From: Candidatus Latescibacterota bacterium
Lineage (GTDB): Bacteria; Latescibacterota; UBA2968
Assembly: GCA_965208125.1 (NCBI GenBank)
Contig: OZ242320.1
Coordinates: forward strand, 992,001 to 1,056,000
DNA: 64,000 bases
Direction of reading: 5' to 3'
Part shown: positions 1 to 64,000 of the stretch, piece by piece
Layout of the letters: the number at the start of each line of letters is the position of its first letter
How positions within the stretch are numbered: the first letter of the stretch is position 1
Notes under the pieces: generated by a model
What the model saw: the letters and a program-made list of their open reading frames with translations, nothing else
Databases searched by the model: none
Told to the model about the DNA's origin: nothing
Made by a program: the position numbers and the translations under genes

Positions 1-1379
1 TTGACATGATGAAAAACTTCTTCGCTCTGGGCCTGTCCTACTGGATTTTTGACCGCCCGATTGAGCCGACCATTCGCATGCTCGAAAAGAAATTTCAGGG
101 CAAAGACGAAATCATCGACGGCAATGTGAGCACCCTGAAAGCCGGCTACAACTTTGGTGAAACAGTCGAAGAATTTCAGGTTCAGTACCAGGTTAAAAAA
201 GCCGTCGTCGCACCGGGCACTTATCGCGCTGTCACGGGTACACAAGCCACGGCAATAGGCATGGTTACTGCGGCTCACAAAGCGGGCAAAACCCTCTTTT
301 ACGGCAGCTATCCCATCACGCCGGCCAGCGCGGTACTCGAAGAATTGGCCGCATTGAAAAATTTTGACGTGCGAACCTTTCAAGCAGAAGATGAAATTTC
401 CGCATTGGGCTCAGTCATTGGCGCTGCTTTCGGCGGCGCGTTTGCCGCCACGGGCACCAGTGGCCCCGGCATCGCACTGAAAAGCGAAGCCATGAACCTC
501 GCTCTGATGATGGAATTGCCCCTCGTTATCTGCGATTTTCAGCGCGGCGGTCCCAGCACCGGCATGCCCACCAAAACAGAACAATCGGATCTGCTCCAAT
601 GCATGTTTGGTCGCAATGGCGACAGTCCCATCCCCATTGTCTCACCGGCCACGCCCTCAGACTGCTTTGACATGGTCATCGAAGCGTTTCGCATCGCCGT
701 TGAAACCATGAGTCCGGTCATTTTCCTCTCCGATGGATACCTCAACACCAGCGCTGAGCCGTGGAAAATTCCCGATCCGGATGATATTCCGACCATACAG
801 ACCGAGCACAGGACCGATCCCGAAGACTTCTTGCCCTATCTGCGCGATCCAAAAACTCTATCTCGTCCCTGGGTATTGCCGGGCACACCGGGCCTTGAAC
901 ACAGACTGGGTGGACTGGGCAAAGAAGACGGTACAGGCAATGTATCCTACGACCCGGATGACAACCAGCACATGGCGAACATACGCGCCGAACGCCTGGC
1001 GCGCATCGCCGACCGCATTCCACTCCAGCACGTCATGGGTCCCAAATCGGGCGATCTGCTCGTCCTGGGCTGGGGATGTACTTATGGTGCGATCCGCTCG
1101 GGAGTGCGCCGAATGCGACAGCAGGGCTATTCGGTAGCCGCGGCACATCTGCGCTACCTCAACCCATTCCCCAAAAATCTGGGCGCGATACTATCGAGTT
1201 ACAAAACTATACTCGTGCCCGAACTCAACATGGGACAGCTGTCTTTGCTGCTCCAGGCCAAATATCCCACACAGGTCATCGTCCCCTTCAATAAAGTTCA
1301 GGGATTGCCCTTCAAAATTTCAGAAATCTCCGACAAAATTGCCGAAATACTGGGCGTTCCAAAGAGCGCATCGTTATAG
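1..1379 (+). CDS. korA: 2-oxoacid:ferredoxin oxidoreductase alpha subunit (5'-truncated by window edge)
   Basis: YPITPAS, QAEDEI, TSGPG and QRGGPSTGMPT motifs; followed by the beta subunit. Confidence 0.92.
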   Translation, partial: DMMKNFFALGLSYWIFDRPIEPTIRMLEKKFQGKDEIIDGNVSTLKAGYNFGETVEEFQVQYQVKKAVVAPGTYRAVTGTQATAIGMVTAAHKAGKTLFYGSYPITPASAVLEELAALKNFDVRTFQAEDEISALGSVIGAAFGGAFAATGTSGPGIALKSEAMNLALMMELPLVICDFQRGGPSTGMPTKTEQSDLLQCMFGRNGDSPIPIVSPATPSDCFDMVIEAFRIAVETMSPVIFLSDGYLNTSAEPWKIPDPDDIPTIQTEHRTDPEDFLPYLRDPKTLSRPWVLPGTPGLEHRLGGLGKEDGTGNVSYDPDDNQHMANIRAERLARIADRIPLQHVMGPKSGDLLVLGWGCTYGAIRSGVRRMRQQGYSVAAAHLRYLNPFPKNLGAILSSYKTILVPELNMGQLSLLLQAKYPTQVIVPFNKVQGLPFKISEISDKIAEILGVPKSASL

Positions 1380-1391
1380 AGGAATCCAAAC

Positions 1392-2933
1392 ATGGCAGAC
1401 GCTATTGAAACACTGACGCGAAAAGACTTCGTATCCGACCAGGAAGTGCGCTGGTGCCCCGGTTGTGGTGATTACGCCATCCTTGCACAGATGCAGCGCG
1501 TGTTGCCCGAAATGGGCATTGCGCGGGAAGATATGGTCTTTATATCGGGCATCGGTTGCTCCAGCCGCTTCCCCTATTACATGAACACGTACGGTCTGCA
1601 CACCATTCACGGTCGTGCGGCAACCGTGGCGACTGGCCTCAAAGTGGCCAATCCCGACCTCCACGTATGGGTAATCACCGGCGATGGCGACAGCCTATCC
1701 ATAGGCGGCAATCACCTGTTGCATGTGCTGCGTCGCAACGTCGATCTCAACATCATACTCTTCAACAATGCGATCTACGGCCTCACCAAAGGACAATATT
1801 CGCCCACATCGCCACCGGGCACGCGCACCTATTCGTCGCCCATGGGCTCTGTGGAACAGGACTTCAATGCCATCTCCGTTGCCCTGGCAGCCGAAGCCAC
1901 CTTTGTCGCCCGCAGTGTTGACCGCAACACCAAGCACATGGCCGAGATCCTCAAACGCGCCACCGAACATCGCGGCACGTCCTTTGTCGAAATTTACCAG
2001 AACTGCAACATCTACAACGACGGTGCCTGGTTTTTTGCCACCGAAGCAGATGTCAAAGACGACCAGACCGTCATTCTGGAACACGGCCAACCCATCATTT
2101 TTGGCAAAGACCGCGACAAAGGCATCCGCGTCAATGGACTCGCGCCCGAAGTCGTAACTCTGGGTAATGGCGTATCGGAAAGCGACTTGCTCACACACGA
2201 CGAAACCCTGGACAATCCAGCCCATGCGTATTTGCTCAGCCGCCTCACACATCCGGAATATCCCGTACCATTCGGCGTATTTCGCTGTGTCGAACGTCCA
2301 ATTTACGAAGAGCAAATCATCGCACAGGGCCGCCAGGCGGTTGAAGAACGCGGCGCAGGCGATCTCAATGCACTGTATCACGCGACAGACACCTGGATTG
2401 TTCCCGAAGGTCCCGACGCCGAAACCGTGCAAGAAGTCCACGAAGAATTGCCCACATCGAATATCATTCCCGATATCGAACAAGAAGACCCCATGGCACC
2501 GCGCACCGCGCTTCAGCAACTGCTCTACGACCCCATCTCATCCCTCGACCTGCCAGCACCCGAATGCGTATCCGCCGATACCTCGGTAGCCGATGCCGTC
2601 GAGACCATGCGCAGCAAAAATCTGGGTTGTTTGCTGGTCGTTGACAAACAGGGCTTGTTGCGCGGCATATTCGCACAGGGCGATCTCTTTGAAAAAGTTG
2701 CCGGGCGCGATATAGACCTGACAAAAATAACGGTCGATAGCCTGATGACCAAAGACCCCACTGCATTGAAAACATCTGATCCCATCGGTCACCTCCTGCA
2801 CCTGATGTCTCTGCACGGCTTCCGTCACATACCTATTGTAGATCCCGATGGGCGTCCCGTGGGCCTGGCATCCTTTAAAGTCATGCTCAAGTTCACCGGC
2901 GGCCTCTTCTCAGACGACATATCGCCCAACTAA
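1392..2933 (+). CDS. korB: 2-oxoacid:ferredoxin oxidoreductase beta subunit with C-terminal tandem CBS domains
   Basis: WCPGCGD, SGIGCS and GDGD..NN TPP motifs; last ~130 aa form a CBS pair (DTSVADAVETMRSKNLGCLLVVD; HGFRHIPIVD). Confidence 0.9.
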   Translation: MADAIETLTRKDFVSDQEVRWCPGCGDYAILAQMQRVLPEMGIAREDMVFISGIGCSSRFPYYMNTYGLHTIHGRAATVATGLKVANPDLHVWVITGDGDSLSIGGNHLLHVLRRNVDLNIILFNNAIYGLTKGQYSPTSPPGTRTYSSPMGSVEQDFNAISVALAAEATFVARSVDRNTKHMAEILKRATEHRGTSFVEIYQNCNIYNDGAWFFATEADVKDDQTVILEHGQPIIFGKDRDKGIRVNGLAPEVVTLGNGVSESDLLTHDETLDNPAHAYLLSRLTHPEYPVPFGVFRCVERPIYEEQIIAQGRQAVEERGAGDLNALYHATDTWIVPEGPDAETVQEVHEELPTSNIIPDIEQEDPMAPRTALQQLLYDPISSLDLPAPECVSADTSVADAVETMRSKNLGCLLVVDKQGLLRGIFAQGDLFEKVAGRDIDLTKITVDSLMTKDPTALKTSDPIGHLLHLMSLHGFRHIPIVDPDGRPVGLASFKVMLKFTGGLFSDDISPN

Positions 2934-2954
2934 CGCGCGTCAACATCACAGCGC

Positions 2955-2990
2955 AAAAAGAGTCCGCAAGCACCTCGCGGACTCTTTTTT
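2955..2990 (+). terminator. Rho-independent terminator (bidirectional-looking)
   Basis: AAAAAGAGTCCGC-loop-GCGGACTCTTTTT after korB. Confidence 0.8.
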
Positions 2991-2991
2991 A

Positions 2992-3042
2992 TTGGAGAAA
3001 AAATGAACGATGGAATCATCGGCTCGGGCGGTATGGCGAATC
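2992..3042 (+). repeat. Degenerate copy of the RBS and first codons of the downstream Gfo/Idh/MocA gene (copy 2 at 3881-3940)
   Basis: TTGGAG.AAAAATGAACGA...GG.ATCATCGGCTC.GGCGGTATGGCGA.TC at both sites; MNDGIIGSGGMA vs MNDIRIGIIGSGGMA. Confidence 0.85.
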
Positions 3043-3878
3043 AAAATAAAAGAGGAAAGCCTGCCTTGAGCACCGCTGCCGAACGCGACTATCTGTTGGG
3101 AACAAATGACGAGGAACTGCGCCGTCTGCAAGCACAACACAATACATGGCAAGCCGAAACCACAGACCTGTGGGATCGCGTCGGCTTTCGCGCTGGGCAA
3201 ACGATTCTCGACCTCGGTTGTGGCCCGGGATTTACGAGTTTAGAACTGGGCGAGCACGTGGGCACGGGTGGGCGCGTTCTCGCCGTAGATGGATCAAAGA
3301 AATTCGCGGACTTTCTCCGACACCGCGCTGCATCAGCCGGTATGACGCAAATCGAGGTCGTCGTAGCGGATGTCCGCACCCTTGACCTGCCAGCCGCTTC
3401 TATAGACGCTGCGTTCGCCCGTTGGCTACTCTGCTTCATAAAAGAGCCAAAAAAGGTGATTGAGCAGGTAGCCTGCACGCTTAAAAGGGGCGGGCACCTG
3501 CTCGTTATGGATTACTGCGCCTATGGGGCATTTGTCGCCCAGGTCCAATATCCCCACTTGCGGCGCGTACTGCAGGCGGTACACAGGAGCTTCGGCGATG
3601 GGCTCGAAATCGGCGATAAGCTACCCCAACTCATGGAACGTTGTGGCCTGGCGGTCGTGGAGGTCGTTCCTATCGGCGGCATTGCCCGCCCGGGCAACCG
3701 CATCTGGTGCTGGATAGAAGATTTCTTGCGCATGTATTTACCCGAACTCGTGGCACGCGGCGCATTGCGCGAAGAAGATTGCGCGGCGCATTGGGAAGAA
3801 TGGCAAACAAATGCCCGCGACCCACAAGCCACTATTTCATCGCCATCAATGACCGGCGTAATTGGCGTCAAGGTCTAA
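3003..3878 (+). CDS. Class I SAM-dependent methyltransferase (native start probably TTG 3066)
   Basis: ILDLGCGPG motif I; YLLG..DEE..RL..Q N-terminal motif; AGAGGA RBS before TTG 3066. Confidence 0.85.
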   Translation: MNDGIIGSGGMANQNKRGKPALSTAAERDYLLGTNDEELRRLQAQHNTWQAETTDLWDRVGFRAGQTILDLGCGPGFTSLELGEHVGTGGRVLAVDGSKKFADFLRHRAASAGMTQIEVVVADVRTLDLPAASIDAAFARWLLCFIKEPKKVIEQVACTLKRGGHLLVMDYCAYGAFVAQVQYPHLRRVLQAVHRSFGDGLEIGDKLPQLMERCGLAVVEVVPIGGIARPGNRIWCWIEDFLRMYLPELVARGALREEDCAAHWEEWQTNARDPQATISSPSMTGVIGVKV

Positions 3879-3891
3879 GTTTGGAGGAAAA

Positions 3892-4866
3892 ATGAACGAC
3901 ATTCGCATTGGCATCATCGGCTCAGGCGGTATGGCGAGTCGCCATGCCCAGAGCTTTTCCCGAACAGACGGCTTTGAACTCATTGTCATTGCTGCGCGAA
4001 ACATAGAAACCGGGCCAGCACTCGCCAACAAGCACGGTATAGATTACTTGCCGACCTATCGGGACATACTCAAACGCGACGACATCGACGCCATCGCAAT
4101 ATGCACCTACAACAATACCCACAGTGAAATCGCCCTTGCCGCGCTCGATGCAAACAAACACGTTTTTACCGAATATCCCGCGGCGCGCAATATCGATGAA
4201 GCGCGACAACTACTTTCCAGAATCGACCAATCATCTCGCGTCCTCCGCGTGGGCCACAACGAAGTACTCTCGCCATCTCACCGGGCACTCAAACGACAAA
4301 CAGCCCAAACGGGAAATCTCATAACCGCACTATTCACCCGCCTCACCCCGGGCCGAGGTCAACGCCCTGAAATCCTCTTTAATATTTCCATATCGGGTCC
4401 ACCAGCCCTCTTTTTTGTCTATAATATCTATCCACTCGTCGATTGTTTTGGTCCCGCCACCTGGGTTGAAGCCGCTGCCCACTATGAAAATCTGCGCGAT
4501 GACAGCACCTACGATAGCTTTGCAAATTCCGTCACAGTCGGTTTTGAAAACGGCGGTATTGGGCAATGGAACTGGACCGGTGGCATCGAAATCTCCCATG
4601 CCGAAGAATATCGCCACATCGTCATGACAGACGGGACGCTCGTCAACAGAGGCGATGGCTGGCACTTATCGATAAAATCAGGCGAACGCGACCTGCCCGC
4701 AGCCGAACCAACGGACATCACAATCCAAACCCAATTCCTCAACGACATCCACAATGGCAACTGGCAAACCGACGCCCGCACAGCCATCAACGCCGCGCTG
4801 ATCGGTCTCGCAGCCGAACGATCAATTGAGGAAAACCGCCGGATAACCCTCTCAGAACTTCTGTAA
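3892..4866 (+). CDS. Gfo/Idh/MocA family oxidoreductase
   Basis: IGIIGSGGMA Rossmann motif; KHVFTEYP (variant of EKP); GGAGG RBS. Confidence 0.85.
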   Translation: MNDIRIGIIGSGGMASRHAQSFSRTDGFELIVIAARNIETGPALANKHGIDYLPTYRDILKRDDIDAIAICTYNNTHSEIALAALDANKHVFTEYPAARNIDEARQLLSRIDQSSRVLRVGHNEVLSPSHRALKRQTAQTGNLITALFTRLTPGRGQRPEILFNISISGPPALFFVYNIYPLVDCFGPATWVEAAAHYENLRDDSTYDSFANSVTVGFENGGIGQWNWTGGIEISHAEEYRHIVMTDGTLVNRGDGWHLSIKSGERDLPAAEPTDITIQTQFLNDIHNGNWQTDARTAINAALIGLAAERSIEENRRITLSELL

Positions 4867-4948
4867 AAGCACAGAATATGCGTGACAGTCTGCGTTGTTT
4901 CGCGTATCATGAAGGTCAAAGTATCTTCTCTCATAACTTTAAAAAATC

Positions 4949-5815
4949 ATGACCCAAACCATTTCCTTAAGCGACCTGGACTTCCAGTCCAAAGACATCG
5001 ACCTTCAACGCGCTGCCGAGACATTCAAAACGCATGGCGCGATAGTCGTGCGGGGACTGCTCCGCGAATACATCGACGCGCTTCACCGCGACATCGAAGC
5101 CACGGCAAGGCAATCTCTCGCTCTCCTCGATCAAGCCACCGCAATCCCCGAAGGATGGCGCACGCCCAACAACACCCTCTTTATACCCGCGCCGGAAAAT
5201 TACGAACGCGACCGACAAATCATGGTCCTGGGCATCAACTACCACACCAGCGCCACCTTCTTTCGCTCGGCATTTCACCCGCCCACCCTCGACATAGTAG
5301 AAGCCATCCTCGGCCTCAACATCGAACTCTACGGCAACGGGCAATGCCTCTACAAAGAACCCGTCGGAGGCCATCCCAAACACCTGCACCAGGACTCGGC
5401 GTATTTTGAACACCGATACGAAGGACCCGTTGGCATCCTCACCTACGTCGTACCCACCGACCTCAACAACGGCGCCCTCCACGTCGTCCCCGGCTCTCAC
5501 AAACTCGGGCAACTCGACCACATAGACACCTTCTCGCACCTGGGACTCGCAGACCGCGAATGGCCCTGGGAGCGCGCCCTCCCAATACCCGGTCAACCCG
5601 GCGACGCCATCTTCTTCCACGTCAAAACCGTTCACGGCTCCAAACAAAACCACTCAGACAAACCCCGCCCCGTCTTCATACACCGCTACCGCAGAGCCGA
5701 TGACTACGTCGTCATACGCGGCACCACCACAAAAAACCGCGCAGAATCGTCAAAGCGTCCTGTAGAAGAAAAAAAAGAAAATGGATTCATGGTACGCGGT
5801 TTTCGTCCATATTAA
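4949..5815 (+). CDS. Phytanoyl-CoA dioxygenase (PhyH) family Fe(II)/2-oxoglutarate dioxygenase
   Basis: HQD facial-triad motif, NGALHVVPGSH, GDAIFFH...HGS. Confidence 0.9.
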   Translation: MTQTISLSDLDFQSKDIDLQRAAETFKTHGAIVVRGLLREYIDALHRDIEATARQSLALLDQATAIPEGWRTPNNTLFIPAPENYERDRQIMVLGINYHTSATFFRSAFHPPTLDIVEAILGLNIELYGNGQCLYKEPVGGHPKHLHQDSAYFEHRYEGPVGILTYVVPTDLNNGALHVVPGSHKLGQLDHIDTFSHLGLADREWPWERALPIPGQPGDAIFFHVKTVHGSKQNHSDKPRPVFIHRYRRADDYVVIRGTTTKNRAESSKRPVEEKKENGFMVRGFRPY

Positions 5816-5844
5816 AAAAGCGTGGGACATAATCCCACGCTTTT
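5816..5844. terminator. Bidirectional Rho-independent terminator
   Basis: AAAAGCGTGGGA-CATAA-TCCCACGCTTTT between convergent genes. Confidence 0.8.
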
Positions 5845-5866
5845 AATTTTCACCATCTGAACTTCC

Positions 5867-6070
5867 CTAAACCTGCGCCTCCACCATCACCTCAATAGCT
5901 GTCAGATGCGCTGCAACGCGCACATCCATCGGCTGTGCTGTCGGGCTTTCTGACGTCACCAGATGACTCGTATGCCCTCGCTGATACAAAGCAATGGGAA
6001 TACCCTCCCCGTACTTCCGCCTCGACACCTCCATATTGGGATGAATCACCCCATTGACCGCAACATCACC
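5867..6070 (-). pseudogene. Duplicated 3' end of the M14 peptidase gene (direct repeat 5877-6070 vs 9781-9974)
   Basis: 194-bp repeat with about 15 mismatches by manual alignment; encodes IHPNMEVSRRKYGEGIPIALYQRGH. Confidence 0.92.
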
Positions 6071-6172
6071 AACTATCAGATAAGCGGGGATAGGGGCGCA
6101 GCGGCTCTGCTGAGATTACCGCCTTCTACCCTGTATGGCAAAATGAGAAAACTGGGCATCAAAATTCCTTAA
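6062..6172 (+). pseudogene. C-terminal Fis-type HTH remnant of a sigma54 enhancer-binding protein (FhlA/HyfR-like)
   Basis: TNYQISGDRGAAALLRLPPSTLYGKMRKLGI; no AAA+ domain upstream. Confidence 0.8.
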
Positions 6173-6340
6173 GTTGTGTATCATATATTCTTAATATCGG
6201 CAATCGCCATATATGGTTAAATATCACCATATAAAGTTACCAAGAATATAAAATTTCAGACTGATTTTTATATATCCTTTTTTAACTACTTAAATATAAA
6301 TAATACTTTATGAGTAAAATCATCTTGTGACAAATTCATA

Positions 6341-6358
6341 TTGGCACGGATATTGCAT
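6341..6358 (+). promoter_or_regulatory. Sigma54 (-24/-12) promoter
   Basis: TTGGCACGGATATTGCA = TGGCACG-N4-TTGC with GG-N10-GC spacing; AT-rich upstream region 6172-6340. Confidence 0.85.
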
Positions 6359-6617
6359 GATTAGATCACATTTGCGAAGAAGAATATGTGCCCCAAAATT
6401 TGAACCGTTTTGAGGCTAATTTCCGCTGAGAATCAGCCGTGATATTTCTCAGCAAAAACAGCAGGAGGCCCTGTCGGATTGGTAGTCAGCCTGTGGCCTT
6501 CTGCCGCAACATACAGAGCGAGAATGGTCCAACAAACCATAACCTACTCTTTTTTAAAGAGGTAATTCGTCGTAATCGGCTTTCAAACACCGCGCAACAA
6601 CTTCTCCAGAAACATAT

Positions 6618-8585
6618 ATGCTGAGATTTGCTGAAGAAATACTGCTGCTGCTTCACAACGAAGATCGAGGCGATTTCGCGTCCGGTCTTGCGCCGCATGC
6701 ATTGAACATCGTCCTCGCTGGTGCCGTATTGATGGATTTGGCCCTTGAAAACCGCATCGATACCGATCTCGATCATCTCTTTTTGGCTGATGCCACGCCT
6801 CTTGAAGACGACCTGCTTGATCCCACCCTTGCCGACATCGCGCGCGATACGGACACACGAGACGCCAACTATTGGCTCGCACAAACGACCAAACGGGGCG
6901 ACGAAATCCGCGATAAAGCACTTGCGCGACTGATCAACCGGGGCATCCTGGAAGCCGAATCCGAAGGGATCTTCTTCCTTTCGCACCTGGTATCGCACTG
7001 CCGCCACTATCCAACCATTGATGGACAACCAGTAGAAGAAGTCCGGTTACGCATTATGCGCGTACTGTTCACCGATGAAATTCCGGACCCACGCGACATC
7101 GTCATTATCTGTCTGGCGGATGCCTGCGGCGTTTTCAAGAATATTTTATCCCAGTCAGAACTATCGGAGGTACAAGAACGGATCGAACTGATTCGAAAAA
7201 TGGACCTGATCGGCCAATCGGTTACCAGAGCGATTCGCAAGCATGAGCCTCCTACCCCTGTCCCTACTCCACGCAAGGAGATACCGCAGGCACCGGGGTT
7301 GCCGCTTATTGGCAACACCATCGGCATGAAGCGCGATTTGCGCTCGCTTCTCGTCAAACAATACCGAAACTTAGGGCCGATTTTTCGCATCAAGGCATTC
7401 AATCGCCGCTTCATCGCCCTCGTAGGTCCCGAGGCGAATACCTTCGTAAAGCGAGGGGGTAAGTACTTTCGCACGCTTGAAAACTGGGTGGATTACAACA
7501 AAGCTGGGGGCGTCGGACGCAACATAATCAGCATGGATGGCCCCGAACATATTCGCATGCGCAAAGAACTGGCGGATGTGTACACCCACCGCCTCATTGA
7601 AGGCCGCGTGGCAGACGTTGTCCGCGTTCTTCAACAAGATATCGCCGGATGGCCCCAGGACAAGCCGCTACCGGGCTTATACACCTGGCAGCGCATCGTC
7701 TTAAATCAGATCGGTGTGCTGGCCCTCAGCATGCCTGTACACGACTACTTAGACGACATTATGGTTTATTTTCACAGCAAGATGAAAACGTATATCATGC
7801 GGCAGCAACCCAGGCTGATGTTATATCGGCCACGCGTCCGGCGTGCCTTCAAGCGGATGGAAGAACTGACTCAGCGCATTCTGGCTGATCACGAACCAGA
7901 AAAACGCCGCAACAAGCCACCGGATACCATTGACCATTTGCTGGAACTGCACCGCAGGGATCCGCAATTTCTTCCCGAGACCGATTTAGAGGTAATAGGT
8001 CCTCTCACGGCCGGTCTCGATACCGTGGCAAATACCTGTGCCTTCATATTCTACGAACTGTTGAAGCGACCCGATCTGCGCGAGCAGGTAATTGCTGAAG
8101 CAGACGCCCTCTTTGACCAGGGTATGCCTGAGGTGAGCGACCTGCGTCAACTCGATGTCCTGCACCGCACGGCAATGGAAACCTTGCGCCTCTATCCCCT
8201 TGCACCGGTAATGTCATTGCGCACGGTAGCCAACTCATTTGAATTTGAGGGCTACAAGGTCTCTGCTGGCGAGACCCTTCTTATTGGATTCACAATACCG
8301 CACCTGATGTCAGAATATTTCCCCAATCCGGAGCGCTTCGATATCGACCGCTACACCGCAGAACGCGCTGAGCACCGCCAGCACGGGGTCTATGCCCCCT
8401 TCGGTTTAGGAGCGCATCGGTGTCTGGGTAGCAATCTCGCCGAGGCGTTCATTGCGCTCAACATGGCGGCCATCTTCCGCGAGGCCGATTTGGTTCTCGA
8501 TCCGCCCGATTGCGAATTAAAGACCAAACAGACCTATTCCCTTCTACCCTACTTCAAGTTCCGCCTGGTGCGTCGGCACCGATAG
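6618..8585 (+). CDS. GPP34 (GOLPH3/Vps74-like) domain fused to cytochrome P450
   Basis: First ~205 aa: LRFAEEILLL..LAGAVLMDLALENRI..RLINRGIL (GPP34). C-terminal P450: AGLDT I-helix, ETLR, PERF, FGLGAHRCLG heme ligand. Confidence 0.88.
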   Translation: MLRFAEEILLLLHNEDRGDFASGLAPHALNIVLAGAVLMDLALENRIDTDLDHLFLADATPLEDDLLDPTLADIARDTDTRDANYWLAQTTKRGDEIRDKALARLINRGILEAESEGIFFLSHLVSHCRHYPTIDGQPVEEVRLRIMRVLFTDEIPDPRDIVIICLADACGVFKNILSQSELSEVQERIELIRKMDLIGQSVTRAIRKHEPPTPVPTPRKEIPQAPGLPLIGNTIGMKRDLRSLLVKQYRNLGPIFRIKAFNRRFIALVGPEANTFVKRGGKYFRTLENWVDYNKAGGVGRNIISMDGPEHIRMRKELADVYTHRLIEGRVADVVRVLQQDIAGWPQDKPLPGLYTWQRIVLNQIGVLALSMPVHDYLDDIMVYFHSKMKTYIMRQQPRLMLYRPRVRRAFKRMEELTQRILADHEPEKRRNKPPDTIDHLLELHRRDPQFLPETDLEVIGPLTAGLDTVANTCAFIFYELLKRPDLREQVIAEADALFDQGMPEVSDLRQLDVLHRTAMETLRLYPLAPVMSLRTVANSFEFEGYKVSAGETLLIGFTIPHLMSEYFPNPERFDIDRYTAERAEHRQHGVYAPFGLGAHRCLGSNLAEAFIALNMAAIFREADLVLDPPDCELKTKQTYSLLPYFKFRLVRRHR

Positions 8586-8602
8586 CAAAATGGAGCGTCA
8601 AA

Positions 8603-9733
8603 ATACCTGCTAAGAAACCACAGTCCAGGAATGTAGATCACCCCAACACGCCCGCACCGCTGCGCGTTTGGGCGAGGCTCCTCTGGGGTCAGGACGGGGT
8701 GAGGGTCGCGCCCCAGCACCGGGGACGAGTGAGGCGAATTCTCCTTGGCTCGGCCCTGATGGTACCGCTACGCTTGATCGAAAAGATGCGCTACGGGCGC
8801 GCCGTGGCTCGGACTAAGATCGCGCATCCACCGATCTTTATCATCGGCCATGCCCGCTCGGGCACGACGCACTTGCACTATCTCCTGACGCGCGATCCGC
8901 AGTTCGCAATCGTCTCGATATTCCAAGCCGCCGTCCCGACATTCTTTCTGATCGGTCGCGGTTGGATCAAGCGTTTCATGGCCAAGCAGCTCGGGTCGAA
9001 ACGCCCGCAGGATGATGTCAAAATAACTATGGACATGCCGAACGAGGAAGAATTTGCGATTGCCAATTCCTCTGAGCTATCCTTTGTTCACTTCCTTACA
9101 TTCCCATCCAAGACGATGGAGTACCTTGAAAAATATGTCTTCATGAGGGGGCTAACCGATCAGCAACTGGCACGCTGGGATGCCGTCATCACGGACATCA
9201 TTAAAAAAGCCACATTTGCGGGCGGCGGAAAGCAGTTGGTACTCAAAAGCCCCACCAACACCGGCCGAATCCCCCACATCCTGCGCCTTTTCCCCAATGC
9301 GAAGTTCGTTCATATCGCAAGAAATCCATGCGATGTCTATTACTCGACAAACCATACATTCAGAAAGATGTTTGAGTTGTTCCTGCTGGAGGAGCATCCA
9401 GGCGATGTTGCGGATTTCGTCATCACCAAGTACAAGGCTCTAATGGAACAATACCTGAAAGACAGAGCTTTGATCCCGGAAGGCAATCTGGCGGAAGTGA
9501 AGTACGAGGACCTCGTAGCTGATCCGTTGGGCGAACTGGAACGCATCTACGCGGCCCTCGGATTGTCCGGTTGGGAAAGCGGAGGGAAGCAAGCGGTCGT
9601 CGAGTACCTGAGCACGCTTTCGGACTACCAAAAAAATACATTCGAGCCGGACCCTGACGCTATGGAGCGCATCTCACAAGCCTGGCGGTTTGCTTTCGAA
9701 GAATGGAATTATGAACTACCAGTAAAGCTATAG
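8603..9733 (+). CDS. PAPS-dependent sulfotransferase (Stf3-like); start uncertain (ATA 8603 behind GGAG, or ATG 8759)
   Basis: PIFIIGHARSGTTHL 5'-PSB loop; LKSP; AKFVHIARNP 3'-PB; VKYEDLVADP. Confidence 0.85.
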   Translation: MPAKKPQSRNVDHPNTPAPLRVWARLLWGQDGVRVAPQHRGRVRRILLGSALMVPLRLIEKMRYGRAVARTKIAHPPIFIIGHARSGTTHLHYLLTRDPQFAIVSIFQAAVPTFFLIGRGWIKRFMAKQLGSKRPQDDVKITMDMPNEEEFAIANSSELSFVHFLTFPSKTMEYLEKYVFMRGLTDQQLARWDAVITDIIKKATFAGGGKQLVLKSPTNTGRIPHILRLFPNAKFVHIARNPCDVYYSTNHTFRKMFELFLLEEHPGDVADFVITKYKALMEQYLKDRALIPEGNLAEVKYEDLVADPLGELERIYAALGLSGWESGGKQAVVEYLSTLSDYQKNTFEPDPDAMERISQAWRFAFEEWNYELPVKL

Positions 9734-9758
9734 ACCGACCTCAATCTATGTGCCAGTT

Positions 9759-10502
9759 TTAGATGAAATCCCTCGCATTAGCCTCCACCATCACCTCAAC
9801 CGCTGCCAAATGCGCTGCAACGCGCACATCCATCGGCTGTGCTGTCGGGCTTTCTGACGTCACCAGATGCCCTGTATGGCCTCGCTGATACAAAGCGATC
9901 GGTATGCCCTCCCCGTACTTCCGCCTCGACACCTCCATATTGGGATGAATCACCCCATTGACTGCAACCTCGCCCTCAATCTCAGCCTCTTTATTAATCG
10001 GACACACCTGTGCCACCCGCGTCACCATCTTCCGTCCCAGAGATTCTCTGTCCCCAAACATCTCGTACAAATAAAACCCCGCACTCTCCCAATCCTCGTG
10101 CAAATCGATCACACCTGCAAAAACTCGTCCTTCTACAAAACCCTTCAAAATCTCAATCTCGGGCACATCATCGCGCAAAAACGCCCAATTCACATCCACC
10201 TCCTGTGCATTGAGCCGCGCATTGTGAACATAGCTCCACGGGCACAAACACGGAATAACTTCAAAACGCACCCGATCAGCCCAGCGATCCCACTCCCTCT
10301 CTAAAAAAGCCAGCGCGGCCTCTATGCCAGCCGGTTCATCGCCGTGCGTCCCCCCATTGATATACACAACAGGCGCGTCTCCCTTGCCAGCAGACACGCG
10401 CAAAACCGGCAACCCTTCAACCACCCCCAACTCATACACATCAACACCAGACACTGCTTCCACACGCTTGACAACAGCATCGTAATCCCGTTGAACCATC
10501 AC
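9759..10502 (-). CDS. M14 family metallopeptidase / succinylglutamate desuccinylase-like
   Basis: GGTHGDEPAG and IDLHED zinc motifs; ESP catalytic Glu. Confidence 0.85.
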   Translation of the reverse strand: MMVQRDYDAVVKRVEAVSGVDVYELGVVEGLPVLRVSAGKGDAPVVYINGGTHGDEPAGIEAALAFLEREWDRWADRVRFEVIPCLCPWSYVHNARLNAQEVDVNWAFLRDDVPEIEILKGFVEGRVFAGVIDLHEDWESAGFYLYEMFGDRESLGRKMVTRVAQVCPINKEAEIEGEVAVNGVIHPNMEVSRRKYGEGIPIALYQRGHTGHLVTSESPTAQPMDVRVAAHLAAVEVMVEANARDFI

Positions 10503-11458
10503 ATATCCCGAAGCGCGTCAATCACCCGCACGTGAATCTCCCGGGCACTCACCACCACCCCGCGATTGTCTTCCATCTGAGCAGCAGACACAAAATCCAG
10601 CGGCCTGCCAAACATATCGCTCACCTGTCCACCGGCTTCCTCAACAATCAGAGCACCCGCAGCGTGATCCCAGATATTCTCGCGATAATCCGGATATTCT
10701 GGCGACGGCAGCCTCAAATACAACGCCGCATCGCCGCGTGCCACCGCGCCGTATTTCACCTGACTATCCATCCTGAGCGACGGCGAAACAATCCCAACCG
10801 CACGAGCCACCGCTTGCTGTGCATCGAAATCACAGTGTGACGACTCCACGCTCTCTGCAAACCGCCATGCAGGGTCATCAATGCGAACATCAACACCATC
10901 CCCACCTGCAAGAGACATCGCTCGTGTACCCTCTCCCCTAACAGCCACAAATAACACCCCACAATCACCGTCCACCTGATCCATATCCACCGGCAGAGCC
11001 GGACACGCCAGCGCAGCAACCTTCACCTCCCCGCAATCGACGAGCGCCAGCGCCACCGCGTATTGATCCCCGCGCAAAAAACCCTTTGTCCCATCGATGG
11101 GATCGAGCGTCCAGAAACGCTCTGCAACATCCCCATTACCCGCATCAATCCAGTCACAAACCGTATTCTCATCCGCCCGTGCATACGCCCGAACAAACTC
11201 ACACACAGTCTTCCGCATCGCCGTTTGCCCGGCATCCCGAAGCGCCGATGCATCTTCCTCCGCCACAATCGGATCCCCGGGAAAAACCGACTTTAACTGT
11301 CGGCACACAAGCGCCTGCGAGCCAAAATCCGCAACCGTCACCGGACTGCGATCCTCCTTCTCCATCGCCCCAACAAGTGATTTTCGCACATCCACACAAA
11401 GCCGCGCAGCCTCGCGCACAGCCTCAACAGCGACCTCCCGTTCCCGATCATATCCCAT
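10499..11458 (-). CDS. 3'(2'),5'-bisphosphate nucleotidase (HAL2/CysQ-like PAP phosphatase)
   Basis: SPVTVADF, AEE, WTLDPIDGTKGF, MDSQVKY, ENIWDHAAG. Confidence 0.9.
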   Translation of the reverse strand: MGYDREREVAVEAVREAARLCVDVRKSLVGAMEKEDRSPVTVADFGSQALVCRQLKSVFPGDPIVAEEDASALRDAGQTAMRKTVCEFVRAYARADENTVCDWIDAGNGDVAERFWTLDPIDGTKGFLRGDQYAVALALVDCGEVKVAALACPALPVDMDQVDGDCGVLFVAVRGEGTRAMSLAGGDGVDVRIDDPAWRFAESVESSHCDFDAQQAVARAVGIVSPSLRMDSQVKYGAVARGDAALYLRLPSPEYPDYRENIWDHAAGALIVEEAGGQVSDMFGRPLDFVSAAQMEDNRGVVVSAREIHVRVIDALRDM

Positions 11459-11466
11459 AAACACCC

Positions 11467-12366
11467 CTATTTCTTTTGCGCACCAAAATGATCCATCTCG
11501 CCGCGATCAATCCAACCCGGCAATCTAATCTTCTCCGACATCTTCCACGCCGTCAAATAAAGCGAAACCGTAAAACCCGCAGCCCGCTTTGCATGCTTCT
11601 CGGCAAAAGCGCGCACCGCAGGCTCATTCTTCCAATCCACATCATTTGGAATGAGATACTGCTCCATTGCCAGCGCGGCCTCAACCTCACCAAAACTCTC
11701 GTGCATCTGCGCCACAATACCCGCCATCAAACTATCCACAGGCGCGGCAGTCAAACCCTCGGCAATCGCCTCAGGTTCCAGATCCAAATTTTGAAGCAAC
11801 CCATCAATCTTCTCGTGAATGCGCGTCATCGACGACTTGCCATCCACAACGCGACCATTCCAGTGAATCGTCAAATTCAGAGGTTGACAAATCTCCTGAG
11901 CAAAATGCGCCACATACCCGGCGTATATCAGACACTTATTTTGAACAAACGGACTCTCGGGCCACTTGCGAAACTCTGCAAAAGCCAGAGCGAGTTGCTC
12001 GGTATATTCCGCTGTTACGTAAGGCAGTAAACCCACCTGCTCAGGCTTCTTCCCCGACTCTGCACAGCGCCTGCCAAACTCGTACCGCGACGCGGGCAAA
12101 TTCCCCACGTCAAACAGCTCCATATTAAAATAATGAACCGGATGCCCGGCCCGCTCCAGATGAAGCGTACCGCGATTTTTCGCAACATCTGGATCAACAG
12201 CCGCATGAGCCACCATACCCGCACCAGCCCTGAGAAAAGCAGGCGCATCTGCTGGAAGCGCCTGAACAGCCGCCCGCGTCAAAATGCCATGCCCTCGCGG
12301 CCACCAGCCCCAGGCGGACGATCCGAATACAAATAGTGCCAATAATACCATACCCAATCGACGCAT
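11467..12366 (-). CDS. Secreted S1/P1 nuclease / Zn-phospholipase C-like protein, paralog B (altered metal ligands)
   Basis: Signal peptide then WWPRGH; DPD; HFAQEICQPLN; HEKID. Confidence 0.7.
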   Translation of the reverse strand: MRRLGMVLLALFVFGSSAWGWWPRGHGILTRAAVQALPADAPAFLRAGAGMVAHAAVDPDVAKNRGTLHLERAGHPVHYFNMELFDVGNLPASRYEFGRRCAESGKKPEQVGLLPYVTAEYTEQLALAFAEFRKWPESPFVQNKCLIYAGYVAHFAQEICQPLNLTIHWNGRVVDGKSSMTRIHEKIDGLLQNLDLEPEAIAEGLTAAPVDSLMAGIVAQMHESFGEVEAALAMEQYLIPNDVDWKNEPAVRAFAEKHAKRAAGFTVSLYLTAWKMSEKIRLPGWIDRGEMDHFGAQKK

Positions 12367-12385
12367 CGATAATCTCCTTTCTTTT

Positions 12386-13279
12386 CTACTTCCCGTCCCA
12401 AACCTCTCGCTTCACATAATCTGCAATCTCCAAACGCTCGGACAATCGCCAGGCAGTCAAATAAAGCCGAGCAGTAAACCGCGTTGCAGCGCGGGCGCGA
12501 TCTTTTGCAAAAGCGATCACCTCGGCATTTGGGACCCAATTCTCCTCATCATATCTGGGAATATTCGGCCCCATTTCATAAACCCGATCAACCAGTGCAA
12601 ACCCCTCCTCAAACTCCCGCATAATCTCAGACATCACATCATCAAAAGGCGTCACATCCTGATCGCGCGACAAATCCTCGGGTTTCATCTTCAAAAACTG
12701 CACCAACCCATCCACCTTCTGGTGAATACCCCTCTGCAACTTTTCTCCCCCCTCCACCACGCGCCCATCGTAGTGAATCGTCAAATGCAAAGGCTGGCAC
12801 ATATCCTCGGCATAATGCGCGAGAAAACCCGCATAAATCAGGCACTTACTCTGAATATGCGGATTATCGGGCCACTTGCGAAACTCTGCAAAAGCCACCG
12901 CCAGCCGCTCAGTCCACTCATTCACCGCATAGGGAACAAACCCCATCTTCTCGGGCGACACCCCATGCTCATAACACAACTTGACAAACGCGTATCGACT
13001 CGCGGGCAGCGTCTCCACATCGAGCATCTCGCGATCCAAAAAATGCTCGGGATACTCTGCCCCTCGCACCTGCGGCGTACCCCGATTCTTGCCCATATCG
13101 GGATCAATACTCAAATGCGCCACCGTCTTTGCCCCCTGCCTGAAAAACGCGGGAACCTCATCGGGCAAAGCCGCCACAGCGGACAAAGTCAGAATATGAT
13201 GCCCCTCCAGAAACCAGCCTCGAGCAGGAGAACACAACCCTGCTAAAAGCAAAACAGAAACAGCAAATCGTTTGATCAT
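12386..13279 (-). CDS. Secreted S1/P1 nuclease / Zn-phospholipase C-like protein, paralog A
   Basis: Signal peptide then WFLEGH; DPD; EHFLD; HYAEDMCQPLH; HQKVD (full trinuclear Zn ligand set). Confidence 0.75.
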   Translation of the reverse strand: MIKRFAVSVLLLAGLCSPARGWFLEGHHILTLSAVAALPDEVPAFFRQGAKTVAHLSIDPDMGKNRGTPQVRGAEYPEHFLDREMLDVETLPASRYAFVKLCYEHGVSPEKMGFVPYAVNEWTERLAVAFAEFRKWPDNPHIQSKCLIYAGFLAHYAEDMCQPLHLTIHYDGRVVEGGEKLQRGIHQKVDGLVQFLKMKPEDLSRDQDVTPFDDVMSEIMREFEEGFALVDRVYEMGPNIPRYDEENWVPNAEVIAFAKDRARAATRFTARLYLTAWRLSERLEIADYVKREVWDGK

Positions 13280-13319
13280 CACACCTCCTGGGGTAGTGTC
13301 AGCAGTCACACATAAAGAC

Positions 13320-13348
13320 AGCGGAGAAACTCAGAAAGTTTCTCCGCT
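13320..13348 (-). terminator. Hairpin terminator downstream of selC
   Basis: AGCGGAGAAACT-CAGAA-AGTTTCTCCGCT. Confidence 0.65.
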
Positions 13349-13356
13349 ATCAAAAA

Positions 13357-13454
13357 TGGCGGGAATGTGTGGGAATCGAACCCACCAAGCGTGGGGTTAG
13401 CACGCAACAACGGGTTTGAAGCCCGCGGGGGACACCAGTTCCCCATCCACTCCC
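13357..13454 (-). tRNA. selC: tRNA-Sec (UCA anticodon), 98 nt, CCA encoded
   Basis: GGGAGTGG..D-arm with TGGT loop..GCGGG-CTTCAAA-CCCGT, long variable arm, GTGGG-TTCGATT-CCCAC, ACATTCCC-GCCA; 2 nt after the selD stop. Confidence 0.95.
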
Positions 13455-13456
13455 AA

Positions 13457-14500
13457 TCACGCGCGTACCTCAATTTCACCGGGATGTTCTGCAACCACCT
13501 CGCCAATATCTCGAGCCATCACACCGCGCTCAATGAGTGCCCCAAGAAAAGCATCAGCCACATCGGGCGCAAGTGCAATCAGCAGGCCACCAGAAGTCTG
13601 CGGATCAAAAAACAAACGCCTCAAAGACTCGTCAACATCTTCGGCAAACCGCACCGCATGCCCTCGCGCCGCCCGATTGCGCCGCAAACCACCGCCCTCA
13701 CGCCCCTCTGCAATCTGCAAAGCCAGATCGAAACGCGGCACATCAAGAGCACGTATGCAAAACCCAACGCCACTCGCCTCAGCCATCTCCAACCCATGCC
13801 CCAGCAACCCAAACCCGGTAATATCCGTACATCCACCCGCATTATATGCAACCATCTCCTCGGCTGCGACGCGATTCAACTGCACCATAGAATCCACCGC
13901 AACCTGCAAAGCATCTTCATCGATCTCGTCATTTTGATACGCATCCGACATCAAACCCGTACCCAGCGGCTTGGTCAGAATGAGACGATCACCCACCCGC
14001 GCACCCGCATTGGTCTTCACATCGTCTGGATGCACAACCCCCGTCACAGACAACCCGAACTTGGGCTCCACATCCTCCACAGAATGTCCACCCACCAGAA
14101 CTGCGCCGGACTCCGCCACCTTCTCCTGTCCCCCTCTTAAAACCTCGGCAATCACCTCTGGATCGACATCATCACTCGGAAACCCGCAAATATTCAGCGC
14201 AGTAATCGGGCGCCCTCCCATCGCATACACATCGCTCAGCGAATTGGCTGCCGCAATCTGCCCATACGCATGCGGATCATCGACAATAGGCGTAAAAAAA
14301 TCCACCGTCTGAATAAGCGCCACATCCTCAGAAATCCGAAACACACCGGCATCATCAGCCGTATTCATCCCCACCATCAAATCGGGATGCGCCACAGGCG
14401 GCAACTTTTTCAAAATCACATCCAGCACCGCTGGATCGAGTTTCGATGCTCAACCACCGCAACTGACGAGCTGAGTCAATCTTCTACCGCGATACTTCAT
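13457..14500 (-). CDS. selD: Selenophosphate synthetase, selenoprotein (U17, TGA at 14450-14452), 347 aa
   Basis: ATG 14500 gives MKYRGRRLTQLVSCGG-U-ASKLDP, in frame with the 323-aa ORF (DDAGV, QTVDFFTP, GGHS, TDITGFGL, DPQTSGGLL). Confidence 0.95.
14420..14436 (-). promoter_or_regulatory. Putative bacterial SECIS of selD
   Basis: ATCCAG-CGGTG-CTGGAT hairpin, loop about 20 nt 3' of the UGA. Confidence 0.7.
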
Positions 14501-15324
14501 TTTTTCAACTCCTCATCTTCTCTCGCCATCTGTTCCTTTTGCCAGCGATAATCGACCTTGCCATCGTAAAACATCCCGGGGTTCTCTATCGCCCACAACT
14601 GCTTTCGGATTAACCAATTCTTGGGATCCAGAACATACGCGCGCTTTAACTCAGCAATAGCATCTTCGCGCTTGCCCTGTTTCAGCAACACAATAGCGCG
14701 CTGAAATTTCGCATCGGCCTCCTGCTCATCCGCAGTCAGCACGCGGGGTTTCGCACCCTTATCCCCATCGCGCCATGCGCCGGGAATAGCCCCCGTTGTT
14801 ATCCATTCACCCAGTTCTTCGCGCAGCGTCTCATTGTCAATATTAACGCTACCAACACTGCGGACAAGTCGCCCTTCTTCATCCACAAAAATCCCAACCG
14901 GCACGAATTTGACATTATACGCTTTCCCAATCGCGTTATGCTGATCCAGCAATGCGCGATATGTACCACCGGCCTTTTCAACCCAGGGTCTGGCAACCTC
15001 GGCACCCTGGGCATCCTGGGCAATAACCACCACCTCAACCTGTTCACCATACTCCTGATAAAACGCTTGCCATCCAGGCAACTGAGCGCGGCACCCTCAC
15101 CAGGAAGCCCACATAAAAAACGCCGTTTTCTTACCGAGAAAATCACTCGAAGAAATCAGTTCCCCAGAGTATAAATCCGGCAGTATAAACGCAGGCGGCA
15201 CATGCCCAATGCTCAGGCCAACATCATTCAGTCCAGGCTCCAAAGTCTTCACAGATTCCTCCCCTGACAGGGTATGAGCCGACCCATTTATCAACAAGAG
15301 CAACACAAATACTATTTTTTTCAT
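14497..15324 (-). CDS. Exported TlpA/ResA-like thioredoxin-fold selenoprotein (WASW-U-GC, U76, TGA at 15097-15099) with TPR-like C-terminus, 275 aa
   Basis: Track ORFs 15097-15324 and 14497-15081 are in frame across a single TGA; N-terminal signal peptide; stop overlaps the selD ATG. Confidence 0.9.
15064..15088 (-). promoter_or_regulatory. Putative SECIS of the U-G-C protein
   Basis: CGC-TCAG-TTGCC-TGGAT-GGCAA-GCG; loop starts after 20 nt following the UGA. Confidence 0.65.
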
Positions 15325-15461
15325 CTCGTATCCAATCTAACAGAATTTGAACAATGTGCAACACACAAGCTCGTTTTCATCTCGTATCCGGACCCGTGAA
15401 TACAAACCGCCCGGCAATCATCTCACCGAGCGGCTCGAAATGCAACAAGTATTGTATTCCA

Positions 15462-16421
15462 CTAACCGTACAGATGCGCCACATAATCGCCATACCCATT
15501 GTACATTCGGGTCGGCACGCGATCCATCGTCCCGATCAACCGCTCCGTTGCCTGAGACCAGCGCGGATGTGGCACATTGGGATTTACATTAGACCAAAAA
15601 TCGTACTCTGAAGGAGCCACCTTGTTCCAGAACGTCGGCGGTTGCCGTTTCGTGAACTCGATCTTTACAATGGACTTAATACTCTTATACCCGTATTTCC
15701 ACGGCGTCACCAACCGAATGGGTGCCCCGTGCTGTTTGGGCAACGCATGACCGTAAATACCCGTCGTGAGCAACGTCAGTTCATTCGTCGCCTCTTCCAT
15801 AGTCAGCCCCTCAAAATAAGGCCACGGATACCAGGACTGCGTCTTCATGCCCGGTGCCTGATCCGGACGATTGAACGTCACCATCCGCACGTACTTTGCC
15901 GACGACTTGGGCTGCACATAATCGATCAACGCCTTCATCGGAAACCCCGTCCACGGCACCGTCATCGCCCATGCCTCCACGCACCGAAACCGATACACGC
16001 GCTCTTCCAGTGCGAACCGCTTGAGCAAATCATCCAGGTCATACGTCCCGGCCTTCTCCACATAACCCGAAATCTCGATCTCCCAGGGACGCACCTCAAA
16101 CTTATCCGTCAACTCGTGGACCTTGCCCTTATTCGTAGTAAACTCGTAAAAATTATTGTATCGTGCGGCGACCTTCTCCCGCGTCAATTCCCGCTCAACC
16201 GTGTACGCTTCATTCCGCTTTGCCGGATACAAACCCGGCAGCGATGGGGGAACTTCCACCTCAAACTCATCTTCTGCTGTCGCGCAGCCCGCGCCAATCA
16301 CCGCACTCGCGCCCGCAACACCTATAGCCTGCATAAAGCGCCGCCGATTCAGGTAAATATGTTCGGGCGTAACCTCGCCTTCGGGCAACTGCCAGCCTTT
16401 GGGAATATGGATAAAAGCCAT
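15462..16421 (-). CDS. msrP: Protein-methionine-sulfoxide reductase catalytic subunit MsrP (Mo-cofactor; Tat signal with lipobox)
   Basis: NRRRFM Tat motif, IGAGC, YNNFYEF, FRCVEAW, GAPIRLVTPWKYGYKSIKSI, HPRWSQATER. Confidence 0.95.
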   Translation of the reverse strand: MAFIHIPKGWQLPEGEVTPEHIYLNRRRFMQAIGVAGASAVIGAGCATAEDEFEVEVPPSLPGLYPAKRNEAYTVERELTREKVAARYNNFYEFTTNKGKVHELTDKFEVRPWEIEISGYVEKAGTYDLDDLLKRFALEERVYRFRCVEAWAMTVPWTGFPMKALIDYVQPKSSAKYVRMVTFNRPDQAPGMKTQSWYPWPYFEGLTMEEATNELTLLTTGIYGHALPKQHGAPIRLVTPWKYGYKSIKSIVKIEFTKRQPPTFWNKVAPSEYDFWSNVNPNVPHPRWSQATERLIGTMDRVPTRMYNGYGDYVAHLYG

Positions 16422-16451
16422 CGCATGCCTCCAATTTTTTTTAACGGAGAA

Positions 16452-17759
16452 TTACCGCTGATCCATCGCCACATAATCGCGCTTATCTGCCCCGGTATAA
16501 ATCTGGCGCGGGCGGGCGATCTTCTGTTCACTATCCCCCAGCATCTCTTTCCACTGCGCCAGCCAACCGCACGACCGTCCCACCGCAAATAACACCGTCA
16601 TCATCCGCGTGGGCAATCCAATCGCCTGATAAATAATACCCGAATAAAAATCCACATTGGGATACAACTGACGCGAAATAAAATACTCCTCCTGCAGGGC
16701 AATCCGCTCCAACTCCAGCGCAATATCAATCAGGGGATTTTTACCCGTCACCTCAAACACACTATACGCGGTCTCTTTGACAATCGCCGCCCTGGGATCG
16801 TAATTCTTGTAAACCCGATGCCCAAACCCCTGCAACACCACCTCTTTATTTTCTACCCGCTCGATATAAGCCGGCACCTTATCCACCGAGCCGATCTCAT
16901 TGAGCATATTGAGCACGGCTTCATTCGCGCCCCCGTGTGCCGGACCGTAAAGCGCCGCTGCTGCACCGGCCATAGATGAATACGGATCTGCCCCTCCACT
17001 GGCAATACCCCGCATGATACTGGTAGATAAATTCTGACCGTGATCGGCGTGCAAAATGAGCAGCACTTCCAGCGCGCGCTCGAGCACCGGATCAGCCCGA
17101 TACGCCTCCCCCTCCGTGCCAAACAACATATTCAAAAAATTGCCGTAAAACCCCAACCCGGGATCTGACGACACATAAGGCAGACCCGCACTGCGGCGAT
17201 GCACCGCAGCACCTATGGTCGCAACATTGCCGATCAGACGACAAATATGACGAATCTGTGCCTCTTCGGTTCCAAAATCTCCCTCATCGTCGTAAAAAAC
17301 CGACAGCCCCCCCAGCGCACCCACCAGCATACCCATCGTATGAGACCCTTTGGGAAAACCATCGATAAAAGACAAAATATCGTCTGAAATCACCGTTTGA
17401 GAATTTACCTGCTCGGAAAATCCATCCAATTGATCGCGGCTGGGCAACTCGCCATAAACCAGTAAATAAGCCACTTCGAGATACGAAGACCCCGCCACCA
17501 ACTGCTCAATGGGATACCCGCGATAGCGCAAAATCCCCTTCGCCCCATCGATATACGTAACCGCACTGCTGCAAGACGCCGTATTGACATACGACGGGTC
17601 GTATCCCAAAAGGCCAAAATCATTATCCGAACCCTTGATTTGGTTCAAATCTGCCGAACGCACATGGGCACCGTCCTCAGAATACGTGCCATAAGTAATA
17701 GGTAAATCATACGTTTCATCTGTCCGATTATCAATAACTTTAAGTGAATCCTTGCTCAT
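16452..17759 (-). CDS. gltA: Citrate synthase
   Basis: YIDGAKGILRYRGY, HADH, GPAHGGANE, GFGHRVYKNYDPR, YPNVDFYSG. Confidence 0.95.
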   Translation of the reverse strand: MSKDSLKVIDNRTDETYDLPITYGTYSEDGAHVRSADLNQIKGSDNDFGLLGYDPSYVNTASCSSAVTYIDGAKGILRYRGYPIEQLVAGSSYLEVAYLLVYGELPSRDQLDGFSEQVNSQTVISDDILSFIDGFPKGSHTMGMLVGALGGLSVFYDDEGDFGTEEAQIRHICRLIGNVATIGAAVHRRSAGLPYVSSDPGLGFYGNFLNMLFGTEGEAYRADPVLERALEVLLILHADHGQNLSTSIMRGIASGGADPYSSMAGAAAALYGPAHGGANEAVLNMLNEIGSVDKVPAYIERVENKEVVLQGFGHRVYKNYDPRAAIVKETAYSVFEVTGKNPLIDIALELERIALQEEYFISRQLYPNVDFYSGIIYQAIGLPTRMMTVLFAVGRSCGWLAQWKEMLGDSEQKIARPRQIYTGADKRDYVAMDQR

Positions 17760-17810
17760 CACAAGCCCCTTTCTCATAATCCACCCATTTGGAGGAGAAT
17801 TGTTCTGCTA

Positions 17811-18473
17811 TTACGCTATAACCTGATAAACTCTACGCGAACTGCTCTGATCTGCGGGATCAAACTGCACAGAAACCGCATCAAAAACGCGCCGCAGTGC
17901 CCGTTCATAAGACGCCCCACCCGCACAAATCGCAAGAGTCCCACCCGCCCGAAGTCGCATTTGCAACACACGCAACATCGACAAACTATAAGCCTGGCGA
18001 TTCTCTGCTCGCGCCACCTGATCTGGCCCAACATCAATATGCATCGCAATACCGTGATAATTGCGCGGAGAACCCTGCACATAAGAACAAAAATCGCCCA
18101 CAACAAGCTCGACCCGTGCGTCATTCAGCAAATCGGCATTGGTCAAAAAGGTGCGATTCCATTCCACAATTTGCGGCTCAATTTCCACCACACAAACGGA
18201 CTGCACAGCCCTGTGCTTCAGCACCTGCCGCAGCGTCACGCCCAATCCAAGCCCACCAATCAACACATCGGCATATCTCTGACCTGGAGAAATCCCAGCC
18301 AGCGCGAGATCGGCAAGAGCGATCTCCAAATCGGAACTGCTACTCGCAATCGCACACCCATTTATAGAAAGCACATGATGCATCTGCTCGTCAACCGTCA
18401 CCGCTTCAAGCCGAAAATTTCCATTTTGTGTCTGGACCGATGCCACATGACCTGACGTACTATCGCTCTGCAT
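17811..18473 (-). CDS. Spermidine-synthase-like SAM-binding protein
   Basis: VLIGGLGLG, VVEIEP, LNDARVELVVGD. Confidence 0.7.
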   Translation of the reverse strand: MQSDSTSGHVASVQTQNGNFRLEAVTVDEQMHHVLSINGCAIASSSSDLEIALADLALAGISPGQRYADVLIGGLGLGVTLRQVLKHRAVQSVCVVEIEPQIVEWNRTFLTNADLLNDARVELVVGDFCSYVQGSPRNYHGIAMHIDVGPDQVARAENRQAYSLSMLRVLQMRLRAGGTLAICAGGASYERALRRVFDAVSVQFDPADQSSSRRVYQVIA

Positions 18474-18636
18474 TCATCGCGCCTTTTTTACTAAAAATCC
18501 AGTCTGGGCCAGTATTACAATATAACGGAGATTCCAAAATTTTCAAACACATTTGGTCGGAAAACGGGATCATTACCCACTTGATTTTTCAAACGCGAAT
18601 CCCTTTATTGACGCACCGTCCAACAGGAATACATTT

Positions 18637-19458
18637 ATGAGTCAACACATCGGCAACATTGAAATCATAGCAACACACATCCCTCGGGGACATTACCGTT
18701 CAGTACTCTTTGATTTTGACGGCACATTGTCGCTCATTCGCCAGGGCTGGCGTGAAATCATGATCCCCATGATGGTCGAAGTGCTCTCCGAACTCAACAC
18801 CGGCGAAACCGAAGCGGAACATCGCGTTCTGGTCACCGAATTTATCGACCGCCTCACCGGCAAACAAACCATCTACCAGATGATTCAACTCTGTGAAGAA
18901 ATCCAAAAACGCGGTGGCACACCAGACGATCCGCTCGCCTACAAACAGCGTTTTCACGACCTGCTCAACGCCCACATAGCCCATCGCATTCGCGGCCTCG
19001 AAACCGGCGAAATGGACCCCGGCAACCTCATGCTACCCCATACCCGCGCACTGCTCGACAATCTATCCAACCGCGGCCTGATGCTTTATTTAGCCAGCGG
19101 CACCGACCTCGTCTTTGTCCGCCGCGAAGTCGAATTACTCGGCCTTACAGCCTACTTTGAAGACCGCGTCTTTGGCGCTCTGGATCAGCACGAAAACTTT
19201 TCCAAAGCCATGGTCATTCAAAACATGCTCAAAACCCACGCCATAGACGGCTCTGAACTCCTCGGATTTGGCGATGGATACGTCGAAATCGAAAACGTAA
19301 AAGACGTGGGCGGCACCGCTGTCGGTGTCGCATCAGACGAAGTCAAACGCGAAGGCATTAATGCCTGGAAGCGAAACCGCCTCATCGAAGTCGGTGCAGA
19401 TATCATCATCCCGGAATACCGCGACCAAGAAACCCTCATCGCATATTTGTGTGACTAA
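18637..19458 (+). CDS. HAD-superfamily hydrolase
   Basis: FDFDGT motif I, ASGT, FGDGYVE. Confidence 0.85.
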   Translation: MSQHIGNIEIIATHIPRGHYRSVLFDFDGTLSLIRQGWREIMIPMMVEVLSELNTGETEAEHRVLVTEFIDRLTGKQTIYQMIQLCEEIQKRGGTPDDPLAYKQRFHDLLNAHIAHRIRGLETGEMDPGNLMLPHTRALLDNLSNRGLMLYLASGTDLVFVRREVELLGLTAYFEDRVFGALDQHENFSKAMVIQNMLKTHAIDGSELLGFGDGYVEIENVKDVGGTAVGVASDEVKREGINAWKRNRLIEVGADIIIPEYRDQETLIAYLCD

Positions 19459-19477
19459 CCACCCCAAAGGAGTTACC

Positions 19478-20602
19478 ATGAAAATTACCAAACTCGAAAC
19501 CTTTCTCGTCAAACCGCGCTGGCTCTTTCTAAAAATGCACACAGACGAGGGCCTCGTTGGCCTTGGTGAACCTATCCTCGAAGGACGCGCCCGTACCTGC
19601 GCTCAAGCCGTAGCAGAACTCGAACCCTATCTCATCGGCAAAGACCCCCGTCGCGTGGTCCATCACTGGCAGGCCATGTATCGCCATGCATTTTATCGCG
19701 GCGGACCCATACTCACCAGCGCCCTATCCGGTGTCGAACAAGCACTTTGGGACCTCGCCGGAAAAGCCGCAAACATGCCCGTCTATGAAATGCTCGGCGG
19801 CCCCCTGCGCGACCGCATCAAAATGTACAAAGGCACGGGAGGAGGCGGCACACCCGAACAGGCTGCTGCCGCAGTAAAAGAACGCAAAAAACAGGGATTT
19901 ATCGCCATAAAGACCGGTCCAGCCAAAATTCGCCCGGCGCGCATCGTCGAAACCCCGGCCTTCATCGATCACGCCGTTGAAACATTTGCCGCCATGCGCG
20001 AAGCGGGCGGGCCTGACTTTGACATCGCCATCGACTTTCACGGCGCCATATCACCGCAAACCGCTGCCATACTCATCAAAGCTCTCGAACCCTACCAGCC
20101 GATGTTTGTCGAAGAACCCATCCAGTGTCAAGACATAGAAGGCATGGCAGAACTCGCGCGCAAAACCCACTTACCCATCGCAACAGGCGAACGCATCTTC
20201 ACCAAATGGGGCTTCCGCGAACTCCTCGAAAAACGCGCCTGTTCCATCATACAGCCCGACCTGTCACACGCTGGTGGCATCTTCGAGACCCGCCTGATCG
20301 CGGGCATGGCCGAATCCTATTACGCAGCCGTTGCCCCACACTGTCCACTCGGTCCCATCTCCCTGGCCGCCTGCATCCAGCTCGACGCCAGCATCCCCAA
20401 CTTCCTCGCACAAGAACACACCATGTTTGGCGAAGACTACCTCAAAGAACCGTTCCAATTCAAAGACGGCTACGTCGAATTGCCCAAAGGTCCCGGCCTT
20501 GGCATTGAACTGGACGACGACAAAATGGAAGACAAAATAGGCCACGACTGGACCAATCAAAGATCCCTTCATCCCGACGATGGATCGGTCGTCGATTGGT
20601 AA
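19478..20602 (+). CDS. dgoD: Galactonate dehydratase (mandelate racemase/enolase family)
   Basis: KPRWLFLK, FYRGGP, DFHG, EEP, TGER, APHCPLGP. Confidence 0.85.
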   Translation: MKITKLETFLVKPRWLFLKMHTDEGLVGLGEPILEGRARTCAQAVAELEPYLIGKDPRRVVHHWQAMYRHAFYRGGPILTSALSGVEQALWDLAGKAANMPVYEMLGGPLRDRIKMYKGTGGGGTPEQAAAAVKERKKQGFIAIKTGPAKIRPARIVETPAFIDHAVETFAAMREAGGPDFDIAIDFHGAISPQTAAILIKALEPYQPMFVEEPIQCQDIEGMAELARKTHLPIATGERIFTKWGFRELLEKRACSIIQPDLSHAGGIFETRLIAGMAESYYAAVAPHCPLGPISLAACIQLDASIPNFLAQEHTMFGEDYLKEPFQFKDGYVELPKGPGLGIELDDDKMEDKIGHDWTNQRSLHPDDGSVVDW

Positions 20603-20624
20603 AACAGCTTCTCAAGGAGACCGC

Positions 20625-21362
20625 ATGTCACAACTCACCGGAAAAATCGCACTCGTCACCGGCAGTGGACGGGGTATTGGTCGCGCCATAGCCATCGCCT
20701 TTGCCACAGAAGGAGCCGACCTCATACTCGCCGCACGCACGACCGAACAACTCGATGCCGTTGCCGAAGAAATTCGCGCCCTCGGTCGCAATGTCCTGTC
20801 CGTACCCACCGATGTCACCGATCGCGAGAGCGTAGATGCATTGGCAGAAAAAGTCCGCGGAGAATTTGATCGTCTGGACATCCTCGTCAACAACGCGGGC
20901 GGCGGCATAGAGCGCAACAGCATCCTCGACAGCAATCCCGACATCTGGATCAAAGACGTCACGGTAAACTGCATCAGCGCCTACCTCGTCTCGCACGCCC
21001 TGCTACCCCTCATGATCAAATCTGGCGGTGGCAGAGTTATCAACGTGGGATCGGGCATGGGCCATCGCCCCAGAGCGGGCAATTCTGCGTATAACGTCGG
21101 CAAAGCCGGTATGTGGATGTTCACTCAATGCCTGGCCGAAGAAGTCTGGGAAAACAACATCACAGTCAACGAACTCATCCCCGGCCCGGTAGCCACACAT
21201 CTTACCGGAGATCGCATGAGAGTGGGCGGTCCACCGCCATTTGCACCCAGCGAAGTCGTCAAAGCACCCGAAGATGTCGTCCCTCTCGCCCTCTTCTTAG
21301 CCACCCAACCCGATGGGGGACCGACCGCTCAAACCTTCAGCCTGACCCGTCGCCCGATTTAA
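20625..21362 (+). CDS. SDR family oxidoreductase
   Basis: TGSGRGIG, NNAG, YNVGK. Confidence 0.9.
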   Translation: MSQLTGKIALVTGSGRGIGRAIAIAFATEGADLILAARTTEQLDAVAEEIRALGRNVLSVPTDVTDRESVDALAEKVRGEFDRLDILVNNAGGGIERNSILDSNPDIWIKDVTVNCISAYLVSHALLPLMIKSGGGRVINVGSGMGHRPRAGNSAYNVGKAGMWMFTQCLAEEVWENNITVNELIPGPVATHLTGDRMRVGGPPPFAPSEVVKAPEDVVPLALFLATQPDGGPTAQTFSLTRRPI

Positions 21363-21384
21363 CCCCATCCCAAAAGGAATAACT

Positions 21385-23337
21385 ATGTCAAAAAAAATAA
21401 TCGCCTACGGCATGGACGGCTTTATCACCCCCATGATGAAATACTTTGCCGACGAAGGCGTCATCCCAACTTTCAAACGTCTGCTCGACGAGGGCGCAGT
21501 CAACGAAACCTTTCCCTCCTTCCCGGTCTGGACACCCACCAACTGGGCAACCCTCTCCACTGGCGCGCACACCGGCACCCACAGCGTCACGCGCTGGCGC
21601 GTTGAAGTAGGTCCTGGCGAACGCATCAACTCTTTTCACGGCCGCGCCAACAATGCCCAGCGTCTGTGGAACGCCCTCGAGCGCGAAGGACTCAAAGGCG
21701 TTGCCCTGCACTATCCGGCAGCGCATCCATCAGGCGTGGAAAAAGGGTATGTAATCGATGGATTTGGTCATCCCGGACACGCCAGCACCGACTATGAAAT
21801 CGCCGCAGCACAGGCTTATACCACCGCCGAACACGTCGAAGAAATCGTACAAATGGACCACGACGGCACAGCCGTGCGCCGGAGACAGCGAAGCATAGAA
21901 CCCATCCCAGCACTATCGCCCGCAGATGGCTGGACCAATCTCCCGCAAAGTGCTACCCCGCCTCTCGCTTCTACCATTGAAATCCACGCGCGCCTCGGCG
22001 GCGACATCAACCGCTTTCACCTGCTCGTCTTCGCCAGTGCCAACAGCGGATACGACACCCTGCGCGTCTGCCGATCTCAAAATGGCAACGACCACATCGC
22101 CGAAGCCAGCACGGGATCGTGGAGCAACTGGGCCATCGAACCCTTCCGCATCGAAAGTCGCGAACAACGCGCCTCTGTGCGCTTCAAACTCCTCGAACTC
22201 GAACCCGATGGCTCCCATCTCAAGCTCTACCGCTCTCAGATCACATATAGCGACGGCTTCACATATCCAGATGACCTCGCCGACGAACTCATCCAGCGAT
22301 TTGGCCCCTATCAAGAACACGCCTCAATGACCCCCTACACCTCTGGCATGACCGACTTTGACACCGCCCTTGAAGAATGCGAATATCAGGGCCTCTGGTT
22401 TGCCGACGTCGCCAATTATATGCTCCACAAAAAAGATGCCAGTTTCTTCATCTGTCACTGGCACCTCTACGACTACATCAACCACATCCACCTCGACGGC
22501 GTCGATCCCGTTTGCCCGGCTTACGACCCCGACAAAGCCGACGACATCATGCACCTCTTCCGCAAAGCCTACATCGTTGGCGACAAAATTTTAAAACGCA
22601 TGTGGGACGCCGCCGATGACACCACCTATGTCGGCGTGCTTTCCGATCACGGCGCATCGCCGGATGTGCGCATCGCCAATATCCGAAAATTCCTGCACGA
22701 CACAGGATTCACCGTCCTGAAAGAAGACGCCAGCGACAGCGTCGAGCGCGATGAAGTCCTCGAAAGAGAAATCGACTTTGAAAAAACCCGCGCCTACCTC
22801 AAAGACGACAAGGGATTCGACATCTGGATCAACGCCGAACCCGGTCCCAAATTCGACGAAATCGAACGCGATGTCCTCCTCGCCCTTCGCACCTGGGTCG
22901 ATGAAGACATCGGTCGCAATGTAGTTGCCATCGCCCTGCCCAGACGCGACGCGTACATACTCGGGCAATGGGGCGACCAGTGCGGCGACGTCATCTTCGC
23001 CTGGGATCACGGATTCGTCAGCGGGTACTACGGCCAGTGGAAAGGCATTGTGGGCGGCGGCTGCGTAGGCGCACCCGAAGTCTTCGGCGCACACCACGGC
23101 GGCTTTATCCCCACGCGCAGCGATATCTCATCGAGCTTCGGTTCTTTCTTTCTATCGGGTCCCGGCATCAAAAAAGGCTACGAACGCCCCACCGACAAAC
23201 TCGGCTACATCCACGCCGCAGACGTCGTCCCCACGCTTTGCCACATCTTCGGCATTGCGCCACCGGACCAGAGTCAGGGCGCGGTTGCCTACGACATTCT
23301 CGAAGGGCATGAAATGGTGCGGGAACGGCCTGAATAA
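21385..23337 (+). CDS. Alkaline phosphatase superfamily nucleotide pyrophosphatase/phosphodiesterase
   Basis: GMDG, WTPTNW (Thr nucleophile), SDHG, GAH, DVVPT. Confidence 0.8.
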   Translation: MSKKIIAYGMDGFITPMMKYFADEGVIPTFKRLLDEGAVNETFPSFPVWTPTNWATLSTGAHTGTHSVTRWRVEVGPGERINSFHGRANNAQRLWNALEREGLKGVALHYPAAHPSGVEKGYVIDGFGHPGHASTDYEIAAAQAYTTAEHVEEIVQMDHDGTAVRRRQRSIEPIPALSPADGWTNLPQSATPPLASTIEIHARLGGDINRFHLLVFASANSGYDTLRVCRSQNGNDHIAEASTGSWSNWAIEPFRIESREQRASVRFKLLELEPDGSHLKLYRSQITYSDGFTYPDDLADELIQRFGPYQEHASMTPYTSGMTDFDTALEECEYQGLWFADVANYMLHKKDASFFICHWHLYDYINHIHLDGVDPVCPAYDPDKADDIMHLFRKAYIVGDKILKRMWDAADDTTYVGVLSDHGASPDVRIANIRKFLHDTGFTVLKEDASDSVERDEVLEREIDFEKTRAYLKDDKGFDIWINAEPGPKFDEIERDVLLALRTWVDEDIGRNVVAIALPRRDAYILGQWGDQCGDVIFAWDHGFVSGYYGQWKGIVGGGCVGAPEVFGAHHGGFIPTRSDISSSFGSFFLSGPGIKKGYERPTDKLGYIHAADVVPTLCHIFGIAPPDQSQGAVAYDILEGHEMVRERPE

Positions 23338-23344
23338 ATAAAAC

Positions 23345-23416
23345 ATGACACAACAATTTGCCCTCTGCACCAATAACGAGGGATATGAAGCGTCTCTCAA
23401 AGTGAGTAAGATATGA
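23345..23416 (+). pseudogene. N-terminal fragment of a small conserved hypothetical protein
   Basis: MTQQFALCTNNEGYEASLKVSKI* resembles the start of a recalled small-protein family; stops at the next gene start. Confidence 0.4.
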
Positions 23417-24192
23417 TGAATGCACAACATGCGGCGTTTACGCCAGCACAGGGGTATGTGGGGATCATTGTTCTTATCGCCTACCTGACGATTACATCCT
23501 GTACCGCCACGAAGGGCGCAACCGAGGCTGAGTTCAGCTTCACTTTTCAAAGCGATGCCGAAGGCTGGACGGCCGGATTTGCCGATCTTCCCGCCGACTT
23601 CGATCCATCAATCTACGAACTCGATTCCGGTTATCGCCCTCTGCCACCAGGTCTTGAAGGCAATGGTCTCTACATCCAGGGACATAATCGCAGCGACGAC
23701 CTCTTCATGTTTTTCAAGAGGCGAATTGACGGGCTTAAGGCAGATGCGACCTACGCGGTATTCGCCTCCCTCGACCTGGCGACCAATGTTCCGTCCAACA
23801 CCTTTGGCATCGGTGGCTCTCCCGGCGAGAGCGTGTACGTAAAAGCGGGCGCATCTACCGTTGAACCCGTAGCAGAGGGAGACAACCTCAGACTGAACAT
23901 CGACAAGGGAAACCAGTCCAACGGCGGCACGTCAATGGTCGTTATCGGAAACGTCGCTCATCCCGAGGTTGTCGGCGAAGAGTTCCGGCTCAAGTCTCTT
24001 GACAACGCCGACAATCCAGTGAACGTCACGACTGACAGCAAGGGTGGGCTCTGGCTGATCGTCGGTACCGACTCCGGCTTTGAGGGACTGAGCACTTTCT
24101 ACTACGCCCGCATTGCCTACACACTCAAAATAGTGGAATCCCCTAACTCAGGGGCTTCACTTCTCGGGCCGAGTAATCGGAGTTTGGATTAG
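23413..24192 (+). CDS. Putative lipoprotein / exported beta-rich hypothetical protein
   Basis: Hydrophobic stretch ending ITSC; GW..GFADLP, NRSDDLFM, NIDKGNQS, GTDSGFEG motifs. Confidence 0.65.
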   Translation: MMNAQHAAFTPAQGYVGIIVLIAYLTITSCTATKGATEAEFSFTFQSDAEGWTAGFADLPADFDPSIYELDSGYRPLPPGLEGNGLYIQGHNRSDDLFMFFKRRIDGLKADATYAVFASLDLATNVPSNTFGIGGSPGESVYVKAGASTVEPVAEGDNLRLNIDKGNQSNGGTSMVVIGNVAHPEVVGEEFRLKSLDNADNPVNVTTDSKGGLWLIVGTDSGFEGLSTFYYARIAYTLKIVESPNSGASLLGPSNRSLD

Positions 24193-24278
24193 GTTTGCGC
24201 GAGCACTCAATATTCATTTGTTGTGGTGAAACGACCCGTAAAGTTTTTTAAAAATTTTTCTTTTCATGCCTTCGGCGA

Positions 24279-24440
24279 CTTCATTTTTTGGCGCGCCAAA
24301 AAATGAAGCAAAAAAAGGGCGCCCCTGCGGGGGGCTTGCACAGCGCAAATCGTTTCTATAGTACAACATCAGACGATGGCCTTCAAAGTTTAGTGCAAAA
24401 TGGACATTAGGTGCGAATCGGACTCACGCGCTGTGCGAGA
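24279..24440. repeat. Structured intergenic element with a perfect 30-bp palindrome (24279-24308)
   Basis: CTTCATTTTTTGGCG|CGCCAAAAAATGAAG, then a GCCCCTGCGGGGG hairpin and a GCACAGCGC..GCGCTGTGC inverted pair. Confidence 0.6.
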
Positions 24441-24510
24441 TGGCTTGAGCCGATAAAAATGCTGACGGCTTATTCTTTTGATTTATGCACACCTCTAAAA
24501 AAAGAATGAT

Positions 24511-24726
24511 ATGTTTGATATTCACAACCTTATGGCGAACCTATCCCAACACCGCCCGATATTCCATTCAGAAACGGATTTTCAATTACACTGGAAGGAT
24601 TACTCATCTCTTAAGTGGAGGATGCCCTTCTTCCCCGACCAGTCACCTTCCGATAGTTGGGAATATCATCCAATTGATTACTCACGATTCCGGTACCTCG
24701 CAGTCTCGGTTAAACCAAGTCCATGA
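24511..24726 (+). pseudogene. Apparently internally deleted hypothetical gene
   Basis: N-terminal RPIFHSETDFQ joined to C-terminal-like WKDYS..FRYL in only 71 aa. Confidence 0.4.
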
Positions 24727-24779
24727 TGAAAACAGAGGGTGCTTTCTGTAGGCATAAAGAACTCCAGAACACATTAGAC

Positions 24780-24878
24780 AGAAAAGGGTTTACGAGGTCG
24801 AATCTCAAGCTCTTAATACTCCACCAAAGCGGGGTAAATCCAGAGAATCCCAATGCTTCAGCTTTGGGAGTACGTCAA
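24780..24878 (+). mobile_element. Orphan IS200/IS605-family right end (TnpB omegaRNA-like remnant); 5' limit uncertain
   Basis: AGAATCCCAATGCTTCAGCTTTGGGAGTACGTCAA terminal hairpin ending in TCAA; no tnpA or tnpB nearby. Confidence 0.55.
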
Positions 24879-24911
24879 ATCACGGTTTTTGAAAGCTAAT
24901 AGCGATAGATG

Positions 24912-24940
24912 TTGACACGAGTCCGGCAGAATGCGATACT
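24912..24940 (+). promoter_or_regulatory. Sigma70 promoter of hicBA
   Basis: TTGACA-N17-GATACT with extended -10 TG. Confidence 0.7.
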
Positions 24941-24982
24941 TTCCACGCATTGCACCAAAAGCAAACTGGAAAGGAGTACAAG

Positions 24983-25228
24983 ATGATAGAAGGATATCGA
25001 TTACATCTTCAGATCAGGCGAGTAGAAAACGGCCAACACCTCGCTACCTCTGACGATTTTCCCGGTCTCGTGGCACAAGGAAGAACCGTGTCTGAAGCGA
25101 TTGAAATTGCTCAAGACGTGGCAAGGAAACTAATTGAATCCTATCGGGAACATGGCGACATTCTGCCAAAGGGTTTGCAGGCCATCAATACAGAGAGCGT
25201 TGAATTGGACGTTCTCGTAGGTGTGTGA
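24983..25228 (+). CDS. hicB: HicB family antitoxin
   Basis: SDDFPGLVAQGRTVSEAIEIAQDV; AAGGAG RBS. Confidence 0.85.
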   Translation: MIEGYRLHLQIRRVENGQHLATSDDFPGLVAQGRTVSEAIEIAQDVARKLIESYREHGDILPKGLQAINTESVELDVLVGV

Positions 25229-25452
25229 TGGGTCGGCTGGCAGGTTTTACATATCGACAAGTGACCCGCAAATTGCGGCGTTTGGGATTCGAGTTTGATC
25301 GGCAAGCACGGGGAAGTCACGAGATCTGGTGGAACCCTGATACGCGATATCGGACCACTATTCCCAATCATCCTGGAGACTTACCAGAAGGAACTTTATC
25401 CGCAGTTTTGAAGCAAGCGGGTATAACCGTGGAAGAATTCCTTAGAGCTTAG
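25228..25452 (+). CDS. hicA: HicA family toxin
   Basis: GFEFDRQARGSHEIW..TTIPNH..GTL. Confidence 0.9.
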   Translation: MGRLAGFTYRQVTRKLRRLGFEFDRQARGSHEIWWNPDTRYRTTIPNHPGDLPEGTLSAVLKQAGITVEEFLRA

Positions 25453-25468
25453 GATATTGAAAAACGAT

Positions 25469-25645
25469 TTAATGAACTTCATGTTCAGGATCAGAAAGCG
25501 AGCAAGGAAGTTCAGATTCCCGTAGAATATTTTTTGGACCTTCACCAGGCCTAACATCCGTCCCTAAATGAAGCGTATCCTGCGTTGTAAGATGCTTCGC
25601 ATAGGGATTCTTGACGGATTTCGAGAAGTCGTATTCTTTTCTCAT
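25469..25645 (-). pseudogene. BrnA-like antitoxin N-terminal fragment
   Basis: MRKEYDFSKSVKNPYAK then diverges; no toxin partner. Confidence 0.55.
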
Positions 25646-25683
25646 AACATATACCTCACACACAGCCTCATTGTGCTACTGGG

Positions 25684-25920
25684 CTATAATTTATCATATT
25701 CTTCCGGCTCTACATCCGGCACATTTGCCAAAACAGCTTCAAACTTCTGGCGGCTACCTCGCTTAGCACGCTCTTTTAGATACTCAACCGTCGCCAAAGC
25801 CGACATCTTCTCCGCCACTGCCAGAGTGATAAACTGGTTCATAGAAATCCCCTCCGCCTCCGCCATCTGCTTGATCCGCTTATGCAGTGAGTCGGGCAAT
25901 CGAATGCTCAATGTACGCAT
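25684..25920 (-). CDS. Ribbon-helix-helix (HicB-like) antitoxin, orphan
   Basis: LSIRLPDSLH..AEAEGISMNQFITLAVAEKMSAL. Confidence 0.8.
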   Translation of the reverse strand: MRTLSIRLPDSLHKRIKQMAEAEGISMNQFITLAVAEKMSALATVEYLKERAKRGSRQKFEAVLANVPDVEPEEYDKL

Positions 25921-26021
25921 GACAAAGTTCCTATTCTTAATTTATACATAATACCAAACATCTTGGCAATAGGCAGAACTCACTCCTCACCCAATGAGAG
26001 AAACGAAGCAGCCTTACCACA

Positions 26022-26783
26022 TCACCGACAACAGCGAAACCCGATCCCTTTGCCTTGCCATATGGGACTGAGTCTGCCGCGCTCTTGCACCCGCACGGCT
26101 GGCGCGCCATTTACCCAACCACCACCGCGCATCACGCGCAAGCTCCCACTCTCTGGTCCCTGGGGATTTTCCCGCGGACTATTGCGATAATAATCCACGC
26201 GATACCAATCCGACACCCACTCCCACACATTACCCGACAAATCCGACACCTCAAAAGGACTCATACCATTGGGAAAACTACCCACAGTCGTTGGCTTGCC
26301 CACATGCCCATTAAAATTCAACCGCGTCGGATCGGGATACTCATTGCCCCAGGGATAAATACGTCCATCGCCACCCGCGGCCTTTTCCCACTCCGCCTCG
26401 GAACACAACCGCTTGCCTGCCCACGCGCAAAAATCCTGTGCATCAAACCAGGTCACACCAACAACTGGTTGCCGCGCGGCATTAAACCCCACAGAATCCG
26501 CACAAGCCGAAGGATCGCGTCCTGTTGTCGCAACGAATAACCTGTAATCCGCGTTCACCACCTCAAAGCGATCAATCCAGAAAGCATCCAAAAACACCAC
26601 ATGTTCGGGACCTTCATCTCGTCCATACTCATTGGTCCCCATCACAAATTCGCCCGCTGGAATTTCGACCATCTCCTCAATCAACTCGCCCTCTGATTCT
26701 GGCTGAACGGGATAATCATCGCCGCAATTAGCTATCAACCCCATCCCAATGAGCACGCACAAAAATTTCAAAATATCGCTCAT
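26022..26783 (-). CDS. Formylglycine-generating enzyme (SUMF1) domain lipoprotein, probably non-catalytic
   Basis: IPAGEFVMG, PVVGVTW, EAEWEKAA, GNVWEW, RGGGW, GFRC; lipobox IANC; no catalytic Cys pair after RGG. Confidence 0.85.
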   Translation of the reverse strand: MSDILKFLCVLIGMGLIANCGDDYPVQPESEGELIEEMVEIPAGEFVMGTNEYGRDEGPEHVVFLDAFWIDRFEVVNADYRLFVATTGRDPSACADSVGFNAARQPVVGVTWFDAQDFCAWAGKRLCSEAEWEKAAGGDGRIYPWGNEYPDPTRLNFNGHVGKPTTVGSFPNGMSPFEVSDLSGNVWEWVSDWYRVDYYRNSPRENPQGPESGSLRVMRGGGWVNGAPAVRVQERGRLSPIWQGKGIGFRCCR

Positions 26784-26865
26784 TGTAGCCTCCTAAATGA
26801 CACCGCTAAAACAGCGGCATCCGAAAGAGGTTGTTTATCCTCAATATCGCGTGTATTTTTGCGTC

Positions 26866-26898
26866 CTGGATCGCGGCTAACACCATGCCGCGATGACA
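26866..26898. repeat. REP-like palindrome family A, copy 1
   Basis: CTGGATCGCGGC-TAACACCAT-GCCGCGATGACA. Confidence 0.85.
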
Positions 26899-26921
26899 CC
26901 TGTGAATACGTTGGAGAAATC

Positions 26922-27422
26922 ATGAACAAAGTCACCACATATTACCTCGAAATGAAATCGCCAACTTTGCTCAACGAAAAAACGGAATCAAACGGACTGC
27001 AAGTACATGAATGCGAAATCAAACAATATCAATTTAACAAATTCCTGTATCAATTCATAGGCGGACCCTGGGAATGGACAAATAAACTCTCATGGTCAGA
27101 CGAAAAATGGAAAGCACATGTAGAAAACGACAACCTGAGAACATGGCTTGCGCAGTACAAAGGCGCACCTGCTGGATACTATGAACTCCACAAGCAAGAC
27201 GATGGCAACGTCGAAATCCTCTATTTTGGTCTGGCCACCAAATTCATCGGACAGGGCTTTGGAGGTTATCTCTTATCCCATGCAATAAAATCCGCCTGGA
27301 AGTGGGGACAAACAAAAAGAGTATGGGTACACACCTGCACCCTTGACCATCCATATGCACTGCAAAATTACAAATCACGAGGCATGGAAGTCTATCGCGT
27401 GGAGACTACTGACCAGGAGTAA
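26922..27422 (+). CDS. GNAT family N-acetyltransferase
   Basis: YFGL..FIGQGFGG, WVHTCTLDHP.AL.NY..RG. Confidence 0.9.
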   Translation: MNKVTTYYLEMKSPTLLNEKTESNGLQVHECEIKQYQFNKFLYQFIGGPWEWTNKLSWSDEKWKAHVENDNLRTWLAQYKGAPAGYYELHKQDDGNVEILYFGLATKFIGQGFGGYLLSHAIKSAWKWGQTKRVWVHTCTLDHPYALQNYKSRGMEVYRVETTDQE

Positions 27423-27437
27423 TGACACCAAAACCTT

Positions 27438-27500
27438 CTGGATCGCGGCTAAAACCACGCCGCGATGACAAACGGGACGGCACGGGGGCCGTCCCCTACA
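27438..27500. repeat. REP-like family A copy 2 (27438-27470) adjoining a GTAG-type REP (27472-27500)
   Basis: CTGGATCGCGGCTAAAACCACGCCGCGATGACA + ACGGGACGGCACGGGGGCCGTCCCCTACA. Confidence 0.8.
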
Positions 27501-27526
27501 ACACGCGAATAAACAAAGGAGAACCC

Positions 27527-28261
27527 ATGAGACTACAAAACAAAAACATCGTCGTAACGGGCGGTGCATCGGGCATAGGGCAGGCGGCAGCGCGATGCTG
27601 TGCCCGGGAAGGCGCGCGTGTAGCCGTCGCAGATCTGGACGGAGCAGGCGTAGAACGCACAGTTCGAGAAATCGAAAACTCGGGCGGGAATGCAGCGGGA
27701 TATCACGCAGACATAAAAGAAGAAACTCAGGTACGCGCACTCTTTGAAAACATCGGCAATGCCTTTGGACACATTGATGGCTTAATCAACGCCGCCGGCA
27801 TCCTCGAAGGCGCGTTCGTCCCGATCGATGAATTTGATGAATTTACCTGGGACAGAGTCATAGACATCAATCTAAAAGGAAGCTTTCTCGTCTCAAAATA
27901 CACCGTGCCACTAATGGAAAAAACCGGCAAAGGCGTCATCGTACTCATCGCCTCTGGCGCAGGCGTCAAAGGCGGCAGTTCATCCGTCGCCTATGGCTCC
28001 AGCAAAGGCGGTGCCCACGGCCTCTCCCTCGTATTGGCGGCCCAACTGGGCAACCGCAACATCCGCGTCCACGGCGTATGTCCGGGCGGTATTGAAACAC
28101 CGCTCAAAATGCGCGTTGTACAAAAACAAGCCGACGCCTCAGGACGCGACGTCTCAAAAATGGCAGCCGGACTCGGCGACCCCGAAGGCGTGGGAAAAAT
28201 ACTGTCCTTCCTCGTATCTGATGAAGCCGATTATCTTCGCGGCAGCATCTTCACGCGATAG
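27527..28261 (+). CDS. SDR family oxidoreductase
   Basis: TGGASGIG, NAAG, YGSSK. Confidence 0.9.
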   Translation: MRLQNKNIVVTGGASGIGQAAARCCAREGARVAVADLDGAGVERTVREIENSGGNAAGYHADIKEETQVRALFENIGNAFGHIDGLINAAGILEGAFVPIDEFDEFTWDRVIDINLKGSFLVSKYTVPLMEKTGKGVIVLIASGAGVKGGSSSVAYGSSKGGAHGLSLVLAAQLGNRNIRVHGVCPGGIETPLKMRVVQKQADASGRDVSKMAAGLGDPEGVGKILSFLVSDEADYLRGSIFTR

Positions 28262-28272
28262 GAGACCAGACC

Positions 28273-29139
28273 ATGCGCTTAGGTGTAGTTGGCCTTTTGC
28301 CCCGGGATTTTCGCACCCTGCAATCGCCACATCTTCAGACCATCCAGGACCTCGGATTCACCGGCGGAGCCTTTCACTTTCCCGCAGAACTATGTGAAGA
28401 AATCACAACCGCTGACACGGACCGATGCCGCGCACTTTTTGCCGAACACAACCTCGACCTCGCACAATTCTCCATCACATATCCCGAATGCCTCTTTGAT
28501 CCCGATCCAGAAATCCGAAACGCAATCATCCGCAAAATGAAAAAAGGAACAGAAATCGCCGCGGGACTATCTGCACAAACCTATCTCCTGCGTCCCGGCA
28601 GCCGCAACCCCGCTGGAAGCTGGACGCCCCATCGCCAAAATCACACGCCAGAAGCCTGGGATCGCCTCATCGAAACCCTGCGAAAAATCACCCCCACCCT
28701 CGAACAACACGGCGTCACAGTCGTCATGGAAACCCACCTCGTCTCCATCCTCAAAAACCCGGAAACATGCCGCAAAATGGTCGAAAGCGTCGGATCGCCC
28801 AACCTGCGCCTGGTCATGGACTACGTCAACCACTTTGAAACCCTGAGCCAGGTCTATGCCAGCACCGACCGCCTGGACCACATCTTTTCCCAAATGGGCG
28901 CTTATGCCCCGGTCATGCACATCAAAGACATCTCCATCGGCAGAGGGCTTGTGGTCCACCTCGACGAAACCGTACCCGGCAACGGCGAACTCGATCTCGC
29001 CCACTGCTTCCGGCATTTCCAGAACCACCACCCCAACAACTACGGCCTCATCGAACACCTCAAACCCGACCTCATACCCGAAGCCGCTGCAAACACCCGC
29101 GCCATCGCAACCCACGCTGGTGTTTCGATAGACGAATAG
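28273..29139 (+). CDS. Sugar phosphate isomerase/epimerase (xylose isomerase-like TIM barrel)
   Basis: METH, MDYVN, HIKD, IEH metal ligands. Confidence 0.8.
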   Translation: MRLGVVGLLPRDFRTLQSPHLQTIQDLGFTGGAFHFPAELCEEITTADTDRCRALFAEHNLDLAQFSITYPECLFDPDPEIRNAIIRKMKKGTEIAAGLSAQTYLLRPGSRNPAGSWTPHRQNHTPEAWDRLIETLRKITPTLEQHGVTVVMETHLVSILKNPETCRKMVESVGSPNLRLVMDYVNHFETLSQVYASTDRLDHIFSQMGAYAPVMHIKDISIGRGLVVHLDETVPGNGELDLAHCFRHFQNHHPNNYGLIEHLKPDLIPEAAANTRAIATHAGVSIDE

Positions 29140-29160
29140 ACGACCCCGCTCCACCACCCA

Positions 29161-29190
29161 ACGGGCGGGCACAGGGGCACCGCCCCTACA
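29161..29190. repeat. GTAG-type REP palindrome
   Basis: ACGGGCGGGCACAGGGGCACCGCCCCTACA (reverse strand starts TGTAGGGGCGG). Confidence 0.7.
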
Positions 29191-29226
29191 GTGTGCAGGT
29201 ACTGTTATACTGACGCTGTACACCAT

Positions 29227-29349
29227 TCAATTCGGAGAAATCCAGCGTTTTTTCCACTCCCGCATAATGTGAAAATACTGTTGCACCTTGCTATACCGGC
29301 GCAAAATCTCGAGCACCTTTAACCGCAAAACATACTTTTCCTGTTCCAT
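29227..29349 (-). CDS. 40-aa small protein not in the ORF track
   Basis: AGGAGG RBS 5 nt before ATG, just downstream of the sulfatase; MEQEKYVLRLKVLEILRRYSKVQQYFHIMREWKKRWISPN. Confidence 0.55.
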   Translation of the reverse strand: MEQEKYVLRLKVLEILRRYSKVQQYFHIMREWKKRWISPN

Positions 29350-29361
29350 AAATGCCTCCTT

Positions 29362-30756
29362 TCACGTACTCCTGTCTCCTTCTCGATACCGATCCAAAAT
29401 CCCCAGCAATTCCTCTACAACCTCTTGCTTCTCACTGAATAAATTATTCTGCTCCTCCGGGTCGGATGCCATATCGTAAAGCTGCATCGGCGGTGCATCT
29501 TCTGGCACATCTGCCTCTCTCAAACTCCAGCCACCCGAACCGCGGCATGCCACCAGTTTCCATTGATCTTTGCGAATCGCAAACTCCCCGCTAATCGAAT
29601 GATGCACAGTCGCCTCTCGAATCGTATCCTCCTGATCGCCCCGCATATACGGCGAAATATCATAACTATCCTCCCCCGCATCCCTCGGCAAATCCACATC
29701 GCAAATCCCGGCTGCAGTCGCCAGCAAATCCGTCAAACACACCGTCTTATCACAACGCGACCCCGGTTCAATCACCCCGGGCCAAGAAGCGATAAACGGA
29801 ATGCGATGCCCGCCATCCCACGCATCGGACTTCTGCCCCCGATAAATATAATTCCCCAGATGATCGTACTTCTCCTTCAACCCGATCGGCTCTTCGTGAC
29901 AGCCGTTATCACTCGTCACAATAATCAGCGTATCATCCGCCAACTCATTGCGCTTAACCGCCGCCAAAATGCGCCCAACGCTCCAATCGTGCTCCGTCAC
30001 ATAATCCCCGTATTCCCCCGCCTGACTTCGCCCTGCAAATCGCCCCCGCGCAAAATGCGGCGTATGCGGCGAAGGCGCTGGAAAATACAAAAAGAACGGC
30101 TTATCCCCATTCTCCTTCGCGTGCTGATTGATAAACCCCTCGGCGCGAATCGTCAACTCCAGCAAACACGTATCATGCATAAACCCGGGCGCACACGCAC
30201 CCCCGCGCCAAAATTCTGGCCTCGGCGAATCCGCAGTCTCCTCAAGCGGTTGCTCCACCACCACCCCATCTTCAATATAACAATACGGAGCCATATCCAG
30301 CGACGCCGGAATAATAAACGAATAATCAAAACCCACCGTATGGGGTCCGTCCGTCAACGGCGCAGAAAAATCTACCGTCTCCCCATTCGCCCGCTCAGCC
30401 CCATCTCTCACCTGCCAGCCCAAACCCAGATGCCACTTGCCCACACACGCCGTCGTATAACCCTCATCGCGCAACAGCGACGGCACAGTCATCCGTCCAT
30501 CTTCAATCAACGGCTCAGAATACCCATTCAAAACCCCGCGCTTCAACCGAGAACGCCAGCAATAGCGCCCCGTCATCACCCCATACCGCGTGGGCGTACA
30601 CACCGCAGAATTGCTATGTGCATCCGCAAAAATCATCCCCTCAGACGCCAGTTGATCGGTATGCGGCGTAGGAATCTTCGAATCGGGATTCAAACAGCTC
30701 ACATCTCCGTATCCCCAATCATCGGCCAACAGGTAAATAATATTTGGCTTGCGCAT
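29362..30756 (-). CDS. Arylsulfatase (Cys-type)
   Basis: ADDWGYGD, CTPTR, GKWHLG, SDNG. Confidence 0.92.
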   Translation of the reverse strand: MRKPNIIYLLADDWGYGDVSCLNPDSKIPTPHTDQLASEGMIFADAHSNSAVCTPTRYGVMTGRYCWRSRLKRGVLNGYSEPLIEDGRMTVPSLLRDEGYTTACVGKWHLGLGWQVRDGAERANGETVDFSAPLTDGPHTVGFDYSFIIPASLDMAPYCYIEDGVVVEQPLEETADSPRPEFWRGGACAPGFMHDTCLLELTIRAEGFINQHAKENGDKPFFLYFPAPSPHTPHFARGRFAGRSQAGEYGDYVTEHDWSVGRILAAVKRNELADDTLIIVTSDNGCHEEPIGLKEKYDHLGNYIYRGQKSDAWDGGHRIPFIASWPGVIEPGSRCDKTVCLTDLLATAAGICDVDLPRDAGEDSYDISPYMRGDQEDTIREATVHHSISGEFAIRKDQWKLVACRGSGGWSLREADVPEDAPPMQLYDMASDPEEQNNLFSEKQEVVEELLGILDRYREGDRST

Positions 30757-30823
30757 AAATCCAACTCCCTTCATAATAAAGACCGTCTCTTTCCTCACCT
30801 TAAAAATAAACTCACAGGACCCT

Positions 30824-31861
30824 ATGACACAACCTCATTTTCTCCAAATACTCCAGCGCTCCAATTCCAACCCCCTCTTAACCATCGACGACATCACCTG
30901 GGACTACAAAAAAAAGCGATCCATCATGTTTCCCAGCGTCATTGATATGCACGACAAACTGGACAACCCCATTGATCGCTACTACATGTATCTCGCCTCA
31001 CACGGCGGCAGAGAAATCGGCTTTGCAACCGCGCCAACGCTCGAAGGCCCCTGGACAATGCAAAAAGAAGCCGTCCTCCACCTCGATAACTGCCCCGCCG
31101 TCAAGGGCCACCTCAGTTCGCCCGAAATCATTTATTACAACAACCGCTTCATCCTCTACTATCACGGCGGCTGTCCGCCAGAAGTGCTCAAAGAACAAAA
31201 CCGCCGAATGCCCACCCACTATTATCGCCGCATTCAAAACTCAGGCGCAGCCACCTCAACCGATGGCATCCACTTTGATGTACATCCCAACAACCTCCTC
31301 TTGCCCATCACCACACCCGATCATTGGCGTGCGGCCACCAACATGTATCTGCGCGTCGTGCCCACAGAAAACGGATGCCACGGCTTCTTCATGACCATGA
31401 GCCGCGAAGAAGCGGATTACAATAATGAAACCAAAAAACTTCCCAAAGAACAACGGAGAGGTCGCCCCCATCCCACAAGCATTGGACACGCCTATTCACC
31501 CGACGGATTAAACTGGACCCTCGACGAAACCGGTGCCATCCTCACCGCCGAAGAAATATATGGGGAACACCAGCGCATTCGCCATATTGGATGTACGCTC
31601 ATCAACGACACACACATCCTGGCGACCTATTCTTGCTTTGCCAACATCAATGCAACCTTTGAAAGCATCTTCGCTGCCACATTACAAATCAACGGCCAGG
31701 CGGTACGCCTTGTTCAAAAACACGGTACAATCTTAACACCTCAAGGGGAATGGGAAAAGCGAAATGTGCGCGACCCCTTTCCCATATTTCACGATAAAAA
31801 ACTCTATCTCTATTACGCCGGTGGCGGAGAAAAAGGCATTGGACTGGCTATCAGCGCGTGA
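30824..31861 (+). CDS. Five-bladed beta-propeller glycosidase-like protein (GH32/43/130 type)
   Basis: YYMY.ASH, GPW, SSP, TSTDGIHF, SPDGLNW, RDP, LYYAGGGE. Confidence 0.6.
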   Translation: MTQPHFLQILQRSNSNPLLTIDDITWDYKKKRSIMFPSVIDMHDKLDNPIDRYYMYLASHGGREIGFATAPTLEGPWTMQKEAVLHLDNCPAVKGHLSSPEIIYYNNRFILYYHGGCPPEVLKEQNRRMPTHYYRRIQNSGAATSTDGIHFDVHPNNLLLPITTPDHWRAATNMYLRVVPTENGCHGFFMTMSREEADYNNETKKLPKEQRRGRPHPTSIGHAYSPDGLNWTLDETGAILTAEEIYGEHQRIRHIGCTLINDTHILATYSCFANINATFESIFAATLQINGQAVRLVQKHGTILTPQGEWEKRNVRDPFPIFHDKKLYLYYAGGGEKGIGLAISA

Positions 31862-31917
31862 TTGTTTTCTGAACGCAAAAACATCATTTCTTTTATTGTG
31901 TATAACACGAGGTATTC

Positions 31918-33363
31918 ATGCCCAACAAACCAAACATCCTCTGGATCTGCACCGACCAGCAGCGCTTTGACACCCTCGGCTGTTATGGCAACCCCTATGT
32001 ACACACCCCCAACCTGGACCGCCTCGCCGAACAAAGCGTCCTCTTCGAATACGCCTTCTCGCAAAGTCCCGTCTGCACGCCCAGCCGATCCAGCTTCCTC
32101 ACCGGACGCTATCCGCGCACCACGCGCTGCCGGCAAAACGGACAATCCATACCCGGCGACGAAATCCCCGTCACCAAACTACTTCACGACGCCGGATACG
32201 TATGCGGCCTATCCGGCAAACTCCACATCTCGGCCTGCAACCCCAGCGCGTGCCACGGCACAGAACGCCGCATAGACGACGGCTACGACCAGTTCTTCTG
32301 GTCACACGACCCCGCCCCCAGATGGCCCACCAATGACTATCATCAGTGGTTGCGCGACAAGGGCCTGAATCGCGATGTCCAGCCCTTCCCAGATTCTCGA
32401 TACGTACAGACACTACCCTCTGAAGAACACAGCCAGACCACCTATTGCATCCAGCGCGCCATCACCTTCATCCGCCGATGCGCCGAAGAAAACATGCCCT
32501 GGACCTTTTCCCTCAACCCCTTTGATCCGCATCACGCCTTTGATCCCCCGCGCGAAGACCTCGAGCGCTACAGCGATATAATTGACGACATACCCCTGCC
32601 CAACTACACCGAAGGCGAACTCCACGACAAACCCATCTGGCAACGCATCGATCACAGCGGATCCTACGGCGGCAAAGGCATGTATGCGTACGACCAAATG
32701 ACCGACACCGATCACCGCTGGGTCACCGCGGCGTACTGGGCCATGGTCGATGTCATCGACCGGCAGATCGGCCACCTGTTCGACTGCCTCGAAGAAACCG
32801 GACAGCGCGACAACACATACATCATCTTCACCTCTGACCACGGCGAAATGCTCGGCGACCACGGCATCTACCTCAAAGGCCCCTTCTTCTACGAACCCGC
32901 TGTACGCGTCCCCCTCCTCATCTCAGGACCCGGCCTTCGCAACGACGGCTCGCGATCATCCGCACTCGTCGAACTCGTTGACCTCGCACCCACCATCCTC
33001 GAATGGGTCGGCCTCGACCGCCATCCCGCCATGCAGGGCCGTACCCTCCAACCGCTCCTGAAAGCCGACGCGCCCCTCGACCAGCACCGCGACGACATCT
33101 ACTGCGAATATTACAACGCCATGCAGGGCCACAAAAATCCGCCCGCCCATGCCACCATGGTACGCACCGACCGCTACAAACTCGTCGCCGCACACGGCAC
33201 TGGCGGTGGCGAACTCTACGACCTCGAAACCGATCCCACTGAAACGCACAATCAGTGGAACAACCCCAACTACACCACCGTGCGCCTCGACCTCATGACC
33301 CGCCTTGCCGACCGCATGGCCTGGACCGTCGATCCCCTGCCCCCGAGAGAAGCAGGGTTTTAA
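31918..33363 (+). CDS. Sulfatase (Cys-type)
   Basis: PNILWICTDQQR, CTPSR, GKLH, SDHGE. Confidence 0.92.
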   Translation: MPNKPNILWICTDQQRFDTLGCYGNPYVHTPNLDRLAEQSVLFEYAFSQSPVCTPSRSSFLTGRYPRTTRCRQNGQSIPGDEIPVTKLLHDAGYVCGLSGKLHISACNPSACHGTERRIDDGYDQFFWSHDPAPRWPTNDYHQWLRDKGLNRDVQPFPDSRYVQTLPSEEHSQTTYCIQRAITFIRRCAEENMPWTFSLNPFDPHHAFDPPREDLERYSDIIDDIPLPNYTEGELHDKPIWQRIDHSGSYGGKGMYAYDQMTDTDHRWVTAAYWAMVDVIDRQIGHLFDCLEETGQRDNTYIIFTSDHGEMLGDHGIYLKGPFFYEPAVRVPLLISGPGLRNDGSRSSALVELVDLAPTILEWVGLDRHPAMQGRTLQPLLKADAPLDQHRDDIYCEYYNAMQGHKNPPAHATMVRTDRYKLVAAHGTGGGELYDLETDPTETHNQWNNPNYTTVRLDLMTRLADRMAWTVDPLPPREAGF

Positions 33364-33376
33364 GAAGGAGAAGTTC

Positions 33377-35152
33377 ATGCCCGAAACACAACCGCGCCCC
33401 GAACATCCCCGTCCGCAATTTCAGCGCACCACATGGTTGAACCTCAACGGCATCTGGAACTTCGCCATAGACTCTGGACAATCCGGTGAAGCCAAAGGCT
33501 GGCCCCAAAATCCCGCTGAATTAAACCGTGCCATCACAGTCCCTTTTTGCCCTGAATCCAGCCTCTCGGGCATACAACACACGGACTTCATGCCCTCGGT
33601 CTGGTATCACCGAACCCTCGACATCCCCGACGAATGGACGGACAAGCGCGTACTCCTGCACTTCGGCGCGGTCGATTACCACTGCAAAGCCTGGGTCAAC
33701 GGTCGGCTCATCGGACAGCATTACGGCGGCAGTTCATCCTTCACATTTGACATCACAGACGCGCTCACATCTGACACAAATCACCTCGTCGTCTGCGCCA
33801 ATGACGACACGCGCTCTGGCGACCAGCCATCGGGCAAACAATGCCCCGACCTATATTCCCGCGGCTGCCACTACACGCGCGTCACGGGAATATGGCAAAC
33901 CGTCTGGCTCGAAGCCGTACCCGAATCGCGCATCGAAACGGTGCGCATCGTACCCGACCTCGACAGCAGCCGCTTTGTACTCACCCCCACATTCAAAAAC
34001 GCACATCGCGGGCACACCTTCCGCGCCGTCCTCTTCAACGGCAAAGAAGAAGTCGCGGTCTCCACAATGCCCGCCACGAGCGGTGCAGCTATGTCCTTGC
34101 GCATCAAAAACCCACAACCCTGGTCGCCAGACAACCCCCACCTCTACGACCTCCGCTTTGAACTCTGCGATGGCGACACCACCGTCGACACAGTCAACAG
34201 CTATGCCGGCCTGCGAAAATTTCACATCGAAGGCCACAAATTCTACCTCAACAACACCCCCATCTTCCTGCGCCTTGTACTGGACCAGGGATTCTATCCC
34301 GACGGAATATGGACCGCCCCATCCGACGAAATGCTCAAAGGCGACATCGAAAAATCGCTCGCCGTCGGCTTCAACGGCGCGCGCCTCCACCAGAAAGTAT
34401 TCGAAGAACGCTTTCACTACTGGGCAGACAAACTCGGCTATCTCACCTGGGGCGAATACTGCGACTGGGGCATGAACTTCGGCTCACCCCAATCAATACA
34501 CAACCAGCAGCGCGAATGGCGAGAAATTGTCCAGCGAGACCTCAACCACCCCTCCATCCTCGCCTGGACCCCATACAACGAAACCCGGGGCGGTGCGACC
34601 AACCACTTTGAAGCGCACCGCCGGGCCGTACAGGAAACCTACGACCTCACCAGAGCACTCGACCCTTCTCGCCCCTGCCACGACACCAGCGGCTACGTAC
34701 ACGTCTGCACAGACATCTACACCGTACACGACTACGAACAGGACCCCGTCAAATTCAAAGCAACTTATGCACCCGTATCCCCCGACGACTGGAAAAACAC
34801 ACCCATCCGCTTCCCTGAATTGAATGTGCCCTATCAGGGACAACCCTATGTCGTCGATGAATACGGCGGCACATGGTGGGACCCCAATGCCTTCGAAACA
34901 GAACAGGACGCAGACCGCAAAAGCAGCTGGGGCTATGGCAAACGCCCCACCGACATCGAAGAAGTGTATCACCGCATCGAAAAACTCACAGCCATACTCC
35001 TCAACCACCCCAACATCGCGGGGTATTGCTACACACAACTCACCGACATCGAACAGGAACAAAACGGCATCTACACCTATGACCGCCGGGAAAAATTCGA
35101 CGCAAAACGCCTGAAAAAATATTTCGGTGCCCCAGCGGCGATTGAATCATAA
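33377..35152 (+). CDS. Glycoside hydrolase family 2
   Basis: LHFGAVDY, GIWQTVWLE, LDQG, RLHQK, NHPSI..W..YNE, DEYGG, YTQLTD. Confidence 0.9.
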   Translation: MPETQPRPEHPRPQFQRTTWLNLNGIWNFAIDSGQSGEAKGWPQNPAELNRAITVPFCPESSLSGIQHTDFMPSVWYHRTLDIPDEWTDKRVLLHFGAVDYHCKAWVNGRLIGQHYGGSSSFTFDITDALTSDTNHLVVCANDDTRSGDQPSGKQCPDLYSRGCHYTRVTGIWQTVWLEAVPESRIETVRIVPDLDSSRFVLTPTFKNAHRGHTFRAVLFNGKEEVAVSTMPATSGAAMSLRIKNPQPWSPDNPHLYDLRFELCDGDTTVDTVNSYAGLRKFHIEGHKFYLNNTPIFLRLVLDQGFYPDGIWTAPSDEMLKGDIEKSLAVGFNGARLHQKVFEERFHYWADKLGYLTWGEYCDWGMNFGSPQSIHNQQREWREIVQRDLNHPSILAWTPYNETRGGATNHFEAHRRAVQETYDLTRALDPSRPCHDTSGYVHVCTDIYTVHDYEQDPVKFKATYAPVSPDDWKNTPIRFPELNVPYQGQPYVVDEYGGTWWDPNAFETEQDADRKSSWGYGKRPTDIEEVYHRIEKLTAILLNHPNIAGYCYTQLTDIEQEQNGIYTYDRREKFDAKRLKKYFGAPAAIES

Positions 35153-35188
35153 TCCAATGAAAAGAACACCTCGCACCCTTCACACATT

Positions 35189-35247
35189 CGCGGCAGGGAT
35201 GCCGCTCCTACAGCTTAATTTTCACACTTCATACTTCACACTTCATA
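35189..35247. repeat. GTAG-type REP (35189-35212) plus heptamer tandem repeat CTTCAYA (35221-35247)
   Basis: CGCGGCAGGGATGCCGCTCCTACA; TTCACACTTCATACTTCACACTTCATA. Confidence 0.6.
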
Positions 35248-35257
35248 GAGGTACCCC

Positions 35258-37177
35258 ATGGACCCCCGATGGCAAAACCTCCCGCACACCAACACCGAAT
35301 TCACGCCCACAACATATCCCGACCGCGAAACCTGGGAACGAGAACGGGCGAGACTCAAAAAGCAAATCCTCTTTGCCGCTGGACTCTGGCCAATGCCCGA
35401 AAAGCCCCCGCTCGACATCCACATCTACGACCGCATTGAACGAGACGGACACACCATCGAAAAAGCCTACTTCCAGAGCTTGCCTAACTTCTACGTGGGC
35501 GGTAGCCTCTTTCGCCCCCTCAACCCACAACCCAAAAGCCACCCCGGCATCTTAAGCCCACACGGACATGCACAACTGGGCCGCATACAACACGGGGACA
35601 CATCCTACCCGGGCCGGGGCATCACCTTTGCCCGAATGGGCTGCACGGCCTTCATGTGGGACATGGTCGATTACAACGACAGCGCCCGCCATCTCTCCGG
35701 CGCATACCAGGAAGAAACCTACGGCATTGTACACCGCGCACCCTGGCCCCACAAACAGGACGACCGCATGCTCTGGAACATCGGCATCCTGGGCTTTCAA
35801 CTCTGGAACAGCATCCGCGCACTCGACTTCCTCTGCGAACTCCCCGAAGTCGATACCAACCGCCTGGGCTGCACGGGCGAATCGGGCGGAGGCACCCAAA
35901 CCTATAACCTCTATGCCGTTGACGACCGCCTGCACGTCGCCGCACCCGTCTGCATGGTCTCCGCCTACATGCAAGGCGGCTGTGTCTGTGAAAACGCGCC
36001 CCTGTTGCGCATCGACACCAACAACGTCGATATCGGCGCCACCTTCGCGCCCAAACCCCTCATCCTCGTCAGTTCCTCACAGGACTGGACGCAACACACA
36101 CCCGACGTCGAATATCCCGCCATCAAACGCATATACGACCTCTACGACGCCGACGACCACATCTCCCAAATCCAGATTGACGCGCCCCACGGCTACAACC
36201 TCGAAATGCGCGAAGCCGTGTACCGCTGGTTCGCCCGCTGGCTCAATCTACCCATTGGCGACGACTTTCGCGAACCCCCCTTTGAAGTTGAAGAACACAA
36301 AGACATGCTCGCCTTCTTCAATGGCCTGCCCGACGGCGCAATCACCCAACACGAAGACCTCATCCGCCAGTGCATCGCCGCATCCAAAACAGCGCTGGAA
36401 ACCCATCGCCCGAACACCCCCGACGCCCTCGCCGCAAATCGACGCACCCTGGGCGAAGCACTGCGCATAACCGTCGGCTACGACGACAGCACTGTCACAT
36501 ATCAACACAACACCAGAGAAAACGGAATCCTCATCGGCAACCGCCGCAATGTGCGCGTCCCCATCCGCACCTTCACACCTGAATCCCCGTCCGACACATC
36601 CACCCTCTTAATTCACCCGCACGGCATGGATGCTCTGTACTCACCCATCATCCACGCCCTCCTCGACAAAGGTCACACCGTCTATGCCATAGACTCCTTC
36701 GGCACGGGCCAAAACATCGGCGAAGAAAACCCCGAAGAACCGCGCGGGAGCGGGAACTTCTTCAACACCTTTAACCGCACCGACGACGCCGAACGCATAT
36801 ACGACATCGGACTCACACTGCGTCACATCCCCGATGGCCCGGTAAACATCGTCGGCTTTGGCAATGCCGGACTCTGGGCCACCATCGCAGGTGCAATCAC
36901 AGAACGCGCCGACCTGCAAATCGCATCCGACATCGGCGCATTCAACACCAAAACCGAAAACGACTACCTCAATCGCCTGCCCATCCCCGGCATACTCAAA
37001 GCGGGAGGCTTGTCCAATGCCGCCGCGCTCATCGCCCCAAATAACTTGTTCTTACACAACACGGGCGATACCTTCGACACCTCATGGGCAGAAGCGGCCT
37101 ATGCACTTTATCCCGAAGCGACCCTGACAGTAAAAGATGACCTTGCAAGAAACGAGGACTTGATCGATTTTTTGTAA
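35258..37177 (+). CDS. Acetylxylan-esterase-like alpha/beta hydrolase with degenerate second domain
   Basis: PHGH, GESGGG nucleophile elbow, GCVCEN, PHGY. Confidence 0.75.
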   Translation: MDPRWQNLPHTNTEFTPTTYPDRETWERERARLKKQILFAAGLWPMPEKPPLDIHIYDRIERDGHTIEKAYFQSLPNFYVGGSLFRPLNPQPKSHPGILSPHGHAQLGRIQHGDTSYPGRGITFARMGCTAFMWDMVDYNDSARHLSGAYQEETYGIVHRAPWPHKQDDRMLWNIGILGFQLWNSIRALDFLCELPEVDTNRLGCTGESGGGTQTYNLYAVDDRLHVAAPVCMVSAYMQGGCVCENAPLLRIDTNNVDIGATFAPKPLILVSSSQDWTQHTPDVEYPAIKRIYDLYDADDHISQIQIDAPHGYNLEMREAVYRWFARWLNLPIGDDFREPPFEVEEHKDMLAFFNGLPDGAITQHEDLIRQCIAASKTALETHRPNTPDALAANRRTLGEALRITVGYDDSTVTYQHNTRENGILIGNRRNVRVPIRTFTPESPSDTSTLLIHPHGMDALYSPIIHALLDKGHTVYAIDSFGTGQNIGEENPEEPRGSGNFFNTFNRTDDAERIYDIGLTLRHIPDGPVNIVGFGNAGLWATIAGAITERADLQIASDIGAFNTKTENDYLNRLPIPGILKAGGLSNAAALIAPNNLFLHNTGDTFDTSWAEAAYALYPEATLTVKDDLARNEDLIDFL

Positions 37178-37185
37178 AAAACCTT

Positions 37186-37219
37186 CTGGATCGCGGCTTA
37201 AAACCATGCCGCGATGACA
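37186..37219. repeat. REP-like palindrome family A, copy 3
   Basis: CTGGATCGCGGCTTAAAACCATGCCGCGATGACA. Confidence 0.85.
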
Positions 37220-37271
37220 TATCTACAGCTCCTGATTTGCTTACCACTTAACATAAAACAGGAAAACAACC

Positions 37272-38537
37272 ATGAACGACCAAATGCAACACACTCGCGA
37301 CGTCGCACTCAACATCCTCAAACCGTCACAGCGCGACCTGGAACACGGCCTGGAACTTCACAAACACGCCCTCGTCATCGAATCCTACGGCCTTGGCCTG
37401 CGCTCACCCATTGATCCCGACCCCGTCAACGCAGCCATCGAAGCGGGCGCGTCTGACCGCGAACTACAAGACCTCACCGAAGACATGGGCATGACCCGCT
37501 GGGCACTCACACCCGAACTCCGACGAGAATACCGAGAAATCTGGCAGGCCTCCGGCGTCACCTGCACCTTTCAAAACGCAGGCGAAGAATGCAACGACCC
37601 CCTGCGCCTCATTAAACGCCTTGCTCGACACACATACAACACCGACGCCATGCCCGATTTTCTCCAGCGCGCCACCACGCCCGACGACATCGCGGCAGCC
37701 CACAAAGCGGGCAAACGCTGCACCTATCTCACCTGCAACGGCATTCCACTCGCTGGCGACCAGACCAACCCGGAAGAAGAACTGCGCTACATCCGCGTCT
37801 TTGCACAACTCGGCGCGCGCATGATGCACCTCACGTACAACCGCCGCAACCCCATCGGAGACGGCTGCGGCGAACCCAACGACGCGGGCTTGAGCGACTT
37901 TGGACATGCCACAGTCGCCGAAATGAACCGCCTCGGCATCATCATAGACCTCTCCCACACCGGCTGGCAAACCTGCCTCGACACAGCAAAAGCATCCGCA
38001 CAACCCGTCGTTGTCAGCCACTCCGTCGCCTGCACAATCAACGAACACATCCGAAGCAAACCCGACAACATCATCCGCGCAGTACTCGACACCGGGGGCA
38101 CCATGGGCATCACCAATGTACCCGCATTCCTCGGCGGCAACGGCGACATCAGTGCCTTTCTCGACCACATCGACTACGTCGCCAAAACCTTTGGCACCGA
38201 CGCCGTCACCATCGGCACGGATCGAGGCTACCCCTCTCAATACATCGCCGAAGCCAACCGAAAACTCAACCCCCGTCCCAAACAGCGCAACCGGTGGGAG
38301 GCACTCTGGCCGCCCAGAGACCCTCTCCATTCTCCCGAATGGCGACAGCCCCATCAAGAACAAAGCCTCACCTGGACCAACTGGCCCCTCTTCACTGTCG
38401 GCCTTGTCCAGCGGGGCTACAGCGACGACGACATCGCAAAAATCATCGGCGGCAACATCCTCCGCGTAGCCCAGGACGTCTGGAAAGATTCGGCTTATGC
38501 CGTCTCAACTGAAAATATCCAGGAGAGGCCGAAGTGA
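37272..38537 (+). CDS. Membrane dipeptidase (M19) family amidohydrolase
   Basis: LTYN.RN, GLSDFG..V.EMNRLG.IIDLSH, SH, IGTD, GGNILRV. Confidence 0.8.
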   Translation: MNDQMQHTRDVALNILKPSQRDLEHGLELHKHALVIESYGLGLRSPIDPDPVNAAIEAGASDRELQDLTEDMGMTRWALTPELRREYREIWQASGVTCTFQNAGEECNDPLRLIKRLARHTYNTDAMPDFLQRATTPDDIAAAHKAGKRCTYLTCNGIPLAGDQTNPEEELRYIRVFAQLGARMMHLTYNRRNPIGDGCGEPNDAGLSDFGHATVAEMNRLGIIIDLSHTGWQTCLDTAKASAQPVVVSHSVACTINEHIRSKPDNIIRAVLDTGGTMGITNVPAFLGGNGDISAFLDHIDYVAKTFGTDAVTIGTDRGYPSQYIAEANRKLNPRPKQRNRWEALWPPRDPLHSPEWRQPHQEQSLTWTNWPLFTVGLVQRGYSDDDIAKIIGGNILRVAQDVWKDSAYAVSTENIQERPK

Positions 38538-38552
38538 TGCGTGGAGTTTCTG

Positions 38553-38581
38553 TTGACTGTAGGATTAGAAATTGATAAAAT
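38553..38581 (+). promoter_or_regulatory. Sigma70 promoter for the Rid gene
   Basis: TTGACT-N17-TAAAAT with extended -10 TG. Confidence 0.65.
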
Positions 38582-38608
38582 AGCGCGACAACAATAAAAA
38601 GGTAGAAG

Positions 38609-39013
38609 ATGCCAGAACGAATCGAATTAAATCCGCCATGGCCGTGGGCAAGCAAATTCCGGATTGCTCAGGGCGTGCAGGTTGGAAACAGAGTATATGT
38701 CTCGGGACAGGTCGCTTTTGACCCACGGGGCAACGTGGTTGGCCGGGACAATATGGGCGCACAGGCAAGTCAAGTGTTCGAAAATATCCGAGCGGTTCTC
38801 GCCGAAGCGGGTGCGACAATGGACGACGTGGTAAAAATTACGGCGTTCATCACCGACATGAGCCGGTACGCGGACTATGCTGCGGCGCGTGCAGAGGCGT
38901 TTCCGAATAATATCCCTGCCAGTGCCACAGTCGCAACACCAACACTGATAAGCCCCGATCTGCTCGTCGAGGTTGATGCGGTTGCGGAGATTAGCAGCGG
39001 GAAAAGAGCGTGA
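38609..39013 (+). CDS. Rid (YjgF/YER057c/UK114) family protein lacking the RidA catalytic Arg
   Basis: YVSGQ, DVVKIT, PASAT (RidA has PAR), LVEVDA. Confidence 0.85.
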   Translation: MPERIELNPPWPWASKFRIAQGVQVGNRVYVSGQVAFDPRGNVVGRDNMGAQASQVFENIRAVLAEAGATMDDVVKITAFITDMSRYADYAAARAEAFPNNIPASATVATPTLISPDLLVEVDAVAEISSGKRA

Positions 39014-39058
39014 TTGCAAACCGCCATTCATTGTGAAAGCATACTTTTGGGAGAAATC

Positions 39059-40192
39059 ATGAGCATCGACAAAGCGCGTCAAATCTACGAAGACCTGGGC
39101 GTTGTCCCTGTAATCAACGCATCGGGATATCAAACCGTCATCGGCGGGTCGCGTGTGGGCACAGAAGTGCAAGCCGCAATGGACATAGCGAATCGCTACT
39201 TTGCGGACATGGAAGAACTACTCAAAAAAACCGGTGCACTCATCGCCGATACCCTCGGCGCAGAAGCGGCAATGGTCACACCCGGATGCGCGGCGGCATT
39301 AGCTCTCAGCTCAGCCGCCTGCATGTCGGGCAGCGACCCCGAAAAAATGGAACAACTACCCGATACAACGGGCTTGAAGCATCACATTTTGATACAAAAA
39401 AAACAGCGTTATCACTACGACCCGGTACTCACTGTTTTCGGCGCTAAACTCATCGAAGTCGGCGATGAAAACGGAACGACCGAATCCCAACTCGAAGCCG
39501 CCATATCAGACCAGACCGCAGCCATCCACTATTTCGCCCCCGGAGGCCAGGAAGGCGTCCTATCCCCCGAAGACGTAGTCCGCATCGCCCACGCCAATGG
39601 GATACCCGTCATCGTCGATGCAGCGAGCCAGGTCTATCCCCTCGAAACCATGCTAAAATATCCCGACATGGGCGCAGACCTGATCGGCTACGGCGCCAAA
39701 TACATTGGCTCGTGTCACTCCACAGGTATCCTATGCGGACGCAAAGACCTGATTGACGCCGCCTTTCTCCATTCCTTCATCGGTTATGAAACCTCCCCCT
39801 ACGACACCATAGGCCGCCCGCTAAAAGTGGATCGACAAGAAGTCATCGCCGTCGTCGTTGCCCTGCGCGAATGGTTCAGCATGGACCACGAAGCGCGCCT
39901 ATCCGAATACAAACACAAAGCCGAAGCACTACTCTCAAACCTTAAGGACATCCCCCACATCGCAGCCAAATTCTCGGCCGACTCACGAGGCCTGAGCGAT
40001 GGCGTACACATCACAATTGATGAAACAGCACTGGGCAAAACCGCGGTGCAAATAATCGAAGAACTGCGACAGGGCAACCCATCCGTATGGACACGCGGCA
40101 GTGCAAACACCTTTCGCATCGCCGTAACAAATTTCATCGGAGACGACCAGGAAATCGTCACCGCACGCCTGCGCGAAGTATTGGCTAAATAA
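39059..40192 (+). CDS. SelA/DgaE-like PLP-dependent enzyme (not canonical SelA)
   Basis: LGV.PVINASG..T..GGS, VIVDAAS, YGAKY PLP-Lys, IGRPLKVDRQE. Confidence 0.75.
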   Translation: MSIDKARQIYEDLGVVPVINASGYQTVIGGSRVGTEVQAAMDIANRYFADMEELLKKTGALIADTLGAEAAMVTPGCAAALALSSAACMSGSDPEKMEQLPDTTGLKHHILIQKKQRYHYDPVLTVFGAKLIEVGDENGTTESQLEAAISDQTAAIHYFAPGGQEGVLSPEDVVRIAHANGIPVIVDAASQVYPLETMLKYPDMGADLIGYGAKYIGSCHSTGILCGRKDLIDAAFLHSFIGYETSPYDTIGRPLKVDRQEVIAVVVALREWFSMDHEARLSEYKHKAEALLSNLKDIPHIAAKFSADSRGLSDGVHITIDETALGKTAVQIIEELRQGNPSVWTRGSANTFRIAVTNFIGDDQEIVTARLREVLAK

Positions 40193-40213
40193 CTCGCCAC
40201 ACAAAATCCCAAC

Positions 40214-40250
40214 AAAAAACGCCATCAGCTATTTTGCTGATGGCGTTTTT
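40214..40250. terminator. Bidirectional terminator
   Basis: AAAAAACGCCATCAGC-TATTTT-GCTGATGGCGTTTTT. Confidence 0.85.
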
Positions 40251-40264
40251 GCTTATAACCTCTC

Positions 40265-41050
40265 TCACCCCCGTGCGAGATCGCGATATGCTCTGAACAA
40301 ATCTGAATAATAAGCCACAAACATCCACAGATCGCCCACCCCCTTATCGGGACGTCGCTCTGTCTCTGCCGACATGTAGCCCTCATATCCCTTCTCGTGC
40401 AGCAGCTTGAACAACTCGCGATACGGATAGCCCTGTCCAGCCAGATCGTGCATATGCACATGATCCAGCCAGGACCATACCGTATCCAGCGCCTGTTTCA
40501 CAGACCCATCAACCACATCTTGCGGCACTGAATTCCACACCAACCCAAAATTCTCGTGATCCACCTGCTCAGCCACAGCCCTGCACGCCTGCCAATCGAA
40601 CTCACCGTGCAACTCCAGACACGGTTTCACCCCCTTCGCAACACCGTACTCACACAGCGGTTTAAGTGCCTCTGCCACCTGAGCAATCGTCTGTTCTCTG
40701 GACACCTCTGTTGGAAAATTATTCCCAAACACGCGCACGCGAGGTGCGCCCAGATCCGACGCCAGATCCATCCGAACCATCGTCTGCTCAATATGATCCC
40801 GAAGGTCGTTCGGATCCGTATCGTGATACCGATTGCCCGTAGCAACACTCATAATATCGATCCCCATCGCCTCGCAATCTGCCACCACCTGCTCTCGCTC
40901 TGCCACATCAATCGACGCCTCCACCCCGTGACCGTGCCCCGCATCCGTCCGAAACTCCACCCCTTCAAACCCGTGATCCTTCAACATCTGCAACAAATCC
41001 CGTCGGGAAAGCGCCTTCAAAACACCATAAGTCATCCACGAAAGTTTCAT
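40265..41050 (-). CDS. Sugar phosphate isomerase/epimerase family protein
   Basis: GFEGVEFR, RVRVFGN, LELHG, HVHMHD. Confidence 0.8.
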   Translation of the reverse strand: MKLSWMTYGVLKALSRRDLLQMLKDHGFEGVEFRTDAGHGHGVEASIDVAEREQVVADCEAMGIDIMSVATGNRYHDTDPNDLRDHIEQTMVRMDLASDLGAPRVRVFGNNFPTEVSREQTIAQVAEALKPLCEYGVAKGVKPCLELHGEFDWQACRAVAEQVDHENFGLVWNSVPQDVVDGSVKQALDTVWSWLDHVHMHDLAGQGYPYRELFKLLHEKGYEGYMSAETERRPDKGVGDLWMFVAYYSDLFRAYRDLARG

Positions 41051-41189
41051 ACTTATTCTCCTGTTGTAATTTTCTTTGGCAAAACAATATCTTCGAGTGA
41101 CACAAAGCCAATATATAGTATATTGTGCGGGTAATCAAACACTCAAAATCTTCGACAAAAGGACTTGAAATTCAACAAAGGATGTATCT

Positions 41190-42935
41190 ATGAGCAGATC
41201 GAAAAATTCCGCAGACATTAACATTCTCTACGCTGCCGAAAAATGGAAACAGCAATGCCTTTTGGATGGTGGATCGCTATTCTCGGAAGAATCTCTCTGG
41301 ACCCGAGTAAACTTCGAACAACTCCGCATCCACTTTGTCCAGAATCCTGATAAAGGATCGGGTAAATTCTACGAGAAACTGGCGCAACAACTGGAACCTG
41401 CTCCCCCAGAGGCGAAGCGTCTATGGGCAGAGATGACATGGGTACTTTTTTTAATCGTCTATCGTGGCGTGCTCAAACCAGAGACAAAACGCGCTCAGAT
41501 CAGGCAAGTCTGGGAATGGTCGGGTTCGAAACTGCCGGATAATCATTGGGCACTGGGCGATGTCTTAGCAAAAGGGGTTACAAATCCAGGCCAAGCTTAT
41601 AATACTTACCGTTGGCGTGAAGGCCGCTTCTTCATCACCACGATGATGAGCTGGTTTTCCCATTCCTCAGAGGATCGGAAATCGCTATTGACCGATCCCT
41701 GGGACTTTGCCGAATGGCTCGACGCTCAGGAGTACTGTCAAGGCCGTCAATTTCGGCACGCTTTTCTGTACCTTCTGTTTCCGGATGCGTTTGAAGCAAT
41801 TATGAGTCAAGGCCATAAAGAAAAAATAGTCAACGCTTTCTCAAAAAAATGGAACGAGAATCTGCTCACTAACGACGGGGATAACGTCGCTCTCGATCAA
41901 GCATTATTGAAAATTCGGAAACGCCTTAAGACCGAATACCCCGACACGGGAATCGACTTCTACAGTTCGCAGTTCAAGGATATTTGGCAACGCAGTCAGC
42001 CTGCCCCACAACCGCTACCACCGCAAGTGAGGGAAACAGCACCTCTTTTTACCTCCTATTCTATAGACAACATCCTGGAAGACGGCTGTTTTCTTGAACA
42101 GGAAAAATTGGAGACAATCCTTCAACGCCTCCGTGACAAGAAAAATCTGATTTTGCAGGGACCGCCGGGCACAGGCAAAACATGGCTGGCAAAAAAGCTC
42201 GCCTTTGCCGCGATAGGTGAACGCGACGAAGACAAAATACGCCCCGTTCAGTTTCACCCCAACCTTTCTTACGAAGATTTTGTCAGAGGATGGCGACCAT
42301 CAGGCGATGGCAAGCTGGATTTAGTTGATGGCCCCTTTCTTCAGATGATAAACACCGCAAAAGACGATCCAGAATCGAAATATGCGATCATCATTGAGGA
42401 AATCAATCGCGGCAACCCCGCACAAATTTTTGGCGAGATGCTTACGCTACTGGAATCGGACAAGCGCAATGAGGACGAAGCATTGGAACTGTCTTACGAA
42501 AAATGCAAAGGCGAACGGGTTTACATTCCCGAAAATCTATATGTCATTGGCACAATGAACGTCGCAGACCGCTCAATCGCTATGGTCGATTTCGCCCTTC
42601 GCCGGCGATTCGCCTTTGTTGACCTTGAACCCATATTTGGCAATGTCTGGCAGGACTGGGTACATAATCAGTGCAAAATAGACGAGGAATTTCTGTCACA
42701 AGTAGAAGACAGAATGAAAACGCTGAACAAACAAATAGCTGAGGACTCTAACCTCGGTGCTCAATTCAGGGTGGGACACAGTTATGTAACGCCTTCCGCT
42801 GGGGAGATTGATGATTCCCGTGAATGGTTCAAACAAGTGGTCGAAACCGAAATCGGTCCCTTGCTGGACGAATACTGGTTTGATGCGCTGGATACAGCCC
42901 AAAAGGCCCGCGAACAACTACTGAAAGGGTTTTAA
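41190..42935 (+). CDS. mcrB: McrB-family AAA+ GTPase
   Basis: GPPGTGKT, QFHPNLSYEDFV, IEEINRGN, TMNVADRS, FALRRRF. Confidence 0.92.
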   Translation: MSRSKNSADINILYAAEKWKQQCLLDGGSLFSEESLWTRVNFEQLRIHFVQNPDKGSGKFYEKLAQQLEPAPPEAKRLWAEMTWVLFLIVYRGVLKPETKRAQIRQVWEWSGSKLPDNHWALGDVLAKGVTNPGQAYNTYRWREGRFFITTMMSWFSHSSEDRKSLLTDPWDFAEWLDAQEYCQGRQFRHAFLYLLFPDAFEAIMSQGHKEKIVNAFSKKWNENLLTNDGDNVALDQALLKIRKRLKTEYPDTGIDFYSSQFKDIWQRSQPAPQPLPPQVRETAPLFTSYSIDNILEDGCFLEQEKLETILQRLRDKKNLILQGPPGTGKTWLAKKLAFAAIGERDEDKIRPVQFHPNLSYEDFVRGWRPSGDGKLDLVDGPFLQMINTAKDDPESKYAIIIEEINRGNPAQIFGEMLTLLESDKRNEDEALELSYEKCKGERVYIPENLYVIGTMNVADRSIAMVDFALRRRFAFVDLEPIFGNVWQDWVHNQCKIDEEFLSQVEDRMKTLNKQIAEDSNLGAQFRVGHSYVTPSAGEIDDSREWFKQVVETEIGPLLDEYWFDALDTAQKAREQLLKGF

Positions 42936-44041
42936 TGACTATCGCTCAAGCAAGCGACAAACCGGGGTATATCGGAGAAATTCCAGTCAGAAATCTCTGG
43001 CTACTGATGCTTTATGCATCCCAACTATTCCGACAAATGGACGATTTGCAAAAGCGAGAGGTAGAAGATAATCCGGACGACATCCCCGATCTGGTAGCAG
43101 AAATCCTGGCGCGGGCGGTAGAACGCCGCATAAGGCGAAACCTGAGCTTTGGCTACCAGCCTCGGCAAGCTATTCTCAGCAGGGTGCGCGGCAGAATTGA
43201 CCATATCCATACAGAACGCCGCCAACTGCTGCACAGGGGACTGGTCGCATGTCGGTTTGAAGAACTAACAGTAGATACACCACGCAACCGCTATGTTCGA
43301 GCAGCACTGGAGAAGTCGGCCAAGATGGTGCAGCACGTTGACCTATCCCGTCGATGTCGCGCCCTTGCTACCAATTTAGTGCGAATGGGAGTGAGTGGAG
43401 AAAATCTTATCCGACATGACTCATCGGTAAATCTCACTGGTCGGATGGATACTGCCGACCGGCAGATGCTGGCTGCGGCGCAACTGGCCTTCCATTTAGC
43501 ACTACCTACCGAAACCCCCGGTCCCAGAAATTTATCTTTACCATCCCGTGAATCCCGATGGGTATGGGAACTTTACGAAAAGGCCATCGCCGGATTCTAC
43601 GACGTCACGCTTACACAGTGGGGGTGGAGAGTTCATTCCCAACAGACACTCCACTGGAACACCGGAGATAAGACTGAGAGAATTGATGACATCCTCCCCT
43701 CAATGCGTGCCGATACTGTTTTAGACCATGCCACCTCTGGCCGCCGCATCATCATAGACACCAAATTTACATCCATCCTTAAACCCGGAAATTACCGTGC
43801 TCAAACATTGGCTTCACCCCATATATACCAGATATACGCCTACTTGAGATCCCAAGAGGGCCGTGATTCTTTGGCGGATACGGCATCGGGAATACTCCTG
43901 TATCCTGCTGTCAATTGCTTAGTTGACGAATCGGTTGACATACAGGGCCACAACATACGATTTGCCACCGTAAATCTCGATGCAACTCCCGGAGAGATCC
44001 GGTACAGGCTCCTTGAATTGATTGATTCCGACCTCGTATAA
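42935..44041 (+). CDS. mcrC: McrC endonuclease subunit
   Basis: IPVRNLWLLMLYA, MRAD..IIDTK PD-(D/E)XK, YQIYAY, LLYP; TAATG coupling to mcrB. Confidence 0.9.
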   Translation: MTIAQASDKPGYIGEIPVRNLWLLMLYASQLFRQMDDLQKREVEDNPDDIPDLVAEILARAVERRIRRNLSFGYQPRQAILSRVRGRIDHIHTERRQLLHRGLVACRFEELTVDTPRNRYVRAALEKSAKMVQHVDLSRRCRALATNLVRMGVSGENLIRHDSSVNLTGRMDTADRQMLAAAQLAFHLALPTETPGPRNLSLPSRESRWVWELYEKAIAGFYDVTLTQWGWRVHSQQTLHWNTGDKTERIDDILPSMRADTVLDHATSGRRIIIDTKFTSILKPGNYRAQTLASPHIYQIYAYLRSQEGRDSLADTASGILLYPAVNCLVDESVDIQGHNIRFATVNLDATPGEIRYRLLELIDSDLV

Positions 44042-44043
44042 AT

Positions 44044-44077
44044 AAAAAAACGCCATCAGTAAAATAGCTGATGGCGT
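44044..44077. terminator. Terminator; near-exact inverted copy of 40214-40250
   Basis: AAAAAAACGCCATCAG-TAAAATAG-CTGATGGCGT. Confidence 0.75.
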
Positions 44078-44107
44078 CATGGTTACGTCCAAAATTCAGC
44101 AGCCAAT

Positions 44108-45391
44108 TTACAGCGTCCACTGCAACGCTGTGTTAGCCAGTGTTATGTTGCGTATATCCCTTTGTATAGCGGCTGATATTTCTTCTGCACTGCTATTGGT
44201 TACATCAATCATCTGGTCGCTAAACTGCGAAAAAAAAGAACGCGGTATATGTGGATTGTTCAAAGTCGAAACTCCCAACGCACTTGACACAGATTTTGCG
44301 ATTGCATAACCCACCGGTGGACAAACAGAATTACCAATCTGCCCAAGTATCTGGTAAGCTGCGCCTTGAAAGACCCAATCTTCTGGAAATCCCTGAAGCA
44401 ACGCACAATCCTGAACAGAAAGCCTGAAATGACCATTCTCCGGGGGAAACATCAGGGCTTCCTCTCTGGACTTTTGCACGCCATTGGGCCAAATCTGGAG
44501 TTTTTCCCATACCTTTTGATTCGCCTTACTATTCAAAATACTGGTCGATTTTCTGGGACCAGTGAAGCCAGAGCGAAGAGTAGGCGCAAAGCAATCAAAA
44601 CCAATATCTTCCAAACCCAAAGCAGCCCTCGTTCCCATCGTATGTCTGCCAGAGTAGAACAAGCTATCTTTGGAGAAATGGGTTGGTTCAGGAATTTTGT
44701 AACGATTGGCTACCTCAAGAGACCGAAAACCGACAAAAATAACGCGCTTCCTGATTTGTGGGACGCCGAAATCGGATGCCACAGCTTTGAACTTTGCGAT
44801 ATAGTAATGCGGTGTCAGTGGCGCGAGAATCACGTCGTTTACATACTTTTCGAACTTTGGATCGAGCAGACCCGGAACATTCTCAACAACGAAAGTCTCG
44901 GGCATAAGCGTCAGCACAGCATCAATAAATGCTGGCAACATATCCCTGTCGTCTTTGCCTCCACCCCGCTTTCCAGCAATCGAAAAAGGCTGGCATGGAG
45001 GGCCTCCGTGAACGAGATCAACTTTACCTTTATAGACTGACCAATCTGCTTTTGTAACATCCCCCTTTGAACCACAAAAAACATTCCATTGCGGACGGTT
45101 TTGTTGTAGTGACGCACCGCAAATATCCAGGATATCAAAACTGGCAACATGCTCAAAACCCGCATATTCAAAACTAAGGTCCAAACCGCCACCACCTGAA
45201 AAGAGCGAAAGGGATCTCAAGCCGTTTTGACGTTGTTTAGGCATCAACTTCTCTGGTTTTAGAACAGGCTTATTGATTCTGCCCAGTTCATGTTGCAACT
45301 CACCATTGATAGCAGCCTTTTTCCTGAGCCTGGATCGAGTAGAAATCTCTCGATACCACTCCCGTTTGGCCTCCGATATATTGTATGGCAT
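44108..45391 (-). CDS. DNA (cytosine-5)-methyltransferase
   Basis: SLFSGGGG, GGPPCQPFS, ENVPG, PQIRKR, LQGFP, QIGNSV. Confidence 0.92.
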   Translation of the reverse strand: MPYNISEAKREWYREISTRSRLRKKAAINGELQHELGRINKPVLKPEKLMPKQRQNGLRSLSLFSGGGGLDLSFEYAGFEHVASFDILDICGASLQQNRPQWNVFCGSKGDVTKADWSVYKGKVDLVHGGPPCQPFSIAGKRGGGKDDRDMLPAFIDAVLTLMPETFVVENVPGLLDPKFEKYVNDVILAPLTPHYYIAKFKAVASDFGVPQIRKRVIFVGFRSLEVANRYKIPEPTHFSKDSLFYSGRHTMGTRAALGLEDIGFDCFAPTLRSGFTGPRKSTSILNSKANQKVWEKLQIWPNGVQKSREEALMFPPENGHFRLSVQDCALLQGFPEDWVFQGAAYQILGQIGNSVCPPVGYAIAKSVSSALGVSTLNNPHIPRSFFSQFSDQMIDVTNSSAEEISAAIQRDIRNITLANTALQWTL

Positions 45392-45503
45392 TGTATTCTC
45401 TCTAAATCTTTGTAATAAACGACAACTCTGTACAAAGTATAGCTATGCTTATCCGTTTTGCCCACCCTAAAATAATCGCAACATCATCCAGACTTCATAG
45501 AAG

Positions 45504-46613
45504 CTACAACCTATCCACCTGAGTCTCTCCACCCTTCAACTCTTCCATAAGCTCATCATATCGATCCCGATCGACCGGCATCGCGACCTCCTCTTTTCGC
45601 AGAGCCGAAAGCACAATCGCGTTAATCAGTTCCAGTGTCCGCCGTGCCGTCACCCCATCTGTAATCGCCTCCCCCCCATCCAGAATAGCGGAAACAAAAC
45701 TCTCCATTAGAGTTGGTCCCCCCTCGTCGGACGGCACATTCTCCCAGTTAATACCTGGCTGATGCCCCTTTGCCCCCTTTATAAACGCCCGCATAGGCGC
45801 CTCGTACCGCCCCAGGCGAAACACATCGGGCACCTTTGAATTGGCATTCTTCTCATCCCGAAACTCAATTGTACCCAGATCCCCTGAAATCTGCCTGTAA
45901 TTCAACCGCCGATCACACGTACTCAACTGCACATTCGCATGGGCACCACAGGCAAAACGGATATTGGCAACAACCGTATCCTCAATCTCCACACGATGGC
46001 CCCAATTGCACATCATCGCAGAAACAGCGACCGGGTCGCCCACCATCCAGCACAGCAAATCCAGATCGTGACTCGTCTGATTCATCAGCACCCCACCCCC
46101 TGCATGCTCCCAGGTACACCGCCATATATCCCGGTCGTAATACACCTCTGGCCGCGTCTCAATCCACATCCACAGCACCCGGTAAATCTCTCCCAGCGCC
46201 CCCTCATCAATCAGCCGCTTCAGCGCGCGATTGCCGGGAAACGTGCGATAATTGTGCCCCACGGCCAGCTTCAAATCCCGCGCCTGTGCCGCCTCGATCA
46301 TCCTGTCTGCCTCGGAAACCGTATTCGCAATCGGCTTCTCCACAAAAGTATGCAACTCCGCCTCCAAACAATCCAAACCCATCGGCGCGTGGAGATGGTG
46401 CGGCGTAGCAATCACCACCGCATCCAGATCCTCGGCCTCGACCATCTCCCGATAATCGCCCCAGGCACGCGCACCCCGTTCTTCTCCAACCTGCCGCGCA
46501 TAATCCAGATCCAAATCCGCCACCGCCACCAGCTCCGCCCGATCCAGTCCTGAAATCTCCCGCACATGTTGCCCGCCCATACCCTTCAAACCGACCACAC
46601 CGAACCTGACCAT
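45504..46613 (-). CDS. Gfo/Idh/MocA family oxidoreductase
   Basis: GVVGLKGMG, ATPH, VEKP, GGGVLMNQTSH. Confidence 0.9.
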   Translation of the reverse strand: MVRFGVVGLKGMGGQHVREISGLDRAELVAVADLDLDYARQVGEERGARAWGDYREMVEAEDLDAVVIATPHHLHAPMGLDCLEAELHTFVEKPIANTVSEADRMIEAAQARDLKLAVGHNYRTFPGNRALKRLIDEGALGEIYRVLWMWIETRPEVYYDRDIWRCTWEHAGGGVLMNQTSHDLDLLCWMVGDPVAVSAMMCNWGHRVEIEDTVVANIRFACGAHANVQLSTCDRRLNYRQISGDLGTIEFRDEKNANSKVPDVFRLGRYEAPMRAFIKGAKGHQPGINWENVPSDEGGPTLMESFVSAILDGGEAITDGVTARRTLELINAIVLSALRKEEVAMPVDRDRYDELMEELKGGETQVDRL

Positions 46614-46639
46614 AACGCTCTCCTTTTTACTTTCCTATA

Positions 46640-46668
46640 TTGACAAACGACGTATCAATCCATAATAT
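46640..46668 (+). promoter_or_regulatory. Sigma70 promoter for the deiodinase-like gene
   Basis: TTGACA-N17-TAATAT; GGAGG RBS downstream. Confidence 0.55.
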
Positions 46669-46694
46669 ATTCAAAAAAACCCGGAGGACTCCCC

Positions 46695-47258
46695 ATGTCC
46701 AAAACCTTCCAAAATCGCGCCGAAGCCTTTGCCTATCTCAGCCAAAATGACCCGCGCGCGCCCAAAGCCGGAGATCCCGCGCCAGACTTTGAACTATCGG
46801 ACATCAACGGCGAAAACCCCGTGCGCCTCTCGCAACTATGCAAAGACAAACCCGTTGCACTCATCTTCGGCAGCTTCACATGACCGCCCTTTGTCCGCGA
46901 GGCAGTTAGCCTCCGCGACCTCTATGCAACATATCACAAACAGATCCACTTTCTCGTAATCTACATCCGCGAAGCCCATCCAGAAGACGGCTGGAAACTC
47001 AAAGACACAGGAATCTACGATCCAAAAACCCTTGTGGAACGCCGAAAAGTTGCAAAAACGTGCGAAGATGCCATGCAATACGGCATACGCACCTACGTTG
47101 ACGACATAGACGACGCCGTCATGAATGACTACGTCGCCTGGCCCGAACGCCTCTACCTGATCGGCACGGACAACCGCATCGCCTACGCTGGCAAACACGG
47201 TCCCTATGGATTCAGCCCCCAGGAACTCAAAGCGGCAATAGATCACATCACCCGTTGA
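46695..47258 (+). CDS. Iodothyronine-deiodinase-like selenoprotein (U63, TGA at 46881-46883), 187 aa
   Basis: Read-through gives IFGSFT-U-PPF..YIREAHPEDGW..VDD..WPERLYLI, matching deiodinase FGSCTUPPF / YIEEAH..DGW / ERLY. Confidence 0.9.
46893..46919 (+). promoter_or_regulatory. Putative SECIS of the deiodinase-like gene
   Basis: GTC-C-GCG-AGGC-AGTTA-GCCT-C-CGC-GAC; loop starts after 20 nt following the UGA. Confidence 0.65.
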
Positions 47259-48715
47259 AAATTCTCAAACGCCTCGTCCCAGACATCCGCATCCGTCGGA
47301 CTATACGTCTTAATCGCAGTAGAAGCACGCACAACATCCCGCAGTTCATCAAGCGAGCCAATCTGCCCTTTGCCCATCGCCTGCATCAAAAGATTGCCCA
47401 TTGCAGTCGCCTCAGCCGGCCCCGACAGCACCGCCCGCCCTGTCGCAGAAGCGATAAACTGGCACAAAAGCGTATTGTGAATGCCCCCACCCACAATGTG
47501 AATATCGCCGAGCTCCTTGCCTAAGGCATCTTCAAGCTGCCCCAGAACATAGCGACATTTGAGCGCCAGACTCTCCAGCGCCGTGCGAATAATATCCCCC
47601 TCGCTATCGGGCAACCTTTGACCAGTGCGCCTGCAAAAATCCCGAATGCGAGACGGCATATCCCCGGGCGTACCAAAATCGGCGTGATCCGGATCGATAA
47701 ACGACGCGAGCCGATCCGATTCCATCGCCAGCCCCATCAACTCTTCCCACGAATAATCTTTCCCCGCCAACGCCCACACGCGGCGGCACTCCTGCACAAT
47801 CCACAGCCCCGAAATATTCTTCAGAAATCGAATCGTATGATCAACGCCGCCCTCATTGGTAAAATTATGTGCAAGCGCGCGCTTATTAATCGCGGGTTCA
47901 GGCAATTCCGCCCCCATCAACGCCCACGTACCACAACTGATATAAACCGCATCGGGCGAAGAAAGAGGCACAGCCGCAACTGCCGACCCCGTATCGTGAC
48001 AAGCCGGTGCAATCACATCAATCGGTGCAATACCCATCTCATCCGCAATACGCTTGCGAATAGGCCCGAGCACCGTACTCGGAGACACCACATCCGGAAG
48101 CATATCCGTGGGAATATCGAGCGCATTGAGCATTGATTTTGCCCAGGCATTCTCGCGCGGATTGAAGAACTGCGTAGTCGTCGCATTGGAATACTCACAC
48201 ACCTTCATACCTGTAAACCAGAAATTGAACAAATCGGGCATCGTGAGAAAAGTGCGCGCAATATCGAGCTGAGGCGACTGCGCGAGACGCTGCGCGAGCA
48301 ACTGATAAAGCGTGTTAAGCTCCATAAACTGAATACCCGTCTGCTCAAAAATCTCCTCGCGAGAAACGCGCTCAAACGCGACATCCATCATCCCCTGTGT
48401 GCGCGCATCGCGGTAACAAAAGGGATTGCCGAGCAAATTGTCCTGCGCATCGAGCAAGCCATAATCGACCCCCCACGTATCACAGCCCATACCATTGAGC
48501 GGTTCCCCAGACCGAACAGCGAGACGCAACCCCGTACACATCTCGTCAAACAGCCGCAGCGCGTCCCAATAATAATGATTGCCAACAGGTATTCCCTGAT
48601 TGGAAAACCGGTGAATCTCTTCAATATCCAGACGCGCGCCATCAAAACGCCCCAAAACAGCCCGGCCGCTGGACGCACCCAAATCATAAGCGAGATAATT
48701 GGTTGTCGATGCCAT
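47243..48715 (-). CDS. rhaB: Rhamnulokinase (FGGY family)
   Basis: DLGASSGR, DTWGVDY, YRD.RT, HDTGSA, ISCGTW, TNEGG, LKNISGLW. Confidence 0.9.
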   Translation of the reverse strand: MASTTNYLAYDLGASSGRAVLGRFDGARLDIEEIHRFSNQGIPVGNHYYWDALRLFDEMCTGLRLAVRSGEPLNGMGCDTWGVDYGLLDAQDNLLGNPFCYRDARTQGMMDVAFERVSREEIFEQTGIQFMELNTLYQLLAQRLAQSPQLDIARTFLTMPDLFNFWFTGMKVCEYSNATTTQFFNPRENAWAKSMLNALDIPTDMLPDVVSPSTVLGPIRKRIADEMGIAPIDVIAPACHDTGSAVAAVPLSSPDAVYISCGTWALMGAELPEPAINKRALAHNFTNEGGVDHTIRFLKNISGLWIVQECRRVWALAGKDYSWEELMGLAMESDRLASFIDPDHADFGTPGDMPSRIRDFCRRTGQRLPDSEGDIIRTALESLALKCRYVLGQLEDALGKELGDIHIVGGGIHNTLLCQFIASATGRAVLSGPAEATAMGNLLMQAMGKGQIGSLDELRDVVRASTAIKTYSPTDADVWDEAFENFQRVM

Positions 48716-48778
48716 AAAAAAACTCCATCAGGATGTGCAAGATTAAAGGATGAACAGGATAAAAGGCAAAAAAGCAAC

Positions 48779-48808
48779 CACAGATGAACACAGATAAACA
48801 CAGATGAA
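48779..48808. repeat. 10-nt tandem repeat (CACAGATRAA x3)
   Basis: CACAGATGAA-CACAGATAAA-CACAGATGAA. Confidence 0.75.
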
Positions 48809-48960
48809 AGGCACTCCTTTCCGCAACAGAAGCGAGGCTGTGAGAAACAGATACAAGAGCAACAGCGCTGGTGCAATTCGCATTGTGTTTATAAAATTCA
48901 GTGGCTATTATAGGACGCAGTTGGGAAGTGTCAAGTATTTCGTTATCAGGAGTGTGTATT

Positions 48961-50586
48961 ATGAGCAAAGACTTGAAAGCAGTTTTTCATTTTTGGAAGC
49001 GTTTTGCAAGTCAAAATGGCCTGAATCGCCGCGATTTAATCAAAGGCGTCGGCGCCGTAAGTCTCGGTCTCGCAGCCGGAACCTTCGCCGCGCCACAGCT
49101 CTACGGAAATTCAAACGTAGCGAAATCAAAACGACGCAATCGCATCCAACTCGAAAACGCCGAGCGTGGAACGCGCGACTGGTTGCTCACTAAGACCGAC
49201 ATCAACGACATCGAACCGGTGGCGTTGTGGCGTTCTCCGCGAATTGAGGGCTACTGCTCCGAGACGAGCGTGAGCGCTGGCGACACGATCAAGATCATGG
49301 TGAGCACGAATCCAGTGTCCCAGTTTGATCTGGAGATCTTTCGCACAGGCTATTACGGCGGAACCGGCGGTCGTTTCATGAAGCGTTTTGATTCTCTACA
49401 GGGCAAAACCCAGGCCGATCCGTCGATAGGCGAAAACCGTCTGCGCGAATGCACCTGGGAACCTTCCGTAGAATTTGAGATTCCAGACGATTGGCTCAGC
49501 GGCGTCTATCTGGGCAAACTCACTGCCAAGGAGGGCGGCGTACAAAGCTACGTCATCTTTATTGTGCGCGATGATCGCCTCTGCGATTTGCTCTTCCAGT
49601 GCAGCGACATGACCTGGCAGGCCTACAACAGTTGGCCTACCAACGAGTGGTCTCTTTACCACAACGACGAGAATGGCTACACGGGATATAAAAAAAGGAA
49701 AAAGTGGAGTACGGGTCCGGATACCGGATGGGTGAGTTTTGACCGTCCCTATGCCAATTTTTGCATGGATCATCTTGTCAAGAATCCCAAGTCCGTGGGC
49801 ACGGGCGAGTTTCTTCTTTGGGAATTTCCACTGTCCTATTGGATAGAGCAGCAGGGGTACGATGTGTCGTATATCTCAAATGTGGATACGCACAGGCACG
49901 GGCCGCGATTGCAGCGCACGAAAGGCTTTATCTCGGTGGGCCATGACGAGTATTGGACCCGGGAGATGTACGACAACATCAGCGCGGCCCGAGACGCGGG
50001 CGTCAACCTTGTCTTCCTGAGCGGGAACTCCATCTGGGGCGTTGTACCTTTGTTGCCCTCCGCCAAGGGGCAGTCCCACCGGATCATGCGTCGGGAAGGC
50101 GTATTCCTGGGCGAGAAACTTGGCGGGATGTATCACAAGCGAACAGGCTTCAAGTATCCGCCGGGGCCGGACGGGGCACTGCTTATGGGTGGACGTACGG
50201 CCGGTATCGGCGGCGGCGGAGACTGGGTCTGCGTCAAGCCCGATCACTGGCTATATCAAGGCACAGACCTGAAAGAAGGCGACGCAATCAAAGGCCTGGT
50301 GGGATGGGAATGGCACGGTTCTCCCCCTTACGATCAGCCCGGGATGGAAATCCTGGCGAAAGGCGCCACGAAAAATAACCAGGGAAAAGTCAAACCGCCC
50401 CATGTCGCGACGATCTACGACGGGCCCAGGAACAACTTTGTGTTCAACGCCGGGACGATCTGGTGGGCGCAAGGTTTGTCATCGCCTCCAGGCCACGTAC
50501 TACCCGCGCGGGTTGCCGAGCCGCAAGGCCCGGACCCGCGCGTGCAGCGTATGATGGAGAATGTGTTCCAACAGTTTATCCAATGA
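48961..50586 (+). CDS. N,N-dimethylformamidase beta-subunit-like protein, copy 1, Tat signal
   Basis: NRRDLIK; IEGY, R.GYYGG, SGVYL, TWQAYN, SLY, VSFDRPY, GHDEYW, GWE, VFNAGT. Confidence 0.8.
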   Translation: MSKDLKAVFHFWKRFASQNGLNRRDLIKGVGAVSLGLAAGTFAAPQLYGNSNVAKSKRRNRIQLENAERGTRDWLLTKTDINDIEPVALWRSPRIEGYCSETSVSAGDTIKIMVSTNPVSQFDLEIFRTGYYGGTGGRFMKRFDSLQGKTQADPSIGENRLRECTWEPSVEFEIPDDWLSGVYLGKLTAKEGGVQSYVIFIVRDDRLCDLLFQCSDMTWQAYNSWPTNEWSLYHNDENGYTGYKKRKKWSTGPDTGWVSFDRPYANFCMDHLVKNPKSVGTGEFLLWEFPLSYWIEQQGYDVSYISNVDTHRHGPRLQRTKGFISVGHDEYWTREMYDNISAARDAGVNLVFLSGNSIWGVVPLLPSAKGQSHRIMRREGVFLGEKLGGMYHKRTGFKYPPGPDGALLMGGRTAGIGGGGDWVCVKPDHWLYQGTDLKEGDAIKGLVGWEWHGSPPYDQPGMEILAKGATKNNQGKVKPPHVATIYDGPRNNFVFNAGTIWWAQGLSSPPGHVLPARVAEPQGPDPRVQRMMENVFQQFIQ

Positions 50587-50603
50587 TGATTAAGGAGGAG
50601 AAC

Positions 50604-51929
50604 TTGAATCGAAATACCCAGAGACCAAATATCCTGTTCATCATGACAGATCAACAGCACGCAGGCATGATGAGCTGCACAGGTAATAAGTGGTTGAAGA
50701 CGCCGGCCATGGATAGCCTGGCACGAGATGGCATCCGTTTTGAGATGGCATACGCGACAAACCCCGTATGTGTCGCAAGCCGAACCAGCATGGCCACAGG
50801 CGTCATGTCCTGTCGCCTTGGTGCGGGCAACAATGGCCCTGGCCTGGCGATCAAGCAACTCCCGCCTGAAGTGCACGATCATTCGATGGGCAAGATCATG
50901 AAGCGTGCCGGCTACGACACGTTCTATGGCGGAAAAGTGCATATGTGCTCCCCGCTGGCCCCAGAGAATGCAGGTTATGACGAATATTTCCGGAATGATC
51001 GCGAAGAACTGCCTGCGGCCTGTCTCCAATTCATGGAGAAGAAGAGAGACAACCCCTTTTTTGCCATAGCATCATTCATCAATCCCCACGATATCTGCTT
51101 TGCTCACATTGCCCGCAATGGCGAAGATAGGCACGGCGTGTTGGCGTTACATAAGGAGGCGTCCTCCCTTGAGATGGATGAGCTTCCGCCACTTCCAGAC
51201 AACTACGCGATACAGCAGAATGAGCCTGCAGCGATCGAAGCACACCTGAATCCCAATGCGCCAACGCCCGCTATCACGATGCGGAAGGAATATGACGAGA
51301 AGGCATGGCGAATCAATCGGTGGATCTATCATCGACTTACTGAAAAAGTCGATCGCCACATCGGCGACATTTTCGACGGTTTGAAAAAAGCCGGACTCGA
51401 AGAAGACACCGTTGTGATTTTCACCAGCGACCACGGCAATATGGATGCCAGCCATAGGCTGGCATCCAAGGGTGTCTTCTATGAAGAATCGGTAGGTGTT
51501 CCGTTTATCCTCAAACACCTAGGAGGCGCTCTAGGTGGCCGTACGAACAGGACGCATCTGGTCTCCACAGGGCTCGATATCCTGCCCACGATTTGTGACT
51601 ACGCAGGCATCAAGCAGCCTGACCATCTTCTTGGTGTGAGCCTTCGTCCGCTGGCAGAGGATAGGCGTGTGGACGACTGGCGTACCTATGTGGCGTCTGA
51701 AAACCACTGGACCCGAATGATCCGAAGTCAGAGATACAAGTATTGCGCCTACGATTACGCGTTCGGGAATGAGTCACTGGTTGATATGGAGAATGACCCT
51801 GGTGAAATGCAAAACCTTGTTGATGATCCCAAATTCCAGGACGTACTGACTGAGCATCGCAGACTCCTTGCGGATTGGAGCAACCTTTCCGAAGACAAAG
51901 ACGCCTCGAAATACCTTAAGAATGGTTAG
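50604..51929 (+). CDS. Sulfatase (Cys-type), TTG start
   Basis: PNILFIMTDQQ, CVASR, GKVH, SDHG; AAGGAGGAG RBS. Confidence 0.88.
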   Translation: MNRNTQRPNILFIMTDQQHAGMMSCTGNKWLKTPAMDSLARDGIRFEMAYATNPVCVASRTSMATGVMSCRLGAGNNGPGLAIKQLPPEVHDHSMGKIMKRAGYDTFYGGKVHMCSPLAPENAGYDEYFRNDREELPAACLQFMEKKRDNPFFAIASFINPHDICFAHIARNGEDRHGVLALHKEASSLEMDELPPLPDNYAIQQNEPAAIEAHLNPNAPTPAITMRKEYDEKAWRINRWIYHRLTEKVDRHIGDIFDGLKKAGLEEDTVVIFTSDHGNMDASHRLASKGVFYEESVGVPFILKHLGGALGGRTNRTHLVSTGLDILPTICDYAGIKQPDHLLGVSLRPLAEDRRVDDWRTYVASENHWTRMIRSQRYKYCAYDYAFGNESLVDMENDPGEMQNLVDDPKFQDVLTEHRRLLADWSNLSEDKDASKYLKNG

Positions 51930-51949
51930 TGTTGTTCGTCTCAAGTTGC

Positions 51950-52119
51950 GGACAGGCGCGTGCAGTGACGGTGCGTTGGGCGCGCATATGCGAATTGACC
52001 GGAGGCGGGAGGTCGTGAGCGTATTTCTCGTTCATCAGACTGCGGGGCCGTTCCTGAACCTGAAGAATAAGCGCTATCAACAAGTGAACGAAATGTTTCC
52101 ACTACCTAATGATCGTTGA
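51950..52119 (+). pseudogene. Possible C-terminal remnant of a beta-lactamase-type serine hydrolase
   Basis: SDGALGAHMRIDRRREVVSVFLVHQ resembles degenerate HGGA.GT..WIDP..ELV.VFL. Confidence 0.35.
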
Positions 52120-52163
52120 TCGTATAAGAGTAGAACTAGAAAGTGATGAACGGAGAAAACAGC

Positions 52164-53660
52164 ATGAACGAATCGAATAGCCTGATCCGGCGAGAAAACG
52201 AAAAACCTGGAACGCGCGACTGGCTGCTTACCAACGCGTACATCGACCCGGATACCTGGTGGCGTTCCCCGCGAATCGAGGGCTACTGCTCCGAGACGAG
52301 CGTGAGCGCTGGCGACTCACTCAAGATCATGGTGAGCACGAATCCGGTGTCGGAGTTCAGTCTGGAAATCTTCCGAACGGGCTACTATGGCGGAACCGGC
52401 GCGCGATCCGTGAAGAAGTTTGAATCTATTCAGGGCAAAACCCAACCTGACCCGCCCATCGGCGATAACCGCCTGCGTGAATGCAAATGGGAACCATCGG
52501 TGGAATTTGAGATTCCCGACGATTGGCTGAGTGGTGTCTATCTCGGCAAACTCACCGCCAAGAAGGTGAGCGGCGTCTATCAAAGCAGACTCACTGCCAA
52601 CAAAGATGGTCTGCAAAGCTATGTCATCTTCATCGTGCGTGACGACCGCCCTTGTGACCTGCTATTCCAGTGCAGCGACATGACCTGGCAAGCCTACAAT
52701 AGCTGGCCCGATGACAGGTGGTCTCTTTACCACGCCGACAAGGAGGTCTACAATCCGAATGGAAGGAAAAAATGGCTCACAGATCTGGAAACCGGGTGGG
52801 TGAGTTTTGATCGTCCCTACGCTAATTTTTGTCAGGACCATCTCGTCGATAGACCTGACTCCGTGGGGTCGGGAGAGTTTCTTCTCTGGGAATTCCCGTT
52901 GTCCTATTGGATGGAGCAGCAGGGCTACGATGTGTCCTATATTTCGAACGTGGATACGCACAGGCACGGTCCGAGATTGCAGCTCGCGAAAAGTTTCATT
53001 TCCGTGGGCCATGACGAGTATTGGACGCGGGAGATGTACGACAACGTCAGCGCGGCCCGCGACGCAGGTCTCAACCTTGCCTTCCTGAGTGGTAATACGA
53101 TGTTTGGTGTGGTGCCTTTGCTGCCCTCCGCTGAGGGGCAGCCCCACCGGATCATCCGCCGCGAAAGCTATTTCATTGGCGAGGAACGCTATAAGCAGGC
53201 TCAGGAGCAACGAGGCATAAAGCTCAAGTATCCGCCAGGGCCAGACGGGGCGTTGCTCATGGGTGGACGCCACGCCGGCCTCGGCGGTGGTGACTTTGTC
53301 TGCGCCAAGCCCGAACACTGGCTGTATGAAGGCACTGATATGAAAGAAGGCGACGCCGTCAATGGCCTGGTGGGCTGGGAATGGAACGGCCATCCCGCCC
53401 GCGATTTACCCGGTCATGAAATCCTGGCTACAAGCAATGCGGTTGACGGAAGAAATAGACTCGATTCATCCCATGCAGCGACGATCTACAATGGACCCAG
53501 GGACAACGTTGTATTCAATGCCGCATCCATCTGGTATGCGCAAGGTGTGTCATCGCCTCCAGGCCATGTTTTGCCCGCAAATAGACACGCCCGGCCGCAA
53601 GGCCCTGACTCGCGCGTGCAGCGTATGACGGCGAATCTATTCGATCGGTTTATCAAGTAA
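52164..53660 (+). CDS. Dimethylformamidase beta-like protein, copy 2, no signal peptide
   Basis: Same motifs as copy 1; GGAG RBS; internal 39-bp tandem duplication at 52527-52604. Confidence 0.8.
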   Translation: MNESNSLIRRENEKPGTRDWLLTNAYIDPDTWWRSPRIEGYCSETSVSAGDSLKIMVSTNPVSEFSLEIFRTGYYGGTGARSVKKFESIQGKTQPDPPIGDNRLRECKWEPSVEFEIPDDWLSGVYLGKLTAKKVSGVYQSRLTANKDGLQSYVIFIVRDDRPCDLLFQCSDMTWQAYNSWPDDRWSLYHADKEVYNPNGRKKWLTDLETGWVSFDRPYANFCQDHLVDRPDSVGSGEFLLWEFPLSYWMEQQGYDVSYISNVDTHRHGPRLQLAKSFISVGHDEYWTREMYDNVSAARDAGLNLAFLSGNTMFGVVPLLPSAEGQPHRIIRRESYFIGEERYKQAQEQRGIKLKYPPGPDGALLMGGRHAGLGGGDFVCAKPEHWLYEGTDMKEGDAVNGLVGWEWNGHPARDLPGHEILATSNAVDGRNRLDSSHAATIYNGPRDNVVFNAASIWYAQGVSSPPGHVLPANRHARPQGPDSRVQRMTANLFDRFIK

Positions 53661-53743
53661 GGTCCAACAATGGGAAAAGGAGACAAGTGGAACGCGTTGA
53701 CACATTGCCCTGATGCCCTCCACATAATATTAGAAAATTTTAA

Positions 53744-53772
53744 ACCCCTGGAGAGATACTCTCTTCAGGGGT
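53744..53772 (-). terminator. Hairpin terminator
   Basis: ACCCCTGGAGAG-ATACT-CTCTTCAGGGGT; U-rich tail on the minus strand. Confidence 0.55.
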
Positions 53773-53842
53773 AATTTGGATGGATTTGGGTTGCAATCTA
53801 AACGCGAACATCCCAAAACGCGAGGACTATATAATTGTGTGA

Positions 53843-54031
53843 TCAGATGGTACGCGCACTGCTTTTTTCCGCCGTTTTCAACAACCTTGGTGCTAATTTA
53901 ACGACCTTACGCTTGCTTGCTTTCTGGCGTTTCTTTGCTTCTAAAAATAGTGTACGCACGTTATAGTCGTGTAATGCTGCCAACTCTTCGCGAATTGTTC
54001 GGACTTCCTTGATGATATCGTCGTGGTCCAT
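53843..54031 (-). CDS. Small protein of the type found downstream of PIN toxins (putative antitoxin)
   Basis: DDIIKEVRTIREELAA motif; GGAG RBS within the PIN remnant. Confidence 0.65.
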   Translation of the reverse strand: MDHDDIIKEVRTIREELAALHDYNVRTLFLEAKKRQKASKRKVVKLAPRLLKTAEKSSARTI

Positions 54032-54035
54032 TGTA

Positions 54036-54176
54036 TTACTCTCCTAATAATTCCTCTGGCGTGCAGATGATGGGTGGTTCATACCCTTTTAAGCGACACT
54101 TTCGTTCAATCTGATTTCTTATCGTAGCATTAGCCAAATGTGCAAAATTCCAGGTTAATAGATATTCAATGCCTCC
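54036..54176 (-). pseudogene. C-terminal fragment of a PIN/VapC-like toxin
   Basis: GIEYLLTWNFAHLANATIR..PIICTPEELLGE*; 5' part replaced by the cassette. Confidence 0.75.
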
Positions 54177-54192
54177 GCGCAAATACTCATAA

Positions 54193-54244
54193 ATTGATAT
54201 TTCAAAATTACGGTGTTATACTACACAAGTCAATGGAATGCCTC
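54193..54244 (+). promoter_or_regulatory. Sigma70 promoter, copy 1 of a ~52-bp direct repeat
   Basis: TTGATA-N17-TATACT with TG, then ACACAAGTCAATGGAATGCCTC. Confidence 0.8.
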
Positions 54245-54280
54245 CTGAAAATAAATCCATCAACGGAGCAATACAAAATC

Positions 54281-54505
54281 ATGAACCGTCTTTCACGACA
54301 AGAGAAAATCCGTATTTTTCGATATTTATTTCCTGTCGCTATTGTCCTGTCATTATTGTTGTACGGCATTTTTGGTTCAAAGGTGATATGGAATGTGGTC
54401 TTATATCTGGCGATTGCCACATTTATCTTGCGGATGATACGCATGTGGCTTGAGTTTAAGGAAGAAAAAAAAGATCAAGAAAAAAAGGAATGTAATCTTG
54501 TATAG
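54281..54505 (+). CDS. 74-aa two-transmembrane-helix protein
   Basis: YLFPVAIVLSLLLYGIF and VIWNVVLYLAIATFIL, charged tail; GGAG RBS. Confidence 0.65.
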   Translation: MNRLSRQEKIRIFRYLFPVAIVLSLLLYGIFGSKVIWNVVLYLAIATFILRMIRMWLEFKEEKKDQEKKECNLV

Positions 54506-54520
54506 AAAGGAGGTAAGGGA

Positions 54521-55453
54521 ATGCCGAAACCGAAGAAACTCACACGCACAGCGAGGCTTGCCAATAAGGGCCTCATTCATCCCCCACCCTGGCTGCCAGA
54601 CAACATGATGCTCGAAGGACTAACCGGATCTTTTGCCTACGGATGCGAAGACCCGAAAAAGGCTGATCGGGATATTGTTGGGATTGCCATCCCCCCAAAG
54701 ACAGTTATTTTCCCCCACCTTGCAGGATATATCCAGGGCTTCGGTACACAACCCCCAAAATTCGATCAATTCCAGGCACACGGCATAGAAGCAAAGGATG
54801 AGCGTAAGACTTATGACATTGCGATCTATAACATCGTGAAGTTCTTCCAGCTTGCAATGGAGAACAATCCAAATATGGTGGAGATTCTATTCCTGCCTCC
54901 CAGATGCCTGTTATCTACCTCCCAGATTTATGATCGCATGCGGCAAAGCCGAAAAACTTTTTTGCACAAGGGTGCATATCACAAGTTTTTGGGTTATGCC
55001 CATTCCCAGCTCAAGAAGCTCAATGCAGAAAGCCGCACAAACCCGCGCCGACAATCAGATATCGAACGGTTTGGATATGATACCAAATTCGGGTATCACC
55101 TGGTTCGCCTATCCTATGAGTGCGAAATGATCATGCGAGAAGGCGATATTGTGCTTGATCGGTATAAAGAGATCTACAAATCAATCCGTCGGGGAGAATG
55201 GACAAAGGAGCAACTCAGAGAGTTCTTTGACCGCAAAAAAGCGGAACTCGACAAGCTCTATGATGATAAGGAAAGTCCGATACCGCACAAGCCAGACGAA
55301 GACAAGATCAAAGCATTACTCCTGGAATGTCTCGAGATCCATTATGGTTCTCTAAATACCACCATCGCCAAAGACGTATCCGTTGAGGCCTTGCTCGATG
55401 AGATAGATCTGGTGACTTCAAAATATCGCAAACAAACCGAAGGCAAAAAGTAG
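54521..55453 (+). CDS. DNA Pol-beta superfamily nucleotidyltransferase (RlaP/YcgL-like, phage-type)
   Basis: GSFAYG..DRD, third Asp in YDIAIY, NNPN..E.LF, YDTK.GYHLVRL; AAGGAGGT RBS. Confidence 0.8.
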   Translation: MPKPKKLTRTARLANKGLIHPPPWLPDNMMLEGLTGSFAYGCEDPKKADRDIVGIAIPPKTVIFPHLAGYIQGFGTQPPKFDQFQAHGIEAKDERKTYDIAIYNIVKFFQLAMENNPNMVEILFLPPRCLLSTSQIYDRMRQSRKTFLHKGAYHKFLGYAHSQLKKLNAESRTNPRRQSDIERFGYDTKFGYHLVRLSYECEMIMREGDIVLDRYKEIYKSIRRGEWTKEQLREFFDRKKAELDKLYDDKESPIPHKPDEDKIKALLLECLEIHYGSLNTTIAKDVSVEALLDEIDLVTSKYRKQTEGKK

Positions 55454-55489
55454 AGTTGTATGGATTTGGAGGGAATAGGACAGAGGGTG

Positions 55490-57022
55490 CTAATGGTCGG
55501 TGGGTATCATCAATTGCTCAAAGAAAGTGTCTATCCAGCCGGGCGTTTTTCCGGTTCTTTCTGCACAGCGAACGGCTTTCGCGACCTCCCTATTCGAAAG
55601 TTCATCAAACACCTGCTGGCCTGGTACAAGTGCTTGATTCAGATCGTTAGGCTCGAACTTATCCAGCGCGTCACCGTATCTTCGAACACATAATGAAACT
55701 ACATCGCGCCCCGGCGCAGAGGCCAGATAGAGAAACAGGCGGTCGAGATATGCCATACCAATAATATTGGGCTGAAAGCCGTGAAAACACGTCAAGTTCA
55801 ACACCTCACTTCTGTTGCGAATAATCTTGTAGCCGCCACGTGAAAACACGCCAAGCAAAAGAGGGGCGGGTGCTCTCCTTTCCGTCTTGTACCAGGGATT
55901 TCGGTTTTTTGTTAAAAACCGCGTGTTATAACCCCTCTGCTCCCCACTCCGAATATAATCCGCCGCGTATTTCGAGTGTGTCTTACTAACACTGAATAGC
56001 AAAACAGGCGCGTCGTTTCTGACCAAATCGTCGTAGTCTGCGCGACCAAACACCGGTTGCTGAATTTGAGAACTTTTCGTAATGCAAGGAACAACCTCCG
56101 GACCATTGATTCCCAGTGTTTTGGCGCGAGACGGTTTCAAAACAAAAAATTCGTTGGCTCCGGTGGCAATGCCCCTGCTAAAATGACCATAATAGTTCAG
56201 CGGCACCGTCATTCCATGATTGATATCGAATGTATTTTTCTGGAAGTATGACAACCACTTCGACTCGGGATTGAGTCGCTCCAATGCGACCCTGGTAATT
56301 GGCTGATTCTCAAGAATGTTTTCCAACGAAGAAATGGAATCGGCGATATGGAAATCAACGTGGGAATATTGCTGGCAGGTATCGTACAGGATTATTCCCA
56401 CTGAGGTTATTGCATCGGGAAAGATGTCCTTCTCGCATTTAAGATTGATAATAGAGACAAGATGACCGCTCTCGATAAGACGTTTCTTAACAATGGTCCC
56501 GTATCCAGTATTGAGAAATTCAAGAGGCATAATATACGCAAGCCGTCCCGATCCATTCAGTTCGGACAGCGACTTCAGCAGGAATGCGGATGCCGTATTC
56601 GTATATCCCGACAATTTCAAGCCCAGATTATCGACAAACGCCTTGAACACAGAGTCCCTGCCAATAAACTTCTGGAAGCGCATATAAGGTGGATTACAAA
56701 CAATATTGGCGTGTGCTTTCCCCCAGGAGAGCAGATAGTCTTCATGCTCAATATCTAATTTCCGCCCTCCTGACTCGCCTGTCCAGAAATCGAGGATTTT
56801 GGAATCTTTCTCACTTCCGGCAAACACCATGCCCGGATCGTCGGCAACGGGATCAAAAAGAGCACCCAGACCAAAGCCGGGATCAAAGAGCGTCCTCTGC
56901 CCGGATTTCAAGACCCACCGCACCATAAACTCGGCTACTTCAGGGCGAGTGAAAAACTGCCCGTATTTCTTGCGATGCTTCTCGCCAACGCTCCGCAGGT
57001 ATTCAGCTTGATTAACCTGCAT
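55490..57022 (-). CDS. N6-adenine DNA methyltransferase (M.AccI-like)
   Basis: GQFFT, FDPGFGLG, NPPY, RGIATGANEFF; overlaps the REase 3' end. Confidence 0.9.
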   Translation of the reverse strand: MQVNQAEYLRSVGEKHRKKYGQFFTRPEVAEFMVRWVLKSGQRTLFDPGFGLGALFDPVADDPGMVFAGSEKDSKILDFWTGESGGRKLDIEHEDYLLSWGKAHANIVCNPPYMRFQKFIGRDSVFKAFVDNLGLKLSGYTNTASAFLLKSLSELNGSGRLAYIMPLEFLNTGYGTIVKKRLIESGHLVSIINLKCEKDIFPDAITSVGIILYDTCQQYSHVDFHIADSISSLENILENQPITRVALERLNPESKWLSYFQKNTFDINHGMTVPLNYYGHFSRGIATGANEFFVLKPSRAKTLGINGPEVVPCITKSSQIQQPVFGRADYDDLVRNDAPVLLFSVSKTHSKYAADYIRSGEQRGYNTRFLTKNRNPWYKTERRAPAPLLLGVFSRGGYKIIRNRSEVLNLTCFHGFQPNIIGMAYLDRLFLYLASAPGRDVVSLCVRRYGDALDKFEPNDLNQALVPGQQVFDELSNREVAKAVRCAERTGKTPGWIDTFFEQLMIPTDH

Positions 57023-58079
57023 CTAATATCTCCTGAGAGAAGACAGCCGGATCGAGATAGCCACGTCCCCCGTGGAAGGTGACATAGAATAGGAGACGCC
57101 CGCGCTCCAATTCTTTTAGAGCAGAGCGGTGTTGCGGCATATCAATCCTGCCCAAAATCTCTTTTCCAACCTGAACATTGATCTTAATAGTTCTCTTGCC
57201 TTGATTTTTCACATCTTTCTCTATGGAGAACACCACGCCTTCGTTTCTTGAGTCGGAGGTTATTTCCAGAATATTCTGAAACGGAATAACGTATGCTTTG
57301 TCAAAAAACACCTGCAAATAGCAGTGCCTCACTCCGAAATGCTGAATCCAGCGATTGACAAGTGCCAAGTCTTCGACCTTCGGTGTAATGCTGAGATAGT
57401 CCCGTTTTTGAAGGATTTGCATCTGTTCTTTTAGAGATTTCAAAAGCTCACTCAACTCTTGCAAAGGTTGAGTCGAATACCAGCCCCTCCGCCTGAAATT
57501 CAATTCTCGAAACGTATCGATGGTTGCATTTTGTATCATTTCATAAAGTGCAGGACTCTTTTCTGCAAGCAGGCTCGCGTAGGGTTCTGAGAGAATTTCC
57601 CGTTGAATTTCTTGAATGGCAGATTCAGCTTCTCGCGTTCTATTATCCATGAATGATGAATATCTATTCGCAAGAAAACTGCTTGAACGAACCTCAATAG
57701 CCGATACTGCCTTCTGGATAAACGCATCATCATCCAGGTCATAATGCTCTGGAACGTCGTCCCGCTTATAGACGAGAAGATCGGGTTTTTTGCCAATCGT
57801 GTTCAACTCATCAATATAAGAAGCATAAAAGTCGGCAAACCCGGGATCACCGGCTGATAGAGTATCCGCACGACCGTACTTTATTGCACAATATTCCTGA
57901 GAGTTTTCATTGATAGCATTGAAGACAATCTCTTCTGCCCAGTCGCCCTGTTCCTTGTTCGTAAGAAACATAGAACTCGCCATAGTAGGCGTGCGTCCGG
58001 TTATTTGCACATCAGGCTCAATCTCAAAGGGTGACATCTCGATTAGATGGGCGATGGTGTCTCTGTACATTGCATTCAT
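57012..58079 (-). CDS. AccI-family type II restriction endonuclease
   Basis: FLTNKEQGDWAE, GKKPDLL, AIEVRSS, LSITPKVED; coupled to the N6 MTase. Confidence 0.8.
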   Translation of the reverse strand: MNAMYRDTIAHLIEMSPFEIEPDVQITGRTPTMASSMFLTNKEQGDWAEEIVFNAINENSQEYCAIKYGRADTLSAGDPGFADFYASYIDELNTIGKKPDLLVYKRDDVPEHYDLDDDAFIQKAVSAIEVRSSSFLANRYSSFMDNRTREAESAIQEIQREILSEPYASLLAEKSPALYEMIQNATIDTFRELNFRRRGWYSTQPLQELSELLKSLKEQMQILQKRDYLSITPKVEDLALVNRWIQHFGVRHCYLQVFFDKAYVIPFQNILEITSDSRNEGVVFSIEKDVKNQGKRTIKINVQVGKEILGRIDMPQHRSALKELERGRLLFYVTFHGGRGYLDPAVFSQEILDAG

Positions 58080-58193
58080 GGATTTTGCGCCCCATCTGTC
58101 AACGGAGTAAATTCCCAGACCTGTCAACTACGTGCCGAGCGGATTTCTGTTGCTCTCTCCACTGGGACGTATTTCAGACAGTCACAGTCATAG

Positions 58194-58245
58194 ATTGAAA
58201 TTTTAAGAGTACGATGTTATACTACAAAAGTCAATGGAATGTCTC
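58194..58245 (+). promoter_or_regulatory. Sigma70 promoter, copy 2 of the ~52-bp direct repeat
   Basis: TTGAAA-N17-TATACT with TG, then ACAAAAGTCAATGGAATGTCTC. Confidence 0.8.
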
Positions 58246-58259
58246 AAGAGGATAATGAT

Positions 58260-58337
58260 ATGCAACACAAATTGGTCGCTGTAGTTGGCAACACACCGCA
58301 AGTTATGACAGAGACGTTTTGGGCATTGCGTATCCAA
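58260..58337 (+). pseudogene. N-terminal fragment of a CARF-domain (NE0113/Csx14-like) protein
   Basis: MQHKLVAVVGNTPQVMTETFWAL matches the G.xPQV.TET.xAL signature; runs into the RBS of DMFase-like copy 3. Confidence 0.7.
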
Positions 58338-58356
58338 CCTTTTGCAGGAGTGTATT

Positions 58357-59988
58357 ATGAGCAAAGATTTGAAAGCCGTTTTTCATTTTTGGAAGCGTTT
58401 TGCAAGTCAAAATGGCCTGAATCGCCGCGATTTAATTAAAGGCGTCGCCACCGCAAGTCTCGGTCTCGCAGCCGGAACCTTCGCCGCGCCACAGCTCTAC
58501 GGAAATTCAAACGTAGCGAAATCAAAACGACGTAATCGCATCCAACTCGAAAACGCCGAGCGTGGAACGCGCGACTGGTTGCTCACTAAGACCGACATCA
58601 ACGACATCGAACCGGTGGCGTTGTGGCGTTCCCCGCGAATCGAGGGCTACTGCTCCGAGACGAGTGTGAGTGCTGGCGACACGATCAAGATCATGGTGAG
58701 CACGAATCCAGTGTCCCAGTTTGATCTGGAGATCTTTCGCACAGGCTATTACGGCGGAACCGGCGGTCGCTTCATGAAGCGCTTTGATTCTATACAGGGC
58801 AAAACCCAGGCCGATCCGTCGATAGGCGAAAACCGTCTGCGCGAATGCCAATGGAATCCGTCGGTCGAATTCGAGATTCCAGACGATTGGCTGAGCGGCG
58901 TCTATCTGGGCAAACTCACTGCCAAGGAGGGCGGCGTGCAAAGCTACGTCATCTTTATTGTGCGCGATGGTCGCCCCTGCGATTTGCTCTTCCAGTGCAG
59001 CGACATGACCTGGCAAGCCTACAACAGCTGGCCTACCAACGAGTGGTCTCTTTACCACAACGACGAGAATGGCTACACGGGACATAAGAAAAGGAAAAAG
59101 TGGAGCACCAACGCGAACGATACCGGGTGGGTGAGTTTTGACCGTCCCTACGCGCAGTTCTGCCAGGATCATCTTGTCAAGAATCCCAAGTCCGTGGGCA
59201 CGGGCGAATTTCTTCTTTGGGAATTCCCCCTCTCCTATTGGATAGAGCAGCAGGGCTACGATGTGTCGTATATCTCAAATGTGGATACGCACAGGCACGG
59301 TCCGCGATTGCAACGCGCGAAAGGCTTTATCTCCGTGGGCCATGACGAGTATTGGACCCGGGAGATGTATGACAACGTTATCAAGGCTCGGGACGCCGGT
59401 GTCAACCTTGCGTTCCTGAGTGGTAATTCGGTTTGGGGTGTGGTGCCTTTGCTGCCCTCTGCCGAGGGGCAGCTCCACCGGATCATGCGACGCGAAGATA
59501 AGTTCATTGGCGAGGAACTCAGCAAGATGTTGAACAAGCGACGCGGCACCCCCGCCAAGTATCCAGCGGGGCCGGACGCGGCGTTGCTCATGGGGGGACG
59601 CACCGCCGGCATTGGCGGAGGTGACTGGACCTGCACCCAACCCAATCACTGGATCTATGATGGCACTGGCATGCAAAAAGGTGACACCATTGATGGACTA
59701 ATAGGCTGGGAATGGCATGGATCGCCTGCTCTCGAACTGCCTAACTTTGAAGTTCTGGCCGAGGGACCGATGCTACCGAAGAATCCCAGGTACAGTCCTC
59801 ATGCCGCTACGATCTACGATGGGCCCCAAGGAAACGTCGTCTTCAACGCCGGGACGATCTGGTGGGCGCAAGGCTTGTCGTCGCCTCCCGGCCACGTATT
59901 GCCCGCACATAGGCATGCCAAACCGCAAGGCCCGGACCCGCGCGTGCAGCGTATGATGACCAATGTGTTCGATCGGTTTATCAAGTAA
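58357..59988 (+). CDS. Dimethylformamidase beta-like protein, copy 3, Tat signal
   Basis: 5' ~740 nt near-identical to copy 1; 3' terminus shared with copy 2. Confidence 0.8.
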   Translation: MSKDLKAVFHFWKRFASQNGLNRRDLIKGVATASLGLAAGTFAAPQLYGNSNVAKSKRRNRIQLENAERGTRDWLLTKTDINDIEPVALWRSPRIEGYCSETSVSAGDTIKIMVSTNPVSQFDLEIFRTGYYGGTGGRFMKRFDSIQGKTQADPSIGENRLRECQWNPSVEFEIPDDWLSGVYLGKLTAKEGGVQSYVIFIVRDGRPCDLLFQCSDMTWQAYNSWPTNEWSLYHNDENGYTGHKKRKKWSTNANDTGWVSFDRPYAQFCQDHLVKNPKSVGTGEFLLWEFPLSYWIEQQGYDVSYISNVDTHRHGPRLQRAKGFISVGHDEYWTREMYDNVIKARDAGVNLAFLSGNSVWGVVPLLPSAEGQLHRIMRREDKFIGEELSKMLNKRRGTPAKYPAGPDAALLMGGRTAGIGGGDWTCTQPNHWIYDGTGMQKGDTIDGLIGWEWHGSPALELPNFEVLAEGPMLPKNPRYSPHAATIYDGPQGNVVFNAGTIWWAQGLSSPPGHVLPAHRHAKPQGPDPRVQRMMTNVFDRFIK

Positions 59989-60007
59989 GGTCCAAGTGAG
60001 GAAATAC

Positions 60008-61123
60008 ATGAAACCTGTCGTCGCGCACAGTGCCAACCCCTATTTGCCAGCCACAGCCACCTGGATATACGATCAAATTCGCGCACTGAAACGATATCGC
60101 CCCATCGTCCTCACACAAACGCGCCAGAACCTGGACCGCTTTCCCATAGAACCCGTCTTATCAGCCGAAGATATCTCGCCCATTCGCAGAACAGTTCTGC
60201 GCTTCATTCGCAAAATGCGCGGCACATACGCCGGCTATGAAAACTGGCTCCGCGAACACAACGCCGCCCTCATCCACGCACATTTTGGACAAGAGGGATA
60301 CCGATGTCTCTCTGCAAAACAGCGCGCGGGCATCCCCCTCATCACCACCTTTTACGGCCTGGACGTATCGGCACTGCCCCGGCAAAAAAAATGGCAAAAA
60401 CGGTACAAACGACTCTTTGCCGAAGGCGACCTCTTTCTGATCGAAGGTCCCTTCATGGGCGAACAACTCATCGCACTGGGATGTCCTGCTAACCGGGTAA
60501 TCGTACAACACCTGGGCGTAGATCTCGACAAAATACCCTTCAGAACAGACCCCACACCCAAACAACCCATCGTATTGACATACAGCGTATTTCGAGAAAA
60601 AAAGGGATTGAAATATGCAATCCAGGCATTTGCAAAAATAGCGGAAAAATACCCGGACGCCCAACTGCGGATGATCGGCGACGGGCCTTTGCGTCCACAA
60701 CTACAAGCTGAAATACGAAATCTACACCTTGAAAACCGCGTAAAAATGCTCGGCCTGCTCCCCCATCCCACCGCACTTGAAGAACTAAAACGCGCAACAA
60801 TCCTTTTATATCCCAGCGTCACAGCATCAGACGGCGACACCGAAGGCGGTGCCCCCGTCGCACTCATCGAAGCCATGGCAATGGGCGTCCCCATCGTATC
60901 GTCCCTACACGCCGACATTCCCGAAGTAGTAATAAACAAAACCTGCGGCCTATTATATCCCGAACGAGATATAGCGGGCCTCGCTGAAGGATTGGACACC
61001 CTCCTCAGTTCCCCCGAACAATTTGGCCGCGCTGGCCGCACCCATGTCGAAGAGCAACACAACCTTCAAAAACAAGCCGAAAAATTAGAGGCGATTTATG
61101 ATCGGGTTACAGGAATAAAATAG
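60008..61123 (+). CDS. GT4 glycosyltransferase (WcaL-like)
   Basis: IHAHFG, REKKG, PSVTA.DGDTEGG.PV.LIEAMA. Confidence 0.9.
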   Translation: MKPVVAHSANPYLPATATWIYDQIRALKRYRPIVLTQTRQNLDRFPIEPVLSAEDISPIRRTVLRFIRKMRGTYAGYENWLREHNAALIHAHFGQEGYRCLSAKQRAGIPLITTFYGLDVSALPRQKKWQKRYKRLFAEGDLFLIEGPFMGEQLIALGCPANRVIVQHLGVDLDKIPFRTDPTPKQPIVLTYSVFREKKGLKYAIQAFAKIAEKYPDAQLRMIGDGPLRPQLQAEIRNLHLENRVKMLGLLPHPTALEELKRATILLYPSVTASDGDTEGGAPVALIEAMAMGVPIVSSLHADIPEVVINKTCGLLYPERDIAGLAEGLDTLLSSPEQFGRAGRTHVEEQHNLQKQAEKLEAIYDRVTGIK

Positions 61124-61126
61124 GAC

Positions 61127-61155
61127 GTAGGAGCGGGTTTGAAACCCGCTCCTAC
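61127..61155. repeat. GTAG-type REP palindrome
   Basis: GTAGGAGCGGGTTT-G-AAACCCGCTCCTAC. Confidence 0.75.
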
Positions 61156-61279
61156 AATGGATAACTAACCACTGACCGCAATAAAGGATAACCTGCACCA
61201 ATGGTTATTCTTGACATCCGCAACTATTGGCACAATTTATGACAGTGCCATTTCCCGTGCATTTAAAATGGAGACAAAG

Positions 61280-62653
61280 ATGCCTGAACATCCCAACCTC
61301 GTATTTGTATTCCCCGATGAATATCGCAGACAGGCCATGGGATTCATGAACGAAGACCCCGTAATAACGCCCAACATCGACCAATTTGCGTCCGAAAGCC
61401 TCGTATTAACAGACGCCGTAAGCACCAGACCCGTATGCAGCCCATATCGGGCAATGCTATTCACCGGACAATATCCCCACGCCAATGGCGTACTCGGCAA
61501 CGTCAACTCCACCACAGAACAATACGAAAACTACCTGCGAGAAAACGCACGGTGCTTCTCAGACGTATTACACGACGCTGGCTACAATCAGGCGTACCTG
61601 GGCAAACTACACCTCGACCCACCCAATGAGCAATATCAATACACCGAAGGACCGAGAGGAAATGGCGTCATCTGGGACTCATATACCCCACCGGGACCGC
61701 GCAGACACGGATATGACTTCTGGTATTCCTACGGCTGTTGCGACTGGCACTTCAACCCCCACTATTGGACCGGCAATGACCCCATTGAAAAGCGCATTGA
61801 ACCGCGGGAATGGTCCCCCAAACACGAAACCGACATCGCAATAAACTACATCCGCAATGAAGGTGGCAAATACAGAGATCCCGAAAAACCATTCTCACTC
61901 GTCATATCCCACAACCCACCGCACATGCCATTCAAACAAGTACCAGAAAAATACGTCGCCCAATACGGCGACGCCACCCATGAAGACCTCTTAACGCGCC
62001 CCAACGTCCCCACAGATGCACGCGGCGACAGCGCCCGAGAAAACGCGAAACACTACTTCGCCATGGTAACCGGCGTCGATGAAAACTTCGGACGCATACT
62101 GGACTGCTTGAAAACAGAGGGCCTGGAAGAAGATACCATCGTAGTCTTCACCTCTGACCACGGTGAAATGATGGGCAGCCACGGCCGCATAGGCAAAACC
62201 GTACACTACGAAGAATCCTTTACCGTACCATTTATCATCCGCTGGCCCGGAAAAATCACACCCGGCACAGATGACCTGTTAATCGGCACACCCGACTTGA
62301 TGCCCACATTGCTCAACCTCATGGGCGTGGGACAGATCCCCGACAGCGTCCAGGGAACGGATTACTCCGACATCCTGCTCGGCAGAGAAGGCACACGCCC
62401 GACCTCTGCACTCTACCTCAACGTAATGCCCGCCGACCCCGCGGGTGGAGCGCGCGGCGTACGCACACACCGACACACCTATGTCGTCACGCGAACGCCC
62501 GAAGGCGAAGAAATAATCCTCCACGACAATATCGCAGACCCCTATCAACTCCAAAACGTCGCCAGCGATCATCCCGGCCTTGTGGCAGAGCTTGGGGAAG
62601 AAATGAACAACTGGTTGGAAAAAACTGGCGACCCATGGTTAACCCAACAATAA
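61280..62653 (+). CDS. Sulfatase (Cys-type)
   Basis: PNLVFVFPDE, CSPYR, GKLHL, SDHGE. Confidence 0.92.
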   Translation: MPEHPNLVFVFPDEYRRQAMGFMNEDPVITPNIDQFASESLVLTDAVSTRPVCSPYRAMLFTGQYPHANGVLGNVNSTTEQYENYLRENARCFSDVLHDAGYNQAYLGKLHLDPPNEQYQYTEGPRGNGVIWDSYTPPGPRRHGYDFWYSYGCCDWHFNPHYWTGNDPIEKRIEPREWSPKHETDIAINYIRNEGGKYRDPEKPFSLVISHNPPHMPFKQVPEKYVAQYGDATHEDLLTRPNVPTDARGDSARENAKHYFAMVTGVDENFGRILDCLKTEGLEEDTIVVFTSDHGEMMGSHGRIGKTVHYEESFTVPFIIRWPGKITPGTDDLLIGTPDLMPTLLNLMGVGQIPDSVQGTDYSDILLGREGTRPTSALYLNVMPADPAGGARGVRTHRHTYVVTRTPEGEEIILHDNIADPYQLQNVASDHPGLVAELGEEMNNWLEKTGDPWLTQQ

Positions 62654-62663
62654 GGAGCAATAA

Positions 62664-63974
62664 ATGGCAGATTCTCCAAATCTCCTCGTCATACACACCG
62701 ACGAACAAAGCTGCTGGACATTGAGCGCGTATGGCGGAACACTCGTCGAAACGCCCCACATCGACTCCCTGGCAAACGAAGGTGCCATCTTGACCAACTT
62801 CATGGTCAACGTCGCCGTATGCACCCCCTCCCGAGGCGTATTCCTCACCGGGCGTTATGAACATGTACACGGCGCGTATCGCAACAACATCCCCCTCAAC
62901 CGCGATGAAATCACATTTGCACAAGCACTAAAAGACCGCGGATACGACACCGGATACGCCGGCAAATGGCATCTGGACGGACCCCCGCGTCCCGGCTGGG
63001 TACACCCCGAACGCACAATGGGTTTTGACGACGCCCAATACATGTTCAATCGCGGACACTGGAAAAAAATCGAAGATACCGACATGGGCGATGTGCAACC
63101 CACAGTATTTAATTACAGAACCATGGGCGACGAAAAAACCTATCCAACGGACTGGCTAACCGAAAAAACCAATGAATTTATGACGCGAGATCGAGAAAAC
63201 CCATTTTGTTTCATGCTCAGCATACCCGACCCCCATCCGCCATTTACCGTACGCCCACCCTACGACACCATGTACAACCCCGCAGACATGCCATTGCCCG
63301 ACACGCGCAACGAAGAAAACCAGCCCAGTTGGGTATCCAACAGACAGGCTCCAGAAGATGATATCTTACGCAAACACATGGCCCAATACTGCGGCATGGT
63401 CAAAGTCATAGACGACTGCGTGGGCAGAATGCTTGATGCACTGCGCGAAAAAGGCATCCTGGACAACACAATTGTGGTCTTCACCTCCGACCACGGCGAA
63501 TACCTGGGCGAACACGGATTAATGGGCAAAAATCAACTCTACGAAACAGCGTATCGCGTCCCCATGTTAATCCGCTGGCCCGAGAAAATCCCGGCTGGCA
63601 CGCGAATAGAACACCTGGTCGGCTCCGTCGATTTTATGCCCACCATCCTGACCCTCATGGGATTTGAACCCTGTGGCCGCGAACACGGACGGGACGCATC
63701 CGCACTCTTGCGCGGCGAAGAAACCGAATGGGACGACATCTGTTATATCCACCACGATCCCAACAGAGCTGGCGTATTCACCCCCAATTACGAACTCGCC
63801 TATGTAAAGGACCACGACGCCATACTCTTTGATCGTCAAAACGATCCCGACCAGGTGAACAACCTGTTTGACGCCCCCGAACACCGGGAAATGATCGCAA
63901 CCATGACCGCCGACCTCGCTGCGCATCACGCATCGGTCAACTCGCCATCAGCAGAATGGTTGCGGGAGCTATAA
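62664..63974 (+). CDS. Sulfatase (Cys-type)
   Basis: PNLLVIHTDE, CTPSR, GKWHL, SDHGE. Confidence 0.92.
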   Translation: MADSPNLLVIHTDEQSCWTLSAYGGTLVETPHIDSLANEGAILTNFMVNVAVCTPSRGVFLTGRYEHVHGAYRNNIPLNRDEITFAQALKDRGYDTGYAGKWHLDGPPRPGWVHPERTMGFDDAQYMFNRGHWKKIEDTDMGDVQPTVFNYRTMGDEKTYPTDWLTEKTNEFMTRDRENPFCFMLSIPDPHPPFTVRPPYDTMYNPADMPLPDTRNEENQPSWVSNRQAPEDDILRKHMAQYCGMVKVIDDCVGRMLDALREKGILDNTIVVFTSDHGEYLGEHGLMGKNQLYETAYRVPMLIRWPEKIPAGTRIEHLVGSVDFMPTILTLMGFEPCGREHGRDASALLRGEETEWDDICYIHHDPNRAGVFTPNYELAYVKDHDAILFDRQNDPDQVNNLFDAPEHREMIATMTADLAAHHASVNSPSAEWLREL

Positions 63975-63985
63975 TAGGAGGATCT

Positions 63986-64000
63986 ATGGCATTTGATTCA
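63986..64000 (+). CDS. Start of the next gene (truncated by window edge)
   Basis: AGGAGG RBS then ATG GCA TTT GAT TCA. Confidence 0.5.

Follow-up and report, generated by a model that had tools for sequence, protein, structure and literature searches.

A GPP34–cytochrome P450 fusion and an adjacent sulfotransferase in Latescibacterota: a conserved gene pair and candidate hydroxylation–sulfation module

Results

Gene organization of the locus

We analyzed a 64,000-nucleotide stretch of contig OZ242320.1 from a Candidatus Latescibacterota bacterium (positions 992,001 to 1,056,000), referred to here as the window, in which all coordinates are given. The locus holds the following features.

5877..6077, − strand: duplicated 3' fragment of the M14/AstE-like gene, a second copy of 9781-9981
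6061..6172, + strand: remnant of a sigma54 EBP gene (last ~35 codons, Fis-type HTH; translation ends ...NYQISGDRGAAALLRLPPSTLYGKMRKLGIKIP*)
6200..6239, + strand: two UAS-like boxes, the palindrome CCATATATGG plus another, half-related one, ~105-140 nt ahead of the −24 element
6342..6357, + strand: sigma54 −24/−12 element TGGCACGGATATTGCA, 260 nt upstream of the fusion gene; the sole perfect match in the window
6461..6555, + strand: two-hairpin repeat with a terminal T6 (6550-6555), in the presumed 5' leader of the fusion gene
6618..8585, + strand: GPP34-P450 fusion gene, 655 aa (GPP34 residues 5-207, linker 210-218, P450 224-638)
8592..8595, + strand: GGAG ribosome-binding site, 7 nt before the sulfotransferase start; kept in 9/9 compared loci
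8603..9733, + strand: sulfotransferase gene, 376 aa from ATA; an alternative TTG at 8510 gives 407 aa
9759..10502, − strand: M14/AstE-AspA-like zinc hydrolase gene, convergent with the sulfotransferase gene; weak matches
10499..11464, − strand: HAL2-type 3'(2'),5'-bisphosphate nucleotidase (PAP phosphatase; TIGR01330)

Neither a redox partner nor a transporter is encoded at the fusion locus of the window.

A GPP34 domain and an intact P450 in one chain

A preliminary description of this DNA, made from the sequence alone, had proposed a GPP34 domain joined by a Pro-rich linker to an intact P450, and this architecture is confirmed. Pfam recognizes GPP34 (PF05719) at residues 5-207 (E 1.1e-35; 124 bits against a cut-off of 29.1), covering profile positions 2-199 of 201, and p450 (PF00067) at residues 224-638 (E 1.7e-52); the linker EPPTPVPTP lies between them (residues 210-218, nt 7245-7271). 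The P450 has the complete motif set, i.e., FGLGAHRCLG (595), AGLDTV (465), ETLR (521) and PERF (571), and the residues of the Cys-ligand loop, I-helix AGxDT, ExxR and PERF are invariant across a 38-sequence alignment. Both domains are present in 118 of the 120 listed homologues, and an AlphaFold2 model of the whole fusion has a pLDDT of 83.6. The gene is under purifying selection (dN/dS 0.20-0.29 against eight relatives). Its product shares 86-93% identity with proteins from public Latescibacterota MAGs and is conserved over the full protein at 54-93% identity across clusters, the few source names of which span several phyla. Long-form GPP34-P450 genes occur in 50 of 168 Latescibacterota genomes, concentrated in three genera. 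The fusion is not new: it belongs to the GPP34_L family of sponge symbionts, for which the function is putative (PMC11706023). The earlier statement that no GPP34-P450 fusion had been characterized thus holds for its biochemistry but not for its architecture, which was published in 2025 (PMC11706023).

A GOLPH3 fold with one of four PtdIns4P-pocket residues in the alignment

By both HMM and structure, the N-terminal domain is GPP34. A profile built from 24 GPP34 domains matches Vps74 at E 1.3e-13 and GOLPH3 at 2.1e-11; single-sequence phmmer found neither. The model of the N-terminal domain (pLDDT 87.2, pTM 0.87) retrieves only GOLPH3 or Vps74 among its top eight Foldseek matches in the PDB (E 1e-7 to 1e-4; next match E 0.3), with TM-scores to this fold of 0.73-0.76 on the query. 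The domain shares the fold of GOLPH3/Vps74 and is homologous across nearly its whole length. It differs in being acidic overall, where those present a basic face, and in being fused to an enzyme; its pI, calculated for the domain as a whole, is 4.3-5.3 in 24/24 sequences. The PtdIns4P pocket consists of W81, R90, R171 and R174 in GOLPH3 and of W88, R97, K178 and R181 in Vps74 (PMC2806290). In the HMM alignment, the four Vps74 residues align with A25, A34, D95 and R98 of the window domain, so that one of four is kept; the equivalents of GOLPH3 W81, R90 and R171 are gone and that of R174 alone remains, in an alignment of ~16% identity in which a local shift is possible. The domain therefore appears to combine a GOLPH3 fold with a pocket that is mostly missing, and the PI4P-type membrane targeting previously suggested for it is not borne out.

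The fusion begins with helix 1 of the fold and, by inspection, has no Sec/Tat-type signal. Microsomal (class II) P450s have an N-terminal anchor followed by a proline-rich hinge. The fusion resembles them in having a Pro-rich linker followed by PQAPGLPLIGN where the P450 domain opens, and in that the folds nearest to it belong to the eukaryote-like P450 group; it differs in lacking a transmembrane helix. Because of the linker, the PQAPGLPLIGN opening and these folds, the analogy suggests that the GPP34 domain may take the place of the membrane anchor.

The sulfotransferase gene

The frame 8510-9733 matches Sulfotransfer_3 (Pfam, E 1.8e-37) and contains the PAPS-loop motifs GHARSGTT and RNPCD. 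Homologues are 360-380 aa long, and 376-aa proteins with the N-terminus MPTKKPQ begin at a position 17 nt past the P450 stop, in agreement with the spacing originally described. The codon at this position (8603-8605) is ATA rather than ATG, GTG or TTG. ATA is also found in L001, L002, L004, L006, L008 and L009 among the related loci (numbered with the prefix L), and ATG in L003 and L005. The sole canonical in-frame start, TTG at 8510, overlaps the P450 gene by 76 nt. The gene is under purifying selection (dN/dS 0.18-0.36 against six relatives). Its closest solved relatives are 2zq5 (E 1.2e-7) and 2z6v, both listed as "putative uncharacterized protein", which we take to be mycobacterial Stf-type enzymes. 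RNA-library contigs from four runs of two studies labelled sponge metagenome cover the fusion and sulfotransferase genes at 90-95% likeness. Such libraries can hold DNA, and these contigs, which come from relatives, give a hint that both genes are expressed there.

Fusion and sulfotransferase are paired across the phylum

A search of 168 Latescibacterota genomes (E ≤ 1e-40) gave 33 sulfotransferase matches in 23 genomes, of which 29 have a GPP34-P450 gene on their own strand no more than 4 kb away. The co-occurrence is conserved, with paired fusions 41 to 93% identical to that of the window and a gene order that varies: there is either one sulfotransferase gene downstream or two to three tandem copies upstream (G085, G091, G138, G145). 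Viewed from the fusion, a sulfotransferase is a neighbor at 23 of 30 evaluable genes with at least 41% identity to the window's, and at seven of nine close-relative loci with downstream sequence. In a metagenome locus (L011), a sulfotransferase of 55% identity lies upstream. Six exact matches of longest-contig size between fusion and sulfotransferase clusters (3,440 to 23,432 bases) hint at further co-located pairs. Fusion genes at 34-37% identity had no window-type sulfotransferase nearby (0/40 in the 168 genomes). Because genomes of one phylum are related, these counts overstate the independent support. Nevertheless, the gene neighborhoods support the idea that P450 and sulfotransferase behave as a functional pair. 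The sulfotransferase is missing at 7 of the 30 evaluable fusions, and in L005 it has been cleanly deleted while the P450 remains; therefore, the P450 can serve without the sulfotransferase.

PAP phosphatase and PAPS supply

The PAP phosphatase noted ~0.8 kb away is present on the opposite strand, with 765 nt between it and the stop of the sulfotransferase gene (TIGR01330 bisphos_HAL2, 300.1 bits against a cut-off of 267.05; NCBIfam). A specific link to the cassette is not upheld: the gene belongs to the conserved backbone, is retained in L007, which lacks the sulfotransferase, and is absent beside the pairs of L004, L006 and L009. The intervening M14-like gene has Pfam matches below cut-off and an NCBIfam match to N-acetylornithine deacetylase (44 bits), also below cut-off; at L001-3, L005 and L007-9 it comes after the fusion, whether or not the sulfotransferase is also there, in two distinct wider settings. 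The genome encodes an APS kinase, supporting the idea that the cell can make PAPS.

A strain-specific sigma54 promoter

The consensus sigma54 promoter described earlier is a perfect site, and RpoN is encoded in the genome, in which perfect sites of the TGGCACGGATATTGCA type number 40 against 5.6 expected from base composition. It is not, however, a conserved element of the operon. The promoter segment 6165-6600 had no match in any of ten related loci, and a site of this kind is missing from the orthologous loci L001, L002 and L010; L004 and L007 each carry one of their own, perfect in the former and near-consensus in the latter. The adjacent EBP gene is cut to ~35 codons, and its end matches the C-terminus of the 1071-aa EBP of L004 (Reg_prop, Y_Y_Y, Sigma54_activat, HTH_8). 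Seven full-length EBP paralogues and a shorter one (residues 357-1064) lie elsewhere in the genome, and window positions 6061-6417 are 88% identical to genome positions 3588139-3587783, the 3' end of an intact paralogue with its promoter. The site lies 170 nt past the stop of the remnant, compared with ~180-220 nt at five intact EBP genes of the genome. By eye, NNNNATATATNNNN boxes comparable to those at 6200-6239 appear to precede most of eight EBP-linked sigma54 sites. In this strain, the operon has gained a sigma54 promoter that is a copy from an activator locus at another place in the genome.

The two-hairpin element has seven copies in the genome, a consensus fold of −28.7 kcal/mol and no Rfam match; with its T-run, between the sigma54 site and the fusion start codon, it looks like a terminator. 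The M14/AstE-like fragment and its source (5877-6077 and 9781-9981) form a 201-nt direct repeat of 91% identity, with a shorter remnant at the same place in L003.

Other second-step partners and transporters

In other lineages, the fusion is accompanied by an EcKL kinase, an acyltransferase, a glycosyltransferase or GH3, often together with MFS/RND pumps. Among 19 non-redundant metagenome loci with a full-length fusion, a conjugating-type enzyme adjoins it at nine (EcKL at six; sulfotransferase, Acyl_transf_3 and GH3 at one each), an MFS or RND transporter is present at 11, and one or the other at 12. L007 has Acyl_transf_3 and a GT1-type glycosyltransferase beside the fusion and no sulfotransferase. 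The type of partner tracks the clades of the fusion tree. In the wider family, the sulfotransferase would thus be one of several swappable second-step enzymes (kinase, acyltransferase, glycosyltransferase, amido synthetase), and the general logic may be to oxidize, conjugate and then export.

Candidate substrates

The closest solved P450 by sequence is the CYP51 of a CYP51-ferredoxin fusion (6mcw, E 1.4e-30), with a best alignment restricted to residues 191-404 of the P450 domain; the closest folds are CYP184A1, P450 BM3 and CYP51 (Foldseek). Members of one CYP family share ~40% identity, and CYP51 has its own I-helix signature. Given a Foldseek identity of 22-23% to CYP51 and AGLDTV in the I-helix, we rejected an identity as sterol 14-alpha-demethylase; no NCBIfam equivalog matched the P450 at its cut-off. 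A second fusion in the genome, 36% identical to that of the window, lies in the order HlyD-RND-fusion-methyltransferase. The methyltransferase matches Sterol_MT_C (56.5 bits against a cut-off of 21.7), and a Rieske/KshA_C gene is transcribed convergently. Searches of this 96%-complete, single-contig genome found no SQHop_cyclase_C and no squalene epoxidase; SQHop_cyclase_C had no match in 20/20 genomes of the genus and is present in just 3 of 168 of the phylum. The evidence for a sterol comes mostly from another clade of the family, that of the 36%-identity paralogue, and from a weak family-level resemblance. Of the substrate classes previously suggested (lipid, quinone or sterol), the CYP51 likeness and the cluster of the second fusion lend indirect support to a sterol-like one. 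The substrate would most likely be a polycyclic, sterol-like lipid acquired from outside the cell, from the animal host or the community of that host, since sterol-type tailoring genes are present in the genome but no triterpene cyclase was found.

Discussion

Here, we describe a GPP34-P450 fusion that is paired with a PAPS-type sulfotransferase across Latescibacterota. On balance, we lean toward a model in which a lipophilic, possibly sterol-like, substrate is imported and the two enzymes, acting in the cytoplasm, would first hydroxylate it and then add sulfate. In this model, the P450 half of the fusion would hydroxylate a lipophilic small molecule, and the sulfotransferase encoded directly downstream, with translation probably coupled to that of the fusion gene, would esterify the new hydroxyl with sulfate from PAPS. 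We infer the reaction order, the substrate class and the cytoplasmic site, the first two from family names and neighboring genes. Several observations count against the model: the P450 is retained without the sulfotransferase at some loci, the fusions at 34-37% identity have no such neighbor, this locus encodes no redox partner or transporter, the sulfotransferase gene opens with ATA, and a terminator-like hairpin stands between the sigma54 site and the fusion gene. The hydroxylate-then-sulfate module of the preliminary description gains from the conserved adjacent pair, and its PI4P-type membrane targeting is not supported.

A general xenobiotic defense, in which lipophilic toxins of any scaffold from host or neighbors undergo phase I oxidation, phase II conjugation and phase III efflux, would not involve any single sterol-like lipid. 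The swappable second-step enzymes and the MFS/RND pumps beside the fusion fit such a defense, as do the broad fatty-acid hydroxylases BM3 and CYP184A1 among the closest folds and the proposal that EcKL kinases are phase II detoxification enzymes of insects (bioRxiv 10.1101/2020.02.17.951962). However, because the fusion is conserved at 54-93% over the whole protein across clusters, one conserved substrate class is suggested rather than a diversifying detoxification family, and the neighbors Sterol_MT_C, KshA_C and EcKL have a steroid flavor; we therefore regard a general defense as unlikely, if credible. That the pair tailors an endogenous lipid, such as a sulfated menaquinone or a hopanoid, instead of an imported one has a precedent in the Cyp128/Stf3 operon, where a P450 and a sulfotransferase are linked to sulfomenaquinone (PMC6469627). 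Yet SQHop_cyclase_C has no match here or in the 20 genomes of the genus, and is found in 3/168 of the phylum, which holds 23 fusion-sulfotransferase pairs, and we consider an endogenous substrate improbable.

In the published view, the GPP34 part turns the protein into a secreted effector: it would attach to PtdIns4P of the host and halt the maturation of phagosomes, the P450 being accessory. In favor of this, the domain is genuinely homologous to GOLPH3/Vps74, the family is reported, as far as the main text goes, solely from sponge symbionts (PMC11706023), and the same class of activator-linked sigma54 promoters drives eukaryote-like giant LRR proteins in this genome. Nonetheless, an effector binding PtdIns4P is hard to reconcile with a domain that keeps one of four pocket residues in the HMM alignment, is acidic in all 24 sequences and, by inspection, begins without a Sec/Tat-type signal. 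Moreover, a P450 requires haem, a reductase chain and NAD(P)H, and the neighbors of the fusion use cytoplasmic PAPS/ATP or are inner-membrane pumps. We judge the effector hypothesis very improbable. Finally, the adjacency could be functionally meaningless if the two genes simply travel as a mobile cassette: they are found in three or more distinct contexts, one genome carries them twice (L003 and L006), and in the window they are flanked by the 201-nt duplication and mosaic repeats. Because the pairing persists down to 41% identity despite altered gene order and copy number, a single recent cassette is inadequate, and both genes are under purifying selection; meaningless adjacency is scarcely credible.

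Sponge chemistry includes mono- to tri-sulfated sterols. A bolder version of the favored hydroxylation–sulfation model, which we offer as speculation and think quite unlikely, is that bacterial symbionts rather than the animal make these compounds: GPP34-P450 would hydroxylate an imported host sterol and one to three tandem sulfotransferases would sulfate it, GPP34 without a phosphoinositide pocket would serve as a lipid-handling or docking module replacing the anchor, and, in this strain, the module would be wired into the sigma54 regulon of the giant LRR host-interaction proteins. If true, the number of tandem sulfotransferases, one to three, would fit the number of sulfate groups on these sterols.

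Sponge-symbiont sterol clusters with SMT and sdmA/sdmB often include an oxidosqualene cyclase (Nat Commun 2023;14:1859, PMC10070321), and the main text of that paper has no occurrence of "P450". The Sterol_MT_C and Rieske/KshA_C genes at the second fusion resemble this SMT/sdmA/sdmB set. By contrast, a triterpene cyclase was not found in the window genome, and the window's own locus has none of the genes described for those clusters. In Mycobacterium tuberculosis, Cyp128 and Stf3 are encoded in one operon, and a membrane lipid is proposed to be first hydroxylated and subsequently sulfated by them (PMC6469627). As in that system, a P450 gene and a PAPS-type sulfotransferase gene lie side by side in the same direction in the window, an arrangement that relatives retain; the M. 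tuberculosis system differs in having no GPP34 domain, and the sequence relationship of the window sulfotransferase is a remote one. The closest published counterpart of the fusion itself is GPP34_L (Microbiome 2025;13:4, PMC11706023), which has the same single-chain architecture of GPP34 and cytochrome P450, with a P450 in 656 of 663 long forms, and which was found in 92.6% of 27 sponge-associated Latescibacterota genomes. Our model differs from the secreted PtdIns4P-binding effector proposed in that paper, which, supplements aside, describes flanking genes for the short form only and does not use the word "sulfotransferase" in its main text. Thus, while the fusion architecture was already published, the tight and conserved pairing of the fusion with a sulfotransferase across Latescibacterota is what the present analysis adds.

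Results

Conserved pairing of the fusion with a sulfotransferase

The GPP34-P450 fusion gene and the sulfotransferase gene downstream of it are kept together in Latescibacterota, and this conserved pairing supports a putative hydroxylate-then-sulfate function for the two proteins. The features listed in the preliminary description of the window were all found in the sequence by Pfam, NCBIfam and motif checks, which confirms that observation:

6618-8585 (+), GPP34-P450 fusion, open reading frame of 655 aa
Residues 5-207 of the fusion (+), GPP34 domain (PF05719; Pfam E 1.1e-35, 124 bits against a cut-off of 29.1)
Residues 210-218 (+), linker EPPTPVPTP between GPP34 and P450, read from the sequence
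Residues 224-638 (+), p450 domain (PF00067; Pfam E 1.7e-52)
8510-9733 (+), frame of a Sulfotransfer_3 protein (Pfam E 1.8e-37) with PAPS loops GHARSGTT and RNPCD
6342-6357 (+), sigma54 site TGGCACGGATATTGCA, the sole perfect sigma54 consensus within the window
10499-11464 (-), HAL2-type 3'(2'),5'-bisphosphate nucleotidase, i.e., the PAP phosphatase (NCBIfam equivalog, 300.1 bits against 267.05)

The P450 part of the fusion has the Cys-ligand loop FGLGAHRCLG, the I-helix motif AGLDTV, and the ETLR and PERF motifs, and these motif residues are invariant across homologues in a 38-sequence alignment.

The genome collection yielded ten related loci (L001 to L010), all of them in Latescibacterota MAGs. 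In seven of the nine close-relative loci with downstream sequence, the sulfotransferase gene lies 3' of the fusion. L007 has an acyltransferase in its place and additionally encodes a GT1-type glycosyltransferase, and L005 shows a clean natural deletion of the sulfotransferase (7968-8030), in which a few codons after the ATG are followed directly by the end of an M14-like gene while the P450 is intact. We extended the comparison to 168 genomes of the phylum (fusion, E <= 1e-60; sulfotransferase, E <= 1e-40; adjacency, within 4 kb on the same strand). Fusion matches occur in 64 genomes, 50 of them with the long form, and the carriers cluster in three genera (18/20, 12/15 and 26/31 genomes). The sulfotransferase gave 33 matches in 23 genomes, and 29 of these lie beside a fusion gene; because the scanned genomes are mutually related, these numbers do not represent independent events. 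Of the other four matches, two are partial and cover ~90 residues (genomes G078 and G079), one has 30% identity, and one is in genome G038, which has no fusion match at E <= 1e-60.

Among the 33 fusion rows at least 41% identical to the window protein, three N-terminal pieces at contig ends were excluded; a sulfotransferase is beside 23 of the remaining 30, and near none of 40 rows at 34-37% identity. Most paired sulfotransferases are single and downstream, at a distance of 20-190 nt or, in two cases, ~1.4 and 1.7 kb, and four genomes have two or three in tandem immediately upstream of the fusion. The dN/dS values of 0.18-0.36 show purifying selection on the fusion and on the sulfotransferase. 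That the pairing is kept despite changes in order, copy number and sequence (to 41% identity) would be hard to explain other than by a shared function.

The start of the sulfotransferase is unusual. Its homologues have 360-380 aa and begin 17 nt after the P450 stop codon, with GGAG 7 nt upstream. At this position (8603-8605), the codon is ATA in the window and in L001, L002, L004, L006, L008 and L009 (7/9 loci) and ATG in two; the GGAG site is conserved across these loci, and purifying selection acts on the gene. Because homologues with 55% identity conserve the N-terminal sequence of the long frame from its residue 43 onwards, the start is not further downstream. Translation would thus begin either at ATA, perhaps via coupling to P450 termination, or at TTG 8510. 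We take the PDB entries 2ZQ5 and 2Z6V to be Stf1 and Stf9.

Contigs from four RNA sequencing runs (two studies, sponge metagenome) cover the fusion and sulfotransferase at 90-95% likeness, and those of runs X1-X3 carry upstream sequence of the type found in the related locus L003. Given that contigs in RNA libraries may derive from DNA, this weakly hints that the relatives' genes are transcribed. The RNA runs contain just 6-11% of the sampled words, and stretches lacking contig cover (5700-6027, 8488-8651 and others) are uninformative.

A PAP phosphatase outside the pair

The PAP phosphatase had been linked to the pair. The gene is real; however, it belongs to a conserved backbone consisting of the M14-like gene, the phosphatase and two paralogous genes of no known family, and its membership in this backbone in relatives leaves it out of the module. 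Synteny rejects it as a module member: it is kept in L007, which lacks the sulfotransferase, and L004, L006 and L009 have the P450-sulfotransferase pair with no PAP phosphatase next to it.

Several further observations concern the surroundings. Tandem paralogous genes with ~45% mutual identity (11467-12366 and 12386-13309, both -) are kept in related loci; neither matches a Pfam or NCBIfam family. A direct repeat of 201 nt, with 91% identity between its copies, lies on either side of the whole cassette (5877-6077 and 9781-9981); the upstream one is a dead piece from the 3' end of the M14-like gene, of which L003 has a shorter remnant at the same site. At 3-2933 (+), 3.7 kb upstream, a 2-oxoacid:ferredoxin oxidoreductase is encoded as an alpha and a beta subunit, the latter with a C-terminal stretch that matches CBS-type models. 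This enzyme might supply reduced ferredoxin.

A credible but strain-specific sigma54 site

The genome encodes RpoN and has 40 perfect sigma54 sites against 5.6 expected. It also has a family of ~1065-aa activators with Reg_prop/Y_Y_Y, Sigma54_activat and HTH_8 domains, comprising seven full-length paralogues and a shorter one:

228435-231617, 248347-251532, 1548168-1551341 and 2211686-2214910, full-length activator genes
3584130-3587318, 3588037-3591240 and 4812330-4815506, full-length activator genes
70323-72443, shorter activator gene (residues 357-1064)

In five cases, a perfect sigma54 site lies ~180-220 nt 3' of the activator gene. Of eight activator-linked sites examined, three precede giant LRR proteins (1478-1639 aa), and upstream of such sites are ATATAT-centered, partly palindromic boxes, as judged by eye. 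The family looks like a set of paralogous one-to-one regulator-target pairs for eukaryote-like proteins.

Against this background, the site upstream of the fusion is credible. The activator preceding it is cut to its last ~35 codons (6061-6172), with the site 170 nt later. An intact activator at 3.588 Mb shares 88% identity with 6061-6417 over its 3' end and promoter, and 6165-6600 has no match in the ten related loci. In L001, L002 and L010, there is no sigma54 site at the same position and the fusion directly follows a PhyH gene. The missing match and the missing sites argue that sigma54 control is a strain-specific acquisition. Judging from L004, where a perfect site of its own accompanies a divergent full-length activator, and L007, which has a near-consensus site, it recurs independently in some relatives. 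A paralogous activator may act on the fusion in trans.

Between this site and the start codon lies a two-hairpin element of ~100 nt with a T-run (6461-6555), one of seven intergenic copies in the genome (the others near 3591455, 3583996, 1556863, 1251090, 1252081 and 1260397). The copies form two sequence variants in which the inner stem is apparently kept (UGG/CCA vs CGG/CCG, by eye), and the element has no match in Rfam. The window copy ends in T6, terminator-like, and could terminate or modulate transcription. A search of 5700-10000 against Rfam gave two matches at 5754-5859, with E 0.5 and 1.0 and far under their gathering scores, and scans for sigma70 promoters and terminators found no excess over shuffled background.

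The GPP34 domain is a GOLPH3 homologue

The assignment of the N-terminal domain is supported by HMM and predicted structure, with Pfam, profile and Foldseek all in agreement. A single-sequence search of PDB sequences with this domain found nothing relevant and no GOLPH3, so that a profile was needed; one built from 24 GPP34 domains matches Vps74 (1.3e-13) and GOLPH3 (2.1e-11) over nearly the full length of the profile. When the domain was modeled with AlphaFold2 (pLDDT 87.2, pTM 0.87) and compared by Foldseek, the top eight matches were all GOLPH3 or Vps74 (query TM-score <=0.76), and the next had an E of 0.3. By profile and predicted fold, the domain is a real GOLPH3 homologue.

The proposal that it targets the fusion to membranes fared less well. 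The PtdIns4P pocket was shown to be lined by W81, R90, R171 and R174 in GOLPH3 and W88, R97, K178 and R181 in Vps74 (PMC2806290). The window residues aligned to these are A25, A34, D95 and R98, i.e., one of four is kept, in an HMM alignment whose low identity makes this evidence against PtdIns4P binding, short of proof. A34 sits within a near-invariant LAGAVLMDLA motif, and the domain is acidic in all 24 sequences (pI 4.3-5.3), the P450 domain having a pI of 9.3. The GPP34 domain of the fusion is, on this alignment, probably not a PtdIns4P binder.

A short GPP34-only form adjoins a small protein of a single sequence cluster in 11 metagenome loci (L047-L050, L063, L070, L072, L084-L086 and L089); one 261-aa member of this cluster has a STAS domain.

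A swapped second enzyme in the wider family

Scanning metagenomes yielded 80 loci, whose full-length fusions were reduced to 19 non-redundant loci (the near-duplicates L022, L024, L025 and L082 were removed). The sulfotransferase of the window has a counterpart only in L011, where it is upstream and 55% identical, and where genes for a cupin and an MFS pump come next. An EcKL-family kinase adjoins the fusion in six loci, in every case together with an MFS transporter, and single loci have GH3 plus RND, Acyl_transf_3, OEP-HlyD-RND, or MFS alone. Rieske/KshA_C proteins, amine-oxidase-type flavoproteins and sulfatases lie near the fusion in several. In total, 9/19 have a conjugating-type neighbor, 11/19 a transporter and 12/19 either. 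None of these sulfotransferase, EcKL or MFS sequence clusters is represented in the short-form and P450-only loci. In a FastTree tree of 64 fusion proteins, partner types track clades. On these gene neighborhoods, the family pattern is to oxidize, conjugate and export, sulfation being the variant seen in Latescibacterota.

The count of 1/19 would suggest that the pairing is rare; this reading is rejected by the phylum scan, and partner choice follows clade. A weak sulfotransferase-like tblastn match in the metagenome locus L015 (E 5e-5) could not be confirmed; the overlapping opposite-strand ORF, which was the ORF scanned, had no Pfam match.

Discussion

The fusion in the window is an ordinary new member of an already published family. 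Its homologues in the protein collection form at least 120 clusters, to 54% identity, with both domains in 118 among the matches listed. The architecture was described as GPP34_L (Microbiome 2025;13:4, PMC11706023), where 656 of 663 long forms have a P450, the long forms are confined to sponge symbionts of many phyla, and 92.6% of 27 Latescibacterota genomes carry GPP34_L. GPP34-P450 is a reported hallmark of sponge symbionts.

That study puts GPP34 forward as a secreted effector that binds host PtdIns4P, and such host manipulation is the sole published idea for GPP34-P450 function. Its flanking-gene analysis, as described there, covers the short form only, and its main text has no occurrence of the word sulfotransferase. 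Our literature searches found no functional follow-up for GPP34 in sponges, nothing relevant for Latescibacteria and sulfotransferase, and, for sponge symbiont sulfotransferase, cytochrome P450 or sterol, nothing on a P450-sulfotransferase module. The domain's GOLPH3 homology is the kind of feature on which an effector role would build; however, the sulfotransferase pairing, the swappable partners and pumps, and the apparent loss of the PtdIns4P pocket argue against host manipulation and point to a metabolic job in lipid oxidation and conjugation. Of the earlier proposal of hydroxylation followed by sulfation, the conserved pairing upholds the core, but not the membrane-targeting, promoter and phosphatase elements. 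Reading the pair as lipid oxidation and conjugation offers a concrete two-enzyme assay.

As to the substrate, the closest solved P450s by sequence are CYP51 enzymes (6mcw, E 1.4e-30), and the closest folds are CYP184A1, P450 BM3 and CYP51. The fusion P450 is nevertheless not a CYP51, because its identity to CYP51 is 22-23% and its AGLDTV I-helix is ordinary. Squalene-hopene/oxidosqualene cyclase domains and squalene epoxidase were not found in the window's own genome (96% complete, single contig), and a cyclase is present in just 3 of the 168 genomes of the phylum, so that a cassette of cyclase, P450 and sulfotransferase does not hold for this phylum. The P450 resemblances, the neighbors of the genome's second fusion described below and the negative cyclase and epoxidase searches lead us to favor a polycyclic lipid that is imported, with a host sterol as the simplest candidate. 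The substrate class is one that we infer, and the steroid-type neighbors come mostly from fusion clades other than that of the window. Should the pair act on a host sterol, it bears on who makes sponge sterol conjugates and on how symbionts handle host lipids.

A second fusion in the same genome, 36% identical, lies in an HlyD-RND-fusion-methyltransferase operon (5717668-5726480; 5668-14480 of its locus L105). A Sterol_MT_C domain is present in the methyltransferase (56.5 bits; cut-off, 21.7), and a Rieske/KshA_C gene is convergent. This gene set resembles the SMT plus sdmA sterol clusters of sponge symbionts as described in PMC10070321.

Follow-up and report, generated by a model that had tools for sequence, protein, structure and literature searches.

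The family of bacterial "deiodinase-like proteins" was predicted computationally by Zhang, Fomenko and Gladyshev in 2005 from Sargasso Sea data, in which, according to the accessible text of that article, four selenocysteine (Sec) and six Cys sequences were found together with bacterial SECIS elements, whereas the family was missing from all of the roughly 260 complete genomes considered (PMC1088965). Since one would not expect bacteria to have thyroid hormones, the same authors suggested a redox role for the family (PMC1088965). The GOS data yielded 22 Sec and 21 Cys deiodinase-like sequences in 2008 (PMC2398784), and two reviews of the prokaryotic selenoproteome, from 2022 (PMC9312934) and 2026 (PMC13188914), list the family without a function in their available sections, both giving its Sec motif as UxxC. 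For twenty years bacterial deiodinase-like selenoproteins have been catalogued with no substrate assigned to them, and a deiodinase paper from 2022 still calls deiodinases metazoan-specific (PMC9141512). Our literature search, which covered main texts, found no bacterial member of the deiodinase family that had been assayed. The initial annotation of the locus described here had stated that such bacterial proteins were predicted but that no substrate was known to it, which agrees with the 2005 prediction (PMC1088965) and with the available text of both reviews (PMC9312934, PMC13188914).

The animal deiodinases Dio1-3 offer a second point of comparison. In these enzymes a Ser/Thr/Tyr/Glu/His network has been proposed to act as a proton relay and Arg275 of Dio3 to clamp the thyronine carboxylate (accessible text of PMC11592359 and PMC9141512). 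A third comparison is with the BCP/PrxQ atypical 2-Cys peroxiredoxins, which share the thioredoxin-fold scaffold and carry the catalytic residue at a helix start and the resolving Cys in a later helix. The active-site signature of peroxiredoxins is PxxxTxxC plus an Arg.

Here, we describe a gene found in a stretch of 64,000 nucleotides (the window) from the genome, a single contig of 5.75 Mb, of a sponge-associated Latescibacterota bacterium. This gene is an unannotated further member of the bacterial family rather than the founder of a new one, since the family was described computationally in 2005 (PMC1088965, as far as its accessible text goes). With that family it shares the Pfam domain PF00837, the in-frame UGA/Cys pair, a SECIS hairpin whose small apical loop contains a G, and the lack of a known substrate. 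Unlike the family as reviewed, with its UxxC motif, the subfamily described here has an animal-type U-P-P-F-V site with no Cys at +3, and its host is a Latescibacterota. The available text of the 2026 selenoproteome review makes no mention of Latescibacterota (PMC13188914), nor does the available main text of the sponge-Latescibacterota genome paper mention a selenoprotein or a deiodinase (PMC12993501).

A single reading frame across an in-frame UGA codon

The coding sequence lies on the forward strand at 46695..47258. It starts with the ATG at 46695. Codon 63, at 46881-46883, is an in-frame TGA, beyond which the frame stays open until another TGA, at 47256-47258, the stop codon that is counted in these coordinates. 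Under translation table 11 the gene is split into two open reading frames, 46695..46883 (62 aa) and 47034..47258 (74 aa). The initial annotation had proposed that these two short frames are joined through the TGA, and they do form one frame of 187 codons whose translation, with the first TGA read as Sec (U), gives a protein of 187 residues that includes FGSFT-U-PPF, YIREAHPEDGW and WPERLY.

The upstream signals that had been announced together with the frame were also recovered. A putative sigma-70-like promoter, recognised by its match to the consensus, is found on the forward strand at 46640..46668 (TTGACA, a spacer of 17 nt and TAATAT, with 10 of 12 consensus matches), in a searched region where two promoter-type sites were found against 0.8 expected. 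A ribosome-binding site, GGAGGA, can be read from the sequence at 46683..46688 on the same strand, 6 nt 5' of the ATG. The predicted absence of a membrane anchor held as well: the 19-residue Kyte-Doolittle windows that start at residues 1-30 peak at -0.59, and the maximum for the whole protein is 1.13, at residue 54.

Probable selenocysteine at codon 63

The stretch from 46695 to 47258 is almost certainly a genuine Sec-encoding gene of the deiodinase family, and the comparison with its relatives carries most of this argument. In a tblastn search, considering all stored loci, each of the 30 loci that span the site has a stop that coincides with position 63 of the query. These 30 TGA loci belong to Latescibacterota and to Anaerolineales (three Anaerolineales genomes), with protein identities going down to 32%. 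In a survey of 40 relatives and the window's own genome, the gene was found with one TGA each in 14 congeners (91-96% identity) and in three genomes from other genera of the family (61-64%). When the survey was extended to the phylum, 27 of 168 genomes had a match at E <= 1e-15, and each of the 27 places extending as far as position 63 had a TGA; the only three stop-free places are pieces at contig ends that start after residue 69. The protein is conserved on both sides of the TGA, in one frame. More distant relatives have Cys at this position: an exhaustive search gave 149 representatives, 141 of which cover the site, with Cys in 132, Trp in three, Ser in three and other residues in three.

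Would the TGA rather be a true stop, leaving a pseudogene or two small open reading frames, or a codon for Trp or Gly in an alternative code? Such a reading could draw on the two separate frames obtained with table 11 and on the way in which homologues are stored. Close "full-length" homologues in a large database have Trp at the Sec position in all but one case (Cys), and more than 100 other stored homologues begin downstream of the TGA, as fragments some 120 residues long. Trp is, on the other hand, what a gene caller using a code with TGA as Trp would print, and the family is under-counted because its members are stored with this Trp or as truncated "hypothetical" fragments; two of these fragments, one from Latescibacterota and one from Chloroflexota, are labelled "hypothetical protein" at NCBI. 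Several observations make a non-selenoprotein very improbable. In all 30 loci, which come from two phyla, the same codon is a TGA and both halves are conserved at the protein level, and full-length relatives have Cys and not Trp at the site. TGA is an ordinary stop in this host, as it terminates nine of the 40 open reading frames of at least 300 aa in the window. Finally, the genome has a complete Sec machinery.

All components of this machinery score above their curated cut-offs (selB 396 bits, selA 578, selD 365 and tRNA-Sec 70). Two of the components, needed in trans, are in the window itself, on the reverse strand. The tRNA-Sec is at 13357..13454 (ARAGORN, anticodon TCA; RF01852, 70.1 bits) and selD, coding for selenophosphate synthetase, is at 13559..14482 (TIGR00476, 364.8 bits), the latter coordinates being derived from genome positions 1005559-1006482; selD has one in-frame TGA of its own. 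Judging from this gene content, UGA63 is predicted to be recoded to Sec by the genome's own SelA, SelB, SelD and tRNA-Sec, under the direction of the hairpin described below.

A SECIS-type hairpin downstream of the UGA

A hairpin of the bacterial SECIS type is present on the forward strand at 46893..46919. Its core stem pairs 46899-46903 with 46909-46913 (GAGGC with GCCUC) around the 5-nt loop AGUUA at 46904-46908, which begins 20 nt past the end of the UGA codon, and a lower stem is possible between 46893-46897 and 46914-46919. Folded as a single sequence, this element is unremarkable (minimum free energy -14.7 kcal/mol, z = -1.75, a stability that 14 of 200 shuffles attain), and it is the comparison of 25 distinct relatives that singles it out. 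The core stem is paired in 92.8% of cells, versus 27-60% after the 3' partner has been shifted by 1-3 columns, although the hairpin lies within conserved coding sequence, which limits how this conservation of pairing can be read. The extended stem of 10 pairs is paired at 86.4% in the same 25 sequences. RNAalifold gives the same core stem independently. The second base of the loop, G46905 (column 25), is invariant in 25 of 25 sequences; according to the accessible text of the 2005 study, a G in the loop is a mark of bacterial SECIS elements (PMC1088965).

Compensatory changes were seen at three of the five core pairs, with double changes in only five of 125 cells, and the covariation score was matched by one of 500 shuffles; the outermost core pair is broken in five of the 25 sequences. 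In one compensatory case, a Glu to Gln change (GAG to CAG) in the 5' arm accompanies a synonymous Leu change (CTC to CTG) in the 3' arm, and in another, an Ala to Thr change (GCx to ACx) in the 5' arm accompanies a synonymous Ser change (AGC to AGT) in the 3' arm. Coding constraint alone does not predict that an amino-acid change in one arm should go along with a synonymous change in the other. A scan of 46600-47300 against Rfam, with E values up to 10, returned no SECIS family, its sole match being a chance sRNA (13.9 bits, E = 5), as bacterial SECIS elements are too short and too variable for that library. The SECIS-like hairpin of the initial annotation is thus upheld by its conserved position, its invariant loop G and its compensatory changes across the 25 relatives.

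Family, fold and active site

The initial annotation had also suggested a search with the T4_deiodinase model as a check, and this profile (PF00837) matches residues 24-183 with 103.5 bits (E 1.5e-29) against a gathering cut-off of 27. The NCBIfam model NF038285 (deiodinase_rel, 347 positions) matches residues 22-182 at its positions 175-340 with 181.7 bits. The curated cut-off of 250 is not reached since the match is confined to the C-terminal half of the model, the N-terminal half being missing from this protein. Peroxiredoxin-type profiles match as well, AhpC-TSA (PF00578) with 34.9 bits (cut-off 26) and Redoxin with 29.1 bits (cut-off 26.6), but these matches do not go beyond the first 72-75 positions of the profiles (2-72 of 124 for AhpC-TSA). 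Among sequences of solved structures, the best matches are mouse Dio3 (4tr3, 5.8e-22) and then Dio2 (9h48, 1.9e-14).

An AlphaFold2 model, built from an alignment of 89 relatives, has a mean pLDDT of 96.8 and a pTM of 0.92. When it was compared to known structures with Foldseek, Dio3 (TM 0.78, 31% identity) and Dio2 (TM 0.75, 25% identity) took the top ranks, followed by ResA-type oxidoreductases and peroxiredoxins at TM values of about 0.6. The BCP and other peroxiredoxin structures 3drn, 5epf and 1xvw appear among these fold matches; at the sequence level, the resemblance to BCP/PrxQ is weak and partial (5epf, 5.6e-4, residues 23-79), and unlike BCP/PrxQ our protein lacks the signature Pro and has the deiodinase insertion. 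Taking profile, structure matches and model together, we conclude that the gene product is predicted to be a cytoplasmic protein of the deiodinase family, with a thioredoxin/peroxiredoxin-type fold and the deiodinase-specific insertion. The reading frame, PF00837, the Dio matches, the fold and the hairpin all bear out the hidden, soluble deiodinase-like selenoprotein that had been proposed at the outset.

The family is broad: 3435 cluster representatives were found in the exhaustive search with E values up to 0.001, of which 1027 have values of 1e-10 or lower. A Pfam scan of 30 long relatives found EF-hands in 20, TPR in three, two deiodinase domains in three, a CMD (AhpD-like) domain in two and BNR in one.

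With the catalytic domains of mouse Dio3 and Dio2 our protein has in common the fold, the G-S-x-T-U-P-P-F site, the Y-I-x-E-A-H-P-x-D-G-W edge of the insertion and the E-R-L-Y strand. We compared the active sites residue by residue, with Dio3 numbered as the 4tr3_A chain position + 113, in agreement with the accessible text of PMC11592359, and with conservation counted in the 89 aligned relatives. Sec63 corresponds to Dio3 Sec170, in a column with Cys in 74 of 89 and Trp in 12. The elements of the Dio1-3 relay are present: Ser60 (Dio3 Ser167; Ser in 73/89), Thr62 (Thr169; Thr in 68/89), Tyr90 (kept in 88/89), Glu93 (Glu200; Glu in 88/89) and His95 (His202; His in 87/89). Trp100, at the position of Dio3 Trp207, is Trp in 51/89, and further conserved positions are Arg116 (88/89), Asp136 (89/89), Pro150 (88/89) and Arg152 (87/89), the last of which we take to be at the position of the catalytic Arg of peroxiredoxins. 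At the positions of the peroxiredoxin signature, the protein has Leu56 at -7, where Pro is expected, and Ser60 at -3.

Other parts of the animal enzymes have no counterpart. The outer, solvent-exposed His of the relay (Dio3 His219, DIO1 His174) is absent, as it falls in a gap of two residues between Pro110 and Lys111, and only three of the 89 relatives have His at position 110. The thyronine clamp (Dio3 Arg275, Dio2 Lys241) is replaced by His168, at a variable position (Arg 20, Pro 17, Gln 8, Leu 7 and others, of 89). Both deiodinase cysteines are missing, the proximal one (Dio3 Cys168) being Phe61 here, with Cys in 9/89, and the distal one (Dio3 Cys239) being Ile131, with Cys in 1/89; the N-terminal transmembrane anchor of Dio1-3 is absent too. 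Conserved instead is Cys123, kept in 62/89 relatives, which lies at the end of helix 113-127 and eight residues before the position of the distal Cys, and which is a candidate resolving cysteine. In some PrxQ enzymes, the resolving Cys presumably lies in the equivalent helix. From this mapping, the core that bears the chemistry appears to be of the deiodinase type, and the parts that hold thyronine, anchor the protein in the membrane and provide the resolving Cys in animals are absent.

Proposed catalytic cycle and substrate

Based on this comparison, we propose a model in which the selenolate of Sec63 would attack an electrophilic atom of the substrate and form a selenenyl species (Se-X or Se-OH), while the network of Ser60, Thr62, Tyr90, Glu93 and His95, which is found in deiodinases and absent from ordinary peroxiredoxins, would protonate the leaving group. 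The oxidised Sec would then form a selenenylsulfide with Cys123 as the resolving residue, after which a thiol reductant of the thioredoxin type would regenerate the enzyme. We give a probability of roughly 0.45 to this explanation as a whole, that is, to a Sec enzyme of the deiodinase family with a cycle through Cys123 and with a small haloaromatic slightly ahead of peroxide as its substrate. Its parts differ in strength. The Se-S cycle through Cys123 has somewhat better than even odds. That the physiological substrate would be an organohalide, by which we mean a small iodo- or bromo-aromatic and not a thyronine, is the least certain step, with odds below even.

The lean towards a haloaromatic comes from three observations: the residues that separate deiodinases from peroxiredoxins are near-invariant in the bacterial family; this family first came to light in marine data and was absent from the complete genomes of that time, according to the accessible text of PMC1088965; and close relatives of the gene occur in libraries derived from sponges. 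Against a deiodinase-like substrate stand the variable clamp position, the outer relay His that falls in a gap and the replacement of both deiodinase cysteines, and the haloaromatic lean has also to contend with the existence of AhpD-like fusions and with the retention of the peroxiredoxin-type Arg152.

These last two points are shared by an alternative with a lower but real chance, in which the protein would be a peroxiredoxin-like thiol peroxidase or antioxidant reductase. Sec63 would reduce H2O2 or an organic hydroperoxide and become Se-OH, Cys123 would resolve it, a thioredoxin or AhpD-like partner would recycle the enzyme, and the deiodinase-type insertion would be an ancestral structural feature and no sign of halogen chemistry. 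The AhpC-TSA and Redoxin matches above their cut-offs agree with it, as do the rank of peroxiredoxin and ResA structures right after the deiodinases in the fold search, the conservation of Arg152, the CMD/AhpD-like domain in two of the 30 long relatives scanned and the redox function proposed by the 2005 authors (PMC1088965, accessible text). The peroxiredoxin matches are, however, far weaker than the deiodinase match and confined to the first part of the profiles, PxxxTxxC is not kept, and plain peroxidase chemistry leaves unexplained why the deiodinase-specific Tyr90, Glu93 and His95 are near-invariant. It is also conceivable, if rather unlikely, that the protein has another thiol or selenol redox role, acting on a protein disulfide, a sulfenate or a methionine-sulfoxide-like target, or in the handling of metals or metalloids. 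Thiol-disulfide oxidoreductases of the ResA/TlpA type are indeed the next best structural matches, fusions to EF-hands (20/30) and TPR (3/30) in relatives suggest varied cellular settings, and the available text of the 2026 review places the family among the thioredoxin-fold selenoproteins of unknown role (PMC13188914). Against such a role, the site is U-P-P-F and the protein has no CxxC or UxxC pair, so that the site of classical dithiol exchange is missing, and the conserved acid/base network points to chemistry on a small molecule. Between these readings, the substrate assignment leans only slightly to a haloaromatic over a peroxide or another redox target. The initial annotation had inferred either a soluble reductive dehalogenase for iodo/bromo-aromatics or a peroxiredoxin-like enzyme, and both are candidate functions here: the catalytic core in common with deiodinases is conserved, but the residues that grip thyronines are not.

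Sponges contain bromo- and iodo-tyrosine products in abundance. A bolder version of the preferred haloaromatic reading, which we regard as speculative and on balance improbable, is that the protein would be a cofactor-free, Sec-dependent reductive dehalogenase with which sponge Latescibacterota and Anaerolineales would strip bromine or iodine from halotyrosines and halophenols of the host. If true, the protein would be the first bacterial dehalogenase with such chemistry, distinct from the RdhA enzymes with their cobalamin and the IYD enzymes with their flavin, and the thyroid-hormone deiodinases of animals would have a living prototype in it. The protein is a convenient object to decide this, as it is small, soluble and stand-alone, with a very-high-confidence model and an animal-type U-P-P-F site, and the presence of close relatives in sponge metatranscriptome libraries is also favourable. 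Halide release, if shown, would link bacterial organohalide chemistry with the origin of thyroid-hormone deiodination; peroxidase activity only, if shown, would settle the family as a peroxiredoxin variant.

The association with sponges can be followed in public sequencing runs. Among the runs that contain the most of a 1.1-kb stretch, at 0.35-0.45 of its sampled words, are some with the label sponge or marine metagenome. Contigs from RNA libraries that are 90-99% identical to the gene were found in four runs of three studies, three of these runs carrying the label sponge metagenome and the fourth that of metagenome. The TGA is spanned by four contigs (X15 to X18, at 46561-46948, 46682-47213, 46786-47188 and 46834-47020, respectively), and none of the 40 contig differences listed, of 46 in all, falls on the TGA at 46881-46883. 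The contigs cover parts of 46548-47435, and their uncovered flanks and depth are uninformative on expression level or transcript ends. As DNA can occur in such libraries, they are no proof of transcription; they indicate that close relatives are present in sponge-derived RNA libraries, which is compatible with transcription.

Gene neighbourhood and distribution

The selenoprotein gene is alone on its strand, flanked by genes for a GFO/IDH/MocA oxidoreductase and an FGGY sugar kinase that are both on the opposite strand, and it shares its final 16 bases with the kinase gene, at the 3' end of the latter. The order oxidoreductase/selenoprotein/kinase is the same in 10 of 11 congener loci; in the eleventh, the gene is elsewhere and the two neighbours abut. 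The neighbours are different in every divergent orthologue examined, and at 13 other loci they are unrelated: PhyH, arylsulfotransferase, M19 dipeptidase, radical SAM, epimerase, methyltransferase, DAG kinase, DUF3786, glyoxalase and CDGSH, among others. We looked for a functional clue or an operon partner at the gene's own locus and at these 13 others and found none, and with neighbours unrelated across loci no operon partner can be inferred.

The short gene is present in 14 of the 20 other genomes of the genus. We considered a co-loss of the gene with the Sec trait and rejected it: selA is retained in all five that were checked of the six congeners without the gene. The gene is thus accessory, as congeners that lack it still have selA. 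Variation within the genus extends to a longer form of the protein, which was searched for in the window's own genome and found to be absent there. Two congeners have this extra long paralogue, with 314-316 open codons and likewise with a TGA, and the one examined (genome G014, locus L043) has an N-terminal EF-hand part.

Genomic setting of the deiodinase-like gene

The deiodinase-like selenoprotein gene (46695-47258, plus strand) is displaced in one congener (L053, 1079-4595): there the oxidoreductase gene directly adjoins the kinase gene, and the small gene is found a few hundred bases past them. This is the sole congener of those compared in which the gene stands outside that pair, and it has moved as a unit. 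At least four of the 11 congener loci compared (L048, L051, L052 and L053) lack the segment between about 44090 and 45490, which therefore looks like a variable insert near the deiodinase-like gene. It holds an ORF on the minus strand (44108-45391) whose translation contains the motifs GGPPCQPFS and ENVPGL and which, with the family taken from these motifs, is presumably a C5 cytosine DNA methyltransferase.

Downstream, a 561-residue ORF on the plus strand (48901-50586) begins with a twin-arginine-like N-terminus (RRDLIKGVGAVSLGLAAG). Its similarity falls to 70-72% in two congeners; its neighbours stay above 90%.

Paralogues, aberrant copies and database homologues

Two congener genomes carry an additional, long paralogue (L043 in G014 and L069 in G004) of 314-316 open codons with one TGA, at 50% identity in the genome comparison and 49% by tblastn. 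In the L043 form EF-hands are found upstream of the TGA, and its hairpin has a shifted register and the loop GGUC.

Several copies in the stored loci of related genomes are irregular. The alignment of the Anaerolineales copy in L059 (4001-4557) is split over two frames, as would be expected if its N-terminal part contained a frameshift or an assembly error. In L041 (256-1845), 529 codons remain open in frame after the TGA, suggesting that the protein is extended at its C-terminus or that the stop has been lost. The L042 copy has an extra TAA.

The stored "full-length" database homologues P0002-P0012 and P0037 have W in place of Sec; they are evidently short metagenome contigs translated with a code that reads TGA as Trp. 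The same artefact awaits any search for Sec families in databases of such translations.

Selenocysteine machinery

At 13357-14482 on the minus strand, the window encodes selD directly adjoining the tRNA-Sec gene. There is one in-frame TGA in selD, so that its product is itself a selenoprotein. Both selA and selB lie apart from this pair in the same genome (G000, 61052-64314).
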